From Candidatus Woesearchaeota archaeon (GTDB lineage Archaea > Nanobdellota > Nanobdellia > Woesearchaeales > WJKL01), in NCBI GenBank assembly GCA_014729675.1, contig WJJM01000055.1, forward strand, positions 326-64,325: a DNA stretch of 64,000 bases, in the 5' to 3' direction. The notes beneath the pieces were generated by a model. The model had not been told where the DNA came from, did not search any database, and saw nothing but the letters and a program-made list of their open reading frames with translations. Made by a program: the position numbers and the translations under genes. Numbering within the stretch: the stretch's first letter is position 1; the number at the start of each line of letters is the position of its first letter. This document shows, in pieces, positions 1 through 64,000 of this stretch.

Positions 1-98
1 TTCTCATCCTCAACTGCTGTCTCAGTCATGCGCTAATCTCCTTAAAAAATAGGTCAGTAAACGAAAGCTATATAAGTTTTGGATGTTTCCAGAAAAGC

Positions 99-266
99 AT
101 GGCATATTTTTATGTTTGTCCTGAATGTGGAGAGTGGTATTTTCCTGATCAAGATAGGATATGTCCTAAATGTAAGGTCAGATTAATCCCGACCTGTCCT
201 TACTGTGGAGAAACTGAAAAGAATTGTTCTTGCAAAAAAGAGAAAAGGCGTATTGACAAATCTTAA
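99..266 (+). CDS. small zinc-ribbon protein (4x CxxC), 55 aa; below the 60-aa ORF-track cutoff
   Basis: ATG at 99, stop TAA 264-266. Translation MAYFYVCPECGEWYFPDQDRICPKCKVRLIPTCPYCGETEKNCSCKKEKRRIDKS has four Cys pairs. Confidence 0.4.
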   Translation: MAYFYVCPECGEWYFPDQDRICPKCKVRLIPTCPYCGETEKNCSCKKEKRRIDKS

Positions 267-532
267 AAATGATGTATGTTTAATTATAAGCCATTTCATT
301 TATTTCTAAGGGAGATGTCATGTATCAGCCCAATCAGATCCATAGGGTTTCACCAATCCATTTTTCTTCCAACGGAGTTCATGCTGATTATAACTCCGGA
401 GGTTTGAGCCAACATCACCACATTCCTTTCCAGGGGCAGACTACTCTTCCAGCATTCGGCATCGGCGGCAAGCCTTCATATCAGAATGATATGAAAATGT
501 ATGGTATGGGTGGTACGCTTCTGAATAAATGA

Positions 533-1015
533 TTAGGTGTTGAATAATTCAGGATTCTGGTTCCTGAAGCTGTAGAAGGACTCGCCTATAATGATGTGAT
601 CCTGGAATACGAGTTTGACAGCTTTGGCAGCTTCAGCGATCTCTTCTGTAATTTGAGTATCATTCCTCGAAGGGGAAGAGTTCATCGAAGGATGGTTATG
701 CGCTATGATGAATGAGACAGCGTTTGCTGTCAGCACTCTTCTCAATATTTCTGGGATATCGATGTTCGCGCATCCGTTTCCTCCAGCAAACAGTTCTACA
801 GCTGAAAGCAAAGTGTTCCCTGAATCAAGCAGAAGCAACACAAATATCTCTCTGTGGCTTTCTTTGAGCCATGACAGGCATTCTGCAGCTTCTGCCGCAG
901 AGCATACTATTTTACCTATGCCTTTTGCTCTCATCTGTTTTGTGATCTTTTTCTGTTTCCATTTCAGCTTGAGTTCACATACGTGATCCATCTTTGTCCC
1001 CGAAAAAACATTCAT
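533..1015 (-). CDS. radC: RadC-like JAB/MPN domain protein
   Basis: JAMM-like motif IIAHNHPSMNSSPSRNDTQIT (HxHPxG..S..D) at the C-terminus; size fits short RadC forms. Confidence 0.8.
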   Translation of the reverse strand: MNVFSGTKMDHVCELKLKWKQKKITKQMRAKGIGKIVCSAAEAAECLSWLKESHREIFVLLLLDSGNTLLSAVELFAGGNGCANIDIPEILRRVLTANAVSFIIAHNHPSMNSSPSRNDTQITEEIAEAAKAVKLVFQDHIIIGESFYSFRNQNPELFNT

Positions 1016-1213
1016 TGCAGTCAGAATCGAGATTATGCTGCTTGCATCTCTCGCATACAGGATTCTTGTCTATCCTGCTTAAGGCCGCCTCAAGAAAAGT
1101 GTTTGTTATAGCAGTTATAGGCTTATTCAATATTTGTTTGAGCCTGTACATGGCTCTTACATTCCTTTCGAATATCTGAGGAGAATACATATTGGCTCCT
1201 TTGTTAACTCTGG

Positions 1214-2293
1214 TTAACCTCTTAGGGGCATGAGCAGGGCTTTTCTGCCTGTCTGCTCGTCATCAAAGACAATAGGGGTTGCTTCATCAAAAAAGCGTAT
1301 CGTGTCAAAGCTCATGCTGATTATGTTTGAGAATATTCTTGAGTTCACCTTTAAAGAGATGCTAAAGCTTATGTTCTTGTCTTTCATCACAAAGAAAGCA
1401 TTGTCCTTGCCTTCAACTTTAACCTTGCCTTTGCTGAAGCTCAGCTTTATCGGATAATTTTTGTCATTCACAGGAAGGTCTTCGATGCTTTGCATAAGCA
1501 TCATTTGTGCATCTTCGATTATATCCCATGCAAGCCCATCTCCATTAGGAATGACCTTTGGATAGTCAGGATATGAGCCTAAGACTTCAGTTGAATATAT
1601 GATATTGTTGAATCTCAGATAGACTCTTTCTTCAGTCTTATTTTTATGATATGCTGCCTCAACAGGAGCCTGTGTTACAAGCTCTCTTGTCTTAAGGAAC
1701 TTTGTCAACGGAACAGCAGTCTTTTTCTTTGTGAAGCTTATTTCCATGTCAGCGATGTACATCATCTTGCCGTCTGTCGCGACAATCTTGTTATTCTTTC
1801 CGTCAAAACAGATTGTATTTTTGTTTATGGTTATATCTGAATATTCTTCTGCAAACTCTCCAGCCTGAAGCAGCAGTTCCGGAAAATAGTTATCGTCAAG
1901 ACTCTGCCAGTCCAGCTTTGCAGGAATATTTGGGATATCTTCAGGCGTGATCCTCTTCAGGCTTCTCTGCATCATGATATTATCAGAAGGCATATAGATA
2001 TTGATGTCCTCTTCATCAGACTCGAAATAAAAGATGTCCTGATTCTGCTTTGCCAATGTCTTCAATTCTTCAAGAGATATGCTGAAGCTCCCTTTTCCTT
2101 CTGAATTTTCAGGGAGGTCTTCATATATCTCGGCAAAGCAGCAGGTGTTCTTTGCAACTGCTTTTAATGATCCTTTTACGCTTTGGAAACTGATAAGCTT
2201 TTGATCATCCTTCATGCTCCTGTGTATGATCCTTGATGCAGCTTTTGAGATGTTTTTCAATGTGTCTTTGTGCGTTAATAGGCTCAGGTTCAT
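1214..2293 (-). CDS. DnaN-like sliding clamp (bacterial beta-clamp family), 359 aa
   Basis: Length matches DnaN (~366 aa). Motif KIVATDGKMMYIADM lies at the position of the DnaN LVATDGHRLA motif. The N-terminus is DnaN-like (MNLSLL...KNISKAASRIIHRSMKDDQKLISFQSVKGSLKAVAKN). The neighbour is RadC. Confidence 0.55.
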   Translation of the reverse strand: MNLSLLTHKDTLKNISKAASRIIHRSMKDDQKLISFQSVKGSLKAVAKNTCCFAEIYEDLPENSEGKGSFSISLEELKTLAKQNQDIFYFESDEEDINIYMPSDNIMMQRSLKRITPEDIPNIPAKLDWQSLDDNYFPELLLQAGEFAEEYSDITINKNTICFDGKNNKIVATDGKMMYIADMEISFTKKKTAVPLTKFLKTRELVTQAPVEAAYHKNKTEERVYLRFNNIIYSTEVLGSYPDYPKVIPNGDGLAWDIIEDAQMMLMQSIEDLPVNDKNYPIKLSFSKGKVKVEGKDNAFFVMKDKNISFSISLKVNSRIFSNIISMSFDTIRFFDEATPIVFDDEQTGRKALLMPLRG

Positions 2294-2474
2294 CCTGGAT
2301 TCCTTTCAGAAAAAGGTTGACAATTGTTTTGAGTTAATCACTTGTGCATTTATTTGAAATGTTTTATGAGATGGTGAATGCATACAGATTACAGGTCTTT
2401 CAAAAATAAGCTTGACATCGTTAATTTTGGGTGTAGATTATTCATAAAGACACTTTATTTTAGGAGGGTTTCTG

Positions 2475-2714
2475 ATGTCAAATACATGGAATAATCAGAA
2501 TCACTTTCTTCAGCAGAATCAGGCTAAGAAAGAAACATTTTATACTCATGATAGTTTGACTGGTCAGGATCTTCGGATTGTTAAATCAATACAATCCAAT
2601 CAGATTGATATGTTCATCTCTGATGCTGGAACAAATGGCAGGATTCATGATCACAGCGGAATAGATCTTGTCAATAAAAGAGCCTTCAATGTCAACCGAG
2701 GACAGCAGTTTTAA
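2475..2714 (+). CDS. hypothetical Q/N-rich small protein
   Basis: Strong SD-like taggaggg 7 nt upstream of the ATG; 79 aa; overlaps the 3' end of the convergent 2692-2991 gene. Confidence 0.35.
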   Translation: MSNTWNNQNHFLQQNQAKKETFYTHDSLTGQDLRIVKSIQSNQIDMFISDAGTNGRIHDHSGIDLVNKRAFNVNRGQQF

Positions 2715-2991
2715 GTAGCTTTTTAGCTATTGTCCTTGCGTCTTCTTCAGTTAAATCTGGATTGTCCAGTCTGGCACAACCTATTACCAGGCTGTTTATA
2801 TTTTCTCCCAGATCGAACTTCACAAAGGATTGTGCAATTTCAGCTCCTTCATCCTTGGTGGTTTTTCCATCGGATATATTAACAAGAACTTTCTTCAGAA
2901 GCGTTTTTAATTTATCAGCTTTTTCATCTGAAATATGATAGTCTGAGTTGATTTCATCGAAAAGATGCTCTGCTTGTTTTTTCAATTTCAT
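2692..2991 (-). CDS. hypothetical protein, possibly TerB-like (weak)
   Basis: 99 aa; segment VLVNISDGKTTKDEGAEIAQSF resembles the TerB ADG..E motif; last gene of the 3-gene minus-strand operon headed by the GGDEF-like gene. Confidence 0.4.
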   Translation of the reverse strand: MKLKKQAEHLFDEINSDYHISDEKADKLKTLLKKVLVNISDGKTTKDEGAEIAQSFVKFDLGENINSLVIGCARLDNPDLTEEDARTIAKKLLKTAVLG

Positions 2992-3042
2992 TTTGTAATG
3001 TAAAAAGAATCTGTATTCTCCGACCCTTATCTTTCCGGCATC

Positions 3043-3243
3043 TTATGCAAATTCGTCTCTCATAACATCATGGGAGATAAGCCTACTCTTTGATTTCTTT
3101 CTTGAATCCTCTATCTCGCTTAATACATCTTCAGAAACGATTGATTCGTCTTTGATAAGCGCTTTCAGGTCTTTCATCTCCTTTCTTAGGCCGATTAGGT
3201 CTTCATGTATCTGTTCAAGTGTGATTGCAGCCATGTGTTTCAC
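3043..3243 (-). CDS. small helical protein, 66 aa, unknown function
   Basis: Lies between the GGDEF-like gene and the TerB-like gene on the same strand with short spacers. Confidence 0.4.
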   Translation of the reverse strand: MKHMAAITLEQIHEDLIGLRKEMKDLKALIKDESIVSEDVLSEIEDSRKKSKSRLISHDVMRDEFA

Positions 3244-3290
3244 CTGTTATGTATATGTTCTGAGGGTATATAAAACTTGCTGTTTCAATC

Positions 3291-3821
3291 TTATGATGCT
3301 TTTATTACATCCTTCCTATGATCCGACTTTATTTTCAGCACCTTTTCAGCCAGCTTTGAAGCTTCTCTTTCTAAGTTTTCAGAAGTGTTCCATGTGCCCA
3401 GGGCATAAGTGAATGACAGTTCATTCTTTGTTGCTGCTCTCTTCAGTTTTTCAAGAACAGCTTCTGCATCCTGCTTTTTTGTTCCTGTCACACACAGGAT
3501 CTCGTCCCCTGAGAAGAACTTTCCTATAAAGCAGTCTGATTGCCTTGTTTCTATGGAAAACATGGCTCTGAGGCGATTATTCATGGCCTCATAGCCGTTC
3601 TGCTGGTTAAGGGCATGCAGATTGTCTATATCTATGAAGATGACATGCCTTTTGATACCTCTGGGCTGTTTCCTGGCAAAATTAAGCAGTCCTGACCTGT
3701 TCAATATGCCGTAATTCTCATCAAAACTGAGATTAAGCTCTAATTTTCTGATATCTCGTTCCAATTTCTGAATTTTCTGAGTAAACCCAAAGATTCTTCC
3801 TACTATTGTCGTGAGAGACAT
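3291..3821 (-). CDS. minimal stand-alone GGDEF-like (Palm-domain) nucleotide cyclase, 176 aa, signature SGDEI
   Basis: YGILNRSGLLNFARKQ matches D-x-LTGL-x-NRR. VIFIDIDNLHALNQQNGYEAMNNRLRAMF matches the DhFKxIND..GH..GD block. CFIGKFFSGDEILCV matches RyGGDEF with G-G-D-E-F replaced by S-G-D-E-I. No sensor or partner domain is present. Confidence 0.6.
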   Translation of the reverse strand: MSLTTIVGRIFGFTQKIQKLERDIRKLELNLSFDENYGILNRSGLLNFARKQPRGIKRHVIFIDIDNLHALNQQNGYEAMNNRLRAMFSIETRQSDCFIGKFFSGDEILCVTGTKKQDAEAVLEKLKRAATKNELSFTYALGTWNTSENLEREASKLAEKVLKIKSDHRKDVIKAS

Positions 3822-3894
3822 TCTTGCCTCCTTTCGAACAGAACAGATCGCTTTATGAGTGATTTTTTAAATAAAATCTATATTAAGCCAGATT

Positions 3895-4353
3895 ATGATG
3901 TATAATATAAATGGAGTTTCCATGATTATGACACGTAAGAATTCAGACCTTATTTTTTGCAGCGCTTCTACCAAGGAGAAGCTATATTACCTTGCTATGA
4001 TAGTGCTTAAGTTTAAAATATTGAACAACATATACGTAGCTGCATATATTGGTGGAGGAGCAAGATTGTGGGCGGAGGGATTGAGAACTCATTTCAATGA
4101 CATTGATGTTTGGCTCCCAGGATATCATACAAAGTCACGGTCTTACATTGATAATCAATTAGTTGATGGAGATCCCGATGCTGAAATCCCTCCAAGAATT
4201 CATAATTTTTGCAGGAGAACAGCAACAGAAATTTTTGCTGGTATATATGCCTCTTCCATAGAGCATTTGCTCAATATTAAACTTTTTCTTAATAGAGATA
4301 AGGATCAGAAAGATATATACTTACTCAAGAAATACCTCCAAGAAAGGTCTTAG
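3895..4353 (+). CDS. minimal nucleotidyltransferase (pol-beta fold, MNT-like)
   Basis: YIGGGARLWAEGLRTHFNDIDVW fits hG[GS]x9-13 D[IV]D; 152 aa; divergent from the GGDEF-like operon. Confidence 0.4.
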   Translation: MMYNINGVSMIMTRKNSDLIFCSASTKEKLYYLAMIVLKFKILNNIYVAAYIGGGARLWAEGLRTHFNDIDVWLPGYHTKSRSYIDNQLVDGDPDAEIPPRIHNFCRRTATEIFAGIYASSIEHLLNIKLFLNRDKDQKDIYLLKKYLQERS

Positions 4354-4380
4354 ATATTCACGATTTTTAGGTATGACAAT

Positions 4381-5343
4381 ATGATCAAGGGAATTCTTGT
4401 AGAAGGGGTTGATTGTTCTGGAAAGACAACATTGGTGACAAGACTAAAGACAGATCTCAGTTCATATGGCTGGGATTCTCAGACCTGTTGTCATCGATCA
4501 GAGGATCAATTCGATAGATACCTTCAGATTTATTGCAACTCAGATCGTATCATATTCGACAGAGGTCATTTTAGTGAGATAGTATATGGAGATTTATGGA
4601 GAAAATCTCGCCACTTTCAGCAATGGGAAATTGAATGGCTAAATGAATATGTGCTGATGCATTTCATAGTCATCTGGTGCTATGCCTCAGAAGAATGCCT
4701 GAAAAAACGTTATACCCAGCAAGGTATTAACAGGAAGATAAAGGTCGATCAACTAATTCATATACAGACAGCATTTGAGAATTTATTCCAGCACAATTCA
4801 GTAATCAAATATTGTTCGGATTCTTTCGTCTCGCTAGACAAATTAGTTGATATGATATATTATCTAATCCACCAAGACAATGAAGGGATTAACGAACATG
4901 ACATTATTCCACCATTAGCCAAAGAAGCGTATTGGGGAATTATCGTCCACAGCAATATTTCTTATTTTGAAAAACTAATTGTTGAAGAAATCAAAGTACA
5001 TTTTCCTGATATATCAATTAAGATGCTTTCTAACAAAATAACAGTTGATAGTTTTCTTAAGGAATACTCTTCGACGAAAAGAACAGTATTCATTGGATGC
5101 CTCCCTCATCTTGCCTCCAATGCAAGAACTCTTAATTCTCAAGATGCCACTTTACTTCTAAATGACCTAATAAGACATAAATTTCTATGGATAATCGATG
5201 AGACAAGTAAATGTTCAGAAAATTACCTTAAATTTTATCAAGAGTTGCCATTACATAATAAAATATCTGTCTCTTCAGACAAACCAAATTCAATAAAAAA
5301 TGTAAGAAACCAAATAGCTACGCGTATTAATAGCTTTATTTAA
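4381..5343 (+). CDS. P-loop dNMP/deoxynucleoside kinase-like protein with a ~170-aa C-terminal extension
   Basis: N-terminal GILVEGVDCSGKTTL resembles the thymidylate kinase/dNK Walker A (vFEGiDGSGKTT); 320 aa; directly downstream of the MNT-like gene. Confidence 0.5.
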   Translation: MIKGILVEGVDCSGKTTLVTRLKTDLSSYGWDSQTCCHRSEDQFDRYLQIYCNSDRIIFDRGHFSEIVYGDLWRKSRHFQQWEIEWLNEYVLMHFIVIWCYASEECLKKRYTQQGINRKIKVDQLIHIQTAFENLFQHNSVIKYCSDSFVSLDKLVDMIYYLIHQDNEGINEHDIIPPLAKEAYWGIIVHSNISYFEKLIVEEIKVHFPDISIKMLSNKITVDSFLKEYSSTKRTVFIGCLPHLASNARTLNSQDATLLLNDLIRHKFLWIIDETSKCSENYLKFYQELPLHNKISVSSDKPNSIKNVRNQIATRINSFI

Positions 5344-5398
5344 TCATATAATCGGCTCTTGAACAAGTTCGTTTCTTTCTTTATGCTCATATTAGGTC

Positions 5399-6127
5399 TT
5401 ACGACAGTACTGCACTCTTTATATAAGTGACCTCTTTTTTCAACAAATCCACTTTTGCTGGGCAAGGAACGACACACTCTAAGACAAATGGAGCATATGT
5501 ATTTTTAGACAATTGTGATATATTCCGAAGGTGTAATAAATCGTGTTGAAACAAAAAACCATGATCCGTCATATCTCTTCCCAGAAAAGATATGTGAATT
5601 TCTGAGAGCATATCACGATAATTTCTCAAATAATCTGGTACGCTCATTGACGAGACCGTTAAGGCATGAGCATAGTCGAATGTTAATCTCAAAGAAGGAT
5701 AATTGTCGACAACATTTCTAATTTTATCGATTGTCTCCCAAGGACCTTTCCAGTCATCATTTTCTAATGATGGAGAAATGTCTGGATCTATTATTGATCT
5801 AAGATTATTGATTGTATTTCTGTGAAAAACAACATTCTTTGCTTTTATCAACAAATATAATTCAATAATCTTATCCATTATTTGTTTTGTCTTTCTATTC
5901 CGTTTGTAAGTTATATCCTTCCATGGCGCATGTATCGAATTAAAATTCAATTTTTGAAGATACCTAACATTAGATTTCGATATTTTAAAATCAAGAAGGT
6001 ATTTTGAATATGCAAAAGACATCTCTATACCTTGCGGATTATATCGTTTAATTAATTTAATCATTTTATTTCGATCATCTGTGATTTGATATAGGACTCC
6101 GGTTGATATGCAAATAGGGTTTTTCAT
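5399..6127 (-). CDS. hypothetical protein, possibly a TIM-barrel (xylose-isomerase-like) fold
   Basis: 242-aa ORF with no strong motif; fold guess is weak. Confidence 0.4.
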   Translation of the reverse strand: MKNPICISTGVLYQITDDRNKMIKLIKRYNPQGIEMSFAYSKYLLDFKISKSNVRYLQKLNFNSIHAPWKDITYKRNRKTKQIMDKIIELYLLIKAKNVVFHRNTINNLRSIIDPDISPSLENDDWKGPWETIDKIRNVVDNYPSLRLTFDYAHALTVSSMSVPDYLRNYRDMLSEIHISFLGRDMTDHGFLFQHDLLHLRNISQLSKNTYAPFVLECVVPCPAKVDLLKKEVTYIKSAVLS

Positions 6128-6259
6128 ATAACTGGTAACTATGGTGCAATTTAACTAATTTTCTATTAAAATAGGCATTCACTGCTCCTTTCGCTTTAAA
6201 ATAAAAAAAGGAGCCTGCAAAGGCTCCTTGGTTGAAGATAGGCGGGAGAAACTGCTGTC

Positions 6260-6415
6260 TTATTCTATACTGTTATTGTCTTCATCCTTTATTATGTAGA
6301 TGTTCTCCGGCTGTAATGCTTCGCAGTGCTCTTTTACCTCTTGAGCTTCTGTTAGGTCATCAAATGTTTCTTCCTGCTCAGTCTCAACAGGAATGAATGA
6401 GAGAAGTTTGTACAT
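6260..6415 (-). CDS. tiny acidic protein (51 aa), paralog A
   Basis: MYKLLSFIPVETEQEETFDDLTEAQEVKEHCEALQPENIYIIKDEDNNSIE. Clear paralog of the protein encoded at 7475-7645; the shared block PVE..E..FE...EA.E.KEH.E.L.PENIYII.DED is conserved. Confidence 0.5.
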   Translation of the reverse strand: MYKLLSFIPVETEQEETFDDLTEAQEVKEHCEALQPENIYIIKDEDNNSIE

Positions 6416-6489
6416 GCATGCCTCCTTTCGTAATTACATTATCCGAATAATTGATATAATTGATGTAATGATTATGTTGGGAGATTATT

Positions 6490-7209
6490 ATGATCGAGAT
6501 TGTTCTTTATTTCGCGATATGGAAAATGATCTATGATTCGATGTTTTTGTTTGAAGTATATGCAATACATGGAAGCATCGACAGATACCAAACTCAGTAT
6601 AAAAATGAACTTGGTATTGATAAGAACTCTTTCCCACTGCCAATAAAAAAGATATTGTCGCGCTTTCTGGGATCGATAGTCTTTATTATTTTGGCTAGGG
6701 TCTTAACAATCAGCGTAAAGCAAAAAAATATCTACTCATTGCTGATTGCAGTTTCTTATGTAATGTCTGCTTTCGGTGCTGCGCTTATTACTAATAAGAA
6801 TGAAAGATCTTTGGGCATTATTGATTTCAGTTGGTATTCCATGATGGCAATTGCCTGTGGAGGCCTTATATTCTGCCAGTATCTTCCTGATTATCTCAAT
6901 GTCAATATTCCAGCAGACTTCTCAAAGGTCTATTATATTGCTTATCATAATGAGACTCAGAATCTTTTGCAAAAAACGGTTGACGCGATGTTGATTGTCG
7001 GTTCAGTCCTGGCTGTCTGCATGACAATAATATGGGGGAAAGATATTTGGAGACCAAAAGATGCAGTGGAAAGGCTTCAATATGTAAAAACAGCCTGCAT
7101 GTCAATGAGGATGGTCATAGCATATTTTTCTATATGCCTTGCTGTCTTTTATTGGCTTGGCCTTCCCTTGTACAATAAGATGGTTGTGTTAAGGGAATTT
7201 ATTAAATGA
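6490..7209 (+). CDS. polytopic membrane protein, unknown function
   Basis: 239 aa with multiple hydrophobic segments. Confidence 0.55.
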   Translation: MIEIVLYFAIWKMIYDSMFLFEVYAIHGSIDRYQTQYKNELGIDKNSFPLPIKKILSRFLGSIVFIILARVLTISVKQKNIYSLLIAVSYVMSAFGAALITNKNERSLGIIDFSWYSMMAIACGGLIFCQYLPDYLNVNIPADFSKVYYIAYHNETQNLLQKTVDAMLIVGSVLAVCMTIIWGKDIWRPKDAVERLQYVKTACMSMRMVIAYFSICLAVFYWLGLPLYNKMVVLREFIK

Positions 7210-7443
7210 TTACTTTTCATATTTCAAGATAGCTTCCAATTCAAGAAAATACTTTGAAAGCTCTTCTTTGTTTTTCTCCCATTGCTTAAAACAGTCAGTA
7301 GCTCTTCGGCCAACTCTTGAATCCATGTCAACCTCTCCTATTTCATAGATCTTTTTTGCAATTATTTCCTGGCCTTTTACAAGATGGAGGAGTATCTGAA
7401 GCATGGCTTGTTTTTCTTTTGCCTGTAGTTTGTTATCATCCAT
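7210..7443 (-). CDS. hypothetical 77-aa protein
   Basis: Immediately downstream, on the same strand, of paralog B of the tiny acidic protein. Confidence 0.4.
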   Translation of the reverse strand: MDDNKLQAKEKQAMLQILLHLVKGQEIIAKKIYEIGEVDMDSRVGRRATDCFKQWEKNKEELSKYFLELEAILKYEK

Positions 7444-7474
7444 ATTATCACCTTTCTAAAATTATGATGAAGGG

Positions 7475-7645
7475 TTATAAATAATTTTCTCTTTTACTCA
7501 GGCTGTCTTCATCCATTATTATGTAAATGTTTTCTGGATGTAATGTTTCAAGATGCTCTTTTTCTTCCTCTGCTTCCTGTATCTCCTCAAATGCTTCAGG
7601 ATTCTCAGGTTCAACAGGCATATATGGAATGATTCTGTATGGCAT
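7475..7645 (-). CDS. tiny acidic protein (56 aa), paralog B
   Basis: MPYRIIPYMPVEPENPEAFEEIQEAEEEKEHLETLHPENIYIIMDEDSLSKRENYL. Nucleotide similarity to 6260-6415 is visible. Confidence 0.5.
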   Translation of the reverse strand: MPYRIIPYMPVEPENPEAFEEIQEAEEEKEHLETLHPENIYIIMDEDSLSKRENYL

Positions 7646-7720
7646 TGATCGCTCCTTTCTATTTTAAATAAGTGAGAATTTCGCTGGCGTGGGTTTATCT
7701 ACCGAAAACGCCTGTTTGTG

Positions 7721-7895
7721 TTGAATTCAGGCAGTACACAGCCGGAATCGGCTGAATTTACTTTATCGAATCAACGATAAAGATGCTGTCTCAAATCAAT
7801 GAAACAGTTTTCAAAACATCTGCCAAATCAATGGCATTTTTGCATTGCTTTAATCAAAAAGCAGCTTTGGTTTTGAAACGATTTGTTGAAATCTA
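7721..7895. repeat. 175-bp direct repeat, copy 1 (left boundary of the candidate integrated element)
   Basis: About 95% identical to 12839-13012; the two copies start with ttgaattc[a/g]ggcagtacac and end with gatttgttgaaatcta. Confidence 0.9.
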
Positions 7896-8024
7896 TTCAA
7901 TATATGGGTGGAAAGAAGTTATAAAGATTATGGGGCATGGGTGGTGAAAGATAATGACTCATGTTCATCTAAACTTGATTTTTGACAAAATCATGTTATA
8001 ATTATTATCAAAACAAATAATCGA

Positions 8025-8627
8025 GTGTTTTATAAAGAGGTATTTCCTTCTCTGCATATGTCAGAGAGACATAATAAAGGAGTTAGAAGGCTTATGGGTG
8101 CAGCCTTTCTTGCTATACTGTCGCTTCCATTTATGGATATTCCCTTTAACTACTGCAAATTTCTTTATAACAATAATAAAGTCAGAAAAAACGACAATAA
8201 TATATCATATACTGAAGGTATCGATAAGTGGGGTTTAAAGGGCTACAAGATATTCAGGCGTGACAGCAAAAAAACAAAAGTGCAGCATTTTGAATATGAT
8301 TCATTTTTAACACCAAAAGTAGTGTATTCTGCAACAGACTGCGATAACGATGGTTTAGTGGACATTGTTGATTCTGGCAGTACTGTTCCTTATTTTAGAA
8401 GTAATTTAAATGAACGCAAAGAATATCGCAATAAATTATTAAAGATGTCAATCTTTGGGACACTAAGCAAAAACAAATATAAGAGGGAATTTGGTAAGAT
8501 CTGCCATGATGTCGCTACAGATCCTAATAGGACAAGATATATATCTGAGCTCGAAGAAATATTCAAGAAAGCTGATAATGAGCTTGAACATTTTAATAAG
8601 ATGACTTCATATTCTGATAATAACTGA
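8025..8627 (+). CDS. hypothetical protein with a DxDxDG Ca-binding-like motif
   Basis: DCDNDGLVDIVDSG motif; the true start may be an internal Met (MSERHNK or MGAAFLAIL). Confidence 0.45.
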   Translation: MFYKEVFPSLHMSERHNKGVRRLMGAAFLAILSLPFMDIPFNYCKFLYNNNKVRKNDNNISYTEGIDKWGLKGYKIFRRDSKKTKVQHFEYDSFLTPKVVYSATDCDNDGLVDIVDSGSTVPYFRSNLNERKEYRNKLLKMSIFGTLSKNKYKREFGKICHDVATDPNRTRYISELEEIFKKADNELEHFNKMTSYSDNN

Positions 8628-8659
8628 TGTTATCATTCTTCTTATAGAAAAGGAACACT

Positions 8660-9925
8660 ATGAGTAAATCTATTTTTGGTATTATCTTCCCAGGTATCTT
8701 GCTAATTTTGACTGTTTTGGTTGTTGGAGGTACAATAACAAATATGTCAATCTTTGAGCAAAGAAAAAAGATAACATGCGACCAAATTAGATTACTGATA
8801 TTGAATGTTGCTAAGAACAGATCAGGAGCATATTTTAAGATGTTGGTAGACTTACACGACAATCTTAAAGAAGAAAAAGAAAAGTTGCCAGATGAATATA
8901 AATCACTCTTGGCGGATGCAAAAAAGAATATTGAAGAATATAAGAAATATGATAAAGAAAATAAATATGCTGCCGCTAAACTTTATCGACTTCTTATAGA
9001 TCAGATTGGGCTTTTTAAAGAACGATATCATCGTCTTGGTATTTATTTAGCTGACAAAGCAAAATTAATCGAGAATGAATCAAACTGTCTTGACATAATA
9101 AATAAATCTTTGAAAAATGGTGTCTGGCCATTTGATGAAGATGGTAATATAGAGAGTTCGTTTACAGAGACACCTGAATGGATAAAAAGTATCATTAGAA
9201 AACAGACAAAAAAGTTCAATCCAAATAGCAGTTTGAAAGATGTGTTAAACAAGGAAAATAAAGAATGTAACCAATTTAATTATATGACTGGATTTGGGTG
9301 CATAACTTCTTATTTATATGCACTTGGCAAGGTTAATTTAATATTAGTTTATTACTTATTATGCAGCTTATATGGGGCGATAATTCTCGTTACCTTGGAG
9401 AACAAGAAACCCTTTATTGGGCGGATCCTATTGTATGCAATATCTGGAGGGGCTTGTATGCTATTTTATATAAAAAGCATTCAAGTATTTATTGTAGATA
9501 TGCAGGATAGCACAGGCATAGAATTAGTTTTCACACATCATTTATTGGGGTTACTTGCGTTTATCATAGTGTTGGCCAATCCATTTCAGATAATGAGGTT
9601 TAGATTGAAGAATATAATTAGTGTTTTGACAAAGAATAAAACACTAATTATCCTGTTGGCTGCTTTTTTATTGATCTGCGGATGCAACAGCAATAGGAAA
9701 TCTATACAGGTAAAGAAAAAGAAATTTATTGGCATGAAATCAAAGGAAATAGTAGACGTTGTAGTTCCAGAAAAAGGAAATGAGGATTTAAGAGACAAAA
9801 GAGATCAGGAAATAAGTGAAGAAGAAAAAGCTCTTGATAAAAAGATCGATCAGAGACTTGATGAAGATATAAATAATGCTCCCGAATGGTTGAAACCGCT
9901 CGGAAAGAGTATAAAATCAAAATGA
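8660..9925 (+). CDS. membrane protein with an N-terminal TM, a coiled-coil region and a C-terminal multi-TM domain
   Basis: 421 aa with strong hydrophobic stretches; lysine/glutamate-rich tail. Confidence 0.55.
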   Translation: MSKSIFGIIFPGILLILTVLVVGGTITNMSIFEQRKKITCDQIRLLILNVAKNRSGAYFKMLVDLHDNLKEEKEKLPDEYKSLLADAKKNIEEYKKYDKENKYAAAKLYRLLIDQIGLFKERYHRLGIYLADKAKLIENESNCLDIINKSLKNGVWPFDEDGNIESSFTETPEWIKSIIRKQTKKFNPNSSLKDVLNKENKECNQFNYMTGFGCITSYLYALGKVNLILVYYLLCSLYGAIILVTLENKKPFIGRILLYAISGGACMLFYIKSIQVFIVDMQDSTGIELVFTHHLLGLLAFIIVLANPFQIMRFRLKNIISVLTKNKTLIILLAAFLLICGCNSNRKSIQVKKKKFIGMKSKEIVDVVVPEKGNEDLRDKRDQEISEEEKALDKKIDQRLDEDINNAPEWLKPLGKSIKSK

Positions 9926-9941
9926 CTCAGGGAACAAAAAA

Positions 9942-9965
9942 AGCCCAGAAGGTTAGTTCTGGGCT
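9942..9965 (-). terminator. hairpin followed by a T7 tract on the minus strand; intrinsic-terminator-like, probably terminating the 10022-10654 gene
   Basis: agcccagaa-ggttag-ttctgggct forms a 9-bp stem; a7 on the plus strand reads as U7 on the minus transcript. Confidence 0.45.
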
Positions 9966-9975
9966 TTCAAATGAA

Positions 9976-10029
9976 GAAACTTCTATTAGAAGGGAAACTT
10001 CTATTAGAAGGGAAACTTCTATTAGAAGG
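9976..10029. repeat. 3 x 18-bp perfect tandem repeat gaaacttctattagaagg, each unit containing the palindrome cttcta-t-tagaag
   Basis: Read directly. The last unit overlaps the stop codon of the minus-strand OMP-like gene. The array lies between convergent genes. Confidence 0.9.
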
Positions 10030-10654
10030 TGTAGCCTAATCCAAGAGAAAAATAGACATTGTTTAAAGGATTCCCGATATCAGAAGTCATCGAACTGTTT
10101 GTGGCATTTTCTGACAGTTCCAGTTCAGTACCTCCGGCAGAGATGCCGTATCCCAGCCTCAGGTCAAGATAGAAACTGCTTTTATCCAGTATGGCATAAC
10201 CTGCAAAGATATCGACTGATATGGGCTTGTGCTCTCCTGTAACTGTATAGCCGCTGTTTTTAACTTCTGCTTCTATGCTGGAGCCTGAGATTCCCATGCC
10301 GGCGAATGCCCCAACAGAGAAAACATAAGATCCCCAGACGCTCCAGCTTATTACGCTTGTATCTGCATCAACACCAAATGATTCTACCTCGTCTTCAGCA
10401 TCAGAAGCGATATCTTTCATAAGAAGGCTCCCGACACCGCCGCCGAAATATATCTTGGACTCGCTTTCCATCTCATAATACATCCCTCCTGAAAGGAGGT
10501 CTTGGAGCCTTGTATCATAGCCTCCTGACAGCCAGAAGCCGTATGTTCCTGCATTTGGGTTTTTCTTTTTTTCTTTCTCATCTCCGGAAAGAAGATTTGC
10601 TGAAAAGGTAAATGCAATTAATATCACCAACAGATATCTGCTAAAATTAATCAT
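10022..10654 (-). CDS. bacterial-type outer-membrane beta-barrel-like protein (OmpA/OmpW-like) with a signal peptide
   Basis: N-terminal hydrophobic signal; Gly-rich alternating pattern; C-terminal ...YFSLGLGYTF ending in an aromatic Phe, typical of bacterial OMP beta-barrels. Confidence 0.5.
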   Translation of the reverse strand: MINFSRYLLVILIAFTFSANLLSGDEKEKKKNPNAGTYGFWLSGGYDTRLQDLLSGGMYYEMESESKIYFGGGVGSLLMKDIASDAEDEVESFGVDADTSVISWSVWGSYVFSVGAFAGMGISGSSIEAEVKNSGYTVTGEHKPISVDIFAGYAILDKSSFYLDLRLGYGISAGGTELELSENATNSSMTSDIGNPLNNVYFSLGLGYTF

Positions 10655-10668
10655 AAAGATCCTTTCAA

Positions 10669-11562
10669 TTATTCTTTGGTTAAGGTTATTTCATTGCTGT
10701 AGAACCAGCCTGAATTTCCCATAGCATCACCTGCAAAAACAGCAATCCGTACTTTTTCCCAGGTGTAATAGGCCGATGAGTCTGAATCAAATTGCCGAGA
10801 ACCGGAAAGGGAACCGCTTGATGAAGTTAGGGTGTTGTACTCATTTGCAACAGAGCCCCACTGATCCAATCCATCATAGCGTGGATAATATTGCAGATAT
10901 ACAGAAGCTTCTCCCGGTGTATCTTCCAGAGTGTAGTTAAAGCTGTAACCCAGCTCAATAGAATAATCGCTGGAAGATACAGTTGTGTCAGTTCCTGAAG
11001 CAGAAAGATTAGTGATTGAGAATGACGCTCCTCCGCCACCTCCGCCACCGCTGAAGCTGGTTATATTAAATGATCGGGATTGTTCATGATCTGCTGTTGC
11101 CGGATTTGTATCAGTGGTCTGCAGCTGGAATGTTGAAGAAGTCCACACTCCTTCATCAGGCTTCCTTATCACTTCAAGATAATATGTGGCAGAAGCTTCG
11201 TATTCAATATTCCCAAATACGCATTCATAAGTAGAGGAAGATGTAAAACGTCCTTCATCATCTGATGAAGCAGTTCTGATTCTGTAAGATTTATATAAAT
11301 TTACTCTGTAATGGTAAGTATCTGTATTGTATGAACTGTCAACATTATTCAGCAAGACGGCAAGATCAACTTCAAAGCTTGAACTGCTGCCTGAAGTGCC
11401 GCCATCGGTGGTCCAGTCTGTGCTGACGCCCGGATCTGTAGAAGCAGTTCCAGTGTATCCGCCTGAGTCCTCATCTTCTCCGCATCCAAGAAAAAGCATT
11501 ACAGTACAGCATAACAGCAAGAGAAGGCTGAAATTTACGATATAAGATGTATTTTTCTGCAT
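10669..11562 (-). CDS. secreted lipoprotein-like Ser/Thr/Gly-rich protein
   Basis: Signal peptide followed by LFLGCGED (lipobox-like), a G8 stretch and S/T-rich sequence; upstream in the same operon as the OMP-like gene. Confidence 0.55.
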   Translation of the reverse strand: MQKNTSYIVNFSLLLLLCCTVMLFLGCGEDEDSGGYTGTASTDPGVSTDWTTDGGTSGSSSSFEVDLAVLLNNVDSSYNTDTYHYRVNLYKSYRIRTASSDDEGRFTSSSTYECVFGNIEYEASATYYLEVIRKPDEGVWTSSTFQLQTTDTNPATADHEQSRSFNITSFSGGGGGGGASFSITNLSASGTDTTVSSSDYSIELGYSFNYTLEDTPGEASVYLQYYPRYDGLDQWGSVANEYNTLTSSSGSLSGSRQFDSDSSAYYTWEKVRIAVFAGDAMGNSGWFYSNEITLTKE

Positions 11563-11679
11563 AACTGCTCTCCTAAAAAAATGAGTATTTTCGACAGAAT
11601 AATTTTGAGGGGTACATGCCGGTTCAGTTTGAACTAATCTTCCTCAATCACCTCCTTAAAATAAAAATCCTTTAACAAG

Positions 11680-12435
11680 TTATGTTTGGTATAATCTTTT
11701 CATTGCCTTCTCACCGTCCTTGCTCATGACCTTTGCGTATATTTCAGTTGTTGCGATGCTTGAATGCCCAAGCTGCTGCTGGACAAATCTCAGGTTCCAG
11801 CTGCTAGCCTTGAGCAGATGGGTCGCGAACGTGTGCCTCAGACAGTGTATGCTGTAATTTCTGTTTAGTTTCGCCCTGCTCATGCTTCTCTTGACTGACG
11901 CCTGCAATGCTCTTCTTGTCATGCTCTTTCCGGTCCTGTTGGAATAAAATACAGGAGCATCTTTTCTTAACGGTTCCCCGTTGTCCTGCTTCCAGCTTTT
12001 GAAAGCTTGCAGCGGCTCCTTCAGTTGGTCTCCGCAGATAACAGTCCTTGCCTTGGAAAACTTGCCTTTCCTTACATAGATCTGTATGCAGCTGTTCTTC
12101 TCAGAGATGTCCTGCCATACGAGATTCGTTATCTCCATCACCCTCAATCCGGAATTCAGGGCCAGCTCCACCAAGAACCAGTCATAAACTCGTGATCTGA
12201 GAAGCGAGTTGTCTTTCTTTCTCAGAAGGTTTCTCCTGAGCTTTTTTACCTCTTTGCTGTCCAGATATTTGTCCTGCTGAAGGGTCCACCTGAAGCCTTT
12301 TTTTGTTTTGCTCTGTTTGGGATTGATGCCTGAAACTGCTTCAGCCACCTTACTTCTGATAGATTCAGGAGTGGCTTCATTTCCAATAACAAAAACATTT
12401 ACAGATATCCTGTTTGAAGATTCTTGGTGCAGCAT
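11680..12435 (-). CDS. tyrosine recombinase / integrase (XerC/D-like, short form)
   Basis: C-terminal RHTFATHLL...LGHSSIATTEIYAKV matches the R..H-x-x-R...Y catalytic box. Confidence 0.85.
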   Translation of the reverse strand: MLHQESSNRISVNVFVIGNEATPESIRSKVAEAVSGINPKQSKTKKGFRWTLQQDKYLDSKEVKKLRRNLLRKKDNSLLRSRVYDWFLVELALNSGLRVMEITNLVWQDISEKNSCIQIYVRKGKFSKARTVICGDQLKEPLQAFKSWKQDNGEPLRKDAPVFYSNRTGKSMTRRALQASVKRSMSRAKLNRNYSIHCLRHTFATHLLKASSWNLRFVQQQLGHSSIATTEIYAKVMSKDGEKAMKRLYQT

Positions 12436-12838
12436 TTTTTACCGATTCTGAAACTGGTAGCGGACAGGATTTGCATATTTCATGAGTTATGTGTAATCAC
12501 CCACGCCATGCTGAATTAGCAATACAGCTCTTCATCCTCTTGTCAAAGAACAGATGGGAAATAGAATCATTCCCAACAAATCAGAAATTTGATTTGTGTT
12601 TCCATCTATCAAAAAATATTTATATCAAACCATCTATCCCTAAATATCTCTGAGATCAGAGGTTCAATCCTGCGAAATATATTTGCACATTTCTCATGAA
12701 ATGTGAAAAGGTTATGTAGTTATATTAATCTGTTTTGGGGATTTGTCAACTGTTTTTTATGATCACAAAGTATCATTTCAGGCAAAATAACAGAAATCTG
12801 TATGTTATGGGTGCTTCTATCCAAAATACCCTTCATTT

Positions 12839-13012
12839 TTGAATTCGGGCAGTACACGGCTGGAATCAGCCGAATTTGCTTTATCGAATCAACGATAAAG
12901 ATGCTGTCTCAAATCAATGAAACAGTTTTCAAAACATCTGCCAAATCAATGGCATTTTTGCATGGCTTTAATCAAAAAGCAGCTTTGTTTTGAAACGATT
13001 TGTTGAAATCTA
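12839..13012. repeat. 175-bp direct repeat, copy 2 (right boundary)
   Basis: See copy 1. The ORF-track call 12802-12993 lies inside this repeat and is probably not coding. Confidence 0.9.
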
Positions 13013-13832
13013 ATAAATATTTTAGGTATGAGAATTTATAAAGATGATGAAGCACACATGCATGAATCTATTTCCAGATAAATGCCGAATAAATTAATCT
13101 CCCCCAAACTCGACAAGCGAGTTTTTAGAGTTAATTTAATCCCTTCGCTTTGCTCAGGCTTCGGGCTGTATTCTGCTGCGTGAGTATTGATTTTTGTATT
13201 TTGAAAGAGATAATCATTGCTCTTTCGTGCTTTACGGAATATGACCATCAAAACTTATAATCCTCTTATCTTTCCCCCAAAAATAGGCAGGGGGGATAAG
13301 ATAAGAGGGAGTTGCGACAGCCAGGAAAGAGAAAAGAGGGCATCCTCAGTGTGTTAACGCAGGTTAACTTATCATTCATTTTGCTTATTTAATCATTTGA
13401 AAACAAGCTCATAAACCTTCTTTAATTTCTGAGAACAAAAACTTTCAAGCTGCAAGATCTGAGATGGATTGACATCAGTAAGTGATTGACGTTTGTTTTC
13501 AGACAAAATATCGACGACAAACACATTGCCCACTGTTCAATCACCGTCGATAAATTTATATATATGAGGGTATTTCTATAATAAAGAATGAGCCAATGGG
13601 CGGTTAGACCCAAAGGCTCGGAGAAAACCAAAAATGCCCGACAAAAGACAAATCAGCTCCCCAGAGAGTAATAATTCTGGGAGATATAAAAAGATTTCGG
13701 AAGCAGAGACCAGACAACTACGCGAAGAAAAGATCAACGTAGATCAATGCTGGAGTGATTATCATGCTATCGGCATTGAACTGGACTCAGGAGAGATAGA
13801 TCCAGATAAAACATATTTGGAGGTGTGATGAA

Positions 13833-13997
13833 ATGGAAGAATTAACAGAACGTATGGAATGCGTTGAAGTATGGGTCTGCAGAGTTAATGGAAAAAGATA
13901 TTGCTGCGACTGCGGCAGAGAGATTGCCGAGGAGGATATCGTGGGAAAATCCGGGACATACAGAAAATCGATAAATATATTAAGGGGTGTGCCTTAG
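13833..13997 (+). CDS. possible small Cys-rich (zinc-ribbon-like) protein, 54 aa
   Basis: MEELTERMECVEVWVCRVNGKRYCCDCGREIAEEDIVGKSGTYRKSINILRGVP. Weak; lies in an otherwise non-coding 1.2-kb stretch. Confidence 0.25.
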   Translation: MEELTERMECVEVWVCRVNGKRYCCDCGREIAEEDIVGKSGTYRKSINILRGVP

Positions 13998-14189
13998 ATA
14001 AAAATAAAAACAAAGAAACAGAGTATGGCACTGAAGCCGACTTCTGACGTTATGAATAGGATCTAAGAATTTTAAGCTTAGATATCCATAAGATGGATTA
14101 GATGATACCTTGGATGACATATATATATGCCAATATAAATATAATTTTTAGAAAGATATATAAACCAATATTTACTCATATTTTTTACA

Positions 14190-14774
14190 ATGGATATAAA
14201 AGAAAAACTGGAAAAAGGGTATTTGTCTGCGAGAGCTATTATAGAGGTTGCAGGAAAGCCAAAAGAACATATTGAGAAAGCTATAAAAAGTTATGTTGAA
14301 AAGATAAAGAACGACCCAGATATAGACATCTTAAAATCAGATTTTGCAGAGGTCACAGAAAATGAAGGGATGTTCTCAACTTTTGTAGAGATGGACATAG
14401 TTGTGAAGGACATGCCAAGGTTGATAAGCTTTTGCTTCAATTATATGCCTAGTTCTATAGAAATAAGTGAGCCGCAAGAGATGAAGCTAAACAGCGCAGA
14501 ATTAAGCACAATATTTTCTGACCTGCAGGCAAAGCTGCATGAGGTTGATGTTATAGCAAAGAAGCTAAGGAACGAGAACACAATGCTCAGCAACAATGTC
14601 AACGTTCTTCTTGAGAATATAGTCAGGATAATCATAGCTAATGGGCCAAGGACTACAGAAGAGCTGGCAAGATATACAGGGCTGGAAAAAAATAAGATGC
14701 AGGTTTTCCTGGACAAGTTAGAGAAAGCAGAAAAGCTTGCCAAAGAAGGGGAAAAATACTCCATCAAAAAATGA
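14190..14774 (+). CDS. hypothetical coiled-coil protein upstream of scpB
   Basis: 194 aa; stop overlaps the scpB start (ATGA); no kleisin motif recognised. Confidence 0.5.
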   Translation: MDIKEKLEKGYLSARAIIEVAGKPKEHIEKAIKSYVEKIKNDPDIDILKSDFAEVTENEGMFSTFVEMDIVVKDMPRLISFCFNYMPSSIEISEPQEMKLNSAELSTIFSDLQAKLHEVDVIAKKLRNENTMLSNNVNVLLENIVRIIIANGPRTTEELARYTGLEKNKMQVFLDKLEKAEKLAKEGEKYSIKK

Positions 14775-15628
14775 ATGAAAAGAACAAGATTGAAGCTCTG
14801 CTTTTCAGTTCTGGAAAAAGGATGAGTCTTAAAGAGATAAGCGAGCTTACAGGGATAAATCAATCAGATAACATAAAATCTGCATTGACAGAGCTTAAGC
14901 AGGATTATGAAAACAGGGGCGGAAGCCTATGTCTTGAAGAAGAGGACGGATTCTGGAAGCTGGGAGTAAAGGATCATTATATGACTATTGCACAGAAGCT
15001 TGTCACAAAGACAGAGCTGGACAAGCCGCTGATGGAAACTCTGGCTGTGATAGCATGGAAGTATCCTTTGCTGCAGGCAGAGGTTGTCCGCATCAGACAT
15101 AACAAGGCTTATGATCATCTAAAGCAACTAGAAGAGATGGGATTTATCTCAAGAAACGTTTATGGGAGAACAAGGAAGATAACTCTGACTCAGAAGTTTT
15201 TTGAGTATTTTGACCTGCCTTCAAAAGAGCAAAGAAAAGAGGCTTTCAAGGCGATGGTTCCAGGCGAGACACAGGAAAAGATAGAGGGCATGGAGAAAGA
15301 TATAGATGAAGGCGAGAAGAAGATATCTCAATATGAACAGAAGAAAGAGGAGATGAGAAAGCAGAAAGAAGAAGAGCTGAAAAAAGACAAGGAAAAGAAA
15401 CTAAAGAAAGAAGATAATAATGATCAGGATAAGGAAGATCTGGAAGAATCTCAAGAGAAGGAAGATAAGGAGATAGATGAGATGGAAAAAGAAGAAGAAG
15501 AGCTGGATGAAGAGATGAAAGATGTTGGGGGGTTTGTAAATCCCCTGGGGGAGAAAGATGAGACTGGTTCTGAGATGTCCTCAGTGCAAGCAGAGGATGA
15601 AGTATCAAAGCCTGACAAAGGGGATTGA
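14771..15628 (+). CDS. scpB: segregation and condensation protein B (ScpB) with an acidic KE-rich tail
   Basis: N-terminal IEALLFSSGKRMSLKEISELTG winged-helix signature, then a second wHTH. Confidence 0.75.
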   Translation: MNEKNKIEALLFSSGKRMSLKEISELTGINQSDNIKSALTELKQDYENRGGSLCLEEEDGFWKLGVKDHYMTIAQKLVTKTELDKPLMETLAVIAWKYPLLQAEVVRIRHNKAYDHLKQLEEMGFISRNVYGRTRKITLTQKFFEYFDLPSKEQRKEAFKAMVPGETQEKIEGMEKDIDEGEKKISQYEQKKEEMRKQKEEELKKDKEKKLKKEDNNDQDKEDLEESQEKEDKEIDEMEKEEEELDEEMKDVGGFVNPLGEKDETGSEMSSVQAEDEVSKPDKGD

Positions 15629-15828
15629 AGGCAAGAGCAAGAGATGCGTCTATTGCGGCAGGAGTTTTTCTATAAATAGAGATAATATTGTTAAGAAAGA
15701 ATAGTGAGTCTATCATTTTATATGTTGAGGGTAAAGATTCCTGGATATAAGAGAGCATTTTGTATTTTTTCAATATTAGAAATAATTAAATCAAAATCAA
15801 TATATAGTTTAAACTTAGGTAATAGATG

Positions 15829-15943
15829 GCTTCTAACCTTAAAATTCAATCTAAGGTATTTCACTTTGTTCAGGACTTTCGATTAAAATTGTCAAATACT
15901 TGAATTCAGACAATACAGAGCCTCTAACCTTAAAATTCAATCG
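15829..15943. repeat. two 23-bp direct repeats (g/c)cttctaaccttaaaattcaatc, 92 bp apart, upstream of gyrA
   Basis: 15829-15851 and 15921-15943 are 21/23 identical. 15899-15921 also resembles the first 23 nt of the 175-bp element repeat (ttgaattcag[a/g]ca[a/g]taca[g/c]agcc). Confidence 0.7.
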
Positions 15944-16015
15944 AAAGTTTTATAAATGAGCTCTAATTCTTTTTATCAAGGAAATTTTCTAAATTTCTGT
16001 TTAATTTACTGAAAA

Positions 16016-18457
16016 ATGGCTGAAGATACAGAAAAAACTGAAGAAAAAAAAGAGAAGCTCACACAGAATATAATTGAAGATGAGATGAAGAGCTTTTATC
16101 TTGATTATTCTATGAGTGTTATAGTGGGAAGGGCCTTGCCTGATGTTAAGGACGGACTGAAGCCAGTACACAGAAGGATACTTTATGCGATGTATAAGAT
16201 GGGCATGTTCCATAACAAGCCTTTCAAGAAGTCAGCAAGGATAGTCGGAGAGGTACTTGGAAAATACCACCCTCATGGAGATATGGCTGTCTATGATGCG
16301 ATGGTAAGGATGGCTCAGGAATGGAGTCTAAGATATACGCTAGTAAAAGGCCAGGGAAATTTTGGAAGTATTGATGGGGATAGTCCGGCAGCCATGAGGT
16401 ATACAGAAGCAAAGCTGAACAAACTGTCAGAAGAGATGCTTGAGGATATCGAAAAGAATACTGTAGAATGGAAGGATAATTTTGACGGAAGTTTGAAAGA
16501 GCCAGTATTTTTGCCTTCAAAAGCTCCTAATCTTTTGCTTAATGGAAGTGCTGGAATCGCAGTAGGTATGGCTACAAACATTCCTCCCCATAACATGACT
16601 GAACTTTGCGACGGTATCATAAATACCATAGACAACCCAGAGATAGGCACTGACGAGCTTATGGATTCTATAAAAGGCCCTGACTTTCCTACTGGGGGGA
16701 TTATATGCGGAAACAAGGGAATAAAGGATGCTTTCTCAACCGGAAGAGGGAAGGTAATAGTAAGGGCAAGGACAGAGGTAGAGGAAGGAAAGAAAGGAGA
16801 CAGCATAATCATAAATGAGATACCTTACATGGTCAACAAGAGTATGCTTATAGAGGAAATAGCCAATCTTGTGAAAAATGAGAAGATATCAGGGATAAAA
16901 GATATAAGAGATGAGTCAGACAGGAAAGGCATGAGGGTAGTGATAATGTTGAAGAAAGAGGTGAATCCTGGGATAATACTTAACCAGCTTTTCAAGCATA
17001 CAAGGATGCAGACCACATTCGGTATAAACACTCTTGCACTTGTGGATAACGAACCAAAGGTACTGAACCTTAAAGAGCTGATATATCATTATCTTGAACA
17101 TAGGAAGCTGATGGTAAGGAAGAGAACAGAGTTTGACCTTGCAAAGGCTGAGAAAAGAGCCCATGTTCTTGAAGGGCTGTTGATAGCTTTGAAAGACATA
17201 GACAAGACAGTTGAGCTTATCAAAAAAAGCAAATCTGTCGATGAAGCGAAACAGGCATTAACATCTAATTTTGATCTTACTGAAGTGCAGGCTGAATCTA
17301 TACTTGATATGAAACTTCAGAGATTGACAGGCCTGGAGCAGGACAATATCAAATCAGAGCATTCAGATCTTATCGAACTTATCAAAAGATTAAAGGATAT
17401 ATTGGGGGATGAGAAGAACATACTTGATATAATCAAGAAAGAGCTTCTTGAGCTGAAGGAGAAATACGGAGATGAAAGGAAGACAGAGATAATAGAGGAA
17501 GAGATAGAGAAGTTTGAGGCTGAGGAGCTTATAGAAGAAGAGAATGTTGTCGTTACCTTCAGCAGAAAAGGTTATATCAAAAGACTGCCTGTGGATACAT
17601 ATAAGAAACAGAAAAGAGGGGGAAAAGGGGTAAAGGCTGCTGCTACAAAAGACGAGGATTTTATAGAGCACCTGTTTGTGTCAAGCACCCACAGCTATAT
17701 ATTGTTCTTTACAGATAAAGGGACAGTTAGATGGTTGAAAGTGCATGAGATACCTTCTGCTTCAAGGACAGCAAGAGGGACTGCTATAGTTAATCTTCTT
17801 AAGCTAAATGAAGACGAGAGAGTTACAACTTACGTGCCTGTAAAGGATCTTGAAGAAGGCTATCTTGTCATGGCTACAAGAAAGGGAACAGTAAAGAAGA
17901 CACCTCTTAAGGCTTTCAGTAGGCCAAGGAAAGGAGGAATAAAAGCCATAAATCTCGATGATAATGACAGGCTCGTGAATGTGCTTTGGACTGACGGAGA
18001 CAGGCAGCTTATAATCGCGACCAAAAAAGGGATGACTGTGAAATTTGACGAGAAAGATATCAGGGCCATGGGAAGGACTGCAAGAGGAGTGAAAGGCATC
18101 AACCTGAGAAAAGAAGATAGGGTTATATGGATGGTCATAGCTTATGACGAGCAGACATTGCTTACCCTTACTGAGAATGGATATGGAAAGAGAACCCCTA
18201 TATCTGATTACAGGCTTATCTCAAGAGGAGGAAAAGGGGTAAAGAATATCAATCTTAATGAGAGGAACGGGGATGTTGTTTCTGTAATGTGTGTTGTAGA
18301 TTCAGACCAGCTGATGCTGATAAGCAGGAAAGGCATAGGGATCAGGGTCAGTGCAAAAGACATAAGCGTGATGGGAAGAGCTACACAGGGAGTCAGGATC
18401 ATGAGGCTTGGTGATGGAGACAGGGTTTCAGGATTGGCTAAGATCCTCAGCGAATAA
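16016..18457 (+). CDS. gyrA: DNA gyrase subunit A
   Basis: 813 aa. Active-site region AMRYTEAKL, GyrA-box-like QRRGGKG, C-terminal beta-pinwheel repeats. No gyrB is adjacent. Confidence 0.95.
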
Positions 18458-18494
18458 GAATAGTTTTTTATAGTTCTTGATTTAACTTTAATCT

Positions 18495-19565
18495 ATGAAA
18501 GGATTAGCTGTTTGTTTTGAAGGTGTAGAAAACATCGCTGCAAAAGAGATAGAAGAGATAATTGGAGTGAAGGCTGAAGCAAAGAAGAATTCTGTTGTCT
18601 TTGAGATCGAGGAGCTAGATGACCTTTGTCTTCTTAGCTATAAGGCTCAGAGTGTGAATAAGATATTGCTCCTGATGGGAAATTTTGAGATCAAGGAGAT
18701 CGAGGAGCTTAAGAAAATTGAAGAGATTGATTTTTCGGATTTTATGGAAGGGAAAAGGTTTGCTGTAAGGACTTTAGTCTTAGATGATCTTAACAGCCAG
18801 GAAGTTGCGAGCGAGACAGGAAGATACATAGATGGAAAGGTGAATCTTGATAGGCCAGATGTTGTGGTGTTCAATCTGATCGTTGAAGGGATGTGCTATA
18901 TAGGCATAGATTTTTCAGGAGACATAAGCAAAAGAGGATACAAGAACTTCAGCCATTATTCTGACCTGAAAGGACCTATAGCTTACAGTTTGCTTCGGAA
19001 AGTTGGTTTTACAGGGAAGGAATCTTTATTGGATCCTTTCTGCAGCAACGGCACTATCGTGCTTGAAGCAGGTTACATGGGCGGAAAGATCCCTATAACT
19101 TATTTTGAGAGAGAAGAATTTCCTTTCTTGAAGTTTATGGACTATGATTTTGAGGAGAAAAAAGAAGTTGAGAAGCTTAAGATATTTGGGATCGATGATC
19201 AGTTAAAGAACATAAGGGCTGCTTCTGCAAATGCGAAGATCGGAGGCATAGACAATGCTGTCGAATTTTCCAAGGCTGAAGTTGACATGGTAGATACACT
19301 GTTCAAGAAAAAAGAGATAGATCTTATAGCTTCTAACCCTCCAAGGCTGAGCAAAAAGGTGGATGAAAAAAGGCTTGAAAGATTGTATAAAGAATTTTTT
19401 CATCAGGCTGAGTATGTTCTTAAGGGGAAGATAGGATTGATATCTGATGAAAGGACTGCTGAATTTTTTAGGAAGATAGGCTCAGAATATTTTAAGGTTG
19501 AAGAAGAGCATGATGTGAAGCAGGGGAAGGAAGTTTTGAAGATTGTTGTTTTTGGGAAAGGTTGA
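18495..19565 (+). CDS. THUMP-domain tRNA (guanine-N2)-methyltransferase, Trm11/Trm14 family
   Basis: DPFCSNGT (DPFCGSG motif I) and SNPPRL (NPP motif IV) after an N-terminal THUMP-like region. Confidence 0.75.
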   Translation: MKGLAVCFEGVENIAAKEIEEIIGVKAEAKKNSVVFEIEELDDLCLLSYKAQSVNKILLLMGNFEIKEIEELKKIEEIDFSDFMEGKRFAVRTLVLDDLNSQEVASETGRYIDGKVNLDRPDVVVFNLIVEGMCYIGIDFSGDISKRGYKNFSHYSDLKGPIAYSLLRKVGFTGKESLLDPFCSNGTIVLEAGYMGGKIPITYFEREEFPFLKFMDYDFEEKKEVEKLKIFGIDDQLKNIRAASANAKIGGIDNAVEFSKAEVDMVDTLFKKKEIDLIASNPPRLSKKVDEKRLERLYKEFFHQAEYVLKGKIGLISDERTAEFFRKIGSEYFKVEEEHDVKQGKEVLKIVVFGKG

Positions 19566-19650
19566 GGTTGATTCTGTGATATATACAAAAATCACAGTTT
19601 CCCTGGGCATGTTATCACAACCTTTTTAAACGCTTAAATGTTCTTTTTTA

Positions 19651-20067
19651 GGGTAGGGGGGAGCTTAACTCACGGTGAATATAAGAAAGGCTTTTAACAG
19701 CCTGTCTTAATGCTGAGGAAAGTCCGCCCACCATCAAAGGCCGCTTCCATAAGGAAGATGGAGAGATCCATGGCTCTGGCTAAGAAACGGAACAGCTTTT
19801 GGATAAGATGAAAATGGTGAAGCTTTGCTGCGAAGCAAGTGAGACCCCATAGATGTTTCCAAAAGTGCTGGTGAAACGGCGAAACCCTGTCGAAAGCCTG
19901 ACTTTCGGAAGGTCCAAGGAACTTTGTTCCTGAGGAGCTGGCTGGTGCAAGTATCGAGGATACGCTAAGTCGAATGTTAAGGAAGGCTGCTTATGGCAGC
20001 GAATGCAAATTATCGTTCGCTTGATCGTAAAGCCTTACAGAAGGCGGCTTATATCTTCCCTACACCT
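19651..20067 (+). ncRNA. rnpB: RNase P RNA
   Basis: P4 hallmarks GAGGAAAGTCCGCCCACC and ACAGAAGGCGGCTTAT. The 5' GTAGGGGGG pairs with the 3' CTTCCCTAC (P1). No ORF in the region. Confidence 0.8.
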
Positions 20068-20114
20068 TTTAATAACCACAATATTTTTAAATGAGATTGT
20101 AATGATGATAGAAA

Positions 20115-20288
20115 ATGGCAAACAATAAGATACAGATGCCCAGTTCCATGGGCGGACTTATAAGATATTTTGACGAATATAAGAGCAAGCTTACATTTAA
20201 ACCAGGGCACGTCATAGTGCTTTGCGTCGTAGTGATGATGCTGATAATTCTTCTTCATATATACGGCCCGGCGGTGTTAGGTCGATAA
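20115..20288 (+). CDS. secG: preprotein translocase subunit Sec61beta (SecG), 57 aa; missed by the ORF track
   Basis: MANNKIQMPSSMGGLIRYFDEYKSKLTFKPGHVIVLCVVVMMLIILLHIYGPAVLGR. The GLIRYFDE motif followed by a C-terminal TM is typical of archaeal Sec61beta. Confidence 0.7.
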   Translation: MANNKIQMPSSMGGLIRYFDEYKSKLTFKPGHVIVLCVVVMMLIILLHIYGPAVLGR

Positions 20289-20289
20289 G

Positions 20290-20631
20290 ATGATGCCCGG
20301 AATGAATCCCAAGATGATGAAGCAGGCCATGAAAAAGATGGGCATGCAACAAGAAGACATAGATGCTGTTGAAGTCATAATCAAATGTCCGGACAAGGAG
20401 CTGGTCATCACTGATCCCACTGTGGCTAAAGTCAAGGCTATGGGAACAGAGCAGATAACTGTGAGCGGAGAGATTACTGAAAGGGAATTATCTTCAGAGC
20501 CTGAGATAAGCGAAGAAGACATAAATACAGTTGTTGAGCAGACAGGAGCTTCTGAAGAAGAGGCTGAAAAAGCATTGGAAGAAGTGGAAGGAGACATCGC
20601 TGCAGCCATAATCAACCTTAAGAGCGAGTGA
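20290..20631 (+). CDS. nac: nascent polypeptide-associated complex protein (NAC alpha, NAC + UBA domains)
   Basis: MGM...DAVEVIIKCPDKELVI NAC domain plus a C-terminal UBA-like EEEAEKALEEVEGDIAAAIINL. Confidence 0.8.
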   Translation: MMPGMNPKMMKQAMKKMGMQQEDIDAVEVIIKCPDKELVITDPTVAKVKAMGTEQITVSGEITERELSSEPEISEEDINTVVEQTGASEEEAEKALEEVEGDIAAAIINLKSE

Positions 20632-20686
20632 TTCTTATATTGTTTTTAGCACAAGATTTTTATATGCTTAGAGCTATTATCGGGGT

Positions 20687-21172
20687 ATGGAACAGTTCCA
20701 GTCAGCAAGAGAGGATGCGAAGAAGAATATAAAGCTGGCAGACCATATGATCACTATTACATATCCCCTTATAAAGGATTCGAAGCTTCTATTGGCTGTG
20801 ATGGAGAATCTTTTTCTTGCATATACGAACGCTATGAATTCTATACTGTATTATGACCGACTTTTCAAGAGGATACCTGCATTTCCAGACACTTTTGAAT
20901 GTAAGCTGAGGATGTTCAGGCAGAAATGCATGTTAAAACACAACCTTTCAAAGAATTTTGCCAATGAGATACAGGAGATAAAGGAAATAATGGAAGAGCA
21001 CAGGAAAAGTCCAGTAGAGTTCAGCAGGAAGGACAAGTTTGTAATATGCTCTGACAACTACAATATGAGGTCCTTAAGCCCTGGAGACATAAGAAGATAC
21101 ATAGAGAAAGCAAAACTTTTTATACAAGCCATGGATAATATAGTGGGTAAGAATGACAGATTATTTAGATAA
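20687..21172 (+). CDS. hypothetical protein, paralog 1 of a tandem pair upstream of minD
   Basis: Shares the N-terminal pattern K.aDHm..ityPli.dskLLlaVMENlflaytNaMnsiL with the next ORF. Confidence 0.5.
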   Translation: MEQFQSAREDAKKNIKLADHMITITYPLIKDSKLLLAVMENLFLAYTNAMNSILYYDRLFKRIPAFPDTFECKLRMFRQKCMLKHNLSKNFANEIQEIKEIMEEHRKSPVEFSRKDKFVICSDNYNMRSLSPGDIRRYIEKAKLFIQAMDNIVGKNDRLFR

Positions 21173-21602
21173 TGCCAAGGATGAGATGAAAAGAGTGGAT
21201 CACCTTCTTTTTGTAAGCCTGAAATATACAAGGACAGTTGACGTAATAATAAGCGTTATGGAGAGGATGATCAGCTGTATAGACAACTGCATGGATGCTC
21301 TTCTTGAAAAGGTTAAAAGAAGAAGAAAGACACTGGAAGTGCCTACAACTCCAAGACAGAAAGCAGATCTTGTGAGAGATATATTTTCAGATGATGAGAT
21401 TATAACAAGCATGATGGATTTTTATCTTCATCTAAGAAATCTAGTGCAGGCAAAATACACAAAAAGAGAGGAATACAGAAGACACGTTACTATGATCGCT
21501 GAGGTAAAAGGAAGAACAGTGGAAGTGGAGATAGATGACCTTAATGAGTTCTATCTTAAACTGAAAGATTTTCTTGAATACATCCAAAGGGAGAAATTAT
21601 GA
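21153..21602 (+). CDS. hypothetical protein, paralog 2 (overlaps the previous gene by 20 nt and minD by 4 nt)
   Basis: KRVDHLLFVSLKYTRTVDVIISVMERMISCIDNCMDALL parallels paralog 1; REEYRRH is a possible R-x5-H motif. Confidence 0.5.
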   Translation: MTDYLDNAKDEMKRVDHLLFVSLKYTRTVDVIISVMERMISCIDNCMDALLEKVKRRRKTLEVPTTPRQKADLVRDIFSDDEIITSMMDFYLHLRNLVQAKYTKREEYRRHVTMIAEVKGRTVEVEIDDLNEFYLKLKDFLEYIQREKL

Positions 21603-22345
21603 CCAAGTTTATCGCTGTAACAGGGGGAAAAGGCGGAGTAGGAAAGACTACAACTGCATTGAATCTAGGTACAGCCCTTAATGGATTTGGAAGAGATGTG
21701 ATAGTTCTTGACGGCAACCTGAACAATCCGGATATAGGCCTCCATCTTGGGCATTCCAATGTTGAAGTTACTTTTCATGATGCATTGTCGGGAGATGCAG
21801 ATATAAGGGATGCAATATACAGGCATACTTCAGGCGTGAGGGTCATCCCCGGAGACATAAGAGGCAGGAAAGTCAAGGTCAAAGGGATGGACAAGATATG
21901 CAAAAGGCTTGAAGGCATCAGCGAAGTAGTGGTTATGGACTGTCCTGCAGACATGGGTCTGAGCAAATATGCTGAAGAGGCTCTTGTTGTGGCTGTTCCT
22001 GAGACAACATCAGTTACTGCTGCGATGAGGACGATAAAAAAGCTTGAAGATAAGAACATAACTGTATTGGGAGTTGTACTCAATAGGGTCAATGGAGACG
22101 AGCATGAGATGTCTGTAGACAATGTCGAAGCATTATTAGAAAAGCCAGTTATAGGAGTAATACCTGAGAGCGATGATGTCAGGGAATCACAGTCTATAAA
22201 ATATCCTGTTGCATATTCTCATGCTGATTCAGAAGCCACTACAGGATTTAAGTCCTTGGCTGCACACCTTATAGGAGAAAGATACAATATCAAAAGCGAG
22301 AAAGGGATATATAATTCTTTTCTTAGAAAGATGGGCTATAAATGA
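21599..22345 (+). CDS. minD: MinD/ParA-family P-loop ATPase (archaeal MinD-like)
   Basis: Deviant Walker A GGKGGVGKTTTA; ~250 aa. Confidence 0.85.
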   Translation: MTKFIAVTGGKGGVGKTTTALNLGTALNGFGRDVIVLDGNLNNPDIGLHLGHSNVEVTFHDALSGDADIRDAIYRHTSGVRVIPGDIRGRKVKVKGMDKICKRLEGISEVVVMDCPADMGLSKYAEEALVVAVPETTSVTAAMRTIKKLEDKNITVLGVVLNRVNGDEHEMSVDNVEALLEKPVIGVIPESDDVRESQSIKYPVAYSHADSEATTGFKSLAAHLIGERYNIKSEKGIYNSFLRKMGYK

Positions 22346-22842
22346 ATGACCTCAGGAAAAAGTGGAGCGAGAAAGAGATTTCTGAAGCCAAGAAGATAAT
22401 AGATTCAAGACATCTTAAAGATAAGAGCAGGTCACTGGCTCACATGAACAAGGTGATATACTGGACAGTCCTCCTTGTTATGATCATAGGGAATTTTATA
22501 GTTTCAATGGCATTGATACCTTTCCTGCTGCTGATAGATAAGCTTACATTAAATGTTGTGATAGTCTTTATAGGGCTTGGGATGGGGTTGCTGTTCAATC
22601 TTCTGATAAATGATATAGAGCATATTGATGAGAAGCATCATTATATTGCAGCAATAATGCTTCCTTTGTTAGCTGTTGTTAATTTTTTCCTTATGATGGA
22701 AGTTTCTGAATATATAGGAAACAAATTGGAGCTGCCAGTAGTGAGAGAAAGTGCATTGTTGATAGGATTGCTATATGCTGCTGCATTCCTGCTGCCTTAT
22801 CTTAGAAATGTTTTCTTTAGCGGCAAGCTTAAGTATAAATGA
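22342..22842 (+). CDS. membrane protein (about 4 TM), last gene of the minD operon
   Basis: 4-nt overlap with the minD stop; hydrophobic segments. Confidence 0.55.
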   Translation: MNDLRKKWSEKEISEAKKIIDSRHLKDKSRSLAHMNKVIYWTVLLVMIIGNFIVSMALIPFLLLIDKLTLNVVIVFIGLGMGLLFNLLINDIEHIDEKHHYIAAIMLPLLAVVNFFLMMEVSEYIGNKLELPVVRESALLIGLLYAAAFLLPYLRNVFFSGKLKYK

Positions 22843-22886
22843 TAGTTTTAAAATTGCTCTGCAATTAATATTCAAAAATAATAATC

Positions 22887-23020
22887 TCTAAGTCAGATAA
22901 ACTGCCTTGCGATTAAGATTATTCAATAATAATAATCTATAGGTCAACAAGTTGTCTGAAATCAGGATTTTCAATCTTAATCTCTAAGTAAGCATAGCCG
23001 CCTTGCAATTATTATCTAAT
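22887..23020. repeat. dispersed intergenic repeat, A-type, two tandem degenerate copies (aataataatctctaagt.ag...gccttgc.att)
   Basis: Similar to 54237-54300. Confidence 0.6.
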
Positions 23021-23189
23021 AATAATTTATAATGCTCGCTTTGCTCGCTACTATACCCAAAGAAGACTGCCTATCGGCAGTTAGCTCCTCCCCTTTTGGT
23101 GCAGAATTATCTTTCTTTTTCCCACCCAAGTTTTAGTGCTCTGTGCTTCACTAAGATTGGATTTAGTGTAAGTCGTTAATTTCTGGCTT

Positions 23190-23285
23190 CGATTAAACTA
23201 ACTGAGCAGTCAGATTATCTGCGGAGTGAGACTGTACACAAGCGCAGCGAGTGCCATGGATGGGATCAAATATCTTTAAGCTTAA
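23190..23285. repeat. dispersed intergenic repeat, B-type, inverted relative to the copy at 54300-54385
   Basis: The reverse complement tccatggcactcgctgcgcttgtgtacagtctcactccgcagataatctgactgctcagttagtttaatcgaagcc aligns with 54301 ctatggcactcacagcttcgctgttcgtgcacagtctctcacttcagataatctgactgctaagttcgttcaatctaagcc. Confidence 0.7.
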
Positions 23286-23368
23286 ATCCGGCATATTTTT
23301 TATTATTATGCAGAAATCTTTTTCTGAAAAGTAAGTTTTATAAGTTATCAGTTAATTCTTTGGCCCAT

Positions 23369-23445
23369 GGTGGCTGTGGTGTAGTCCGGCAGCACATAAG
23401 ACTGTGGATCTTATAGCCCGGGTTCAAATCCCGGCAGCCACCCCA
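23369..23445 (+). tRNA. tRNA-His (GTG) with G-1 and an encoded CCA
   Basis: Acceptor GTGGCTG/CAGCCAC, extra 5' G paired to discriminator C, anticodon loop CTGTGGA, T-loop TTCAAAT, then CCA. Confidence 0.8.
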
Positions 23446-23593
23446 TCTAAATCAAAAATAATAATAGTTTTTGGAGGTCTGGAATCTTTAGATTTCCAAA
23501 ACCTTTATAAACAACCTATTGATATTCAGTGTAAAAAGCCCGAGTTCATTTGAGCGCAGAGGGTTCAGATGATTTAATTCTCTGGCTTTTACT

Positions 23594-24085
23594 ATGCATA
23601 AAATGACAGAAAACAAAGAAAATAAAGATTATAGGCATCTGGTAAGGGTAGCCAACACAGATATAGAAGGAACAAGACCCATAGGCTATGGCCTTAGGAA
23701 GATAAAAGGAGTAGGATTTCATCTTGCTGATTCTGTGTGCAATATAAACGGGATAGACAAGAACAAGAAAGCAGGAGACCTTACAGATGAGGAAGTCAAA
23801 AAACTGGATGATGCTGTAAAGAACCCAAGAAAATACAACATCCCTGTTTGGATGGTGAACAGGAGGAAAGATCCTGAGTCAGGAGAAGATAAGCACCTGA
23901 TAATGGGGGACATGGATTTTGTCCAGGATAACGATATAAAACTGATGAAGAAGATCAAAAGCTACAGAGGAATAAGGCACATGTCTGGGTTGCCTGTTAG
24001 GGGGCAGCGGACAAAGGCTAATTTCAGGAAGAGTAAGGGAAAAGTGACAGGAGTAAAGAAAAAAGGAAAGAAAGGAAAGGTATAA
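23594..24085 (+). CDS. rps13: 30S ribosomal protein S13
   Basis: Archaeal S13 family; start of the conserved S13-S4-S11-RpoD cluster. Confidence 0.9.
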   Translation: MHKMTENKENKDYRHLVRVANTDIEGTRPIGYGLRKIKGVGFHLADSVCNINGIDKNKKAGDLTDEEVKKLDDAVKNPRKYNIPVWMVNRRKDPESGEDKHLIMGDMDFVQDNDIKLMKKIKSYRGIRHMSGLPVRGQRTKANFRKSKGKVTGVKKKGKKGKV

Positions 24086-24086
24086 A

Positions 24087-24767
24087 ATGGGAGACCCTAA
24101 AAGAAGAAGAAAAAGATATAACACGCCTGTAAGCCCATGGGAAGGGGAAAGGATAGAAGAAGAGAAACAGTTGACTAAGGAATATGGGTTTAAGAACAAG
24201 GAAGAGATATGGAAGATGGATTCCATACTTAAGAACTTTTTTCTGCAGGCGAAAAAACTCATAGCAGAAGATCAGGAAAAGGAGAGAGGGCAACTGATCA
24301 ACAGGCTAAAGCATCTTGGGCTTATCTCAGGAGCAGCAGATACAGATGACATACTTAACTTAAAACTTAAAGATATACTTGAAAGGAGGCTGCAGACACT
24401 TGTAGTAAGAAAAGACAAAGCAAGAAGCATGAAGCAGGCAAGGCAGTTTATCACACATGGACACATAACTGCAGGAGGAAAGAAGATAACCTCTCCTGGT
24501 GCATTGATAGCAAAAGATATTGAAGATTCTATAGAATTTGTACAGAAATCATCTTTGGCAAACCCTGAGCATCCAGAAAGAGCCGTTCCTGAGGAAGAGG
24601 AAAAGCTTCCTAAGAAGCCGAAGAAGACAGAAAAGAAAGAAGACAAGAAAGAAGCTCCAAAAGCAGAGAAAACAGAAAAGAAAGAAAAACCTGCTGAAAA
24701 TAAAGAAGATAAAAAAGAAGCCTCTGAATCTGAAGATAAAAAGGAAAATAAAGAAGATAAAAAATGA
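24087..24767 (+). CDS. rps4: 30S ribosomal protein S4 with a long C-terminal K/E-rich tail
   Basis: S4 domain ([27 protein letters not shown]); tail [20 protein letters not shown]... Confidence 0.9.
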
Positions 24768-25189
24768 GAAGAGATAATCCAAGGCCGGACACAAGAAGAG
24801 GAAATCTAAGATGGGGAATAGCTTACATCTACAGCAGCTATAATAATACCATAATCCATATAACTGATATCACAGGAACTGAGACTATCGGAAGAGCAAG
24901 CGGAGGGCAAATGGTAAAAGCAGACAGGCTTGAAAGCTCCCCTACTGCTGCGATGAATGCTGCAAAAAAGGTTGCAGAGATAGCGAAAGACAAAGGCATA
25001 AATGGAATACATGTAAAGATAAGAGCACCTGGAGGACACAACGGACCGATGAATCCAGGACCTGGAGCACAGGCTGCAGTAAGAGCATTAAGCAGGATGG
25101 GACTCAAGATAGGGATAATCGAGGATACAACACCTATACCTCATGGAGGCTGCAGGCCGAAAGGAGGAAGAAGGGGGAGAAGAGTATAA
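24764..25189 (+). CDS. rps11: 30S ribosomal protein S11
   Basis: [32 protein letters not shown] matches the S11 signature. Confidence 0.9.
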
Positions 25190-25190
25190 G

Positions 25191-25970
25191 ATGAAGATCG
25201 AGACCATAAACCAGGACAAGGAAAAGAACAGGATACAGTTCATAGTAAAAGACAGTTCAGCTTATTTTGTAAATACACTGAGAAGAGTTTTTATGGAAGA
25301 GGTGCCTGTCATGGCTATAGAAGACGTAGAGTTCAGGGACAATTCCTCTGCACTATATGATGAGATGATCGCATTGAGGCTGGGCTTATTGCCTATAACA
25401 ACTGACCTGAAAAGCTATAATATCCCTGAAGAATGCACATGCAAGGGGAAAGGATGCAGCAAATGCACACTAAAACTTATATTAAGCGTGAAGAAATCAG
25501 GGATTGTCTATGCAAAAGACCTTAAAAGCAAAGATCCCAAATGCAAGCCAGTATTTCCAGATACGCCAATAGTCAAGCTGCTGAAAGGACAGAGCCTTGA
25601 GCTTGAAGCGACAGCTGTGTTGGGAAAAGGCAAAGAGCATGCAAAATGGAATCCTGGATTGTTCTTCTATCAGCAATATCCAAATATAGAGATAAGCAAA
25701 GAAGGAGAACAATGCGAAGAAGCAGCTATAAAATGCCCTGTAGATGTATATCAGTTCAAAGATGGAAGGCTGAACATAGTAAACCAGAACAACTGTCACC
25801 TGTGCCAGGCTTGTACAGAAGCATGCTCTGGAATAAAAGTCAAAGGGAGTGACAAAGATTTTATATTTACAATAGAGAGCTGGGGACAGCTTGAGCCAAA
25901 AGATATAGTAAAAACAGGAGTTGAAGAGTTCAACAAGAAGCTTGATGAGTTTACAAAGCTCCTCAAGTAG
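25191..25970 (+). CDS. rpoD: DNA-directed RNA polymerase subunit D (Rpo3) with a Cys-rich insert
   Basis: MKIETI start with an RBS. RpoD follows S11, as is usual in archaea. Cys clusters CTCKGKGCSKC and CHLCQACTEAC are present. Confidence 0.85.
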   Translation: MKIETINQDKEKNRIQFIVKDSSAYFVNTLRRVFMEEVPVMAIEDVEFRDNSSALYDEMIALRLGLLPITTDLKSYNIPEECTCKGKGCSKCTLKLILSVKKSGIVYAKDLKSKDPKCKPVFPDTPIVKLLKGQSLELEATAVLGKGKEHAKWNPGLFFYQQYPNIEISKEGEQCEEAAIKCPVDVYQFKDGRLNIVNQNNCHLCQACTEACSGIKVKGSDKDFIFTIESWGQLEPKDIVKTGVEEFNKKLDEFTKLLK

Positions 25971-25995
25971 GCATTCTTGCCCGATAAATTTCATT

Positions 25996-26127
25996 GCGAG
26001 GATGCCGGAGTGGCCAATTGCGTGCTGTTCAACAGCACCAGACCAAACGGGCTAGGTTGAGGTTGTTGAAAAACATCAGAAGCCTAGTAGCTTAGTGCTT
26101 GCGCGGGTTCGAAACCCGTTCCTCGCA
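25996..26127 (+). tRNA. intron-containing tRNA, probably tRNA-Leu(GAG) with two introns (132 nt)
   Basis: Acceptor GCGAGGA/TCCTCGC with discriminator A; T-arm GCGGG-TTCGAAA-CCCGT; helix ctagg/cctag with loop starting TTGAGG (U33, anticodon GAG, G37); long variable arm; extra 29 nt containing the hairpin GTGCTGttcaaCAGCAC in the D region. Overlaps the ORF-track start of L18e. Confidence 0.5.
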
Positions 26128-26139
26128 TCAAATAAAAAA

Positions 26140-26496
26140 ATGAAAACAGGACCTACAAACAAGGTTTTGAAAGACCTGATACAGGAATTAAGGAAAAAAT
26201 CCAGAGAGAATGACATAAAACTCTGGAAACGTGTAGCTGATGATCTGGAAAAGCCTACAAGGAAGAGAAGGATAGTCAACTTATACAATATAAACCAGAA
26301 TACTAAAGATAATGAGATAGTCATAGTTCCTGGAAAGGTCCTTGCTACAGGGGAGATAGATCATGCAGTCACAGTAGCAGCATTTTCATTTTCAGGCTCT
26401 GCTGAAGACAAGATAAACAGAGTAGGGAAGGCGATACCTATAACTGAACTGATGAAAGAGAGTCCTGCTGGAAAGAAGATAAGGATATTGGGTTAA
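26140..26496 (+). CDS. rpl18e: 50S ribosomal protein L18e
   Basis: Start moved to the internal Met (MKTGPTNKVLKDLIQEL) to clear the tRNA. Confidence 0.8.
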   Translation: MKTGPTNKVLKDLIQELRKKSRENDIKLWKRVADDLEKPTRKRRIVNLYNINQNTKDNEIVIVPGKVLATGEIDHAVTVAAFSFSGSAEDKINRVGKAIPITELMKESPAGKKIRILG

Positions 26497-26497
26497 A

Positions 26498-26911
26498 ATG
26501 ATAATAAACGCAGAAGATGCAATTGTTGGAAGAATGGCGACAGTGGTCGCCAAGAAAGCTTTAGCTGGAGAAGAGATAAATATAGTCAACTGTGAAAAAG
26601 CGATAATCACAGGAAACAAGAGAAGGACAATAGAAAAATACAAGCAAAGGCTGGAAAGAGGGCAGGTCGGAAAAGGTTACTATGTTTTCAGAAAGCCGGA
26701 AATGATAGTAAAAAAGATAATAAGGGGCATGCTTCCATACAAGCAGGAAAAAGGATTGAAAGCCTTTAAAAGAATAAAGTGTTATAAGGGAGTTCCCGAA
26801 GAGTTCAAAGAAGGAAAAATGGAAAAGGTTAAAAATGCTGATATGAGCAGACTTAACAATTATAGTTTTTTGACTGTAGAAAAGCTTTGCAAAGAGTTAG
26901 GAGTAGAATAA
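26498..26911 (+). CDS. rpl13: 50S ribosomal protein L13
   Basis: Position and size in the conserved cluster. Confidence 0.9.
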   Translation: MIINAEDAIVGRMATVVAKKALAGEEINIVNCEKAIITGNKRRTIEKYKQRLERGQVGKGYYVFRKPEMIVKKIIRGMLPYKQEKGLKAFKRIKCYKGVPEEFKEGKMEKVKNADMSRLNNYSFLTVEKLCKELGVE

Positions 26912-26912
26912 G

Positions 26913-27311
26913 ATGCCAAAGATAATAAATTCAAGCGGAAAAAGGAAAAGGGCAATAGCAAGAGCCACACTAAAGCCAGGAAAAGGTATCGTAAAGATAA
27001 ACAACCAGCTTCTCGACACTTATCAGCCTGAGCTTTATAAGATGAGGATACAGGAACCTTTGATACTTGCGGGAGAGGATGCCGGCAAGGTAGATATTAT
27101 AGTAAATATCCATGGCGGAGGCATAGCTTCACAGGCAGATGCTGCAAGGCTTGCTATCGGAAGAGCCTTGGTCAGGCAGTCAAAGAAGCTTGAAAAAATA
27201 TTCCTTAACTATGACAGGCAGCTTCTTGTCGCTGATGTAAGAAGAAAAGAAATGAGAAAGCCTAACAGGCATGGAAAAGCAAGAGCTAAAAGACAGAAAA
27301 GTTACAGGTAA
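26913..27311 (+). CDS. rps9: 30S ribosomal protein S9
   Basis: C-terminal RRKEMRKPNRHGKARAKRQKSYR is the S9 signature. Confidence 0.9.
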   Translation: MPKIINSSGKRKRAIARATLKPGKGIVKINNQLLDTYQPELYKMRIQEPLILAGEDAGKVDIIVNIHGGGIASQADAARLAIGRALVRQSKKLEKIFLNYDRQLLVADVRRKEMRKPNRHGKARAKRQKSYR

Positions 27312-27333
27312 ACAAACAACAGGTGAAATAAAA

Positions 27334-27531
27334 ATGATGATTCCAATAAGATGTTTAAGCTGCGGCAAACCAGTTGCACAGTTATGGGAAGAGTTTAAGG
27401 AAAGATCTGGGGCAGGAGAAGACAAGAAGAAGCTTATGGATGAATTAGGCCTGGAAAGGTATTGTTGCAGGGCATTATTTTTAGGGCATGTGGACCTTAT
27501 AGATACGGCTGCAGAGTTCAAAAAATTCTAG
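27334..27531 (+). CDS. rpoN: DNA-directed RNA polymerase subunit N (Rpo10)
   Basis: MMIPIRCLSCGK...CCR zinc-binding motif; RBS aggtga upstream of the internal Met. Confidence 0.85.
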   Translation: MMIPIRCLSCGKPVAQLWEEFKERSGAGEDKKKLMDELGLERYCCRALFLGHVDLIDTAAEFKKF

Positions 27532-27638
27532 ATATTTTTATATTGATAAATTTTATAAATAAACTGCATTTCTTATCATACTATGGCTGACAATGAAAAA
27601 CAAAAAGTTTTTCAAGCCTACAATCTTAACAAGTCAAA

Positions 27639-30326
27639 ATGGCAGATTTTAGGAAGATACAGGATAAATGGCAGGAGAAGTGGGAGAAAGAGAATATATT
27701 TAAGGTAAAGAAAGACTCAAAGCTTCCCAAGTATTATGTTCTCGAGATGTTTCCTTATCCTTCTGGCTATCTTCATATGGGCCATGTAAGAAATTATTCT
27801 ATTGGAGATGCATTTGCCAGGTACAAAAGGATGCAGGGATTTAATGTGCTTTACCCTATGGGGTATGATTCTTTTGGATTGCCTGCAGAGAATGCAGCTA
27901 TAAAGAAAAAAGCAGACCCTGCTGAATGGACCAAGGAGAACATCGAGGGAATAAAAGCCCAGCAGAAGATGATGGGGCTGAGCTATGACTGGAGCAGGGA
28001 GATAGCAACATGCGATCCTGATTATTACAGATGGAACCAGTGGATATTTCTGAAGTTTCTGGAAAAAGGCCTTGCTTATAAGAAGAAGGCTCTTGTAAAT
28101 TGGTGTCCGGAATGCAATACTGTATTGGCGAATGAACAGGTACATGACGGAAAATGCTGGAGATGTTCTTCTGATGTAGATCAAAGATACCTGGAGCAGT
28201 GGTTCTTGAAGATAACAGACTATGCAGAAGAACTTCTTGAAGATATAAAGAAACTGGAACACTGGCCTGAAAGGGTAAAGATAATGCAGGAGAACTGGAT
28301 CGGAAGAAGCGAAGGAGTTACATTAACTTTTGATATTGTGGATGAAAAAGGCAAGAAGGTGGATGATATAGAGACATATACGACAAGAGTCGATACTGTT
28401 TATGGAATAACATACCTTGTTCTTGCTGCTGAGCATCCAAAAGTAAAAGAACTTACAAAAGGAACTGACAAGGAAAAAGAAGTCAATGATTTTGTTGAAA
28501 AGGTAAAGAAGCAGAGCATCATAGAACGAACTGCAGAAGGAAAGGAAAAAAACGGAGTATTTTTGGGAAAATATTTTATCAACTCATTTACAGGAGAGAA
28601 ATGCCCTTTATGGGTTGCAGATTATGCCCTGTATGATTATGGGACAGGAGCTGTCATGGCTGTGCCTACACATGATCAGAGAGATTTTGAGTTTGCAAAG
28701 AAATATGGTCTGCCTATGAAGATAGTAATCTCACCTAATTCTTATGAGCTGGATGCTGAGAAGATGAGCAGAGCATATGCAGAAGATGGTGTGATGACAA
28801 ACTCAGGGGATTTTGATGGCATGAGCAACAGAGATGCGATGGGAGCGATAGCTGATCTGGCAGAGGAGAATGGTTGGGGAAAAAGAACAGTAAACTATAA
28901 GCTTAAGGACTGGCTGATATCAAGACAAAGATACTGGGGAACTCCAATTCCAGTTGTTTACTGCGATAAATGCGGAACAGTGCCTGTTCCTGAAGAAGAG
29001 CTGCCTGTGGTGCTTCCAAAGGATGTCGAGTTTACAGGAACTGGAAACCCTCTTGAAACATCCAACTCCTTTTTGAGTGAAAAATGCCCTAAATGCAGAG
29101 GAAATGCAAAAAGAGAGACAGATACAATGGATACTTTTGTGGACAGTTCATGGTATTTTCTGAGATACTGCAGCCCTGATTCTGAAAAGATAATTGAAAA
29201 GGACAAGGCAAAATACTGGATGCCTGTTGACCAATATATAGGAGGGATAGAACATGCGTGCATGCATCTGATATATGCAAGGTTTTTTACAAAGGCATTA
29301 AGAGATCTGGGTCTGTTGAAGATAGATGAGCCTTTTACAAGATTATTATGCCAGGGAATGGTCATAAAGGACGGAGCAAAGATGAGCAAGTCAGTAGGCA
29401 ATGTAGTTGATCCTGCAAAGATAATTGACAGATATGGGAGCGATACAGCAAGGCTTTTCATACTTTTTGCAGCTCTGCCTGAGAAAGAGCTTGACTGGAA
29501 TGATGAAGGTGTTGCGGGCTGTTATCGGTTCCTGAATAGGGTGTGGAGTCTGGCTGAGAAAGAGCCTGTATATTCAAATGAAAAAGAGCTCAACACTACG
29601 GACAAGAACACCATAGGAAATATGCACAGGACCATAAGAAAAGTCACTAACCTTATCGAAGAGTTCAAGCTAAGCCTGGCGATTGGAGGAATAATGGAAT
29701 TTGTGAACGATCTTAACAAGTACAGGGAAAAGGAAGTCAACAAGATAACTTATAATGAATGCATAAAGAATATTGCTTTGCTGATATCCCCTTTTGCTCC
29801 GCATCTTGCTGAGGAGATATGGGAAAAAATAAAGGGGAAAGGTTTTATATCCCTGGCAGGCTGGCCCAAGTACGATGAGAGTAAGATAGATGAGAAAGCC
29901 GAAGCAGCAGAAAAGATTGTGGGAGATACAGCTGGAGACATCAATCATGTTCTTGAACTGACAAAGAAAGAAAAAGTGGATAAGATAACATTGTTTGTTG
30001 CAGATGAATGGAAGTATGGTTTTTTTAAAGGCCTGAAGAAAGAGATGGAAGATACATTTAATGTTGGAAAGCTTATGAAAAAAGTAATGATAAAAGAGCA
30101 TGGCAAAGAGATATCAAAACTTGTTCCGAAGATAGTGAAGGATCCTTCAAAGCTTCCTGAAAAGGTGTTGAGTCAGGAAGATGAGATAGAAGCTTTAAAG
30201 AATGCAAAAGATGAGTTCATGGAAGAATTCAAAGCTGAAATCATAGATATAGTGAAAGCAGAAGAGAGCAAAGAGGCTAAAGCCAGGCAGGCAATGCCTG
30301 GAAAGCCTGCTATAATTGTTGAGTGA
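27639..30326 (+). CDS. leuS: leucyl-tRNA synthetase
   Basis: HMGH and KMSKS motifs; 895 aa. Confidence 0.95.
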   Translation: MADFRKIQDKWQEKWEKENIFKVKKDSKLPKYYVLEMFPYPSGYLHMGHVRNYSIGDAFARYKRMQGFNVLYPMGYDSFGLPAENAAIKKKADPAEWTKENIEGIKAQQKMMGLSYDWSREIATCDPDYYRWNQWIFLKFLEKGLAYKKKALVNWCPECNTVLANEQVHDGKCWRCSSDVDQRYLEQWFLKITDYAEELLEDIKKLEHWPERVKIMQENWIGRSEGVTLTFDIVDEKGKKVDDIETYTTRVDTVYGITYLVLAAEHPKVKELTKGTDKEKEVNDFVEKVKKQSIIERTAEGKEKNGVFLGKYFINSFTGEKCPLWVADYALYDYGTGAVMAVPTHDQRDFEFAKKYGLPMKIVISPNSYELDAEKMSRAYAEDGVMTNSGDFDGMSNRDAMGAIADLAEENGWGKRTVNYKLKDWLISRQRYWGTPIPVVYCDKCGTVPVPEEELPVVLPKDVEFTGTGNPLETSNSFLSEKCPKCRGNAKRETDTMDTFVDSSWYFLRYCSPDSEKIIEKDKAKYWMPVDQYIGGIEHACMHLIYARFFTKALRDLGLLKIDEPFTRLLCQGMVIKDGAKMSKSVGNVVDPAKIIDRYGSDTARLFILFAALPEKELDWNDEGVAGCYRFLNRVWSLAEKEPVYSNEKELNTTDKNTIGNMHRTIRKVTNLIEEFKLSLAIGGIMEFVNDLNKYREKEVNKITYNECIKNIALLISPFAPHLAEEIWEKIKGKGFISLAGWPKYDESKIDEKAEAAEKIVGDTAGDINHVLELTKKEKVDKITLFVADEWKYGFFKGLKKEMEDTFNVGKLMKKVMIKEHGKEISKLVPKIVKDPSKLPEKVLSQEDEIEALKNAKDEFMEEFKAEIIDIVKAEESKEAKARQAMPGKPAIIVE

Positions 30327-30328
30327 GA

Positions 30329-30589
30329 TCAATCTTTTTTCCTGAACAAAGGAGATCCATAATTTCCACTTTTAGGCCTATATCCAGGGAAGCTAACATA
30401 ACCAGGGATATATTCTTCAGGGATCTGAGACCATCCGTTTTTGCTCCCTTCAGGCTTATGTCCTTCATAGAAATTTACGTTTCCTTTTATTGTCCTTAAC
30501 AGATTAGAGCCTTCTGGAATCTCTATATCTCTGCAATGGTCTGATATCTCTGTTTTTGATATAAATTCGGGTTGTCTTGTTTTTTCCAT
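30329..30589 (-). CDS. hypothetical 86-aa protein
   Basis: Convergent with leuS; no recognised motif. Confidence 0.35.
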   Translation of the reverse strand: MEKTRQPEFISKTEISDHCRDIEIPEGSNLLRTIKGNVNFYEGHKPEGSKNGWSQIPEEYIPGYVSFPGYRPKSGNYGSPLFRKKD

Positions 30590-30782
30590 CTTTTACCTCT
30601 CTGTTTCCAGAGCTCTGTCAAGAATAATTTTTCCTGCAAAGCCCAGAAACAATATTTTTGGCTTTACAGCACAGATATCACCAGCACTACGACTACCAGA
30701 ATGTTCAACAGTCTTTTTGCTGATGATGTTATCATAATAAGAAGTATGGGATAAATAGTTTATAAAGATTATGTTTTTGAAG

Positions 30783-31065
30783 AAAATAAGCAGGCGAGCA
30801 CGCCCGAAAATGGACACACTTCAAGCTTATTGGTTAACCCTGGAGTATTCTCGGTTCCGCTACCCTATGAGCATCGACACATATAGTTAGCGCTGCTCCC
30901 GTCAGGGCCTGACGCGGTTCCTATGAGCATCGATCCCATAGGACAGAACTTCATTGGCAACTCCAAGACCAACAGACTTGAAATATGCCTCTTTCCAGGC
31001 TTTGACTCCATCATAAAGCCCATTTATGGTTACAGTACAGGGCTAATGCACCAGCCTAGCTCGCC
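30783..31065 (-). ncRNA. ffs: signal recognition particle RNA (7S/SRP RNA), minus strand
   Basis: The minus-strand sequence GCGUCAGGCCCUGACGGGAGCAGCGC matches the helix-8 pattern GUCAGG-stem-tetraloop-stem-AGCAGC, with tetraloop UGAC instead of GNRA. The 5' GGCGAGC pairs with the 3' end. About 283 nt with no ORF; the 30593-30817 ORF call is probably spurious. Confidence 0.6.
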
Positions 31066-31163
31066 TAAAAAAAGTAAATTTTAGCATTTTAAAAAGGTTG
31101 TGATTTTGAATCGGGAGAATTATCAGAAAAATCTTAGGATATTGCATTTACTTTATTATATGG

Positions 31164-31520
31164 TTATAAGGAAAGATAGATCAGGAAATAATTTATTATC
31201 GGGAACATTACAAAGGAGATTATAATATTAAAATTTAGCAAAAACGGGTTGACAAAAAATATGATGGGAAATAATCCTATCAAGAAGAGTTGAAATATGT
31301 AGGCTATGTTTTTAATCTTTATCCTGCTGAAAATCAAATCTCTTTTTTTATGACAATACATAGAATAAAGATAAACAATGATAAGATTGATTAAAATTCC
31401 TATGAAAAAAGGCCTAATCTTTCCAATTACCCAATATATGATTCCATTTATTATCAGATTACTAAATATGAAGACAATAAAAAGATACAATCCATATTTA
31501 TTGTAGTCAAATCCAAACAT
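31164..31520 (-). CDS. small membrane protein
   Basis: 118 aa, hydrophobic. Confidence 0.4.
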   Translation of the reverse strand: MFGFDYNKYGLYLFIVFIFSNLIINGIIYWVIGKIRPFFIGILINLIIVYLYSMYCHKKRDLIFSRIKIKNIAYIFQLFLIGLFPIIFFVNPFLLNFNIIISFVMFPIINYFLIYLSL

Positions 31521-31634
31521 CAGAGTTTATGTTTATTAAATCTTATTTAAACATTTAAATTCTTTTTTCATCCATTTTATAGAAATATTTATTAATGCAG
31601 GCTACATTTACTATTCCTGAGGAGATAATATAAT

Positions 31635-32651
31635 ATGGCAAATAAGATAACTTTTCTTGGAACTGGAGGAGATAGTTTTGTTGTGGGGAAGAATATGAGG
31701 TCTAATGGGGGCATAATCTTTCAGATAGACGAAAGTCAGTTCCACATAGATCCCGGAATAGGTGCAGTTGTCAGGGCTGCAGAGAACAGGATAAATCTAA
31801 GAGGAAACACCGCAGTGCTATTGAGCAGCAGCAATATACTTAACAGCAATGATGTGAATGCAGTCATAGATGCTATGACTTATGGGGGGTTTGACAAGAG
31901 CGGAATATTGGTCGCGAACAGCACGATTGTAAATGGAAACGAAAGCACAAATCCAATCCTTTCTAATTATCATAAGAGATGCCTTGAGAAGATAGTTATA
32001 CTTAATCCAGGACAGAAGCTGGGCATAGAAGATACAGAGATAAATGCTGTTCCTGTAGAAAATGAAGATGAAAAAGGGATAGGATTCAAGATATATGCTC
32101 CAGACTTTACAGCAGGATATGTTCCGGATACAAAATACAACAAAGACCTTTACAAACATTTCCAGGGATGCGACATGCTTATAGTCAATGTAAATTCCCC
32201 TCATGGAGAAAAAGAAAAAAACAAGCTAAATTCTGATGAAGCTGCAAAGCTTATAGAGAAATCACAGCCCAAGCTTGCAGTAATAACCGGATTTGGGATA
32301 AAGATGATAAGAGCTGACCCACTATACGAAGGAAGGGAAATACAAAAAAAGACAGGGATCCAGGTTCTCGTTGCGAAAGACGGCATGTCTTTGGCACCAA
32401 GTTCTTATTCTGCAAAATCAGACCAGAAAAGACTAAGTACATTTTCAAGAGAAGAACGTGCAAAACAACAGGAAGAGGCAAAGGAGCTAGAGAAAGAGCT
32501 AGAGAAAGAGCCAGAGAAAGAGCCAGAGAAAGAGTCTGAAAAGGAAAACATAATACAAAGAACAGGAAAAGAACAAAAAGACAATGAGAAAATAATCTCT
32601 GAAGAAAAACAGGAATACAAGCAGGAAGAGCTTAATTTCTTTGATTTTTAG
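31635..32651 (+). CDS. MBL-fold-like protein with a degenerate metal-binding motif and a C-terminal E/K repeat
   Basis: N-terminal ITFLGTGG; FHIDPG in place of HxHxDH; tail ELEKELEKEPEKEPEKE. Confidence 0.5.
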   Translation: MANKITFLGTGGDSFVVGKNMRSNGGIIFQIDESQFHIDPGIGAVVRAAENRINLRGNTAVLLSSSNILNSNDVNAVIDAMTYGGFDKSGILVANSTIVNGNESTNPILSNYHKRCLEKIVILNPGQKLGIEDTEINAVPVENEDEKGIGFKIYAPDFTAGYVPDTKYNKDLYKHFQGCDMLIVNVNSPHGEKEKNKLNSDEAAKLIEKSQPKLAVITGFGIKMIRADPLYEGREIQKKTGIQVLVAKDGMSLAPSSYSAKSDQKRLSTFSREERAKQQEEAKELEKELEKEPEKEPEKESEKENIIQRTGKEQKDNEKIISEEKQEYKQEELNFFDF

Positions 32652-33640
32652 ACAAAAATATTCACTAAAAGAACGAGCAGATAACCTAATATGCATCCTG
32701 CCGAAAGGAACGGCATTGCAGGATAAAATTTATCTTTTTTGCTTTTTAACAATAGGAATAGTAAAGCTACAGCGACACAAACAGGGATTATCAAAGTTTT
32801 TAAGAAAGCAAGCCATTCTGGATTAGATAATGCAAGGTCATGCATAACAATGCCTGCAAATATCAAAGGGAAGCCTATATCTCCCCCTCCAAGGATTGCA
32901 CTTTTAACTTTTTTCATCCTGGTCTTGCCTTTTGGCTTCTTTAGTTTGGGTATCTCATAAGGGATAAGAAGACCTGCAAATATCTTTGAATTTGTCTGGA
33001 ATTTTGCAAGGCTTATCATATGTTTTATCTTCCAGACAGCAATCATATCATAGATAGATATTGCGGCAAGTATAAGAAATCCCCAGATTATGTGATCCAG
33101 AATAGGAACAAATATTGCTGCAAGACCTCCGTACATGAAAATTTCTGTTATGTTCTGGGTTATGATGCCTGGCCTGAATATCTTGAACAAAGCGAGTATC
33201 AATGCGACCACCAATGCTATCAGCTGAGGAAGAAAAGCATTAAAAGCCACTGTCAGTGTCAGGAATACAGCTACAAGGAACCATAACTTCCAGAGCAGCA
33301 ACTTATTGAACTTGATTATCAGCAACGCTATGACTGTGCCTACGAGAATCGCTGCTATGATAGTTATTACAGCATCCATTCCCCTTACAGGAGGCCTTTC
33401 TACATCATAGGGAAGTTCATCATATACTGGCTCGCCTGTCTCAGCTGTCTTTCCAAAGTCAAGATATTCCTTTACTATCGACAATCCGACAAATTGAGAC
33501 AGGAGAAATATTGCAAAAAGTATCAATGTTATCTTTGGCGTGTGCTTCATAATAAAGCGTAAAATCAAAAACTTATTTAAATATATTGTTTTCATCCAAT
33601 AAAATGATTGCACATTCGATAAATATAACAGTATTTGCAA
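32648..33640 (-). CDS. presenilin / signal-peptide-peptidase-family intramembrane aspartyl protease (archaeal PSH)
   Basis: The catalytic YD (ISIYDMIAV), the LGGGD variant of the GxGD motif, and PAM (a PAL-like motif) are present; ~9 TM. Confidence 0.75.
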   Translation of the reverse strand: MQILLYLSNVQSFYWMKTIYLNKFLILRFIMKHTPKITLILFAIFLLSQFVGLSIVKEYLDFGKTAETGEPVYDELPYDVERPPVRGMDAVITIIAAILVGTVIALLIIKFNKLLLWKLWFLVAVFLTLTVAFNAFLPQLIALVVALILALFKIFRPGIITQNITEIFMYGGLAAIFVPILDHIIWGFLILAAISIYDMIAVWKIKHMISLAKFQTNSKIFAGLLIPYEIPKLKKPKGKTRMKKVKSAILGGGDIGFPLIFAGIVMHDLALSNPEWLAFLKTLIIPVCVAVALLFLLLKSKKDKFYPAMPFLSAGCILGYLLVLLVNIFV

Positions 33641-34050
33641 AAGAAGGGGAAGACAAAGAAAGAATCATTTCTGCCCTTAAAGAGTTCATCCCTTTTGATA
33701 TTGAAAAAGAGAAGATAGAGTTCAACCAAAAGAAAACTCTTGGTTTTGATGATAAAAAGATAACAGTTCTTGAAATTTTACTTGAAAAAGAGAAGCACAT
33801 AAAGGGGCTCTTAGATAACCTGAAAGAGAAACTTTCTGAAGAAGCGAAATATCTTATCCTGAAACAGAAAGAGAGCAGGCTTGATCAGGAACTTAATTTC
33901 TTTCTGAGGTTCAGCAAACAGAGATGGATCGAAAAAAAAGAACTATGGCTTACTGATAAGGGCAAGTGTTTTCATATAAAGATAAAGCTAGCTGTATTTC
34001 CGAAGAAAAGAGAAAAAGCAATAAAAAAAATAGAAAAAATGTTCAGTTAG
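33586..34050 (+). CDS. hypothetical protein (possibly COG1325-like RNA-binding)
   Basis: 154 aa; the 5' end overlaps the presenilin gene start on the opposite strand. Confidence 0.4.
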   Translation: MFSSNKMIAHSINITVFAKEGEDKERIISALKEFIPFDIEKEKIEFNQKKTLGFDDKKITVLEILLEKEKHIKGLLDNLKEKLSEEAKYLILKQKESRLDQELNFFLRFSKQRWIEKKELWLTDKGKCFHIKIKLAVFPKKREKAIKKIEKMFS

Positions 34051-35503
34051 GCTTTATCCTTGTATGCAGCCAGTGATTAAGTATTGTGAAGAATCCTACT
34101 ACCAATGGAATTGCCCATGTAAGTATCCACATGCTTGCTATTGGTTTCCCTAATAAGGAAGTAATAACTATGAATACTATGAAACCTATCACGACCAAAG
34201 TTATTCCTGTTATTGTCTGATAATCCATGAATTTTACATTTTTCTTGAAAGTCTTGCCCATATAATATGTTTTCTTCAGTCTCCTTTCTATGATCAATGC
34301 TATTATCAGTATGCCAAGTACAACCTGCCAGATTATATCTCTTACAGGGGATTGGAATATTATCGATACAAAAAATGCAGTCGCTACAGCGTATAATATG
34401 TATGCCCATTGCTTGAATGCTATCAATAAGTTAGGGCTTGGTGAAACTCCTGCAAGAGATTTCATGTTCCAGAATACTGTAGCAGTTACACTCATGAACA
34501 ATGCAAGGAAGATAGCAAAAATTATAGCTACGAAATTTGATGGCTTTATGAACATTATCCTCATGAAATGGACTATGCCTACGAGAAGCCCAAGATTTAT
34601 GAAAGTCATTATAGTGAATTGGTTCCCCTTGGGTTCTGCAAGTTCAAATGACCTGAAATAAAGATACCAGAGGATAGATATCAAAAGGAATATCTTTCCA
34701 AATATTATGACTGGATTAAGGACATCTTCAACTGTAGAGAACGAATTCATCTGGAAAAGAGGAGTAGCAGCGAGAACAATGACCAGTCCAAACACCAATA
34801 TACAGAACAGGCCTATCCTTTCTGTCTTGTGTGTCTTGTTTTCAGGAGGGATATTAACAAGTTCAGGAGGCAGGGTTGTCTGTTTTTTTGGATTAAAGTA
34901 AGTTTCAAAAGGGTATCTGTTAAAGTATATGTATACGATTATCAGCATGAAAGGTACGACGGTAGGGCTTATCCAGCCAAGAGCAAGAACGAACCATATA
35001 GCAAGATAGCCTGAAGCTTCAAGAGCCATATGCTTTGCTGAAAATCCAGCCCATTTTTTCTCGTTTTCTCCTCCGATAGTTATCTTTTTTGAATAATAGA
35101 AATAAAGCGCGGCCAACGAGAAAACACCTAATGCCATGGATATTGTGGCAAGATAGCTTCCCAAGGGAGCATCTATCCTCCATATCCTGATGAATTGTGT
35201 AAGGCCTATGACAATAAATCCTATAAATAGTGTCATTAGTGAGTTTGAGAAAGACACGTAATCAAATCTATTTACAAGGACCATATGCCTATACCAAAAA
35301 GTTATAAGGAATATGAATATAAGTATGAACTCTCCCAATGCAAGCCAGGATGATCTTGAGAGGTCATTTACATGCTCAAGAGATTTTGCAGACATCGCCA
35401 ATGCTAATGCAAAGATAGTGTCAAAGAAAAGCTCAAGCCAGCTGACTTTTTTTACCTGCAACTCAGGATTTGCAGCTGCTTTGGATGGATCTGATTGCGG
35501 CAT
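34043..35503 (-). CDS. large polytopic membrane protein, unknown function
   Basis: 486 aa, more than 10 hydrophobic segments. Confidence 0.6.
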   Translation of the reverse strand: MPQSDPSKAAANPELQVKKVSWLELFFDTIFALALAMSAKSLEHVNDLSRSSWLALGEFILIFIFLITFWYRHMVLVNRFDYVSFSNSLMTLFIGFIVIGLTQFIRIWRIDAPLGSYLATISMALGVFSLAALYFYYSKKITIGGENEKKWAGFSAKHMALEASGYLAIWFVLALGWISPTVVPFMLIIVYIYFNRYPFETYFNPKKQTTLPPELVNIPPENKTHKTERIGLFCILVFGLVIVLAATPLFQMNSFSTVEDVLNPVIIFGKIFLLISILWYLYFRSFELAEPKGNQFTIMTFINLGLLVGIVHFMRIMFIKPSNFVAIIFAIFLALFMSVTATVFWNMKSLAGVSPSPNLLIAFKQWAYILYAVATAFFVSIIFQSPVRDIIWQVVLGILIIALIIERRLKKTYYMGKTFKKNVKFMDYQTITGITLVVIGFIVFIVITSLLGKPIASMWILTWAIPLVVGFFTILNHWLHTRIKPN

Positions 35504-35620
35504 ATTCTATAATAACCTCTTTTTTTGATATTATCTATAATTTCTGTTTTAAGATATTTAAATCTTTCTAATTTGATTTTTAGTAAGGAAAGGTTTTTAA
35601 AGTTAAAGGGTAAGATAGAT

Positions 35621-36715
35621 ATGATGGCAGGGAAAATAATAGACCCATGGGGTTCGGAACTGGTAGAGGATTATGGAAAGATTATAGATGATTTTGGACT
35701 AGATATATTTAGTCCTGAAATATTTCCAGAGCCGAACAGAATAATGAGGCGAGGAGTTGTTTTTGCAGGCCGAGACCTGAAGCAGATATCAAATGCCGTA
35801 AAAAACAAGAAAAAATTTTATGCATTGTCAGGAATAATGCCTACGTCTGAAAAGATACATTTCGGCAATAAGATGGTTGTCGAGAATCTTAGATATTTTC
35901 AGGAGCATGGGGCAGAAACATACATATTGGTAGCTGATCTTGAGTCTGCAGCTGCAAGAGGTGTTGAGCTTGAAGAGGCAAGGAAAAGAGCTCTTGGGTT
36001 TCATATCCCTGCATACATCTCCCTCGGGCTTGATCCAAAGAAGACCATATTTTATTTTCAGTCAGAAAATATGGGGGTCGTGAGACTCGCAAGTGAAGCA
36101 AGCAAGAGGATAACTGAAAATGAATTTAAGGCAGTATATGGGAATGCAGACCCAGGAAGAGTCTATTCAGCAACAACACAGGTAGGAGATATCCTTTTTC
36201 CACAGCTAAAAGAGAGGATGCCTGGCATAATCCCTGTAGGGATAGACCAGGATCCACATATAAGATTAACAAGAGATGTTGCAAGGAGGCTAAAGCAGAA
36301 ATACAAATTTTTCCTTCCTTCAGGCCTTTATCATAAATATACTCCAAGTCTGGATGGCGGGCTTAAGATGAGCAAGAGCAAGCCGGAGAGTGTTATAGAG
36401 CTGCCTGAAGATATGAAGTCTGTAAAAAAGAAGATAATGAGAGCAAAGACAGGAGGAAGAGATACAGTAGAAGAGCAGAGGGAAAAAGGTGGAGAGCCAG
36501 AGAAGTGCGTGATATTTGAACTTTACAAGCAACATCTTATCGATGATGACAAAGAACTGCAGAGGATCTACGATGACTGCAAATCAGGAAAACTGATATG
36601 CGGAGAGGATAAGCAGAACTGCTGCAAGCTTATGGAAAAATTCATGAAGAATTTTTTAGAGGGTGTAGAAAAATCAAAAAAAGATATAAGCAAACTAAAA
36701 TTTATCATAAAATAA
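35621..36715 (+). CDS. trpS: tryptophanyl-tRNA synthetase (archaeal/eukaryotic type)
   Basis: N-terminal DPWGS...EDYGKIIDDFG, HIGH-like EKIHFGN, KMSKS. Start taken at MMAGK. Confidence 0.85.
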   Translation: MMAGKIIDPWGSELVEDYGKIIDDFGLDIFSPEIFPEPNRIMRRGVVFAGRDLKQISNAVKNKKKFYALSGIMPTSEKIHFGNKMVVENLRYFQEHGAETYILVADLESAAARGVELEEARKRALGFHIPAYISLGLDPKKTIFYFQSENMGVVRLASEASKRITENEFKAVYGNADPGRVYSATTQVGDILFPQLKERMPGIIPVGIDQDPHIRLTRDVARRLKQKYKFFLPSGLYHKYTPSLDGGLKMSKSKPESVIELPEDMKSVKKKIMRAKTGGRDTVEEQREKGGEPEKCVIFELYKQHLIDDDKELQRIYDDCKSGKLICGEDKQNCCKLMEKFMKNFLEGVEKSKKDISKLKFIIK

Positions 36716-36729
36716 AAGAGGTGAAAGAA

Positions 36730-36909
36730 TGGTAAAGATAGCTCCTTTGAAGCCAAGCCTGATGGTAGTGAGTATATTAGGATTTATAGTCTCTGCATTC
36801 CTGGTAAACAATCTTGACTGGAAGATAACGCTGCTGATATTCTTTGCAGTGATGTTTATCGCAAGCTTTATATCTATGCACTATTCTTCAGTAATCCCGA
36901 AAAAATAGG
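36730..36909 (+). CDS. possible small membrane protein (59 aa)
   Basis: MVKIAPLKPSLMVVSILGFIVSAFLVNNLDWKITLLIFFAVMFIASFISMHYSSVIPKK has two TM segments; below the ORF-track cutoff. Confidence 0.3.
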
Positions 36910-36944
36910 CAAGTTTTTTAAATTGTTTTTTGTCCTGAGTTTTT

Positions 36945-37991
36945 ATGAGTCTGGAAAATAAGCTAATAGCAGTGGATGCCATGACACTAGAGGCAGGTAC
37001 GAAATATCTTGTCGATTCTTTATCAGCCTGTCTTGATAAATATGATAACCTTAGAATAGTCTTGGCAGGGAACAAAAAAAATAAAGAATTAAGATCACTG
37101 AAAAATGAAAGGATATCAATAGAGCATTCTTCTGAAATAGTAGGGTCTGAAGATTCTATAAGGACAGTGCTGAAAAAGAAAGATTCATCCACACTTCTTA
37201 CTGCAAAGATTGTAGGGGAGGGAAGGGCAGATGCAGGTATTTCTTTTGGGAATACTAAAGGTGTAGCTTATGCAGTTTATAGGCATCTTAATCCTCTGAA
37301 CAATCTTAAAAAGATGCCTTTAGCAGTTAAGATTCCTGTCATCAGAGGAGAAAAGAGCACATATGCTCTTATCCTTGATGTTGGAAGCACAGGATTTGAT
37401 GACTGCGAATCAAAAAATCTCCTTGAGTTTGGGATAGTTGCAAAAAACTATGCTTTAAGGGAAGGTATTGCATGTCCAAAGATAGGGATACTTAACAACG
37501 GAAAAGAGCCTAAGAAAGGAACTGAGATGACAAGGAACGCAGATAGATTATTTAGGGAATACTCAAAAAAAGATAATTCATTTACATATACAGGATTTGC
37601 AGAAGGAAGAGAGATATTTTATGGAAATGAATCATGTCCTGATGTAATCGTGACTGACGGATTTTCAGGGAACATATGTCTTAAAATGATGGAAGGGGAA
37701 GCTCTTCTTTTCAAAAAAGCTATAGAAGACAGTTTTAATAAGAACATACTTACAAGGATAGTTGGCGCTGCTGCAAAATATCTGGGGATATTTGATGATC
37801 TGAAAAACAGGCTGAATCCTGACCAGTATGGGGGCGCTTATTTTTTAGGATTGGAAAAGCCATTTATCAAAGGCCATGGAGCTGCAAACAAAAAAGCAAT
37901 ATGCACTGCAGTGGATGCAGCTTACAGGGCAGCATCTTACAAGAACAACGATAATATAATAAGTGATCTTGAGAAAGCAGATATATTATAG
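36945..37991 (+). CDS. plsX: phosphate acyltransferase PlsX (bacterial-type)
   Basis: IAVDAM..., GISFGNTKG, ILDVGSTGFDDCES, VIVTDGFSGNICLKMMEG, and NPDQYGGAYFLGLEKPFIKGHGAANKKA match conserved PlsX blocks one for one. Confidence 0.8.
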   Translation: MSLENKLIAVDAMTLEAGTKYLVDSLSACLDKYDNLRIVLAGNKKNKELRSLKNERISIEHSSEIVGSEDSIRTVLKKKDSSTLLTAKIVGEGRADAGISFGNTKGVAYAVYRHLNPLNNLKKMPLAVKIPVIRGEKSTYALILDVGSTGFDDCESKNLLEFGIVAKNYALREGIACPKIGILNNGKEPKKGTEMTRNADRLFREYSKKDNSFTYTGFAEGREIFYGNESCPDVIVTDGFSGNICLKMMEGEALLFKKAIEDSFNKNILTRIVGAAAKYLGIFDDLKNRLNPDQYGGAYFLGLEKPFIKGHGAANKKAICTAVDAAYRAASYKNNDNIISDLEKADIL

Positions 37992-39305
37992 CTTAAACTC
38001 TTCTTTAACTTCTTTAAGTGCTGTCGGAGCTTCTCCGCCGTGCCAGGTAATTCTTGGTCTTACACGCATAGGGTACATTTTCTCATTCATATCGTCAAAG
38101 ACAATGGCTGCTCCCTTTACTCTTGGAAGAACATTAAGCTCCTCATCAAGCCCTTTTCTCATATAGCTCTGCATAAGCTGACCCAGAGCTTCAACGTCTA
38201 TCTTTGCTGTCAATCTATGGGAAAGAACAGTGTCTGACTGAGTCATCACATCAGTGTGAATCTTTCCTGGCTGCTGGGATGCCAGTATCAAAGATATTCC
38301 TGGTTGTCTTCCTTCCCTTAGTATGGTAATCAGAGGGTCTGAAGCAGTTGTTTTTCCTTTATTGGGGAGAAATTCATGAGCCTCATCTATCACAAGCCAT
38401 ACGAGGGGCATCTCTTTTTCAGATTTTTTTTCTGCAAAATAGGATTCTGATTTCTTCACTGCAGAATATTCCTCCATCTTTCTTGAAAGCATTCTCTGGA
38501 TGAAAAGTTTTTCTGCAGTCAGGCCAATAACCAAAGATTTTATATCCCATGCTCCTGGCATCGTCGCGTAGCAGCTTACATCAAGTATCGTAACCTGTCC
38601 AGGAGCGACAATATCCTTAAGCCTTGTCCCTTTTACAGAGAATAGACCCCAATCTCTTGTCTTCCTGAACTGGTTCTCTACAACATCTTTGGTGTTTTGG
38701 TCGGAGCGCTTGTCGGAATGAACAGTCTTTATAATATCATTTATAGAAAATTCTTTTTTTTCTTTTTTTAGGCTGTGGATAATACGCTCGATGAGGACAC
38801 CTGGCTGTGAATTTGGGTCTATGGAAAAGGTCATGCACCAATCTGATGATGCAAGTTCAGAAGGCTTTATAGAAAAAGGATAGTCAGTAGGAATGCCTTT
38901 ATCTTTGTATTCTTTGAAATATCCTGTAGGCGTATATATCTTCACATCAAGCCCTTTTGGTTCCATACCCCACTCCTTAAGCAGACCTTCATCTTTCTTA
39001 TTGGGGTATTTCATCGTCCAATATATCCCCATAGTGTCCAGTATAACAACTGCAATGTTCTTAGATACATCTTTTGGGAGGTCTGATATACCTTCTGCTA
39101 TAGTTCCAAGAGTATAAGATTTTCCAGAGCCCCGTTTACCACAGACAAATACAACATGAGAACGGTTAACATCTAGACGTATCTCACTGGATAATGAAGT
39201 TGTCTGACCCATCTTTACATAATGCTTTCCCAGAAGTATAGTTCCTTTAAGGCCGAACTTTTCCCTGTCTTTTTTGCTTCTTCCAACCACTATTTCATAA
39301 GCCAT
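37986..39305 (-). CDS. HerA/VirB4-like DUF87 P-loop ATPase
   Basis: Walker A GKRGSGKSYT, Walker B LVIDEAHEF, and ASQQP sensor-like motif; no NurA gene adjacent. Confidence 0.7.
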   Translation of the reverse strand: MAYEIVVGRSKKDREKFGLKGTILLGKHYVKMGQTTSLSSEIRLDVNRSHVVFVCGKRGSGKSYTLGTIAEGISDLPKDVSKNIAVVILDTMGIYWTMKYPNKKDEGLLKEWGMEPKGLDVKIYTPTGYFKEYKDKGIPTDYPFSIKPSELASSDWCMTFSIDPNSQPGVLIERIIHSLKKEKKEFSINDIIKTVHSDKRSDQNTKDVVENQFRKTRDWGLFSVKGTRLKDIVAPGQVTILDVSCYATMPGAWDIKSLVIGLTAEKLFIQRMLSRKMEEYSAVKKSESYFAEKKSEKEMPLVWLVIDEAHEFLPNKGKTTASDPLITILREGRQPGISLILASQQPGKIHTDVMTQSDTVLSHRLTAKIDVEALGQLMQSYMRKGLDEELNVLPRVKGAAIVFDDMNEKMYPMRVRPRITWHGGEAPTALKEVKEEFKL

Positions 39306-39414
39306 TGATTTAAACTATGGTTAAGTAGTATAAATCTATTTAGTTTTACTCTAGAGTGGGAAAAATAGAAAGATTTATAAGAGAAATGCTCCTGAAAACA
39401 ACTATCATAATATA

Positions 39415-40470
39415 ATGGGTGAGCCTATGGCAAAAAACAAGAAAACAAAAAACAACAAAAAAACAACCAAGAATAACAATAAGACAAAAAAAGGCAAAAA
39501 AACATCAAACAATAAATTTTTGATATCTATCATCGTGATAGCAGCGATAGCTGTTATAGCTACTTTGGCAGTCAAATACAATAACACAGAGGAAATTTCT
39601 GACAAGGAAATAGTATCTGTGGATGGAAATGTAATTACACAAAACCAGCTAGACAGAGAATATTCGCTTTTCTTTTTTCTTACTGGATATCCTGAAGAAT
39701 ACAAGCAGGTCCTGACAAAGGATATATACCTTGAGCAGATGATAAACGAGCACCTTATACTTCAGGATGCATCTGAAAACGGATTTGAGCTTAGCAAGGA
39801 AGAGACTGATTCAAAACTTGAAGAGATTATAGAGAAAAGTAATGTTTCTGATTTTGGAGAAGATCTGACAGAGGCAGGATATTCCAGGGAAGAACTCTCA
39901 GGATATTACAACAAGCAGGCAACCATAGCGGCATACATAAATCAATCAGTAGTGGGCAATATCAATGTCAGCAACAAAGAAGCCTATGAACTTTACAAGG
40001 CAAATGAAGCTGCTTTTAATTCATCTTTCTCAGAATCCAAAGAAGACATAAAGCAATATATAGCCTCAGAGAAGCAAAAGCAGCTGGTTAATGGTTATGT
40101 TGAAAGCCTTAAAATGGCAGCAGAGATAGAGCTGCTGGAAGAAGCACAAGAGGAGGTCGAGCCAAGCGAACCTGAAGATGAATGCTTAAGCCAATATGGG
40201 GTAGGGGCAGATGCTGTTGTGTTCTATCATGCAAACTGGTGCCCTCATTGCCAGAACATGCAGCCTATAGTGCAGCAGCTTATAGACGAAGGTTACAAGT
40301 TTGTTTGGATAGAGACAACTGAAGGGGTCAATACAGAGCTTTCTGAATGCTTTGAGGATGTTATCCAAGGGGCTGTCCCTCAGTTCATCTGCGCAGGAAC
40401 AAAAGCAAGCCAGCTTGGAGAGATGAGCAAGGAAAACCTTAAGGAATTTGCTGACAAGTGCGCAGCATAG
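39415..40470 (+). CDS. membrane-anchored protein with a chaperone-like domain and a C-terminal thioredoxin-fold domain (CPHC)
   Basis: K/N-rich N-terminus, one TM, WCPHC active-site motif. Confidence 0.6.
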   Translation: MGEPMAKNKKTKNNKKTTKNNNKTKKGKKTSNNKFLISIIVIAAIAVIATLAVKYNNTEEISDKEIVSVDGNVITQNQLDREYSLFFFLTGYPEEYKQVLTKDIYLEQMINEHLILQDASENGFELSKEETDSKLEEIIEKSNVSDFGEDLTEAGYSREELSGYYNKQATIAAYINQSVVGNINVSNKEAYELYKANEAAFNSSFSESKEDIKQYIASEKQKQLVNGYVESLKMAAEIELLEEAQEEVEPSEPEDECLSQYGVGADAVVFYHANWCPHCQNMQPIVQQLIDEGYKFVWIETTEGVNTELSECFEDVIQGAVPQFICAGTKASQLGEMSKENLKEFADKCAA

Positions 40471-40603
40471 ATTTTCTTTTTTTATTATATATTTTGCAGA
40501 TAGGCCTTTATATATATTCAATATCAATATTTGAAAGATAGAAAATCTTAGTTACTAGAATAATCAATCGGGCAGTTAAAAAAAGAAAAATAAAAAAATA
40601 AAA

Positions 40604-41863
40604 TTATAATTGGTCTATTGTAAGGACGTTTGTTCTTGTGTCTCCTGAGCTTATCTTGCTGTCCATGCCGATGAGGTGGGCTATATTTGTCTTTTCTGCT
40701 ATCTCTGTAAGAGTCTTGTCTATAGGGCCGTCCAGGACTATAGCATATACCCCTGTGCTTAGGCTTTTGACTGTTGTTGAGAGTTCGCTGATAGGGACTT
40801 TTCCAAGGATGTTAAGGCTTTCATCCAGAATATATGCGCCTCTTGTGCCTATAAGATCCTCAAGCATTGACTTGAACTTTGTCTTCTCTTCTTGTGTTGC
40901 AGGTTTTCCTTTCTTGACAAATCCTTTTGAAGATTGAGGTTTCTTGTACTGTGTCCTTCTATCCTGCTTGTTAGGCTGGCGGTTTTGCTGCCTCGATAGG
41001 GGCTTTTTTAAGTTTCCACTGTCTTTGAGTTCCATCTTGACCTGTTCTGCAGATGTTTTGCTCCTTATAGCCTTATGGATCTCTTTTTTTGTTATCTCTT
41101 CTATCTCTTTTCCATCAGGGGCTTTTGATACAAAGTCAAGTTCACCCACACTTGAAAGCTCTTTTATTATCAGATCTCCGCCTCTGTCTCCGTCAACCAA
41201 TGCTGTAACGATCTTTTTCTTGCTCAGTTCTTTTATTGTTTCTGGGCAGGAAGTTCCGTTCATAGCTATAGCGTTCTTTATCCCATGCTTCAGAAGATTA
41301 AGTACGTCTGCTCTGCCTTCTACTACAAGAATTTCATCAGAATCATCTATAGCAGGGCCTGCAGGAAGCCTGTCTTTTCCGTAGGATTTTATCTCCATCA
41401 TCCTTACTGAATGAGCGACTTCGTCTGCTATCTCTTGTGAATCAGGAAGTACACCTTCTGTAAGATTCTTAAGCAGTGCTTTTGCCCTTTCGATGACAAA
41501 ATTTCTCTTGCTTATCCTTACATCTTCTATCTTTTGGGCCTTTATCTTGGCATTGCAGGGACCTATCCTCTGGATAACTTCTAATGCTGCAGCTACTATG
41601 CTTGTCTCTGCTTTGTCTAAAGAAGAAGGTATTATTATGGTTCCCTGGGTCTTGCCGCTTCTTGTGTCAACATTAACTTCGATCCTTCCTATCCTTCCAG
41701 ACCTTTGAAGTTCCCTTAATTCCAACTCTGAGCCTAACAGGCCTTCTGTCTGGCCGAAAATAGCTCCGATAACATCGGGTCTTTCTACTACTCCTTCTAT
41801 GTCTATTGTTGCATGAACAATATATTTTGCTGATACAGGGGATATTTTTCCCATTTTTCTCAC
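40604..41863 (-). CDS. dnaG: archaeal DnaG primase (Toprim), exosome-associated type
   Basis: N-terminal AKYIVHATIDIEGVVERPDVIGAIFGQTEGLLG is the archaeal DnaG signature; Toprim ILVVEGRADV...DGDRGGD. Confidence 0.85.
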   Translation of the reverse strand: MRKMGKISPVSAKYIVHATIDIEGVVERPDVIGAIFGQTEGLLGSELELRELQRSGRIGRIEVNVDTRSGKTQGTIIIPSSLDKAETSIVAAALEVIQRIGPCNAKIKAQKIEDVRISKRNFVIERAKALLKNLTEGVLPDSQEIADEVAHSVRMMEIKSYGKDRLPAGPAIDDSDEILVVEGRADVLNLLKHGIKNAIAMNGTSCPETIKELSKKKIVTALVDGDRGGDLIIKELSSVGELDFVSKAPDGKEIEEITKKEIHKAIRSKTSAEQVKMELKDSGNLKKPLSRQQNRQPNKQDRRTQYKKPQSSKGFVKKGKPATQEEKTKFKSMLEDLIGTRGAYILDESLNILGKVPISELSTTVKSLSTGVYAIVLDGPIDKTLTEIAEKTNIAHLIGMDSKISSGDTRTNVLTIDQL

Positions 41864-42466
41864 ACTCCTTGTATAAGAACATAGAACAAGTTAATTTAAC
41901 TATTTAGCCAGTTAGTTCTTACTTCTTCTTAAATAAAGGCTAATAAGTGAAATTAAAGGATAATAATGGTGCTAAAATGCCCATTTAGGGCATTTGGCAC
42001 CGCTTTAAACGATTTTAATTGTTCTATGTTCTTTTTAATCTTAAATAATTGGTTGTAGCCCGTTACACTAACTCTCAAGCTCATTGCTTGAATTTATCGT
42101 AAGCTCCGTTGAGTACTCTCGTGACGGGCTTTATTATACAAATTTTAGGGCTTTTAGAGCCTTTTTTTGTATAATATGTGTAAGAATAAGAATGATCTTA
42201 TTATTTATAAAGATAATGAAAAAACCCCAGCTTTCAACAGAATGTTGAAGCCAGGGAAAAGGGGGTTTTATCCGAATTTATCGAATAATATGATAAACCC
42301 AGACAAACGTCTCAAAAAGACATTTGCCTGGGAAAAGATGTGTTTAGTTTTATGTGTTACTATTGTATAGAAGTAATACTTTATAAATCTTTCGGTTTTT
42401 AGTACTTCTAGGTAGTTAAATTATATAAGAAATACTTTTATAAACTTGTGCTTTTTCCTGAATCTA

Positions 42467-43012
42467 ATGAAATACATACATGAGCTTAAAATCCCTAAAG
42501 AAAGGATTGCTGTTTTAGTAGGGACAAAAGGAAAAATAAAAAGAAAGATAGAAGAAGAGACAAAGACTAAGATGAATGTAGACAGCAATGAGGGCAATGT
42601 GACCATCTCAGGAGAAGATGGGCTTGGATTGTATACAGCAAAGGAAGTTACTCTTGCGATAGGAAGAGGTTTTAATCCTGAGTATGCTTTTCTTCTTCTT
42701 AAGGGAGATTATATGTTTGAGCTTTTAAATATAGAAGAGCACGCTCCAGTAAAAAGCAAGAATGATTTTAAAAGGCTGAAGGGAAGAGTTATAGGAAAAG
42801 AAGGCAGGAGCAGAAGACTTATAGAAGAATATACTCACTGCTATATGAGTGTTTATGGAAAAACTATTGGGTTGATAGGAAAGCCAGAAGATATTGAAGA
42901 TGCAAGAAAAGCGGTTCTTGACCTGTTAAGAGGTGCGCCGCATGGAAATGTTTATAAATGGTTGGAGAAAAACAAAAAAGAAAAGAGAAAAGAATCAATG
43001 CTGAGTGAGTGA
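42467..43012 (+). CDS. KH-domain RNA-binding protein (aDim2/Pno1-like)
   Basis: Two KH-like units ([13 protein letters not shown] and [14 protein letters not shown]); start taken at the internal MKYIHEL. Confidence 0.65.
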
Positions 43013-44745
43013 TGATGGCTAAAAAGAAACAGAAAAAGAGGACAAAGGTCGATGCTAAGACCCTGGCGAAAAAACAAAGGGAAATAAGTGTCGCTGAATT
43101 CTTCCAGAAGAACAGGCATCTTCTTGGATTTGATAATAAGAAAAAAGCTTTGCTTACAACGATAAAGGAAGCTGTAGATAACAGCCTTGATGCATGCGAG
43201 GAAGCAGGAATACTTCCAGAGATAAATGTAGAGATAATAGATATGAACAAGAAGCAGGGGATGAAGAAAGAGATATCAGAGCAGCAGACAACACTTGTTA
43301 CAGAAGAGATAAAAGAAGAAGATTCGGGCAGTAAGGATAGATTTAGAGTAATAATAGAAGACAACGGACCAGGCATAGTAAAAAAGCAGATTCCAAAGAT
43401 ATTTGCAAAACTTCTATATGGGAGCAAATTCCATACATTAAAGATGTCAAGAGGCCAGCAGGGGATAGGCATCTCTGCCGCTGTGTTATATGGACAATTA
43501 ACAACAGGAAGACCTACAAGGATCATGAGCAAGACAGATGCAAAAAGCAAGGCCAACTATTATGAGCTTAAAGTAGACACAAGGACCAATGAGCCAAACA
43601 TAATGGCTGAAAAGACAGTGGAATGGAACAAGGAGCATGGTATAAGGATAGAGATAGATCTTGAAGCAACATACCAAAAAGCAGGACAAAGCGTGGACAA
43701 TTACCTCAAGCAGACTGCAGTCGTAAATCCTCATGTGACTTTGATATATACTTCACCTGATGCTGAACAAAGAGTGTTCCCGAGAGTGATCGAAGATGTT
43801 CCTGAGGAGACAAGAGAGATAAGGCCGCATCCATATGGTGTTGAGGTCGGTATGCTTATGGAGATGCTTGGCACTACAGAAGCAAGGACTCTGCAGAGTT
43901 TTTTGATGAAGGATTTTAGCAGGGTAGGTGCAGGCACAGCCAAAAATATATGCGAGAATGCAGGATTACTTCCAAAGGTTAAGCCAAAGAAAGTGACCCG
44001 TGAGATGACAGAGAAACTCAACAAAGGCATACAGAAAACAAGAATATCCTCTCCCCCTACTGACTGCATAGCTCCTATCGGAGCAGAGGAACTTGAAAAA
44101 GGACTCAAAAAAGAGATAAAAGCAGAATTTTACACTTCTATAACAAGACCTCCTGCTGTCTACAGAGGAAATCCATTTATAGTGGAAGCAGGGATAGCTT
44201 TTGGGGGAGAACAGAATTCTGAAAACTCTGTAAGATTACTGAGATTTGCAAACAGGGTTCCTTTATTATACCAGCAGAACTCATGTGCGACAGCGCAGTC
44301 TGTCATGAAGACCAACTGGAGATCATACGGGCTCAGCCAGAGCAGAAATTCTTTGCCTATAGGTCCTGCCACAATAGTGATACATATCGCTTCAGTTTGG
44401 GTGCCTTTTACTTCAGAATCAAAAGAGGCTATAGCTCACTATCCTGAGATAATAAAAGAGATAAAGTTAGCACTGCAGGAATGCGGAAGAAAGCTTGCAT
44501 CTTATGTAAACAAGAAAAAGAGAATTGTTGCAGAAGGAAAGAAAAGAGACTACATAGAAACATATATACCTCATGTTGCTGAAGCGCTAAAAGGGCTGCT
44601 TGGACTCAATGAAAAGGATGAGAAAAATATCCAAGGCATGCTGAAGAGCTTATTGGAGAAACAGAGAGGAAAACTTGAGCAGATAAAAGTAGAGGCCTCT
44701 GAATTTGACGAGTCATATGCTCTTGCAGATACTGAAGAGGAATAA
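43009..44745 (+). CDS. top6B: DNA topoisomerase VI subunit B
   Basis: GHKL ATPase motifs ([38 protein letters not shown]). Confidence 0.9.
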
Positions 44746-44747
44746 AT

Positions 44748-45860
44748 ATGCCAGACAACAAAAAAAGCGAAAAAACCAGAAAAGACATACTCCCTTTAAT
44801 AAGAAATATTGCCAGAGACATATACAGCAAAGTTCTAAAGAAAAAAAGCCCTGATCTTGTATTTCCTTTAAGGAGTCTCAGCAATGTGAAATATGATTCC
44901 AAAGACGGTTATTTTGAGCTCAAGGGAAAGAAGAAAAAAAGAAGCCTTACTGCTGCGACTGTAAAGACCTTCGCGCAGACCCTGAGAATGATGGGGTTAA
45001 GCAAGGAACTTGTAGAAAGCGATGATATAGCTTCCAAGAGGGAAGCGTATTATATAAGCAAGAATTGGGGAGAATCTAAATTCAAGGAACAGCCTGAATC
45101 AGATTCAGCTATGGATGATATAGAATCAATGCTAATGGTGAATAGGGAACAGCTGGGATTTATCCCTGAAGAGAAAGGGGGAGAGGTTGCAGGGAAGCTG
45201 ACCGTAGTTGATAGAGACCAGGATACTGGAAAACAGATAAAAATAGACTGTACAAAATTTGGATCAGGAGCTTATTCTATCCCTATCTCTGTGGAACATC
45301 TTAAGTTTGAAACAAATGCAAAATTTATACTTACTATAGAGACTGCAGGTATGTTCCAGAGGCTTGTAAAACACAAATACTGGAAAAAATCAAACTGTAT
45401 CCTTGTTTCTATGGGAGGGGTCCCTACAAGAGCATGCAGGAGATTTATAAGAAGACTATCTGATGAAAAAAAGCTTCCTGTCTATGTATTCACTGACGGG
45501 GATCCCTATGGGTTTGGATCAATATATAGGACATTGAAGGTAGGTTCTGGAAATTCTGCACATATAAATGAATTTTTCTGTGTACCAAAGGCAAAGTTCA
45601 TAGGCATAACACCTAAAGACATAGTGGATTACAAGCTGCCCACCCATCCTCTTAAGGATGTTGATATCAAGAAGATAAAAGACCTTATCAAAAATGACCC
45701 TTTTGTACACCATCATAAGGAATGGCAGAAAGCTCTGAAACAGATGAACAAGATGAAGGTAAGGGCAGAACAGCAGAGCCTTGCAAAATGGGGACTGAAT
45801 TTTGTTATATCGGATTACCTTCCAAAGAAACTAAAGGATAAGAAAAACTGGCTGCCTTAG
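44748..45860 (+). CDS. top6A: DNA topoisomerase VI subunit A (Spo11-like)
   Basis: Winged-helix region with a YY motif and a Toprim domain (FTDGDPYGF); directly follows top6B. Confidence 0.9.
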   Translation: MPDNKKSEKTRKDILPLIRNIARDIYSKVLKKKSPDLVFPLRSLSNVKYDSKDGYFELKGKKKKRSLTAATVKTFAQTLRMMGLSKELVESDDIASKREAYYISKNWGESKFKEQPESDSAMDDIESMLMVNREQLGFIPEEKGGEVAGKLTVVDRDQDTGKQIKIDCTKFGSGAYSIPISVEHLKFETNAKFILTIETAGMFQRLVKHKYWKKSNCILVSMGGVPTRACRRFIRRLSDEKKLPVYVFTDGDPYGFGSIYRTLKVGSGNSAHINEFFCVPKAKFIGITPKDIVDYKLPTHPLKDVDIKKIKDLIKNDPFVHHHKEWQKALKQMNKMKVRAEQQSLAKWGLNFVISDYLPKKLKDKKNWLP

Positions 45861-45905
45861 ATTTTTAATAAAGTTTATAAATAGTTGATTTTAATCTTTT
45901 TCTAT

Positions 45906-46035
45906 GGCCCTGTAGCCTAGTCTGGAGAGCTTATCCAGCTTGGACAAATAAGGCGACAAAAAAACAGATAAAATCTGTTTTATTCGCTAGAGCCTTCTAA
46001 GCTGTAGATCAGGGGTTCGAATCCCCTCAGGGCCG
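45906..46035 (+). tRNA. tRNA-Arg(TCT) with a ~54-nt intron
   Basis: Acceptor GGCCCTG/CAGGGCC with discriminator G; T-arm AGGGG-TTCGAAT-CCCCT; anticodon loop CTTCTAA. The 5' half TAGCCTAGTCTGGAGAGC resembles M. jannaschii tRNA-Arg(TCT) as recalled from memory. The intron holds the hairpin AGATAAAAtctgTTTTATTC. A T-rich stretch follows. Confidence 0.6.
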
Positions 46036-46091
46036 TTTTATTTTTTTTATCAGTAAATTTTATAAAGAAAACAGATTCTTTTAAGGATATT

Positions 46092-46192
46092 GCGGGCGTG
46101 GCCAAGCGGCTAAGGCAAGAGGCTGCAACCCTCTGATCATGGGTTCGAGTGGATGCGAACAATTTTGCATTGCGGAATTCCCATCGCCCGCT
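46092..46192 (+). tRNA. tRNA-Cys(GCA) with a ~28-nt intron inside the T-loop
   Basis: Acceptor GCGGGCG/CGCCCGC; D-arm GCC-AAGCGGCTAA-GGC; anticodon stem AGAGG/CCTCT with loop CTGCAAC; T-stem ATGGG/CCCAT with its TTCG...AAT(T) loop interrupted by gagtggatgcgaacaattttgcattgcgg. A T7 run follows. Confidence 0.6.
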
Positions 46193-46246
46193 TTTTTTAT
46201 CTTTTTAATGCAAATATTTTTATACTAACCTGCATACAATATAATT

Positions 46247-46459
46247 ATGGCAGATATATCTGATAAAGTATATGAGAGAATAATGGGTGTTGCTTTTATC
46301 ATATCAGCGATAGGGATATTTCTTTCACAGAGAAGGATGGGCATAACAGGGATGGCTATAGACAGCAGTGAAAAAAGTGTTAATCTAATAGTGGCTTATT
46401 TATTGATAGCATCAGCTTTGATAGTCGTTTTGGTATATATCTTCAGGAAGAGAAAGTAA
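46247..46459 (+). CDS. small membrane protein (70 aa)
   Basis: Two hydrophobic segments. Confidence 0.4.
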   Translation: MADISDKVYERIMGVAFIISAIGIFLSQRRMGITGMAIDSSEKSVNLIVAYLLIASALIVVLVYIFRKRK

Positions 46460-46461
46460 AA

Positions 46462-46875
46462 ATGAACAAGAACCATAAACTGATTACATGGTCAGTAATG
46501 ATCATATTGATATTATCCGGGTTAACTGCACTGATTTATTCTTCTTATATCACTTATTCTGTTGAGGAAATAGATGTAATGCTTGATGTGGGAGACAGCA
46601 TCAAACAGGGCAAGGAGAATGGTTTAAACTTAGGAACAATTCCTCCGGGAAGCAGGGTTGAAAGAACATTGAGACTATCTCATGAGTACAGCAAACCTTT
46701 GATAGCACATGTATCTGCCTATAGGGATATAGCAGATTGGGCAAGTATGGAAAAAAATGATATTTTAATTGAGCCAGGAGACTCTGTAAAATCAAAGATA
46801 ATTTTCCATATACCTCCAGATATAGAAAAAGGCAGTTATAGTGGAAAGATAAAGATATATTTCAAAAGAACTTAA
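46462..46875 (+). CDS. membrane-anchored protein, unknown function
   Basis: N-terminal TM followed by a soluble domain. Confidence 0.5.
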   Translation: MNKNHKLITWSVMIILILSGLTALIYSSYITYSVEEIDVMLDVGDSIKQGKENGLNLGTIPPGSRVERTLRLSHEYSKPLIAHVSAYRDIADWASMEKNDILIEPGDSVKSKIIFHIPPDIEKGSYSGKIKIYFKRT

Positions 46876-46876
46876 G

Positions 46877-47653
46877 ATGAGATTGTTGATACTTAAACCT
46901 AAGAAAAAGTTTGTAAAAGAGCTGGATAGGGAGGTAGTTCTTGCAAAGCTTAAGAAGATGTATGTTGATGATATCTCTAAAGATTTTTCCACAAAATACG
47001 GGATCATATCAAAGAAAGACCTGAAGAAGAAAAGCGGATCAGTTGTAAAGAGCAGTATGGGAAAAGAGTTTGTAATTCTTGATCCAGATTTTATAGACCT
47101 GTATAAGAGGATAAAAAGGACTTCCCAGATAATGACCCTAAAAGATATAGGGTATATTGCAGCTGCTGCAGGAATAAACAAAAAAAGCAAAGTTGTAGAT
47201 GCAGGGACAGGTCCCGGAGGGAATGCAATCTACCTTGCACATATATGCAAAGAGGTTTACAGCTATGATATAAATGAAGAGAATGTAAATGTTGCCAGAG
47301 AGAATGCAAAAGCACTAGGTATGAAGAACTTAAAGATAAGGAACAAAAGTATATTTTCAGGGATTGAAGAGAAAGATATTGATCTTGTTGTTCTTGATCT
47401 GCCTACTCCATGGAATGCTGTAAAGTCGGTTGAGAAAAGTCTGAAGACAGGAGGCTATCTTGTAGTGTACAATCCCCAGATAACACAGACAGCTGAATTT
47501 GTGAATACCATCTCAGAAAATAAAAAGTTTATACATGAGAAGACTACCGAGCTTATAGAGAGAAACTGGAAGATAGACGGGAAAGTCGTGAGGCCAAGAA
47601 GCGGAGGGATAGGGCATACTGGTTTTTTGAGTTTTGTGAGAAAAGTTCAATAG
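46877..47653 (+). CDS. trmI: tRNA (adenine-N1)-methyltransferase TrmI/GCD14 family
   Basis: SAM motif VVDAGTGPGGNAIYLA and DLVVLDLPTPW. Confidence 0.8.
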   Translation: MRLLILKPKKKFVKELDREVVLAKLKKMYVDDISKDFSTKYGIISKKDLKKKSGSVVKSSMGKEFVILDPDFIDLYKRIKRTSQIMTLKDIGYIAAAAGINKKSKVVDAGTGPGGNAIYLAHICKEVYSYDINEENVNVARENAKALGMKNLKIRNKSIFSGIEEKDIDLVVLDLPTPWNAVKSVEKSLKTGGYLVVYNPQITQTAEFVNTISENKKFIHEKTTELIERNWKIDGKVVRPRSGGIGHTGFLSFVRKVQ

Positions 47654-48348
47654 CTTTCTTTGATAAAAGATTCAACTTTAGGGATATCTTCTTTGCAGCC
47701 AAGGTCTAGCCAGTAATCTTCAAGTTTTAGAGCTTTTACTTTTCCTTTTTCTGCAAGGATATTTACTGCATCAGTCAGCTCATATTCCCCTCTTTCAGAA
47801 AGCTCTATGCTGTCCAGGGCAGGCCAAATGTCTGGAGTGAATTTGTACAATCCTATGTTTATTATATCGCTTGGAGGGATCTTGGGCTTTTCTTCTATCT
47901 TCTCAAGCATACTGTCATTGATCCTGAAAACACCATACCTGCTTATATCTCCCTGCATCTGCTTTCCTATAACATAGCAAAGTTTATCATCTTTGTTTAT
48001 AGACTTAAGATCATCTACTGAGAAAAGATTGTCTCCTCCAAGAACTATGAAAGGGTCATCACCTGTAAACTCTTTTGCCTGCATAACTGCATGGCCTGTC
48101 CCCATCTGTTCTTTTTGCTCTATGATGGTTGCGTTGATATTGTTTTGTTTTACAAACTCTTCAACTTTTTCCCTGAGGTAGCCCGCTATTATGCCGAATT
48201 CTTCAAAACCTGATTTTTTAAGATTTGCAATGACATAATGCAGGAAAGGTTTTCCATTGATGTCTATAAGAACTTTTGGAGTGGTTTTTGTAAGAGGAAG
48301 CATCCTTGTGCCTTTTCCTGCTGCCATGATAACTGCTTTTTTTACCAT
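47647..48348 (-). CDS. sugar-phosphate nucleotidyltransferase (NTP-transferase family)
   Basis: AVIMAAGKGTRMLPLTKTTPK motif. Confidence 0.8.
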   Translation of the reverse strand: MVKKAVIMAAGKGTRMLPLTKTTPKVLIDINGKPFLHYVIANLKKSGFEEFGIIAGYLREKVEEFVKQNNINATIIEQKEQMGTGHAVMQAKEFTGDDPFIVLGGDNLFSVDDLKSINKDDKLCYVIGKQMQGDISRYGVFRINDSMLEKIEEKPKIPPSDIINIGLYKFTPDIWPALDSIELSERGEYELTDAVNILAEKGKVKALKLEDYWLDLGCKEDIPKVESFIKESY

Positions 48349-48349
48349 A

Positions 48350-49825
48350 TTATTCTTTCTCTAGATATGCGTCTACAGATTCAAGTTCAACATCTGTTAC
48401 ACAGTCATTGAAAGCTTTTTCTCCCATGCCGAGAAGCTTGTCTGCATACTCTCTTTGTTTTGCGTCAGAGATTATCCTGAATTTTCCTTTTTCTGTCTTT
48501 GAAGCCCTGTACCAGATCCAGCCAGGACCTTCTTTAGTGGGCTTTCTTATAATCTTAAGGCCGCCAGTCTCGTCTCCTGTTGTCCTGATCTCTTTTATAT
48601 GTTCCTGATTTTCCCAATATTCTTTGAGCTTTTCTTTTATCTTAACTGCAATATCAGGGTTGCATTCAATAGCAGCCCTTTCATTGTAATATTCTGGAAA
48701 TTCTTCTAAAATCTCGGTTATCCTCTGTTTTCTTTTTGCCATGAGATGCAGGATCTGTACAAGTGAAAGTATACCATCTCTGCATCTTGAGGGAGGGGTT
48801 ATTCCTCCTGATGAAGAGCCTTCTCCGCCTACAGGAGCATTAAGTTCTTCCATCTTCTCTACAACATTGATCTCTCCCACCTCAACCTCAACTGTTTCTG
48901 CATCGTGTTTTTGAGCAATGTCTTTTATCAGGTCAGATGTAGCATCATTTACTACAACATATTTATTATTTCCATCATATTCTGAGAGAATCGCTTCTAC
49001 TATCAGGCCAAGGATATAATGTCCTGAAAGCATCCTGCCTCTTTTTTTTGAGAATTCCGAGCTGTTGGGAATGACGAGCTCAACACGATCTCCGTCGCAG
49101 TCCCATCCAGCTCCGATATCAGCATCAAGATCCTCTACATAATAAGCAAGGTATGCCAGTGATTTTTCATTTGGCTCGACAAGCCTGTTAAAGACTCCAA
49201 GCTCCATGTTTTTTTCTACTATCCTTATATTTAGTTTTTCAAGTATATCTCTTATGACAGTTGCAGCTGCTCCCCCGTTTGGATCTACAACAACCTTAAG
49301 TTTGGCATCCTGGATCGCTATTATGCCTTTTTCTCCTATCATCTCCATTATGAAATCAACATAAGCATTCCTTAGTTCAGAGCCTCTGTCTTCTGACTTT
49401 CCTCTTGTTTTTGAATCTGGGTTTTCAGGAGACTTGCTGTTTTCTATGACCTCTTTTATCTCTTCAGGCTTCAATACAGAGCCTGTTTCTCTAAGAAATT
49501 TCCAACCATTCCACATAGGCTCGTTATGTGAAGCAGAGATTATTACTCCTCCATCTGCATTGTAATGCCTTACTCCATGCTGTATGGATGGAGTTGTGTT
49601 GAAGCCCACATCATGAACATCTATTCCCTGTCTTAGAAATATCTTTTTCATGTATTCTTTTATTATAGGGGAAGAAGGTCTGGTGTCCATGCCAAGTATG
49701 ACAAGAGGATTTGGTTTTTTATTCTTCAGAAAGGACGCATAACTGAGAGCATAGTTCTCTATAACTTCTTTAGTCAGGTCTTTATTAAAGATTCCACGTA
49801 TCCCTGAGAATGATTCTGTAAGCAT
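48350..49825 (-). CDS. phosphoglucomutase/phosphomannomutase family protein
   Basis: Active-site block ISASHNEPMWNGWKF (SASHNP), metal-binding GWDCDGDR. Confidence 0.85.
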   Translation of the reverse strand: MLTESFSGIRGIFNKDLTKEVIENYALSYASFLKNKKPNPLVILGMDTRPSSPIIKEYMKKIFLRQGIDVHDVGFNTTPSIQHGVRHYNADGGVIISASHNEPMWNGWKFLRETGSVLKPEEIKEVIENSKSPENPDSKTRGKSEDRGSELRNAYVDFIMEMIGEKGIIAIQDAKLKVVVDPNGGAAATVIRDILEKLNIRIVEKNMELGVFNRLVEPNEKSLAYLAYYVEDLDADIGAGWDCDGDRVELVIPNSSEFSKKRGRMLSGHYILGLIVEAILSEYDGNNKYVVVNDATSDLIKDIAQKHDAETVEVEVGEINVVEKMEELNAPVGGEGSSSGGITPPSRCRDGILSLVQILHLMAKRKQRITEILEEFPEYYNERAAIECNPDIAVKIKEKLKEYWENQEHIKEIRTTGDETGGLKIIRKPTKEGPGWIWYRASKTEKGKFRIISDAKQREYADKLLGMGEKAFNDCVTDVELESVDAYLEKE

Positions 49826-49907
49826 AAGGTATATTTTTCTAACCTCATTTATAAATCTTTATGATTTTGACAGGAAATCTTCTAAACCGGCAAACCCTCT
49901 TAACAGC

Positions 49908-50468
49908 ATGAAGAAAGAAATCAGAATATTGTCTGTTGATGATGCTCCTTTTGATAAGTTTAAGGATAGGGATGTCTTGGTCGTTGGGGTGATGATGAGA
50001 AGAGGACAATGGGTCGATGGGGTGATGTCAACCAGAGTCAGGGTCGATGGCAGAAATTCTACTGCTAAGTTAGTTAGTATGATAAACAAAAGCAAGTTCA
50101 AGCCCCAGCTGCAGGCTGTCATATTGGATGGGATAGCCTTTGGAGGATTTAATATTGTTGATATCGAGAGATTGAACCTAGAGACTAATCTTCCTGTCAT
50201 AGTTGTGATAAGAAGGATGCCTGATTTCAGGAAGATAAAAAAGACTTTGAAGAAATTAGGGAAAGAGGAGAAGTACAAACTGATCGAGAAAGCAGGAGAC
50301 GTTGTTGAGGTCAAAGGGATATATGTGCAGTTCAAGGGCGTAGGGATTGATGCAGTTAAAGGCATATTAGATGCTGCATGCACGAGAAGCTTATTGCCGG
50401 AATCTCTCAGGGTTTCGCATATGGTGGGTGCAGGGATTATCAGGGGAGAGAGTAAGGGGAATGCTTGA
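49908..50468 (+). CDS. DUF99/UPF0215-like archaeal protein (from memory)
   Basis: N-terminal ILSVDDAPF as recalled for the family; 186 aa. Confidence 0.4.
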   Translation: MKKEIRILSVDDAPFDKFKDRDVLVVGVMMRRGQWVDGVMSTRVRVDGRNSTAKLVSMINKSKFKPQLQAVILDGIAFGGFNIVDIERLNLETNLPVIVVIRRMPDFRKIKKTLKKLGKEEKYKLIEKAGDVVEVKGIYVQFKGVGIDAVKGILDAACTRSLLPESLRVSHMVGAGIIRGESKGNA

Positions 50469-50580
50469 TTGTGACTGGGAGATAGAATTATTTAAAAAGT
50501 CTGCGTATTTCCGAATCAATTATAGCAATATTTATAAATAAACTCATCAACACCATTATATAAAAACCGGGGGTTACAAA

Positions 50581-51297
50581 GTGGGTTTTGAAGAAGTTAA
50601 AGAGAGGTTTCAAATATTTGAAAAGAAGCATGGTAAAAATGCGTTCTTGAAAGTAGATGAATTCTTAGAAGAAATTAAAGCTGAATATCTTAAACAAAGA
50701 ACTAAAGAATATATGGATCAGGGTATTATCCAAAATGAAGCCCACAACAAAGCTAGACAATCATGGAGACCAAAAGTAGGTTCTTTTCTTGAAAGCCTTG
50801 TCAAATACATGATTGAAGAATTTTGTGGTGATTCAGATATAAAAATCTCTTCTGATAAAAAACTTAAGAAGCGAGAGCTTAGTAAAGAATTATCACTTTT
50901 ACGTAGTATGATGGAAGTTCACTTTAATGAATATTCCTTATTACCAGATGCCGATTTAGTTTTGTATAAATACAATGAGAAATTAGAAAAAGTAAAAGTT
51001 CTTTGTATTCTTTCTTTGAAAACTTCTTTTAGAGAAAGATTTACTGAAACTCCTTATTGGAAATTGAAATTAAAACAAGACCCCCGTACTGAAAAAATTA
51101 AAGTATTTATGGTTACTCCAGACAATACAGACGAGATAAGTTATTCTGGAAGCAATGGCCCAAGAAAAGCACGTATTATCATGGAATATGAGCTTGATGG
51201 GATTTACATGGCTAGAGAAGAATTTGACGAATCAAAAAAAATAAAGGGCCTTCATGATTTATTTGAGAACCTTGAAGAAATAATCAAAGAAAAATGA
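50581..51297 (+). CDS. putative type II restriction endonuclease (partner of the following MTase)
   Basis: 4-nt overlap with the MTase gene; possible PD...(D/E)xK-like stretch LPDADLVLYK...CILSLK; noticeably AT-rich relative to its neighbours. Confidence 0.4.
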   Translation: MGFEEVKERFQIFEKKHGKNAFLKVDEFLEEIKAEYLKQRTKEYMDQGIIQNEAHNKARQSWRPKVGSFLESLVKYMIEEFCGDSDIKISSDKKLKKRELSKELSLLRSMMEVHFNEYSLLPDADLVLYKYNEKLEKVKVLCILSLKTSFRERFTETPYWKLKLKQDPRTEKIKVFMVTPDNTDEISYSGSNGPRKARIIMEYELDGIYMAREEFDESKKIKGLHDLFENLEEIIKEK

Positions 51298-52148
51298 AAC
51301 ACTTAAACAAAATCATTAACGGAGATGTATTGAAAGTAATGAAAAAGATACCTAGTAATAGCGTTCATCTTGCCATAACGTCGCCACCTTACAACGTTGG
51401 AAAAAATTATGATGCTCATAACGACGAAATGGACTATCAGGAATATCTTAATTGGCTCAATAAGGTCTGGAAAGAAGTTAAAAGAGCTTTAGTTCCAGGA
51501 GGAAGATTTTGTTTAAACATTGCTCCAACAGGGATCAAAGAATTTGTTCCAATCCATCATGATTTTACAGACCAATTTAGAAAATTGGGTATGATTTTCA
51601 GAACAGAGATAATTTGGTATAAACAAACAATGTTGAAAAGAACAGCATGGGGAAGTTTTAAGAGCCCTTCCAATCCTCACATAGTTCCATCATGGGAATA
51701 TGTTTTAGTTTTCTCTAAAAAACAAAACAAACTAGAGGGAGACTCAAAAGTCGCAGACATAACTAAAGAGGAGTTTATGAAATTCTCTGATGGATTTTGG
51801 CACATAGCACCAGAGAGAAAAAGAAATGGCCATCCAGCTCCATTTCCAGAAGAACTAATTTACCGTCTCATTAAATTTTACAGTTTTAGAGGAAATACAG
51901 TTTTGGATATGTTTGGTGGAACTGGAACAGTTGCCTTAGTCTCTTCTAAAACAAAAAGAAATTTTATTCATATTGACGTCTCTGAAGAGTACTGTGGAAC
52001 AGCAGAACAAAGACTAAAAAATTACTTTACACAATCAAAATTATCTAATCTAAGAAAAAATGGAAACGCTAAATCAAATGGAATTTCTAAAAAGTTAGTG
52101 ATATCGCATGAAGAACTAAGCGAAGTTAAAGCTCATTCTACAACTTAA
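51294..52148 (+). CDS. beta-class DNA methyltransferase, probably N4-cytosine (SPPY)
   Basis: Motif IV TSPPYN precedes motif I DMFGGTGTV; SPP[YF] is typical of N4C MTases. Confidence 0.85.
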   Translation: MKHLNKIINGDVLKVMKKIPSNSVHLAITSPPYNVGKNYDAHNDEMDYQEYLNWLNKVWKEVKRALVPGGRFCLNIAPTGIKEFVPIHHDFTDQFRKLGMIFRTEIIWYKQTMLKRTAWGSFKSPSNPHIVPSWEYVLVFSKKQNKLEGDSKVADITKEEFMKFSDGFWHIAPERKRNGHPAPFPEELIYRLIKFYSFRGNTVLDMFGGTGTVALVSSKTKRNFIHIDVSEEYCGTAEQRLKNYFTQSKLSNLRKNGNAKSNGISKKLVISHEELSEVKAHSTT

Positions 52149-52374
52149 GATTGAAAATTATTAATTGAGATTTTGTCCCTTAATGTATGTTCTTGAAGAC
52201 TCTTCGAGCTTAAAGGAACGGAAACTCTCCGGTGCTATGCATATATACACTCCTTGCAGTAGAATTGATTTGAAATGGAAATTTTACTTTTCGGAACGAA
52301 ATTTCCCAGAACTCCGCTTCGTTAGTAACAGAAAACGTATTTAACACTCATCTTATCAAACAAAACATAATAAT

Positions 52375-54132
52375 CTAAACATAATAATATTTTTCTTCTG
52401 CTTTTTGTTCGCGGTCTTTTACTGATTCTTCTTTGTTGGCTCTTGGTCTGTTGGATTCAGGGTCTCGCCTGAATGTCATGTTTAAGTCTTCAAGGAAAAC
52501 ATTCATCCCTTTTTCCATAATGAAAGGGCCTTTTGCTTCTCCTTTTACAGCAGGCTGTCCGTCAAATACAAGAAGCTTTTGGGAGAGATAGTCTATGAAC
52601 AACAGGTCATGGTCAACTATCAATGCAGTCTTTCCTTTGTCTTCCATCAGCTCTTTTATTATCTTTGATATAACCAATCTTTGTTCTACGTCAAGATATG
52701 CAGAAGGCTCGTCAAGAAGATAAAGGTCTGCTTCTTTTGAAAGGCAAAGTGCTATAGATACTCTCTGCAATTCTCCTCCAGACAACTGGTTAAGCTGTTT
52801 TGTTATCAGAGGCTTTATGTTAAGAGGATTTATTATCGTCTTTGAGTACTTGTCGATGGCTTGCTTAAGGACTGTTGCTACAAGCTCATCTGATTCTGAT
52901 TTGAGGTATTGCGGCTTGTAGCTTACCTTTATGCCTTCAGAGATATTTCCTTTGTCGGGTTCTATCTCTCCTGCAAGCATCTTTATGAAGGAGGTCTTAC
53001 CGATTCCATTTTCACCAAGGATGCCTATGACATCTTTTCTGCAGATATTTCCTTCAGGAGCTTTCAGCTTAAAATTACCAAGCTTTTTCTCTATCTCTTT
53101 CCATCCTGTAATTATGTTTTGAGATGTTGATTTTAAAGGAGGGCCGGATCCGAATTTTATGGTGTGGTCACGGAAACGGATATTTTCTTCTCTTAAGAAT
53201 CCTTCAAGATAAGAATTGATGGCAGTCCTTGTGGCCTTTACAGTGGAGACAATACCATAGGCATCTTCTTTTCCATACATTATATGGATGAGGTCTGTGA
53301 GGTAATCAAGCACTATAAGATCGTGCTCAACCAGAAGTATTGCAGTGTCTTTGTCTGCTAAGGACCTTATGAATCTGGAAATTTTGATTCTCTGCTTTAT
53401 GTCAAGATAAGAAGATGGCTCATCAAAGATGTAAAGGTTGGCTTTTTTCAGGACAGTCGCCGCAATAGCAACACGCTGAAGTTCTCCTCCAGATATCTTT
53501 TTTATGTCATTCTCAAGTATATTTTCAATATCAAGCTTTTTTGCTATGGCTTCTAATTGCCCTTTTTCATCAACCTTCTCAAGAAGCTGTTTTACTGTCC
53601 CTTTTTCTGCTTTTGGGATCAGGTCAACCTGCTGAGGCTTGTATGCTATGTTTATCTTTTTCTGTTTTAGCTTTTCAAAAAATAACTGGGATTCTGTGCC
53701 TTTGAAGTATTCAATAAGATCATCATAGGAGGCTTCCTTGTTCTCTTTCCAGTCTCCAAGGTTGGGCTTTAGAAGACCTGAAAGGATCTTCAATGCAGTG
53801 GATTTTCCTATTCCGTTTCTTCCTAATATTCCTACAACCTTTCCAAAGATAGGTGTAGGAAGATTATAGAGATGGAACCCGTTTCGCCCATATTGATGTA
53901 TAGGATTCTCAAGCTCTTCAGGTAAGTTGATTATATCTATAGCCTCAAAAGGGCATTTGTTTACGCAGATTCCGCAGCCGATACAAAGACCTTCATCTAT
54001 TCCAGCCTTGCCTTCATTTTTGTATATGCAGTTTTCTCCTTTCCTGTTGACAGGGCATACCCTCATGCAGAGATAATTTCCGCAGCTTGTAGGATTGCAT
54101 TTTTCCCTGTCTACTATAGCTATCCTTGGCAT
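52375..54132 (-). CDS. abcE1: ABCE1 (RNase L inhibitor homolog) ribosome-recycling ATPase
   Basis: N-terminal CxxC/4Fe-4S ferredoxin motifs plus two ABC cassettes; 585 aa. Confidence 0.95.
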   Translation of the reverse strand: MPRIAIVDREKCNPTSCGNYLCMRVCPVNRKGENCIYKNEGKAGIDEGLCIGCGICVNKCPFEAIDIINLPEELENPIHQYGRNGFHLYNLPTPIFGKVVGILGRNGIGKSTALKILSGLLKPNLGDWKENKEASYDDLIEYFKGTESQLFFEKLKQKKINIAYKPQQVDLIPKAEKGTVKQLLEKVDEKGQLEAIAKKLDIENILENDIKKISGGELQRVAIAATVLKKANLYIFDEPSSYLDIKQRIKISRFIRSLADKDTAILLVEHDLIVLDYLTDLIHIMYGKEDAYGIVSTVKATRTAINSYLEGFLREENIRFRDHTIKFGSGPPLKSTSQNIITGWKEIEKKLGNFKLKAPEGNICRKDVIGILGENGIGKTSFIKMLAGEIEPDKGNISEGIKVSYKPQYLKSESDELVATVLKQAIDKYSKTIINPLNIKPLITKQLNQLSGGELQRVSIALCLSKEADLYLLDEPSAYLDVEQRLVISKIIKELMEDKGKTALIVDHDLLFIDYLSQKLLVFDGQPAVKGEAKGPFIMEKGMNVFLEDLNMTFRRDPESNRPRANKEESVKDREQKAEEKYYYV

Positions 54133-54236
54133 GGTTTTTTGGATAGATCTGTTGTTTTTAAATGTAATGTTTTAATCTGGTTATCTTTTGATTTTCCATC
54201 AAAAACCATTCTTTTTTAATAAACTAAGATTTAATT

Positions 54237-54385
54237 ATATCTCTAAGTCAGACTTTAATCTGTATAATTGAAAGCCTGCTTTGCGATCAGGATTTAAAAA
54301 TCCAATCTATGGCACTCACAGCTTCGCTGTTCGTGCACAGTCTCTCACTTCAGATAATCTGACTGCTAAGTTCGTTCAATCTAAG
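54237..54385. repeat. second locus of the dispersed intergenic repeat family (A-type plus B-type segments, contiguous)
   Basis: See 22887-23285. Confidence 0.65.
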
Positions 54386-54641
54386 CCAAAAGATTACTAA
54401 TCGTTTTTGTTTCAGCAGTAGAATTTATGCGAATGCAGTGAGAATACTTATAGACTATTATAGATTATGGTTAAACCATCTTATGCAAAAAATTTCCTAA
54501 CCTAAAGAGTAAGATCGAATAAACTTTATCTATAGAGCATTTCTTCTAATTCATAAAATCATATTGCTAATAAGAATAAATGCTTAACTTAAAAACAAAA
54601 CTTAATCAATAACTTTTTAAAGCATATCTATTACATGGTTA

Positions 54642-55214
54642 TTGATGGCATTTATAACAATAAGCGAAATTATAGCGATAATAGCTATGATTTTTGGGAT
54701 AGGGTATATTTTTTCTGACTATTTCAGGAAAGAGCCTGAGGATGCAGACGAGATGCTGAAATACTATTCCAGGAGGAGCAATGCCTGGGAGAACACGAAA
54801 TTTGCAGCCATGGTAACTGCTCCACCTCTAGTCCTGCATGAGTTTGCCCATAAGATAGCTGCTATGTCTTTCGGTGCAACAGCCGTGCTTAAGGCTCCTT
54901 ATTTTATGTATCTTATAGTTATACTTCTTAAGATGATGCATTTTCCTTTGTTGTTCTTTGTGGGGGGATATGTAAGCCACAGCCCTTTGGCTGCAGGACC
55001 TTCTGCTGTTGTTGCAGTTGCAGGACCTTTGACCAATTTTCTTATCTGGGGCGTCTGTGTATTGATAGTTAAATATAACTGGCTTGACAGCAGATACAAC
55101 AAGATAATCATACCTATGGGCAAGATAAGTATGTTCTTAGGGATATTCAATATGCTTCCCATACCTGGCTTTGACGGACATCATTTTTTTACTTCATTGA
55201 TAAGCCTTTTCTGA
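54642..55214 (+). CDS. small polytopic membrane protein with an HExxH motif (putative zinc metalloprotease)
   Basis: LHEFAHKIAAM within a TM-rich 190-aa protein. Confidence 0.45.
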   Translation: MMAFITISEIIAIIAMIFGIGYIFSDYFRKEPEDADEMLKYYSRRSNAWENTKFAAMVTAPPLVLHEFAHKIAAMSFGATAVLKAPYFMYLIVILLKMMHFPLLFFVGGYVSHSPLAAGPSAVVAVAGPLTNFLIWGVCVLIVKYNWLDSRYNKIIIPMGKISMFLGIFNMLPIPGFDGHHFFTSLISLF

Positions 55215-55298
55215 AACAATTGCAGTTAAGTGCATAGGTTATAAAATATATTTTGAGTCATAACAATCATTAATAAGTGAAGCATATTCTTAAGGGTC

Positions 55299-57020
55299 AT
55301 GGGGAGTGAAGAAGTATTGAAGAAGATAGCAGGAAGTTCAGGTGATGAGTTTTTTTCTCCTGTTCCTGAAGGCTATGAAAAAGGGAAGACAAAATTCATA
55401 ATAATCGCAGGCAGTGTGATGTCTGGAGTAGGCAAGGGAATATTTGCATCTTCTCTGGCAAAACTGCTGAAATATTACGGCTTAAATGTAGCTCCTATAA
55501 AGATAGACGGATATCTTAATCAAGATGCAGGAACATTAAATCCGTTCAGGCATGGAGAGGTATTTGTGCTTGATGACGGGCTTGAATGCGACATGGACCT
55601 TGGCAGTTATGAGAGATTTCTTATGCAGCCATTAAGCAGGGAAAATTATCTTACTGCAGGCATGATATTTGACAAGATATTGAAAAGAGAAAGAAAAGGG
55701 GATTATCTTGGAAGAGATGTTCAGTTCATACCTCATGTTACAGGAGAAGTAAAGCAGGCTTTAAGAAAGCTTGCAGTCAAATCAAAAGCAGATGTTGTGC
55801 TGGTAGAGATAGGGGGGACTGTAGGAGATTTTGAGAATGCTTATGTTATAGAAGCTATGAGGGAGATGATATATGAAGAAGGAAAGAACAATACTTGTTT
55901 TATAAATATCAGCTATATACTAGAGCCGCCAAACTTAGGGGAGCAGAAAAGCAAGCCTGCACAGTTAGGCATAGAAAGACTAAGGGGATTAGGGATACAG
56001 CCAGATATAATGGTCTGCAGGTCAAGCAATCCTATAGCTGATAAGATAAAGGAAAAGATAAGTGTCTATTCTAATGTAGAAGTTGAGAATGTAATAGGCT
56101 TGCATAATACTGATACAGTATACAAGGCTCCGTTTCTTCTTAAGGATCTGAAAGCAGATGAGAGAGTCGTAAGCCTGCTCAATCTAAATTCAAAGATAAG
56201 CAACAGGATGCAGAAAAAAGAGCTGGAGAGATGGAACAAGTTTGTAGAAAAATATACAAATATAGATGAAAAGGTCACTATAGGGATAGCCGGCAAATAT
56301 ACAGGGCTTAATGATTCTTATGCCTCTATATTGAAGGCACTGGAGCATGCAGGAACGCATAACAACCTAAGGATAAAGATAAAGTATATAGAGACAACTG
56401 CTGTAGAGGAAGGGAAACTTTCTGAAAAAGAAGCTTTAGAGGATGTTGACGGGTTGATAGTTCCAGGTGGATTCGGGAAGAGGGGTGCTGAAGGAAAGAT
56501 AAAATGCATAAGATATGCAAGAAGGAAAAAGATACCTTTCCTGGGGCTTTGTTTCGGGTTTCAGATGGCTGTTATAGAATTTGCAAGAGTTAAGGCTGGG
56601 ATGGAAAATGCAGATTCAACTGAATTGGAACCTGAAGCACAAGAGCCTGTAATAGATATCCTTCCTGAGCAGAAGAAAATAGAAGGACTTGGAGGAAATA
56701 TGAGGCTTGGAGGCCAGGATGTTGAGATAAAAAGGGGGACAAAATCTTATGAACTGTATGGAAAAGAGAACATAAGATTGAGGTTCAGGCACAGGTATGA
56801 AGTAAACCCCAAATATATATCCAAGCTTGAAGAAAGCGGGATAGTTTTCAGTGGAAAGCATCCAAAATATAATATAATGCAGGTATTAGAACTGAAAGAC
56901 CATCCTTATTTTTTGGCTACACAAGCACATCCTGAGTTCAATTCAAGACCTTTGGAGCCAGAGCCTCTTTTTAATGGATTTATATCTGCTGCAAGGAATT
57001 CTAGAGACAAGTTTGTTTGA
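55299..57020 (+). CDS. pyrG: CTP synthase
   Basis: GSVMSGVGKG P-loop-like motif and C-terminal glutamine amidotransferase (GLCFGFQ, HPEF). Confidence 0.95.
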   Translation: MGSEEVLKKIAGSSGDEFFSPVPEGYEKGKTKFIIIAGSVMSGVGKGIFASSLAKLLKYYGLNVAPIKIDGYLNQDAGTLNPFRHGEVFVLDDGLECDMDLGSYERFLMQPLSRENYLTAGMIFDKILKRERKGDYLGRDVQFIPHVTGEVKQALRKLAVKSKADVVLVEIGGTVGDFENAYVIEAMREMIYEEGKNNTCFINISYILEPPNLGEQKSKPAQLGIERLRGLGIQPDIMVCRSSNPIADKIKEKISVYSNVEVENVIGLHNTDTVYKAPFLLKDLKADERVVSLLNLNSKISNRMQKKELERWNKFVEKYTNIDEKVTIGIAGKYTGLNDSYASILKALEHAGTHNNLRIKIKYIETTAVEEGKLSEKEALEDVDGLIVPGGFGKRGAEGKIKCIRYARRKKIPFLGLCFGFQMAVIEFARVKAGMENADSTELEPEAQEPVIDILPEQKKIEGLGGNMRLGGQDVEIKRGTKSYELYGKENIRLRFRHRYEVNPKYISKLEESGIVFSGKHPKYNIMQVLELKDHPYFLATQAHPEFNSRPLEPEPLFNGFISAARNSRDKFV

Positions 57021-57073
57021 AAGCAGAAAGATTTTTAAATAAATTGAAGTTTTTGAGATGAAAGGGAAGGTCT

Positions 57074-57952
57074 ATGAATATAATAAAAAAGATATATGAA
57101 AAGCACTACAAGAAACTATTAGTGATTCCGATAGTCTTATTGATTCTTGCATTTGTCCAGATTACTGTCCAGGGAATAAGTACTGGAGATTTTATCAATA
57201 AAGGTGTGAGTCTGAAAGGCGGGTTAAGCATAACTATAGAGAAAAATGCAGATGTAGCTGTTTTGCAGGACAAGCTGGATTCTAAGTTCTCAGGGGCAGA
57301 CATACATGTCAGAGCATTGTCAGAAGCAGGGATACAGGTAGGTACAATTGTTGAGGCTACTGGTGTTGAATCAGATAAGCTTATAGATGAATTGAGCTCA
57401 GAGATGGAGCTGGAAAAAGAAGAGTACAGCATAGAGATCATGGGGAGCAGCCTTGGAGAGAGCTTTTTCCAGGAGACTGTGAAAGCTATGCTCATAGCGT
57501 TTATATTCATGGGGATAGTAGTCTTTTTTTATTTCAGGACAGTTGTGCCAAGTTTTGCAGTAATACTTGCTGCTTTTTCTGATATTGTCGTTACGATGTC
57601 CATAGTCAACCTAATGGGGATGAGATTGAGCACTGCAGGCATAGCTGCATTTTTGATGCTTATAGGTTATAGCGTAGATACAGATATATTATTGACAACA
57701 AGACTGCTGAAAAGAAGGCAGGGAACAGTAATGGAAAGGGTATATGGGGCTATGAAAACTGGGCTTACAATGAATATAACCACTATGACTGCTATATTGG
57801 TCGCTTTGTTTTTGGCACAGTCGGATGTGATAAAACAGATAATGATCATATTGCTCATAGGATTGATCGTAGATATGATAAATACATGGATACAAAATGT
57901 AGGAATACTAAGGATATATCTGGGAAAGAAGGGAGTAAAAGATGAAAGCTAA
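57074..57952 (+). CDS. secF: protein-export membrane protein SecF
   Basis: 292 aa; single N-terminal TM, periplasmic domain and a 5-TM C-terminal block; overlaps the secD start. Confidence 0.75.
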   Translation: MNIIKKIYEKHYKKLLVIPIVLLILAFVQITVQGISTGDFINKGVSLKGGLSITIEKNADVAVLQDKLDSKFSGADIHVRALSEAGIQVGTIVEATGVESDKLIDELSSEMELEKEEYSIEIMGSSLGESFFQETVKAMLIAFIFMGIVVFFYFRTVVPSFAVILAAFSDIVVTMSIVNLMGMRLSTAGIAAFLMLIGYSVDTDILLTTRLLKRRQGTVMERVYGAMKTGLTMNITTMTAILVALFLAQSDVIKQIMIILLIGLIVDMINTWIQNVGILRIYLGKKGVKDES

Positions 57953-59651
57953 GGCTAAAAAGATATTTACGAATGTAAGGATAATAATAGCATTGATATT
58001 TATAGTGCTGGCTTTAGTAGCCATCCATCCAAATCCATGGGCCAGTGGAGCAACTATAAGAAATGTTGCTGTAAACAGCTCTGCTTCTTTAGCAGGAATA
58101 GAAAGCCCTGAGCCAAATTCTCCGCCAATGGGCAGGGAAAGGATAATCGCCATAAACAGCAAGCCTGTAGAGAGCGAAGCAGATTATCATCATATAGTTT
58201 CAGGATTGGAGCCAAACAGGACAGTACATATAAAGACAGATGAAGGCCTTTATAAGCTAAAGACAAGGGCATTGACAGAGACCATAATCCTGGATGAGAT
58301 CGAGACTGTGGAAGTTGTTGAAGAAGTTTTTGATGAAGAGACCAATACAACAAAGAATGTCACTAAGAAAGTCACAAGGAACAAGACAAGGACAATTGTT
58401 AAAGGTACAGAGGATCTGGGATTAAGTGTCTACGATTCTCCCAGCACAAATATAAGAAAAGGCCTTGAGCTGCAGGGGGGAACAAGAGTGCTTCTTCAGC
58501 CTGAAGAAGAGCTTACTGAAGAAGAGATGAGCATGCTTATAGACAATATGAGATACAGGCTCAATATATACGGGCTTAGTGATGTCATAGTCAGGGAAGC
58601 AGGCGACCTTAGCGGAAACCAATATGTAGTGGCTGAGATAGCAGGAGCAAAAGAAAGTGAAGTAAAAGAACTGCTTTCAAGACAGGGAAAATTTGAAGCA
58701 AAAGTAGGAAATGAGACAGTTTTCAGAGGAGGAAATGACATCACATATGTATGCAGGAGCGCTGACTGCTCTGGAATAGACCCTATGTCTGGCTGCGGAA
58801 AGGCAGCAGAAAACCAGTGGGTCTGCAAGTTTAGATTTTCAATATCATTAACACCAGAAGCAGCCGAAAGGCAGGCTGAAGCTACAGATGATCTTGAAGT
58901 TATAACTGATAATAATGACCAGTATCTGAGTGAGAAACTATATCTCTATCTTGACAACAAACAGGTTGATGAGCTTAACATAGGAGCTGATCTTAAAGGC
59001 CATGCAGCTACAGAGATAGCGATATCAGGATCAGGTGTAGGTGCAACGCAGCAGGAAGCTGTATACAATTCACTTGACAACATGAAAAGGATGCAGACCA
59101 TCCTTATAACAGGAAGCCTTCCTGTAAGTCTCGAGATAGTAAAAACAGATTCTATAAGCCCTGTATTTGGAGCTGAGTTCATAAGCAATTCTTTGATGAT
59201 AGGGCTTGCAGCTATAGCTGCTGTAGTTATTGTGATATTCTTGAGATACAGGAGACTGAAAGTAGCAGTGCCTATGTTATTTACTTCTATAACAGAAGTC
59301 ATAATTCTTTTGGGAGTTGCTTCTCTTATAGGCTGGAATCTTGACCTTGCTGCTATCGCAGGAATAATCATAGCAGTAGGAACTGGAGTAGACCATCAGG
59401 TCGTTATCACTGATGAGACATTGGAAGGCAGTTCAGGTGAGATACATGACTGGAAAAAGAGGATAAAAAAGGCATTTGGAATAATCATGGGAGCTTATTT
59501 CACTACATTTGTAGCGATGATACCATTATGGTTTGCAGGAGCAGGTTTGCTTAAAGGGTTTGCATTGACTACTATAATAGGAATAAGCGGTGGTGTTTTG
59601 ATAACAAGGCCTGCTTATGCTTCAGTTATTGAGATACTTTTGAAAGAATGA
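57942..59651 (+). CDS. secD: protein-export membrane protein SecD
   Basis: 569 aa with a large extracytoplasmic domain and a C-terminal 5-TM block homologous to SecF. Confidence 0.75.
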   Translation: MKAKAKKIFTNVRIIIALIFIVLALVAIHPNPWASGATIRNVAVNSSASLAGIESPEPNSPPMGRERIIAINSKPVESEADYHHIVSGLEPNRTVHIKTDEGLYKLKTRALTETIILDEIETVEVVEEVFDEETNTTKNVTKKVTRNKTRTIVKGTEDLGLSVYDSPSTNIRKGLELQGGTRVLLQPEEELTEEEMSMLIDNMRYRLNIYGLSDVIVREAGDLSGNQYVVAEIAGAKESEVKELLSRQGKFEAKVGNETVFRGGNDITYVCRSADCSGIDPMSGCGKAAENQWVCKFRFSISLTPEAAERQAEATDDLEVITDNNDQYLSEKLYLYLDNKQVDELNIGADLKGHAATEIAISGSGVGATQQEAVYNSLDNMKRMQTILITGSLPVSLEIVKTDSISPVFGAEFISNSLMIGLAAIAAVVIVIFLRYRRLKVAVPMLFTSITEVIILLGVASLIGWNLDLAAIAGIIIAVGTGVDHQVVITDETLEGSSGEIHDWKKRIKKAFGIIMGAYFTTFVAMIPLWFAGAGLLKGFALTTIIGISGGVLITRPAYASVIEILLKE

Positions 59652-59655
59652 AAAG

Positions 59656-60039
59656 ATGGCTACAAAGAGATGGGCAATAGGACTTGTATTGATATGTACC
59701 TTATTCACTTCTTCTGCACAGGTGTTTTTCAAGTTTGGAGCAGAGATACTTGAATTTGATATATTGAAGATAATCACAAACTATTATCTTATTGGAGGAT
59801 TAATGCTTTATGCTCTTGGAGCTGTGCTGCTGATAACTGCGCTTAAAGGAGGAGAACTTAGTGTGCTTTATCCAATAATCTCTACAAGCTATATATGGGT
59901 AGCATTGTTGTCCAGTTATTTTTTTGGGGATTCCCTTAATATGTTCAAATGGGCAGGAATATTTTTGATAGTGTTTGGAGTGAGTTTTGTAGGATTTGGA
60001 AGCAGGGACGGAAGCATGACATATACAGAGGCGATATGA
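59656..60039 (+). CDS. 4-TM EamA/DMT-like half-transporter
   Basis: 127 aa; paralogous to the next gene (ALKGGELSVLYPI...YIWVALLS vs ALKGGDLSVLYPL...YIWVSLLS). Confidence 0.6.
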   Translation: MATKRWAIGLVLICTLFTSSAQVFFKFGAEILEFDILKIITNYYLIGGLMLYALGAVLLITALKGGELSVLYPIISTSYIWVALLSSYFFGDSLNMFKWAGIFLIVFGVSFVGFGSRDGSMTYTEAI

Positions 60040-60386
60040 TGACAACAGAACTATGGTCGATAGGACTTGTAATATTTGCTTCTGCAATAGGGAGCCTTGG
60101 ACCTATATTTCTTAAGAAAGCGTCAGCTAATGTTTCTTTTAGTGTCAGATCTTTATTTGACAAGAAGCTGATAGCAGGCATATTTTTTTATGGGATGGCC
60201 ACTATATTTTTTATCCCTGCTCTGAAAGGAGGAGACCTAAGCGTGCTCTATCCATTGGTAGCTACCATGTACATATGGGTAAGCCTTTTATCTGTAAACT
60301 TTTTAAATGAGAAAATGAATAAATTTAAATGGATAGGCATATTATCTATAATATTAGGTGTTGCATTCATAGGATTAGGAAGTTAA
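60036..60386 (+). CDS. 4-TM EamA/DMT-like half-transporter, paralog 2
   Basis: Start taken at MMTTELW (ATGATG overlapping the upstream TGA). Confidence 0.6.
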   Translation: MMTTELWSIGLVIFASAIGSLGPIFLKKASANVSFSVRSLFDKKLIAGIFFYGMATIFFIPALKGGDLSVLYPLVATMYIWVSLLSVNFLNEKMNKFKWIGILSIILGVAFIGLGS

Positions 60387-60530
60387 ACTTGTTTAATCCG
60401 ATGCATTCCATTAGATGGTCCATAAAGTGATTGTAATTCCTTATGGAAGGTATTTCAACATATACCTGAGAAAATAGAATGATAAAAAAAGAGATTGTTA
60501 GATGTGGTATAGTATGGTAAAGAAAAAAGT

Positions 60531-60660
60531 GATTGTCATCTCTGGGACTATAATGCGCTCTGTGCATCATAGAACCACCCCATCAGTAGAAGAAATACAT
60601 GATTGTCCCACCCCATCAGGTGATACAGTATGGTAAAGAAAAAGGTGATTATCATCTCTG
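60531..60660. repeat. 34-bp duplication of the pyrH 5' end (agtatggtaaagaaaaa[a/g]gtgatt[g/a]tcatctctg) at 60531-60564 and 60627-60660; plus ccaccccatcag twice
   Basis: 31/34 identical. The upstream copy opens a 40-codon uORF (MVKKKVIVISGTIMRSVHH...) that ends overlapping the pyrH ATG. Confidence 0.8.
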
Positions 60661-61307
60661 TTGGAGGAAGCGTCATTGTCCCAGATGATATAGATGTTGG
60701 CTTTCTTAAGGAACTGAACAAGCTTGTTAGAGATTACAAGGATAAATATAAATTCATACTCATAACCGGTGGAGGAAGTACTGCAAGAGAATATCAAAAA
60801 GCTGCTGATTCTGTCGCTGAATTGGATGCTGAAGACCTAGACTGGCTGGGAATACATGCAACAAGGCTTAATGCACACCTGCTTAGAACTATATTCAAGG
60901 ATATTGCGTACAGTAGATTTATAAAGAATCCTGGGAAAAAGGTGAAATTTGACAATGTGCTTATAGCAGCAGGATGGAAGCCAGGGTTCTCTACTGATTA
61001 TGATGCTGTTAAGCTGGCAGAAACATACAATTCTGAAACAGTGGTAAACATGACAAATATAGAGTATCTTTATGAGAAAGACCCTACTATCTATAAGAAT
61101 GCAAAAAAGATAGAGAAGACAGATTGGGAAGGGTTAAAAAGCATTGTAGGAGAAAAATGGGTCCCTGGTATGAACACACCTTTTGATCCAGAAGCTGTAA
61201 AAAAAGGAGTCAAACTCGGCCTGAAACTTGTGCTTGTAGGGAATAATCTGCATAATTTCAGGAAATTTTTAGATGGAAAAAAATTCAAAGGGAGTATTGT
61301 CGAATGA
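60630..61307 (+). CDS. pyrH: UMP kinase (archaeal amino-acid-kinase family)
   Basis: KVIIISVGGSVI ... ILITGGGSTAREY. Confidence 0.85.
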   Translation: MVKKKVIIISVGGSVIVPDDIDVGFLKELNKLVRDYKDKYKFILITGGGSTAREYQKAADSVAELDAEDLDWLGIHATRLNAHLLRTIFKDIAYSRFIKNPGKKVKFDNVLIAAGWKPGFSTDYDAVKLAETYNSETVVNMTNIEYLYEKDPTIYKNAKKIEKTDWEGLKSIVGEKWVPGMNTPFDPEAVKKGVKLGLKLVLVGNNLHNFRKFLDGKKFKGSIVE

Positions 61308-61322
61308 TGGGATTTTTTAAAA

Positions 61323-61823
61323 ATGATACTAACTAAAGATAAAATATTGGACGAAATAAAGAAAAAAAACATCATCGTAACACCTTTTTCTAGGAAGAAT
61401 GTCGGACCTGCTTCTGTGGATCTGACATTGGATGGTAAGTTCAGGCTGTTCAAAAAAGGGCTTGATGTAAATGTTGATGAAAGAAAGGATTACAAGAAAA
61501 TAAGCAGTTTGAGAAAGACAAATGAACTAGTGCTTGAACCGGGTGATTTTGCATTAGGAATAACTAAAGAGGAGATAAAGCTTTCTGAAAACATCTGCGG
61601 ATGGCTGGGGGGAAGGAGCAGGTTTGCAAGATTGGGCATGCTTATCCATTCAACTGCAGCATTTGTGCAGCCAGGGGTGGACAACAGACAAGTTTTGGAG
61701 ATAAAAAACCTAAGTGAGAACAGGCTTATATTAAAGGCAGGGATTAAGATATGCCAGATGATGTTTGAAAGGACAGAAGGAAAAGCAAGATATAAAGGCA
61801 AGTTCAACAAGCAGGAACTTTAG
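61323..61823 (+). CDS. dcd: dCTP deaminase / dUTPase-fold protein
   Basis: GPASVDLTL and other dCTP-deaminase blocks; 166 aa. Confidence 0.8.
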   Translation: MILTKDKILDEIKKKNIIVTPFSRKNVGPASVDLTLDGKFRLFKKGLDVNVDERKDYKKISSLRKTNELVLEPGDFALGITKEEIKLSENICGWLGGRSRFARLGMLIHSTAAFVQPGVDNRQVLEIKNLSENRLILKAGIKICQMMFERTEGKARYKGKFNKQEL

Positions 61824-62164
61824 ATCTCGATAACTTCTTCTTTTTTATCTTTTTCAGGCTTTTCTTTGCTATCGGATTTTTTTTCTTTTGAAGATTCTTT
61901 GTCTTCTTTAGAATACTTTCCTTTTTTTTTCTTATATTTTGAGACTGTTGTATTGAAGAATGTTTTTGTTCCCCAGATTATAAGAAATATAGATATCAAT
62001 ATAACTAAAAACCATATCAATATCTGGATCAGGAACTGTGAAAATGAGCATATTGAAGGGTTTAGTCCGCAGGCAAATCCCCCTATAATGACAGAATCTC
62101 TTATCTTGAAGAACAATGCCAGAATCAGGCTTGCCAACAGTTTGAACTTTAACAGCTTTTTCAT
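61820..62164 (-). CDS. small membrane protein with a K/E-rich tail
   Basis: 2 TM plus KKKGKYSKEDKESSKEKKSDSKEKPEKDKKEE. Confidence 0.4.
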   Translation of the reverse strand: MKKLLKFKLLASLILALFFKIRDSVIIGGFACGLNPSICSFSQFLIQILIWFLVILISIFLIIWGTKTFFNTTVSKYKKKKGKYSKEDKESSKEKKSDSKEKPEKDKKEEVIEI

Positions 62165-62480
62165 GTTATGTTATTTGTTTTGTTTTATATAAAAAGTTTT
62201 GTATTTATTGCAGGGTTATTTTTAAGGCACACTAGAAAATCTTATTGATAAATATCTTCTATAGATTGCTCAATAGGGTGGTGGAACGGACTCACCACAT
62301 GAAATAAGAAGTCAATAAACTTAAGAGTTTGATGTGCAGAATTGGATGTCCAAGGTGGCTGCATCAATTTGGACCAAAGAAATCTGTCTTTTGGCAGCGT
62401 AATTAAAAAAAAGTTTTTATACTATTAATCATCTATAAGGTTATAATCGTAAAATCATATAAAAAAATGAGGTGTAAACA

Positions 62481-64000
62481 ATGAAGAAAACAGTTTTAAT
62501 ATTAAGCTTGATACTTGTTCTTTTTTCTGGTCAAGTTTTTGCAGCAGATTATGTTGGAAAGATCCTTTACGGTTCTGAAACATCTTTTTATGAAGTAACT
62601 AACGACGGACTTATTGAAAAGATAGATGGTGCACAAGATAGTGAAGCAAAAGACATACAATCAGCAGACTTTGACAATGATGGAAATATAGATTACATTG
62701 TTTCTTATCTGGATTCAACTAAGATCTATTTTGGGGATGGATCTGGAAATTTTGTCTATTCTGGAAGTCCAAGCAATACAAACACTGAAATAGTTAACTT
62801 AGCAGTTGGCGATTTTGACAAGGATAATGATGTTGATTATGCTGCTATTGGTATTAGCAGTTCTTCAGTATATCTTAATGACGGCACAGGTACATTTACC
62901 CAATCAAGCACATTTGCAGGAGGATATTATACACCTGAAGTGAGAGATTTTGACAATGACGGCGATGTTGACATTTTGATGGGGAATTCTTACTCAGCTA
63001 TAGGTTTATTCTTAAATGACGGCACAGGTACATTTACCCAAGGAGCATACAACAAATCTATTATTTTTATCTCTGGAAATATCATAACTGATGATTTTGA
63101 TGGAGACAATAATCTTGACTATGCTATTGTTGAATACACCACTGCATTAAGTATCTCTTTATATATGGGGGATGGTGCAGGCAACTTTAGTCCAGGATGG
63201 TCATATGCACTTTCTGGTTTTTACAATTCAGTTATTGCATCAGGAGACCTTAATGGTGATGGTTATCCAGAAATTGTTTATGGGCGCGATTTTGACTATT
63301 TAGGAGATGGAGGTACAACCCAGATATTTATCAATAATCAAGATGGCACATTCACTTTAGATACTCAGTCAGTGATGTACCCTTCAGCAACAGCAGATCT
63401 ATTGATTTTGGATGTAGATGGAGATGATGATCTTGATATACTTGAAGGTGATACATATGGCGGCAATGGTAATCATCCTGAAGAATCAAAAGGAGATATT
63501 GACAAGATATATCTTAATGATGGAAACGGAGTTTTTACTGTTGACCCAAGGACTGCATTCTTTCCAGGAGCGACAATAAGCATACATGCAGAAGATTTCA
63601 ACAATGACGGCTATGCAGATTATTTTGAAGCAAACAGTCCTTATGATAGCGGGCATTTTAAGAATGAAAAGATGTACACAAATGATGGGTCAGGCGAATT
63701 TTCTTTAGAATGGTATTCAGAATTTGAGAAACTTCTTGATTTAACATCTGCTGTTGGAGATTTTGATGGTGACGGGGATATCGATGTTGTGGCTGCTTAT
63801 GAAGAACCTTCTGACTGGACGCTGCATCCTCTCATCTTGCTGAAGAATGACGGATCAGGCCAATTTTCTGAACAGTTGATCAAAACACATACTTCAGACC
63901 AGGCCATAAGAGATATAGCTACAGGAGACATAGACAATGACGGAGATCTTGATTTTGTTATTAACCAAGGCTCCCAGGGTTTTTATATCTTCAAGAACAA
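62481..64000 (+). CDS. secreted FG-GAP/VCBS-like repeat protein (beta-propeller), 3'-partial at the window end
   Basis: Signal peptide MKKTVLILSLILVLFSGQVFA; repeated DFDNDG/DFDGDG/DVDGDDD Ca-binding motifs; runs off the window end. Confidence 0.7.
   Translation, partial: MKKTVLILSLILVLFSGQVFAADYVGKILYGSETSFYEVTNDGLIEKIDGAQDSEAKDIQSADFDNDGNIDYIVSYLDSTKIYFGDGSGNFVYSGSPSNTNTEIVNLAVGDFDKDNDVDYAAIGISSSSVYLNDGTGTFTQSSTFAGGYYTPEVRDFDNDGDVDILMGNSYSAIGLFLNDGTGTFTQGAYNKSIIFISGNIITDDFDGDNNLDYAIVEYTTALSISLYMGDGAGNFSPGWSYALSGFYNSVIASGDLNGDGYPEIVYGRDFDYLGDGGTTQIFINNQDGTFTLDTQSVMYPSATADLLILDVDGDDDLDILEGDTYGGNGNHPEESKGDIDKIYLNDGNGVFTVDPRTAFFPGATISIHAEDFNNDGYADYFEANSPYDSGHFKNEKMYTNDGSGEFSLEWYSEFEKLLDLTSAVGDFDGDGDIDVVAAYEEPSDWTLHPLILLKNDGSGQFSEQLIKTHTSDQAIRDIATGDIDNDGDLDFVINQGSQGFYIFKN

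What the first reader, a model, noticed from the sequence alone, without database searches (positions are those of the whole stretch)
20687..22842. Four-gene operon: two tandem paralogous ~150-aa proteins + MinD-like ATPase + small membrane protein
The genes overlap tightly (20-nt and 4-nt overlaps), indicating translational coupling. Archaeal MinD homologs have no known MinC/MinE partners. The two paralogs share an N-terminal DH...VME helix pattern, one with a possible R-x5-H motif, and the terminal 4-TM protein could anchor the complex. Together they could form an undescribed MinD-dependent positioning or membrane-associated machine.
Basis: inference. Interest (0 to 1): 0.55.

Follow-up and report, generated by a model that had tools for sequence, protein, structure and literature searches.

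The report
HEPN-fold protein pair beside archaeal MinD
In hundreds of tiny uncultured Woesearchaeota archaea, two uncharacterised sister proteins with an RNA-enzyme-like (HEPN) fold sit in one tightly packed operon, often with a MinD positioning ATPase and a small membrane protein, which makes them the best available candidates for the long-missing partners of archaeal MinD.

Summary
Four co-directional ORFs sit at 20687-22842 and overlap by 20, 4 and 4 nt. The two ~150-aa proteins, A and B, are true paralogs (hhalign 96%, E 5e-9). The third is an archaeal MinD. The fourth has four predicted transmembrane helices.

The window comes from a Candidatus Woesearchaeota (DPANN) contig. A, B and the membrane protein match no Pfam, NCBIfam, PADLOC or PDB sequence. 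AlphaFold models of A and B are confident (pLDDT 88-89). Foldseek retrieves mainly HEPN proteins (AF0298, HepT), so they form a new HEPN-fold family.

The gene order recurs in at least 578 species genomes, but the module is modular.
- B is the constant element.
- A is usually present.
- MinD is adjacent in 41-54% of loci.
- The membrane protein occurs in only one of the two locus sets.
- Sec61beta-NAC lies immediately upstream in both sets.

MinD lacks its C-terminal amphipathic tail only where the membrane protein is encoded (16/33 versus 0/31 loci). This suggests the membrane protein can act as an alternative anchor.

Best reading (confidence 0.4): a vertically inherited, membrane-associated MinD partner module. 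Its biochemical role is unknown and may be RNA- or ribosome-related.

The parts
20687..21172 (+). Paralog A, 161 aa, basic (pI 9.4), HEPN-fold protein. It is the less conserved member of the pair.
   Evidence: ORF. No Pfam or NCBIfam hit. 243 homologs, all 'hypothetical', Woesearchaeota/Nanoarchaeota. AF2 pLDDT 87.9, pTM 0.84. Foldseek top hit 2hsb (AF0298 HEPN), E 6.7e-4, TM 0.65/0.81. Residue conservation; pI.
21153..21602 (+). Paralog B, 149 aa, HEPN-fold protein. It is the constant core of the module.
   Evidence: ORF. 100% identical to GF336_05755, Ca. Woesearchaeota. 452 clusters at 50% identity in 1.8 billion proteins. At least 578 species genomes. AF2 pLDDT 88.9. Foldseek top 12 hits are all HepT/HEPN toxins. 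Present in every related locus by construction of the searches.
21189..21242 (+). B residues 13-30, 'KRVDH..VSLKYTRTVD': end of helix 1 and the helix1-helix2 loop. This is the strongest conserved patch.
   Evidence: R14 96%, H17 98%, L23/K24/Y25 98%, T26 94%, R27 93%, T28 97%, D30 96% over 303 distinct sequences. Secondary structure.
21468..21494 (+). B residues 106-114, 'EEYRRHVTM': first strands of the beta-meander inserted between core helices 3 and 4. This is the topological place of the HEPN catalytic motif.
   Evidence: E107 96%, Y/F108 97%, R109 95%, R/K110 97%, but H111 only 60% and R105 only 35%. A has the matching E111 94%, F112 99%, R114 90%. Position of the HEPN motif per PMC3710099.
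21599..22345 (+). Archaeal MinD ATPase, 248 aa, with the deviant Walker A GKGGVGKT.
   Evidence: TIGR01969 minD_arch 206.8 bits (cut-off 201.75), E 3e-61. Pfam CbiA/ParA/AAA_31. Walker A read from the translation.
22304..22342 (+). MinD C-terminal tail 'GIYNSFLRKMGYK', resembling a membrane-targeting amphipathic helix.
   Evidence: Translation. Similar tails in 17/33 Woesearchaeota-set and 31/31 second-set operon MinDs. Function inferred by analogy with bacterial MinD and H. volcanii MinD4 (established knowledge; preprint).
22342..22842 (+). Small membrane protein, 166 aa. It has a cytoplasmic basic N-terminal segment (residues 1-37), four hydrophobic helices, and a conserved acidic/His loop 'DIEHxxxxHH' predicted to be cytoplasmic.
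   Evidence: Hydropathy and charge distribution. Alignment of 33 orthologs. 86 homologs, all Woesearchaeota/Nanoarchaeia, none with a Pfam domain. No Pfam or PDB match.
20115..20631 (+). Sec61beta (20115-20288) and NAC (20290-20631): conserved immediate upstream neighbours, probably the same transcription unit in many relatives.
   Evidence: Pfam Sec61_beta 5.8e-12; NAC 7e-12 plus UBA. NAC->A gap <=60 nt in 34/48 and 34/46 loci, with some overlaps. Sec61beta->NAC median gap 4 and 1 nt.
20657..20665 (+). TATA-like element TTTTTATAT about 25 nt upstream of the A start codon. This is a possible archaeal promoter giving a leaderless or short-leader mRNA.
   Evidence: Read from the sequence. Inference only; the promoter scanner is bacterial-type and uninformative here.

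Best explanation
The locus is a vertically inherited housekeeping module specific to Woesearchaeota/Nanoarchaeota. It is built around two paralogous HEPN-fold proteins that work with an archaeal MinD ATPase at the cytoplasmic face of the membrane.

Proposed mechanism:
1. A and B form a heterodimer. B carries the conserved polar site: R14-x2-H17, K24-Y-T-R-T-x-D30, R38, E107-[YF]-R109-[RK]. A is the degenerate partner.
2. ATP-bound MinD binds the membrane through its C-terminal amphipathic tail. In Woesearchaeota it can also bind through the 4-TM protein, whose basic N-terminal segment, conserved His/acidic loop and C-terminus are all predicted to be cytoplasmic.
3. MinD thereby recruits or positions the A/B dimer.
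4. A/B most likely binds a phosphate-rich ligand such as RNA, the ribosome or a nucleotide.

Shown here: gene structure, paralogy, fold, family-wide residue conservation, neighbourhood statistics, and the complementarity between the MinD tail and the TM gene.

Inferred: every physical contact, the heterodimer, the ligand and the cellular role.
For: Four overlapping ORFs. The overlaps are conserved across two divergent locus sets.

A and B are paralogs with the same confident fold. Both retrieve HEPN structures from several HEPN families. There are faint sequence echoes: HEPN_AbiU2 E 3.3e-4 in 2 A members and HEPN_RiboL-PSP in 1 B member. HEPN proteins characteristically act as dimers (established knowledge).

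The B-MinD junction is conserved in both sets (31/35 and 21/44 overlapping). MinD is adjacent in 30/73 loci of set 1 and 27/50 of set 2, and lies further downstream in 7 more.

The four-gene form is scattered over the whole B tree, so it is probably ancestral.

MinD lacks its amphipathic tail in 16/33 loci where the TM gene is present. It never lacks the tail (0/31) where no TM gene is found. Fisher p = 3e-6, not corrected for phylogeny.

The TM homolog stays two genes from A-B in a rearranged locus, L082.

Distance matrices of B, MinD and TM correlate with each other (r 0.79-0.82) better than with NAC (0.41-0.60). Partial correlations controlling for NAC are 0.73-0.76.

One MinD in the module carries a LAGLIDADG intein at the P-loop region.

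No PADLOC or PHROG hit for A, B or TM; MinD has only weak PADLOC hits (PDC-M28B, E 1.4e-5). The fixed syntenic position argues for a cellular rather than a mobile or defence role.
Against: MinD is missing from the locus in 43/73 Woesearchaeota loci, where B abuts TM directly. It is missing from 16/50 loci of the second set. A/B therefore need not depend on an adjacent MinD. Whether those genomes encode MinD elsewhere could not be checked.

The TM gene is absent from the second set.

Linkage of A/B to Sec61beta-NAC is about as tight as linkage to MinD.

No interaction was modelled or measured.

Mirror-tree correlations and the Fisher test are confounded by shared ancestry.

Foldseek E-values are marginal (6.7e-4 to 0.1), and four-helix bundles are prone to spurious matches.
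Confidence: 0.4

Rival explanations
1. A/B is primarily an RNA- or ribosome-directed factor, possibly an RNase of the AF0298-like 'alternative site' HEPN type. It belongs functionally with Sec61beta and NAC, that is, with co-translational events at the ribosome exit or translocon. MinD and the TM protein are frequent but dispensable add-ons.
For: HEPN fold.

The best structural match of A is AF0298. PMC3710099 describes an alternative site for that family, made of an N-terminal conserved His plus the basic residue after helix 3. A and B share exactly a helix-1 'DH' and an 'E-[FY]-x-[RK]' after helix 3.

Sec61beta-NAC-A-B is conserved in both sets, while everything downstream is scrambled in set 2.

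NAC and A overlap in several loci.

Some B relatives carry long Lys-rich tails typical of polyanion binders.

B is retained where MinD, TM or A are lost.
Against: No Rx4-6H motif is conserved in either paralog. Spatial proximity of H17 and R109 could not be checked because no coordinates were available. B itself is not basic (pI 6.3; family median 8.5). The conserved B-MinD overlaps and the MinD-tail/TM complementarity are not explained. The Sec61beta-NAC adjacency may be inherited synteny within one phylum.
Confidence: 0.27
2. The genes are merely neighbours in a slowly rearranging housekeeping region (gyrA, THUMP methyltransferase, RNase P RNA, Sec61beta, NAC ... tRNA-His, S13 operon). They do not act together.
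For: All related loci come from one phylum. Flanking genes are conserved as well. Every combination of A, MinD and TM presence or absence occurs.
Against: 4-nt and ~20-nt overlaps are maintained across 40-60% protein identity. A-B-MinD stays together in set 2, where the downstream context is scrambled. TM stays near A-B in the rearranged L082. The MinD tail is lost only where the TM gene is present.
Confidence: 0.12
3. A HEPN-type toxin-antitoxin or anti-virus defence cassette, with a HEPN toxin and MinD/TM as effector or regulator.
For: HEPN fold. Closest structures are HepT toxins. HEPN proteins paired with small membrane proteins occur in defence systems (own knowledge, not tested here).
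Against: No nucleotidyltransferase partner. No PADLOC or PHROG match for A, B or TM. The position is fixed between NAC and the S13 operon in hundreds of species. It is single copy. The tree is congruent with vertical descent. No conserved Rx4-6H.
Confidence: 0.03
4. A Get3-like targeting pathway. In this reading the MinD-like SIMIBI ATPase delivers membrane proteins to the 4-TM receptor or insertase, A/B acts as a pre-targeting factor, and the whole is co-expressed with NAC and Sec61beta.
For: Operon context with NAC and Sec61beta. A SIMIBI ATPase next to a small polytopic membrane protein. Weak ArsA_ATPase partial match (30.8 bits).
Against: The ATPase passes the MinD_arch cut-off. At 248 aa it has no room for a Get3 client-binding helical subdomain or a CxxC motif. 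TM and MinD are each dispensable. The TM protein has no match to the Oxa1/Get1 superfamily.
Confidence: 0.05

Closest known systems
Bacterial MinCDE system
   Same: A MinD-family ATPase with deviant Walker A and, in this window, a C-terminal amphipathic tail. Small partner genes are translationally coupled in one operon.
   Different: The partners are HEPN-fold proteins unrelated to MinC or MinE. A dedicated 4-TM protein is present. MinD is facultative in the module. No link to FtsZ has been shown.
Haloferax volcanii MinD4 / MinD2 (archaeal MinD; MinD2-HVO_0596 operon)
   Same: Same archaeal MinD family. MinD4 has a membrane-targeting sequence. MinD2 is co-transcribed with a small protein of unknown function (PMC11588486; preprint 10.1101/2020.04.03.021790).
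   Different: No confirmed partner in Haloferax; the HVO_0596 deletion has no phenotype. Here the neighbours are a conserved HEPN-fold pair and a membrane protein, in a DPANN lineage.
HEPN-MNT toxin-antitoxin pairs (HepT-MntA, AF0298-type HEPN-T)
   Same: Closest folds by Foldseek (2hsb, 7bxo, 6m6w, 5yep, 4nqf, 7ae*). Similar size. There is an insert between helices 2 and 3. As in AF0298, a conserved His lies N-terminal to the usual motif position.
   Different: No MNT partner. No conserved Rx4-6H. A three-stranded beta insert lies between helices 3 and 4. Two tandem paralogs. Fixed chromosomal position. No Pfam HEPN or DUF86 match.
Dip / Arco oscillator of FtsZ-using archaea (DipA GTPase, DipB SepF-like DUF2073, DipC)
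   Same: A recently described archaeal operon that positions a cellular machine at the membrane. It is reported as rare in DPANN, found only in Nanohalarchaeota (PMC13228585; 10.64898/2026.07.23.738820).
   Different: Entirely unrelated proteins: a Ras-like GTPase rather than MinD, with no HEPN and no TM protein. The function of the present module is unknown.
ParA/MinD-type ATPases with lineage-specific adaptors (McdA-McdB, PomXYZ, ParA-ParB)
   Same: General logic: a deviant Walker A ATPase paired with small, fast-evolving, lineage-specific partner proteins encoded next to it (established knowledge).
   Different: The partner fold (HEPN) and the membrane receptor are unprecedented for this class as far as the libraries and papers searched here show.

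Membership tests
Archaeal MinD (TIGR01969 minD_arch; ParA/MinD SIMIBI ATPases) | Full-length match above the curated family cut-off | tested here: met
   206.8 bits vs cut-off 201.75, residues 4-244 on model 2-248. Bacterial MinD equivalog scores only 108.9 vs 212.9.
Archaeal MinD (TIGR01969 minD_arch; ParA/MinD SIMIBI ATPases) | Deviant Walker A with signature lysine (KGGxGK[ST]) | tested here: met
   GGKGGVGKTT at residues 9-18.
Archaeal MinD (TIGR01969 minD_arch; ParA/MinD SIMIBI ATPases) | C-terminal amphipathic membrane-targeting helix | tested here: inconclusive
   The tail GIYNSFLRKMGYK is present and similar to tails in 48 of 64 related operon MinDs. Membrane binding was not testable.
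Bacterial-type Min system (MinCDE) | MinC and/or MinE partner genes | tested here: not met
   Neighbours A, B and TM match no Pfam or NCBIfam family, including MinC and MinE. Only the locus was examined, not the whole genome.
HEPN superfamily | Four-helix up-down core with an insert between helices 2 and 3; structural similarity to solved HEPN domains | tested here: met
   AF2 models with pLDDT 88-89. A vs 2hsb: E 6.7e-4, TM 0.65/0.81. B vs 7bxo_G: E 1.4e-3, TM 0.54/0.60. HEPN entries dominate both hit lists. These are predicted structures, not solved ones.
HEPN superfamily | Rx4-6H motif at the end of helix 3 / start of the helix3-helix4 loop | tested here: not met
   B: R105 35%, H111 60%; [RK]95 at the helix-3 end has no His at +5..+7. 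A: [KR]99-x5-H105 holds in the Woesearchaeota set (H 77% overall), but the His is replaced by Arg in 58% of the second set. PMC3710099 notes that some bona fide HEPN families also lack the motif.
HEPN superfamily | Significant sequence-profile match to a HEPN family | tested here: not met
   No Pfam hit for the window proteins. Only sub-threshold hits in a few relatives: HEPN_AbiU2 3.3e-4 in 2/35; HEPN_RiboL-PSP 0.07 in 1/37. Profiles find no PDB sequence.
HEPN superfamily | Dimerisation forming a composite site; RNase activity | not testable with these tools
   No multimer prediction or biochemistry was available.
HEPN-MNT toxin-antitoxin | Adjacent minimal nucleotidyltransferase (MNT) gene; mobile, patchy distribution | tested here: not met
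   No MNT in the window locus or in the 160 related loci inspected. Fixed syntenic position.
Get3/TRC40 targeting ATPase | Match to the TRC40/GET3/ArsA family at cut-off; helical client-binding subdomain | tested here: not met
   TIGR00345 23.5 bits vs cut-off 135. The protein is only 248 aa.

The most novel reading that the evidence does not exclude
A/B, MinD and the 4-TM protein form a self-contained, HEPN-derived Min-like system of DPANN archaea. The HEPN-fold heterodimer would be the long-sought regulator or cargo adaptor of an archaeal MinD, functionally analogous to MinE/MinC or ParB. The TM protein would be its membrane receptor. The system would organise a membrane-proximal process in space, either the division site or, given the Sec61beta-NAC operon, the co-translational translocation machinery. 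These cells lack the Dip/Arco oscillator.
Probability: 0.15. Interest if true: 0.75.

Novelty: new variant of a known kind. Interest (0 to 1): 0.5.

Why it matters
Archaeal MinD proteins are widespread, yet no partner protein has been established for any of them. In Haloferax they do not position the division ring. This module offers concrete, sequence-defined candidates: a HEPN-fold pair and a membrane protein. They are conserved across hundreds of species, with comparative signals of coupling in the conserved overlaps and in the loss of the MinD membrane tail only where the TM gene exists. The module also defines three protein families with no entry in Pfam or NCBIfam, and a use of the HEPN fold outside defence and toxin-antitoxin contexts. 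Because the proteins are small and soluble apart from TM, the hypothesis can be tested directly in vitro even though the organisms are uncultured.

Tried and rejected
- **Sequence searches.** Pfam, NCBIfam, PADLOC and PHROGs scans of A, B and TM gave nothing significant. Per-member Pfam scans of 37, 35 and 33 homologs gave only faint HEPN echoes for A and B, and nothing consistent for TM: DUF2070 in 7/33 at E>=0.007, RecX_HTH1 in 8/33 at E>=0.016. Profile searches of PDB sequences gave no credible hits; proteasome alpha and NDUFB10 appeared at E>0.05.
- **Prefoldin-like helix/beta-hairpin/helix proteins.** Rejected because Foldseek returned no prefoldin and the models are four-helix bundles.
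- **Get3-like pathway and toxin-antitoxin/defence readings.** Considered and scored low (see rivals).
- **Downstream spacer 22843-23370.** Checked for an RNA gene. Only tRNA-His and weak AT-rich repeats were found.
- **Bacterial-type promoter/terminator scan.** Uninformative for an archaeon.
- **Literature.** Searches found no paper describing this gene cluster. The Dip/Arco papers concern unrelated proteins.
- **Not possible here.** Structure of the TM protein and any multimer prediction (structure jobs exhausted, monomer only). Spatial clustering of conserved residues (no coordinates returned).
Full report
**What is there.** The window carries four + strand ORFs at 20687-21172 (A, 161 aa), 21153-21602 (B, 149 aa), 21599-22345 (248 aa) and 22342-22842 (166 aa). 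They overlap by 20, 4 and 4 nt. B is 100% identical to GF336_05755 of a Candidatus Woesearchaeota MAG, so the window is a DPANN archaeal contig of about 38% GC.

The surroundings are housekeeping genes:
- gyrA
- a THUMP/UPF0020 methyltransferase
- RNase P RNA at 19653-20063
- Sec61beta and NAC immediately upstream
- tRNA-His at 23370-23445
- the S13-S4-S11-RpoD operon downstream

A TATA-like TTTTTATAT lies about 25 nt before the A start codon. Its role as a promoter is inference only.

**The individual proteins.** The third gene is an archaeal MinD. It scores 206.8 bits on TIGR01969, whose cut-off is 201.75. It has the deviant Walker A GKGGVGKT and ends in GIYNSFLRKMGYK, which resembles a MinD membrane-targeting helix.

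The fourth protein has a basic 37-residue N-terminal segment (11 K/R). Hydrophobic stretches at about 38-62, 68-90, 99-123 and 136-157 predict four helices. By the positive-inside rule both termini are cytoplasmic, as is the conserved acidic/His loop 'DIEHxxxxHH'.

A, B and TM match nothing in Pfam, NCBIfam, PADLOC or PHROGs, nor any PDB sequence.

**A and B are paralogs with a HEPN-like fold.** BLASTP sees only 46 aligned residues (E 2e-5). Profiles of 37 B-type and 35 A-type sequences align over their full length (hhalign 96%, E 4.7e-9).

AlphaFold2 models are confident: B has pLDDT 88.9 and pTM 0.84; A has 87.9 and 0.84. They share one architecture:
- two long helices
- a loop with a short helix
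- a third long helix
- a three-stranded beta-meander
- a C-terminal helix

Foldseek against the PDB returns almost only HEPN proteins at the top. For B these are the HepT toxins 7bxo, 6m6w, 6m6u and 5yep (best E 1.4e-3, TM 0.54/0.60). For A they are the AF0298 HEPN domain 2hsb (E 6.7e-4, TM 0.65/0.81), then HepT, 4nqf and the 7ae* HEPN toxins. Faint sequence echoes agree: HEPN_AbiU2 in 2 A members at 3.3e-4 and HEPN_RiboL-PSP in 1 B member.

The helix order fits the HEPN description in PMC3710099, which notes an insert between helices 2 and 3 and a catalytic motif at the end of helix 3.

The defining Rx4-6H motif is not conserved.
- In A, a [KR]99-x5-H105 at the end of helix 3 holds in the Woesearchaeota set. 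In the second set the His is replaced by Arg in 58%.

Both paralogs do conserve a 'DH' in helix 1 (B H17 98%, A H20 91%). Both also conserve an E-[FY]-x-[RK] in the first strand after helix 3 (B E107 96%, R109 95%; A E111 94%, F112 99%, R114 90%).

B has in addition a nearly invariant R14, L23-K-Y-T-R-T28, D30 and R38. This resembles the 'alternative site' that PMC3710099 proposes for AF0298-like HEPN proteins, made of an N-terminal His plus the basic residue of the degenerate motif. I could not test spatial proximity.

I therefore call A and B a new HEPN-fold family. I do not call them members of any described HEPN family.

**Distribution and gene order.** B has 1010 hits in the word-indexed search, and A has 243. 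All named hits are Woesearchaeota or Nanoarchaeota 'hypothetical proteins'. An exhaustive profile search finds 452 clusters at 50% identity. At least 578 GTDB species genomes encode B. TM homologs (86) have the same taxonomic range.

In 80 species loci (set 1), the order is THUMP, Sec61beta, NAC, [A], B, [MinD], TM, S13. Of 73 loci with NAC, B and TM:
- 25 are A-B-MinD-TM
- 22 are A-B-TM
- 21 are B-TM
- 5 are B-MinD-TM

On a neighbour-joining tree of B the four-gene form is scattered throughout. It is therefore probably ancestral, with MinD lost from the locus many times and A lost about four or five times.

TM was not found next to B in L023, L071 and L044. In L045 it follows an inserted RelA_SpoT gene.

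A second, more divergent set of 80 metagenomic loci (set 2) has Sec61beta-NAC-A-B. A is immediately upstream of B in 52/53 loci. MinD is adjacent in 27/50, further downstream in 7/50 and absent from the locus in 16/50. No TM homolog is found in set 2, and the downstream genes are unrelated from locus to locus.

Junctions are conserved:

| Junction | Set 1 | Set 2 |
|---|---|---|
| A->B overlapping | 39/52 | 59/70 |
| B->MinD overlapping | 31/35 | 21/44 |
| MinD->TM <=60 nt | 32/33 | no TM homolog found |
| NAC->A <=60 nt | 34/48 | 34/46 |

In a rearranged relative (L082), a B homolog with a 245-residue Lys-rich tail keeps a weak A-like gene upstream. It also keeps a TM homolog two genes away on the other strand.

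**Signals of functional coupling.**
1. The C-terminal amphipathic tail of MinD is present in all 31 complete MinDs of set 2, which has no TM gene. It is missing in 16 of 33 MinDs of set 1, which has the TM gene. Fisher p = 3e-6. The tail-less MinDs fall in several places on the B tree. The test is not corrected for phylogeny. The simplest reading is that the TM protein can replace the tail as a membrane anchor.
2. Pairwise distance matrices of B, MinD and TM from the same 25 genomes correlate at r 0.79-0.82, against 0.41-0.60 with NAC. Partial correlations controlling for NAC are 0.73-0.76. This is soft evidence.
3. Among the same genome pairs, mean identities are NAC 60%, B 48%, A 44%, MinD 43% and TM 36%.
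4. One module MinD (L099) carries a LAGLIDADG intein.

**Interpretation.** The most likely account (confidence 0.4) is a vertically inherited, membrane-associated MinD partner module. An A/B HEPN-fold heterodimer is recruited or positioned by MinD. MinD reaches the membrane through its own tail or through the TM protein.

Three things suggest a phosphate-rich ligand such as RNA or the ribosome: the HEPN ancestry, the conserved basic/His/acidic site of B, and the Lys-rich tails of some relatives together with the Sec61beta-NAC operon. This part is inference.

The main rival (0.27) is that A/B belongs functionally with Sec61beta-NAC and acts on RNA or ribosomes independently of MinD. That fits B being the only constant element. 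It does not explain the conserved B-MinD overlap or the tail/TM complementarity.

Lower-ranked readings are mere synteny (0.12), a Get3-like targeting pathway (0.05) and a toxin-antitoxin or defence cassette (0.03). The reasons are given in the rival entries.

**Comparison with what is known.** The module works like other ParA/MinD systems in pairing a deviant Walker A ATPase with lineage-specific partners. The partners are not MinC, MinE or ParB.

Archaeal MinDs studied so far (H. volcanii MinD2 and MinD4) have no established partner, and HVO_0596 gave no phenotype.

The recently described Dip/Arco oscillator is built from unrelated proteins. It is reported as rare in DPANN, found only in Nanohalarchaeota.

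No paper in the searchable library describes this cluster.

**Verdict.** I rate it a new variant of a known kind, with moderate interest (0.5).

Noticed in passing
window 19653-20063 (+): Archaeal RNase P RNA (RF00373, 115 bits, E 1.5e-31). It fills the 'empty' gap between the THUMP methyltransferase gene and Sec61beta, directly upstream of the operon region.
   Followed up: partly
window 30792-31066 (-): Archaeal SRP RNA (RF01857, 152.5 bits), about 8 kb downstream of the module.
   Followed up: no
window 22851-23029 (+): Two to three degenerate AT-rich direct repeats of 35-54 nt (63-74% identity, spacing 48/96 nt) in the 528-nt spacer between the TM gene and tRNA-His. No Rfam match.
   Followed up: partly
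P0305, P0310, P0311, P0335; L082:6001-7188: Some B-family proteins carry long Lys/Arg-rich, low-complexity C-terminal tails, up to about 245 residues of KKKVxKK-type repeats. These are reminiscent of polyanion-binding (nucleic acid or ribosome) tails.
   Followed up: partly
L099:6469-8682: A module MinD of 737 aa is interrupted near the P-loop by an intein with a LAGLIDADG homing endonuclease (Pfam LAGLIDADG_3 1e-19; Intein_splicing 7e-8, which is below Pfam's cut-off at 32.9 vs 35.8 bits).
   Followed up: partly
L045:7201-8529: A 442-aa RelA_SpoT-domain gene (Pfam 7.5e-16) is inserted between MinD and the TM gene in one Woesearchaeota genome.
   Followed up: partly
L082:1-567: GyrA of this relative contains an intein (precomputed Pfam Intein_splicing + LAGLIDADG_3).
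   Followed up: no
record titles of L002, L018, L020, L023, L025 and others; L073: Many GTDB records carrying this Woesearchaeota-type locus are titled 'uncultured Methanosarcinales archaeon' (TPA assemblies), and one is titled 'Candidatus Aminicenantes bacterium'. These look like mislabelled or contaminated bins.
   Followed up: no
TM protein residues 8-18 (window 22363-22395) and alignment A3: The cytoplasmic N-terminus of the TM family has a conserved 'L..KGW(S/T)xEEIxKA' motif. It gives repeated sub-threshold matches to the three-helix RecX_HTH1 domain (8/33 members). It may be a small docking domain.
   Followed up: no
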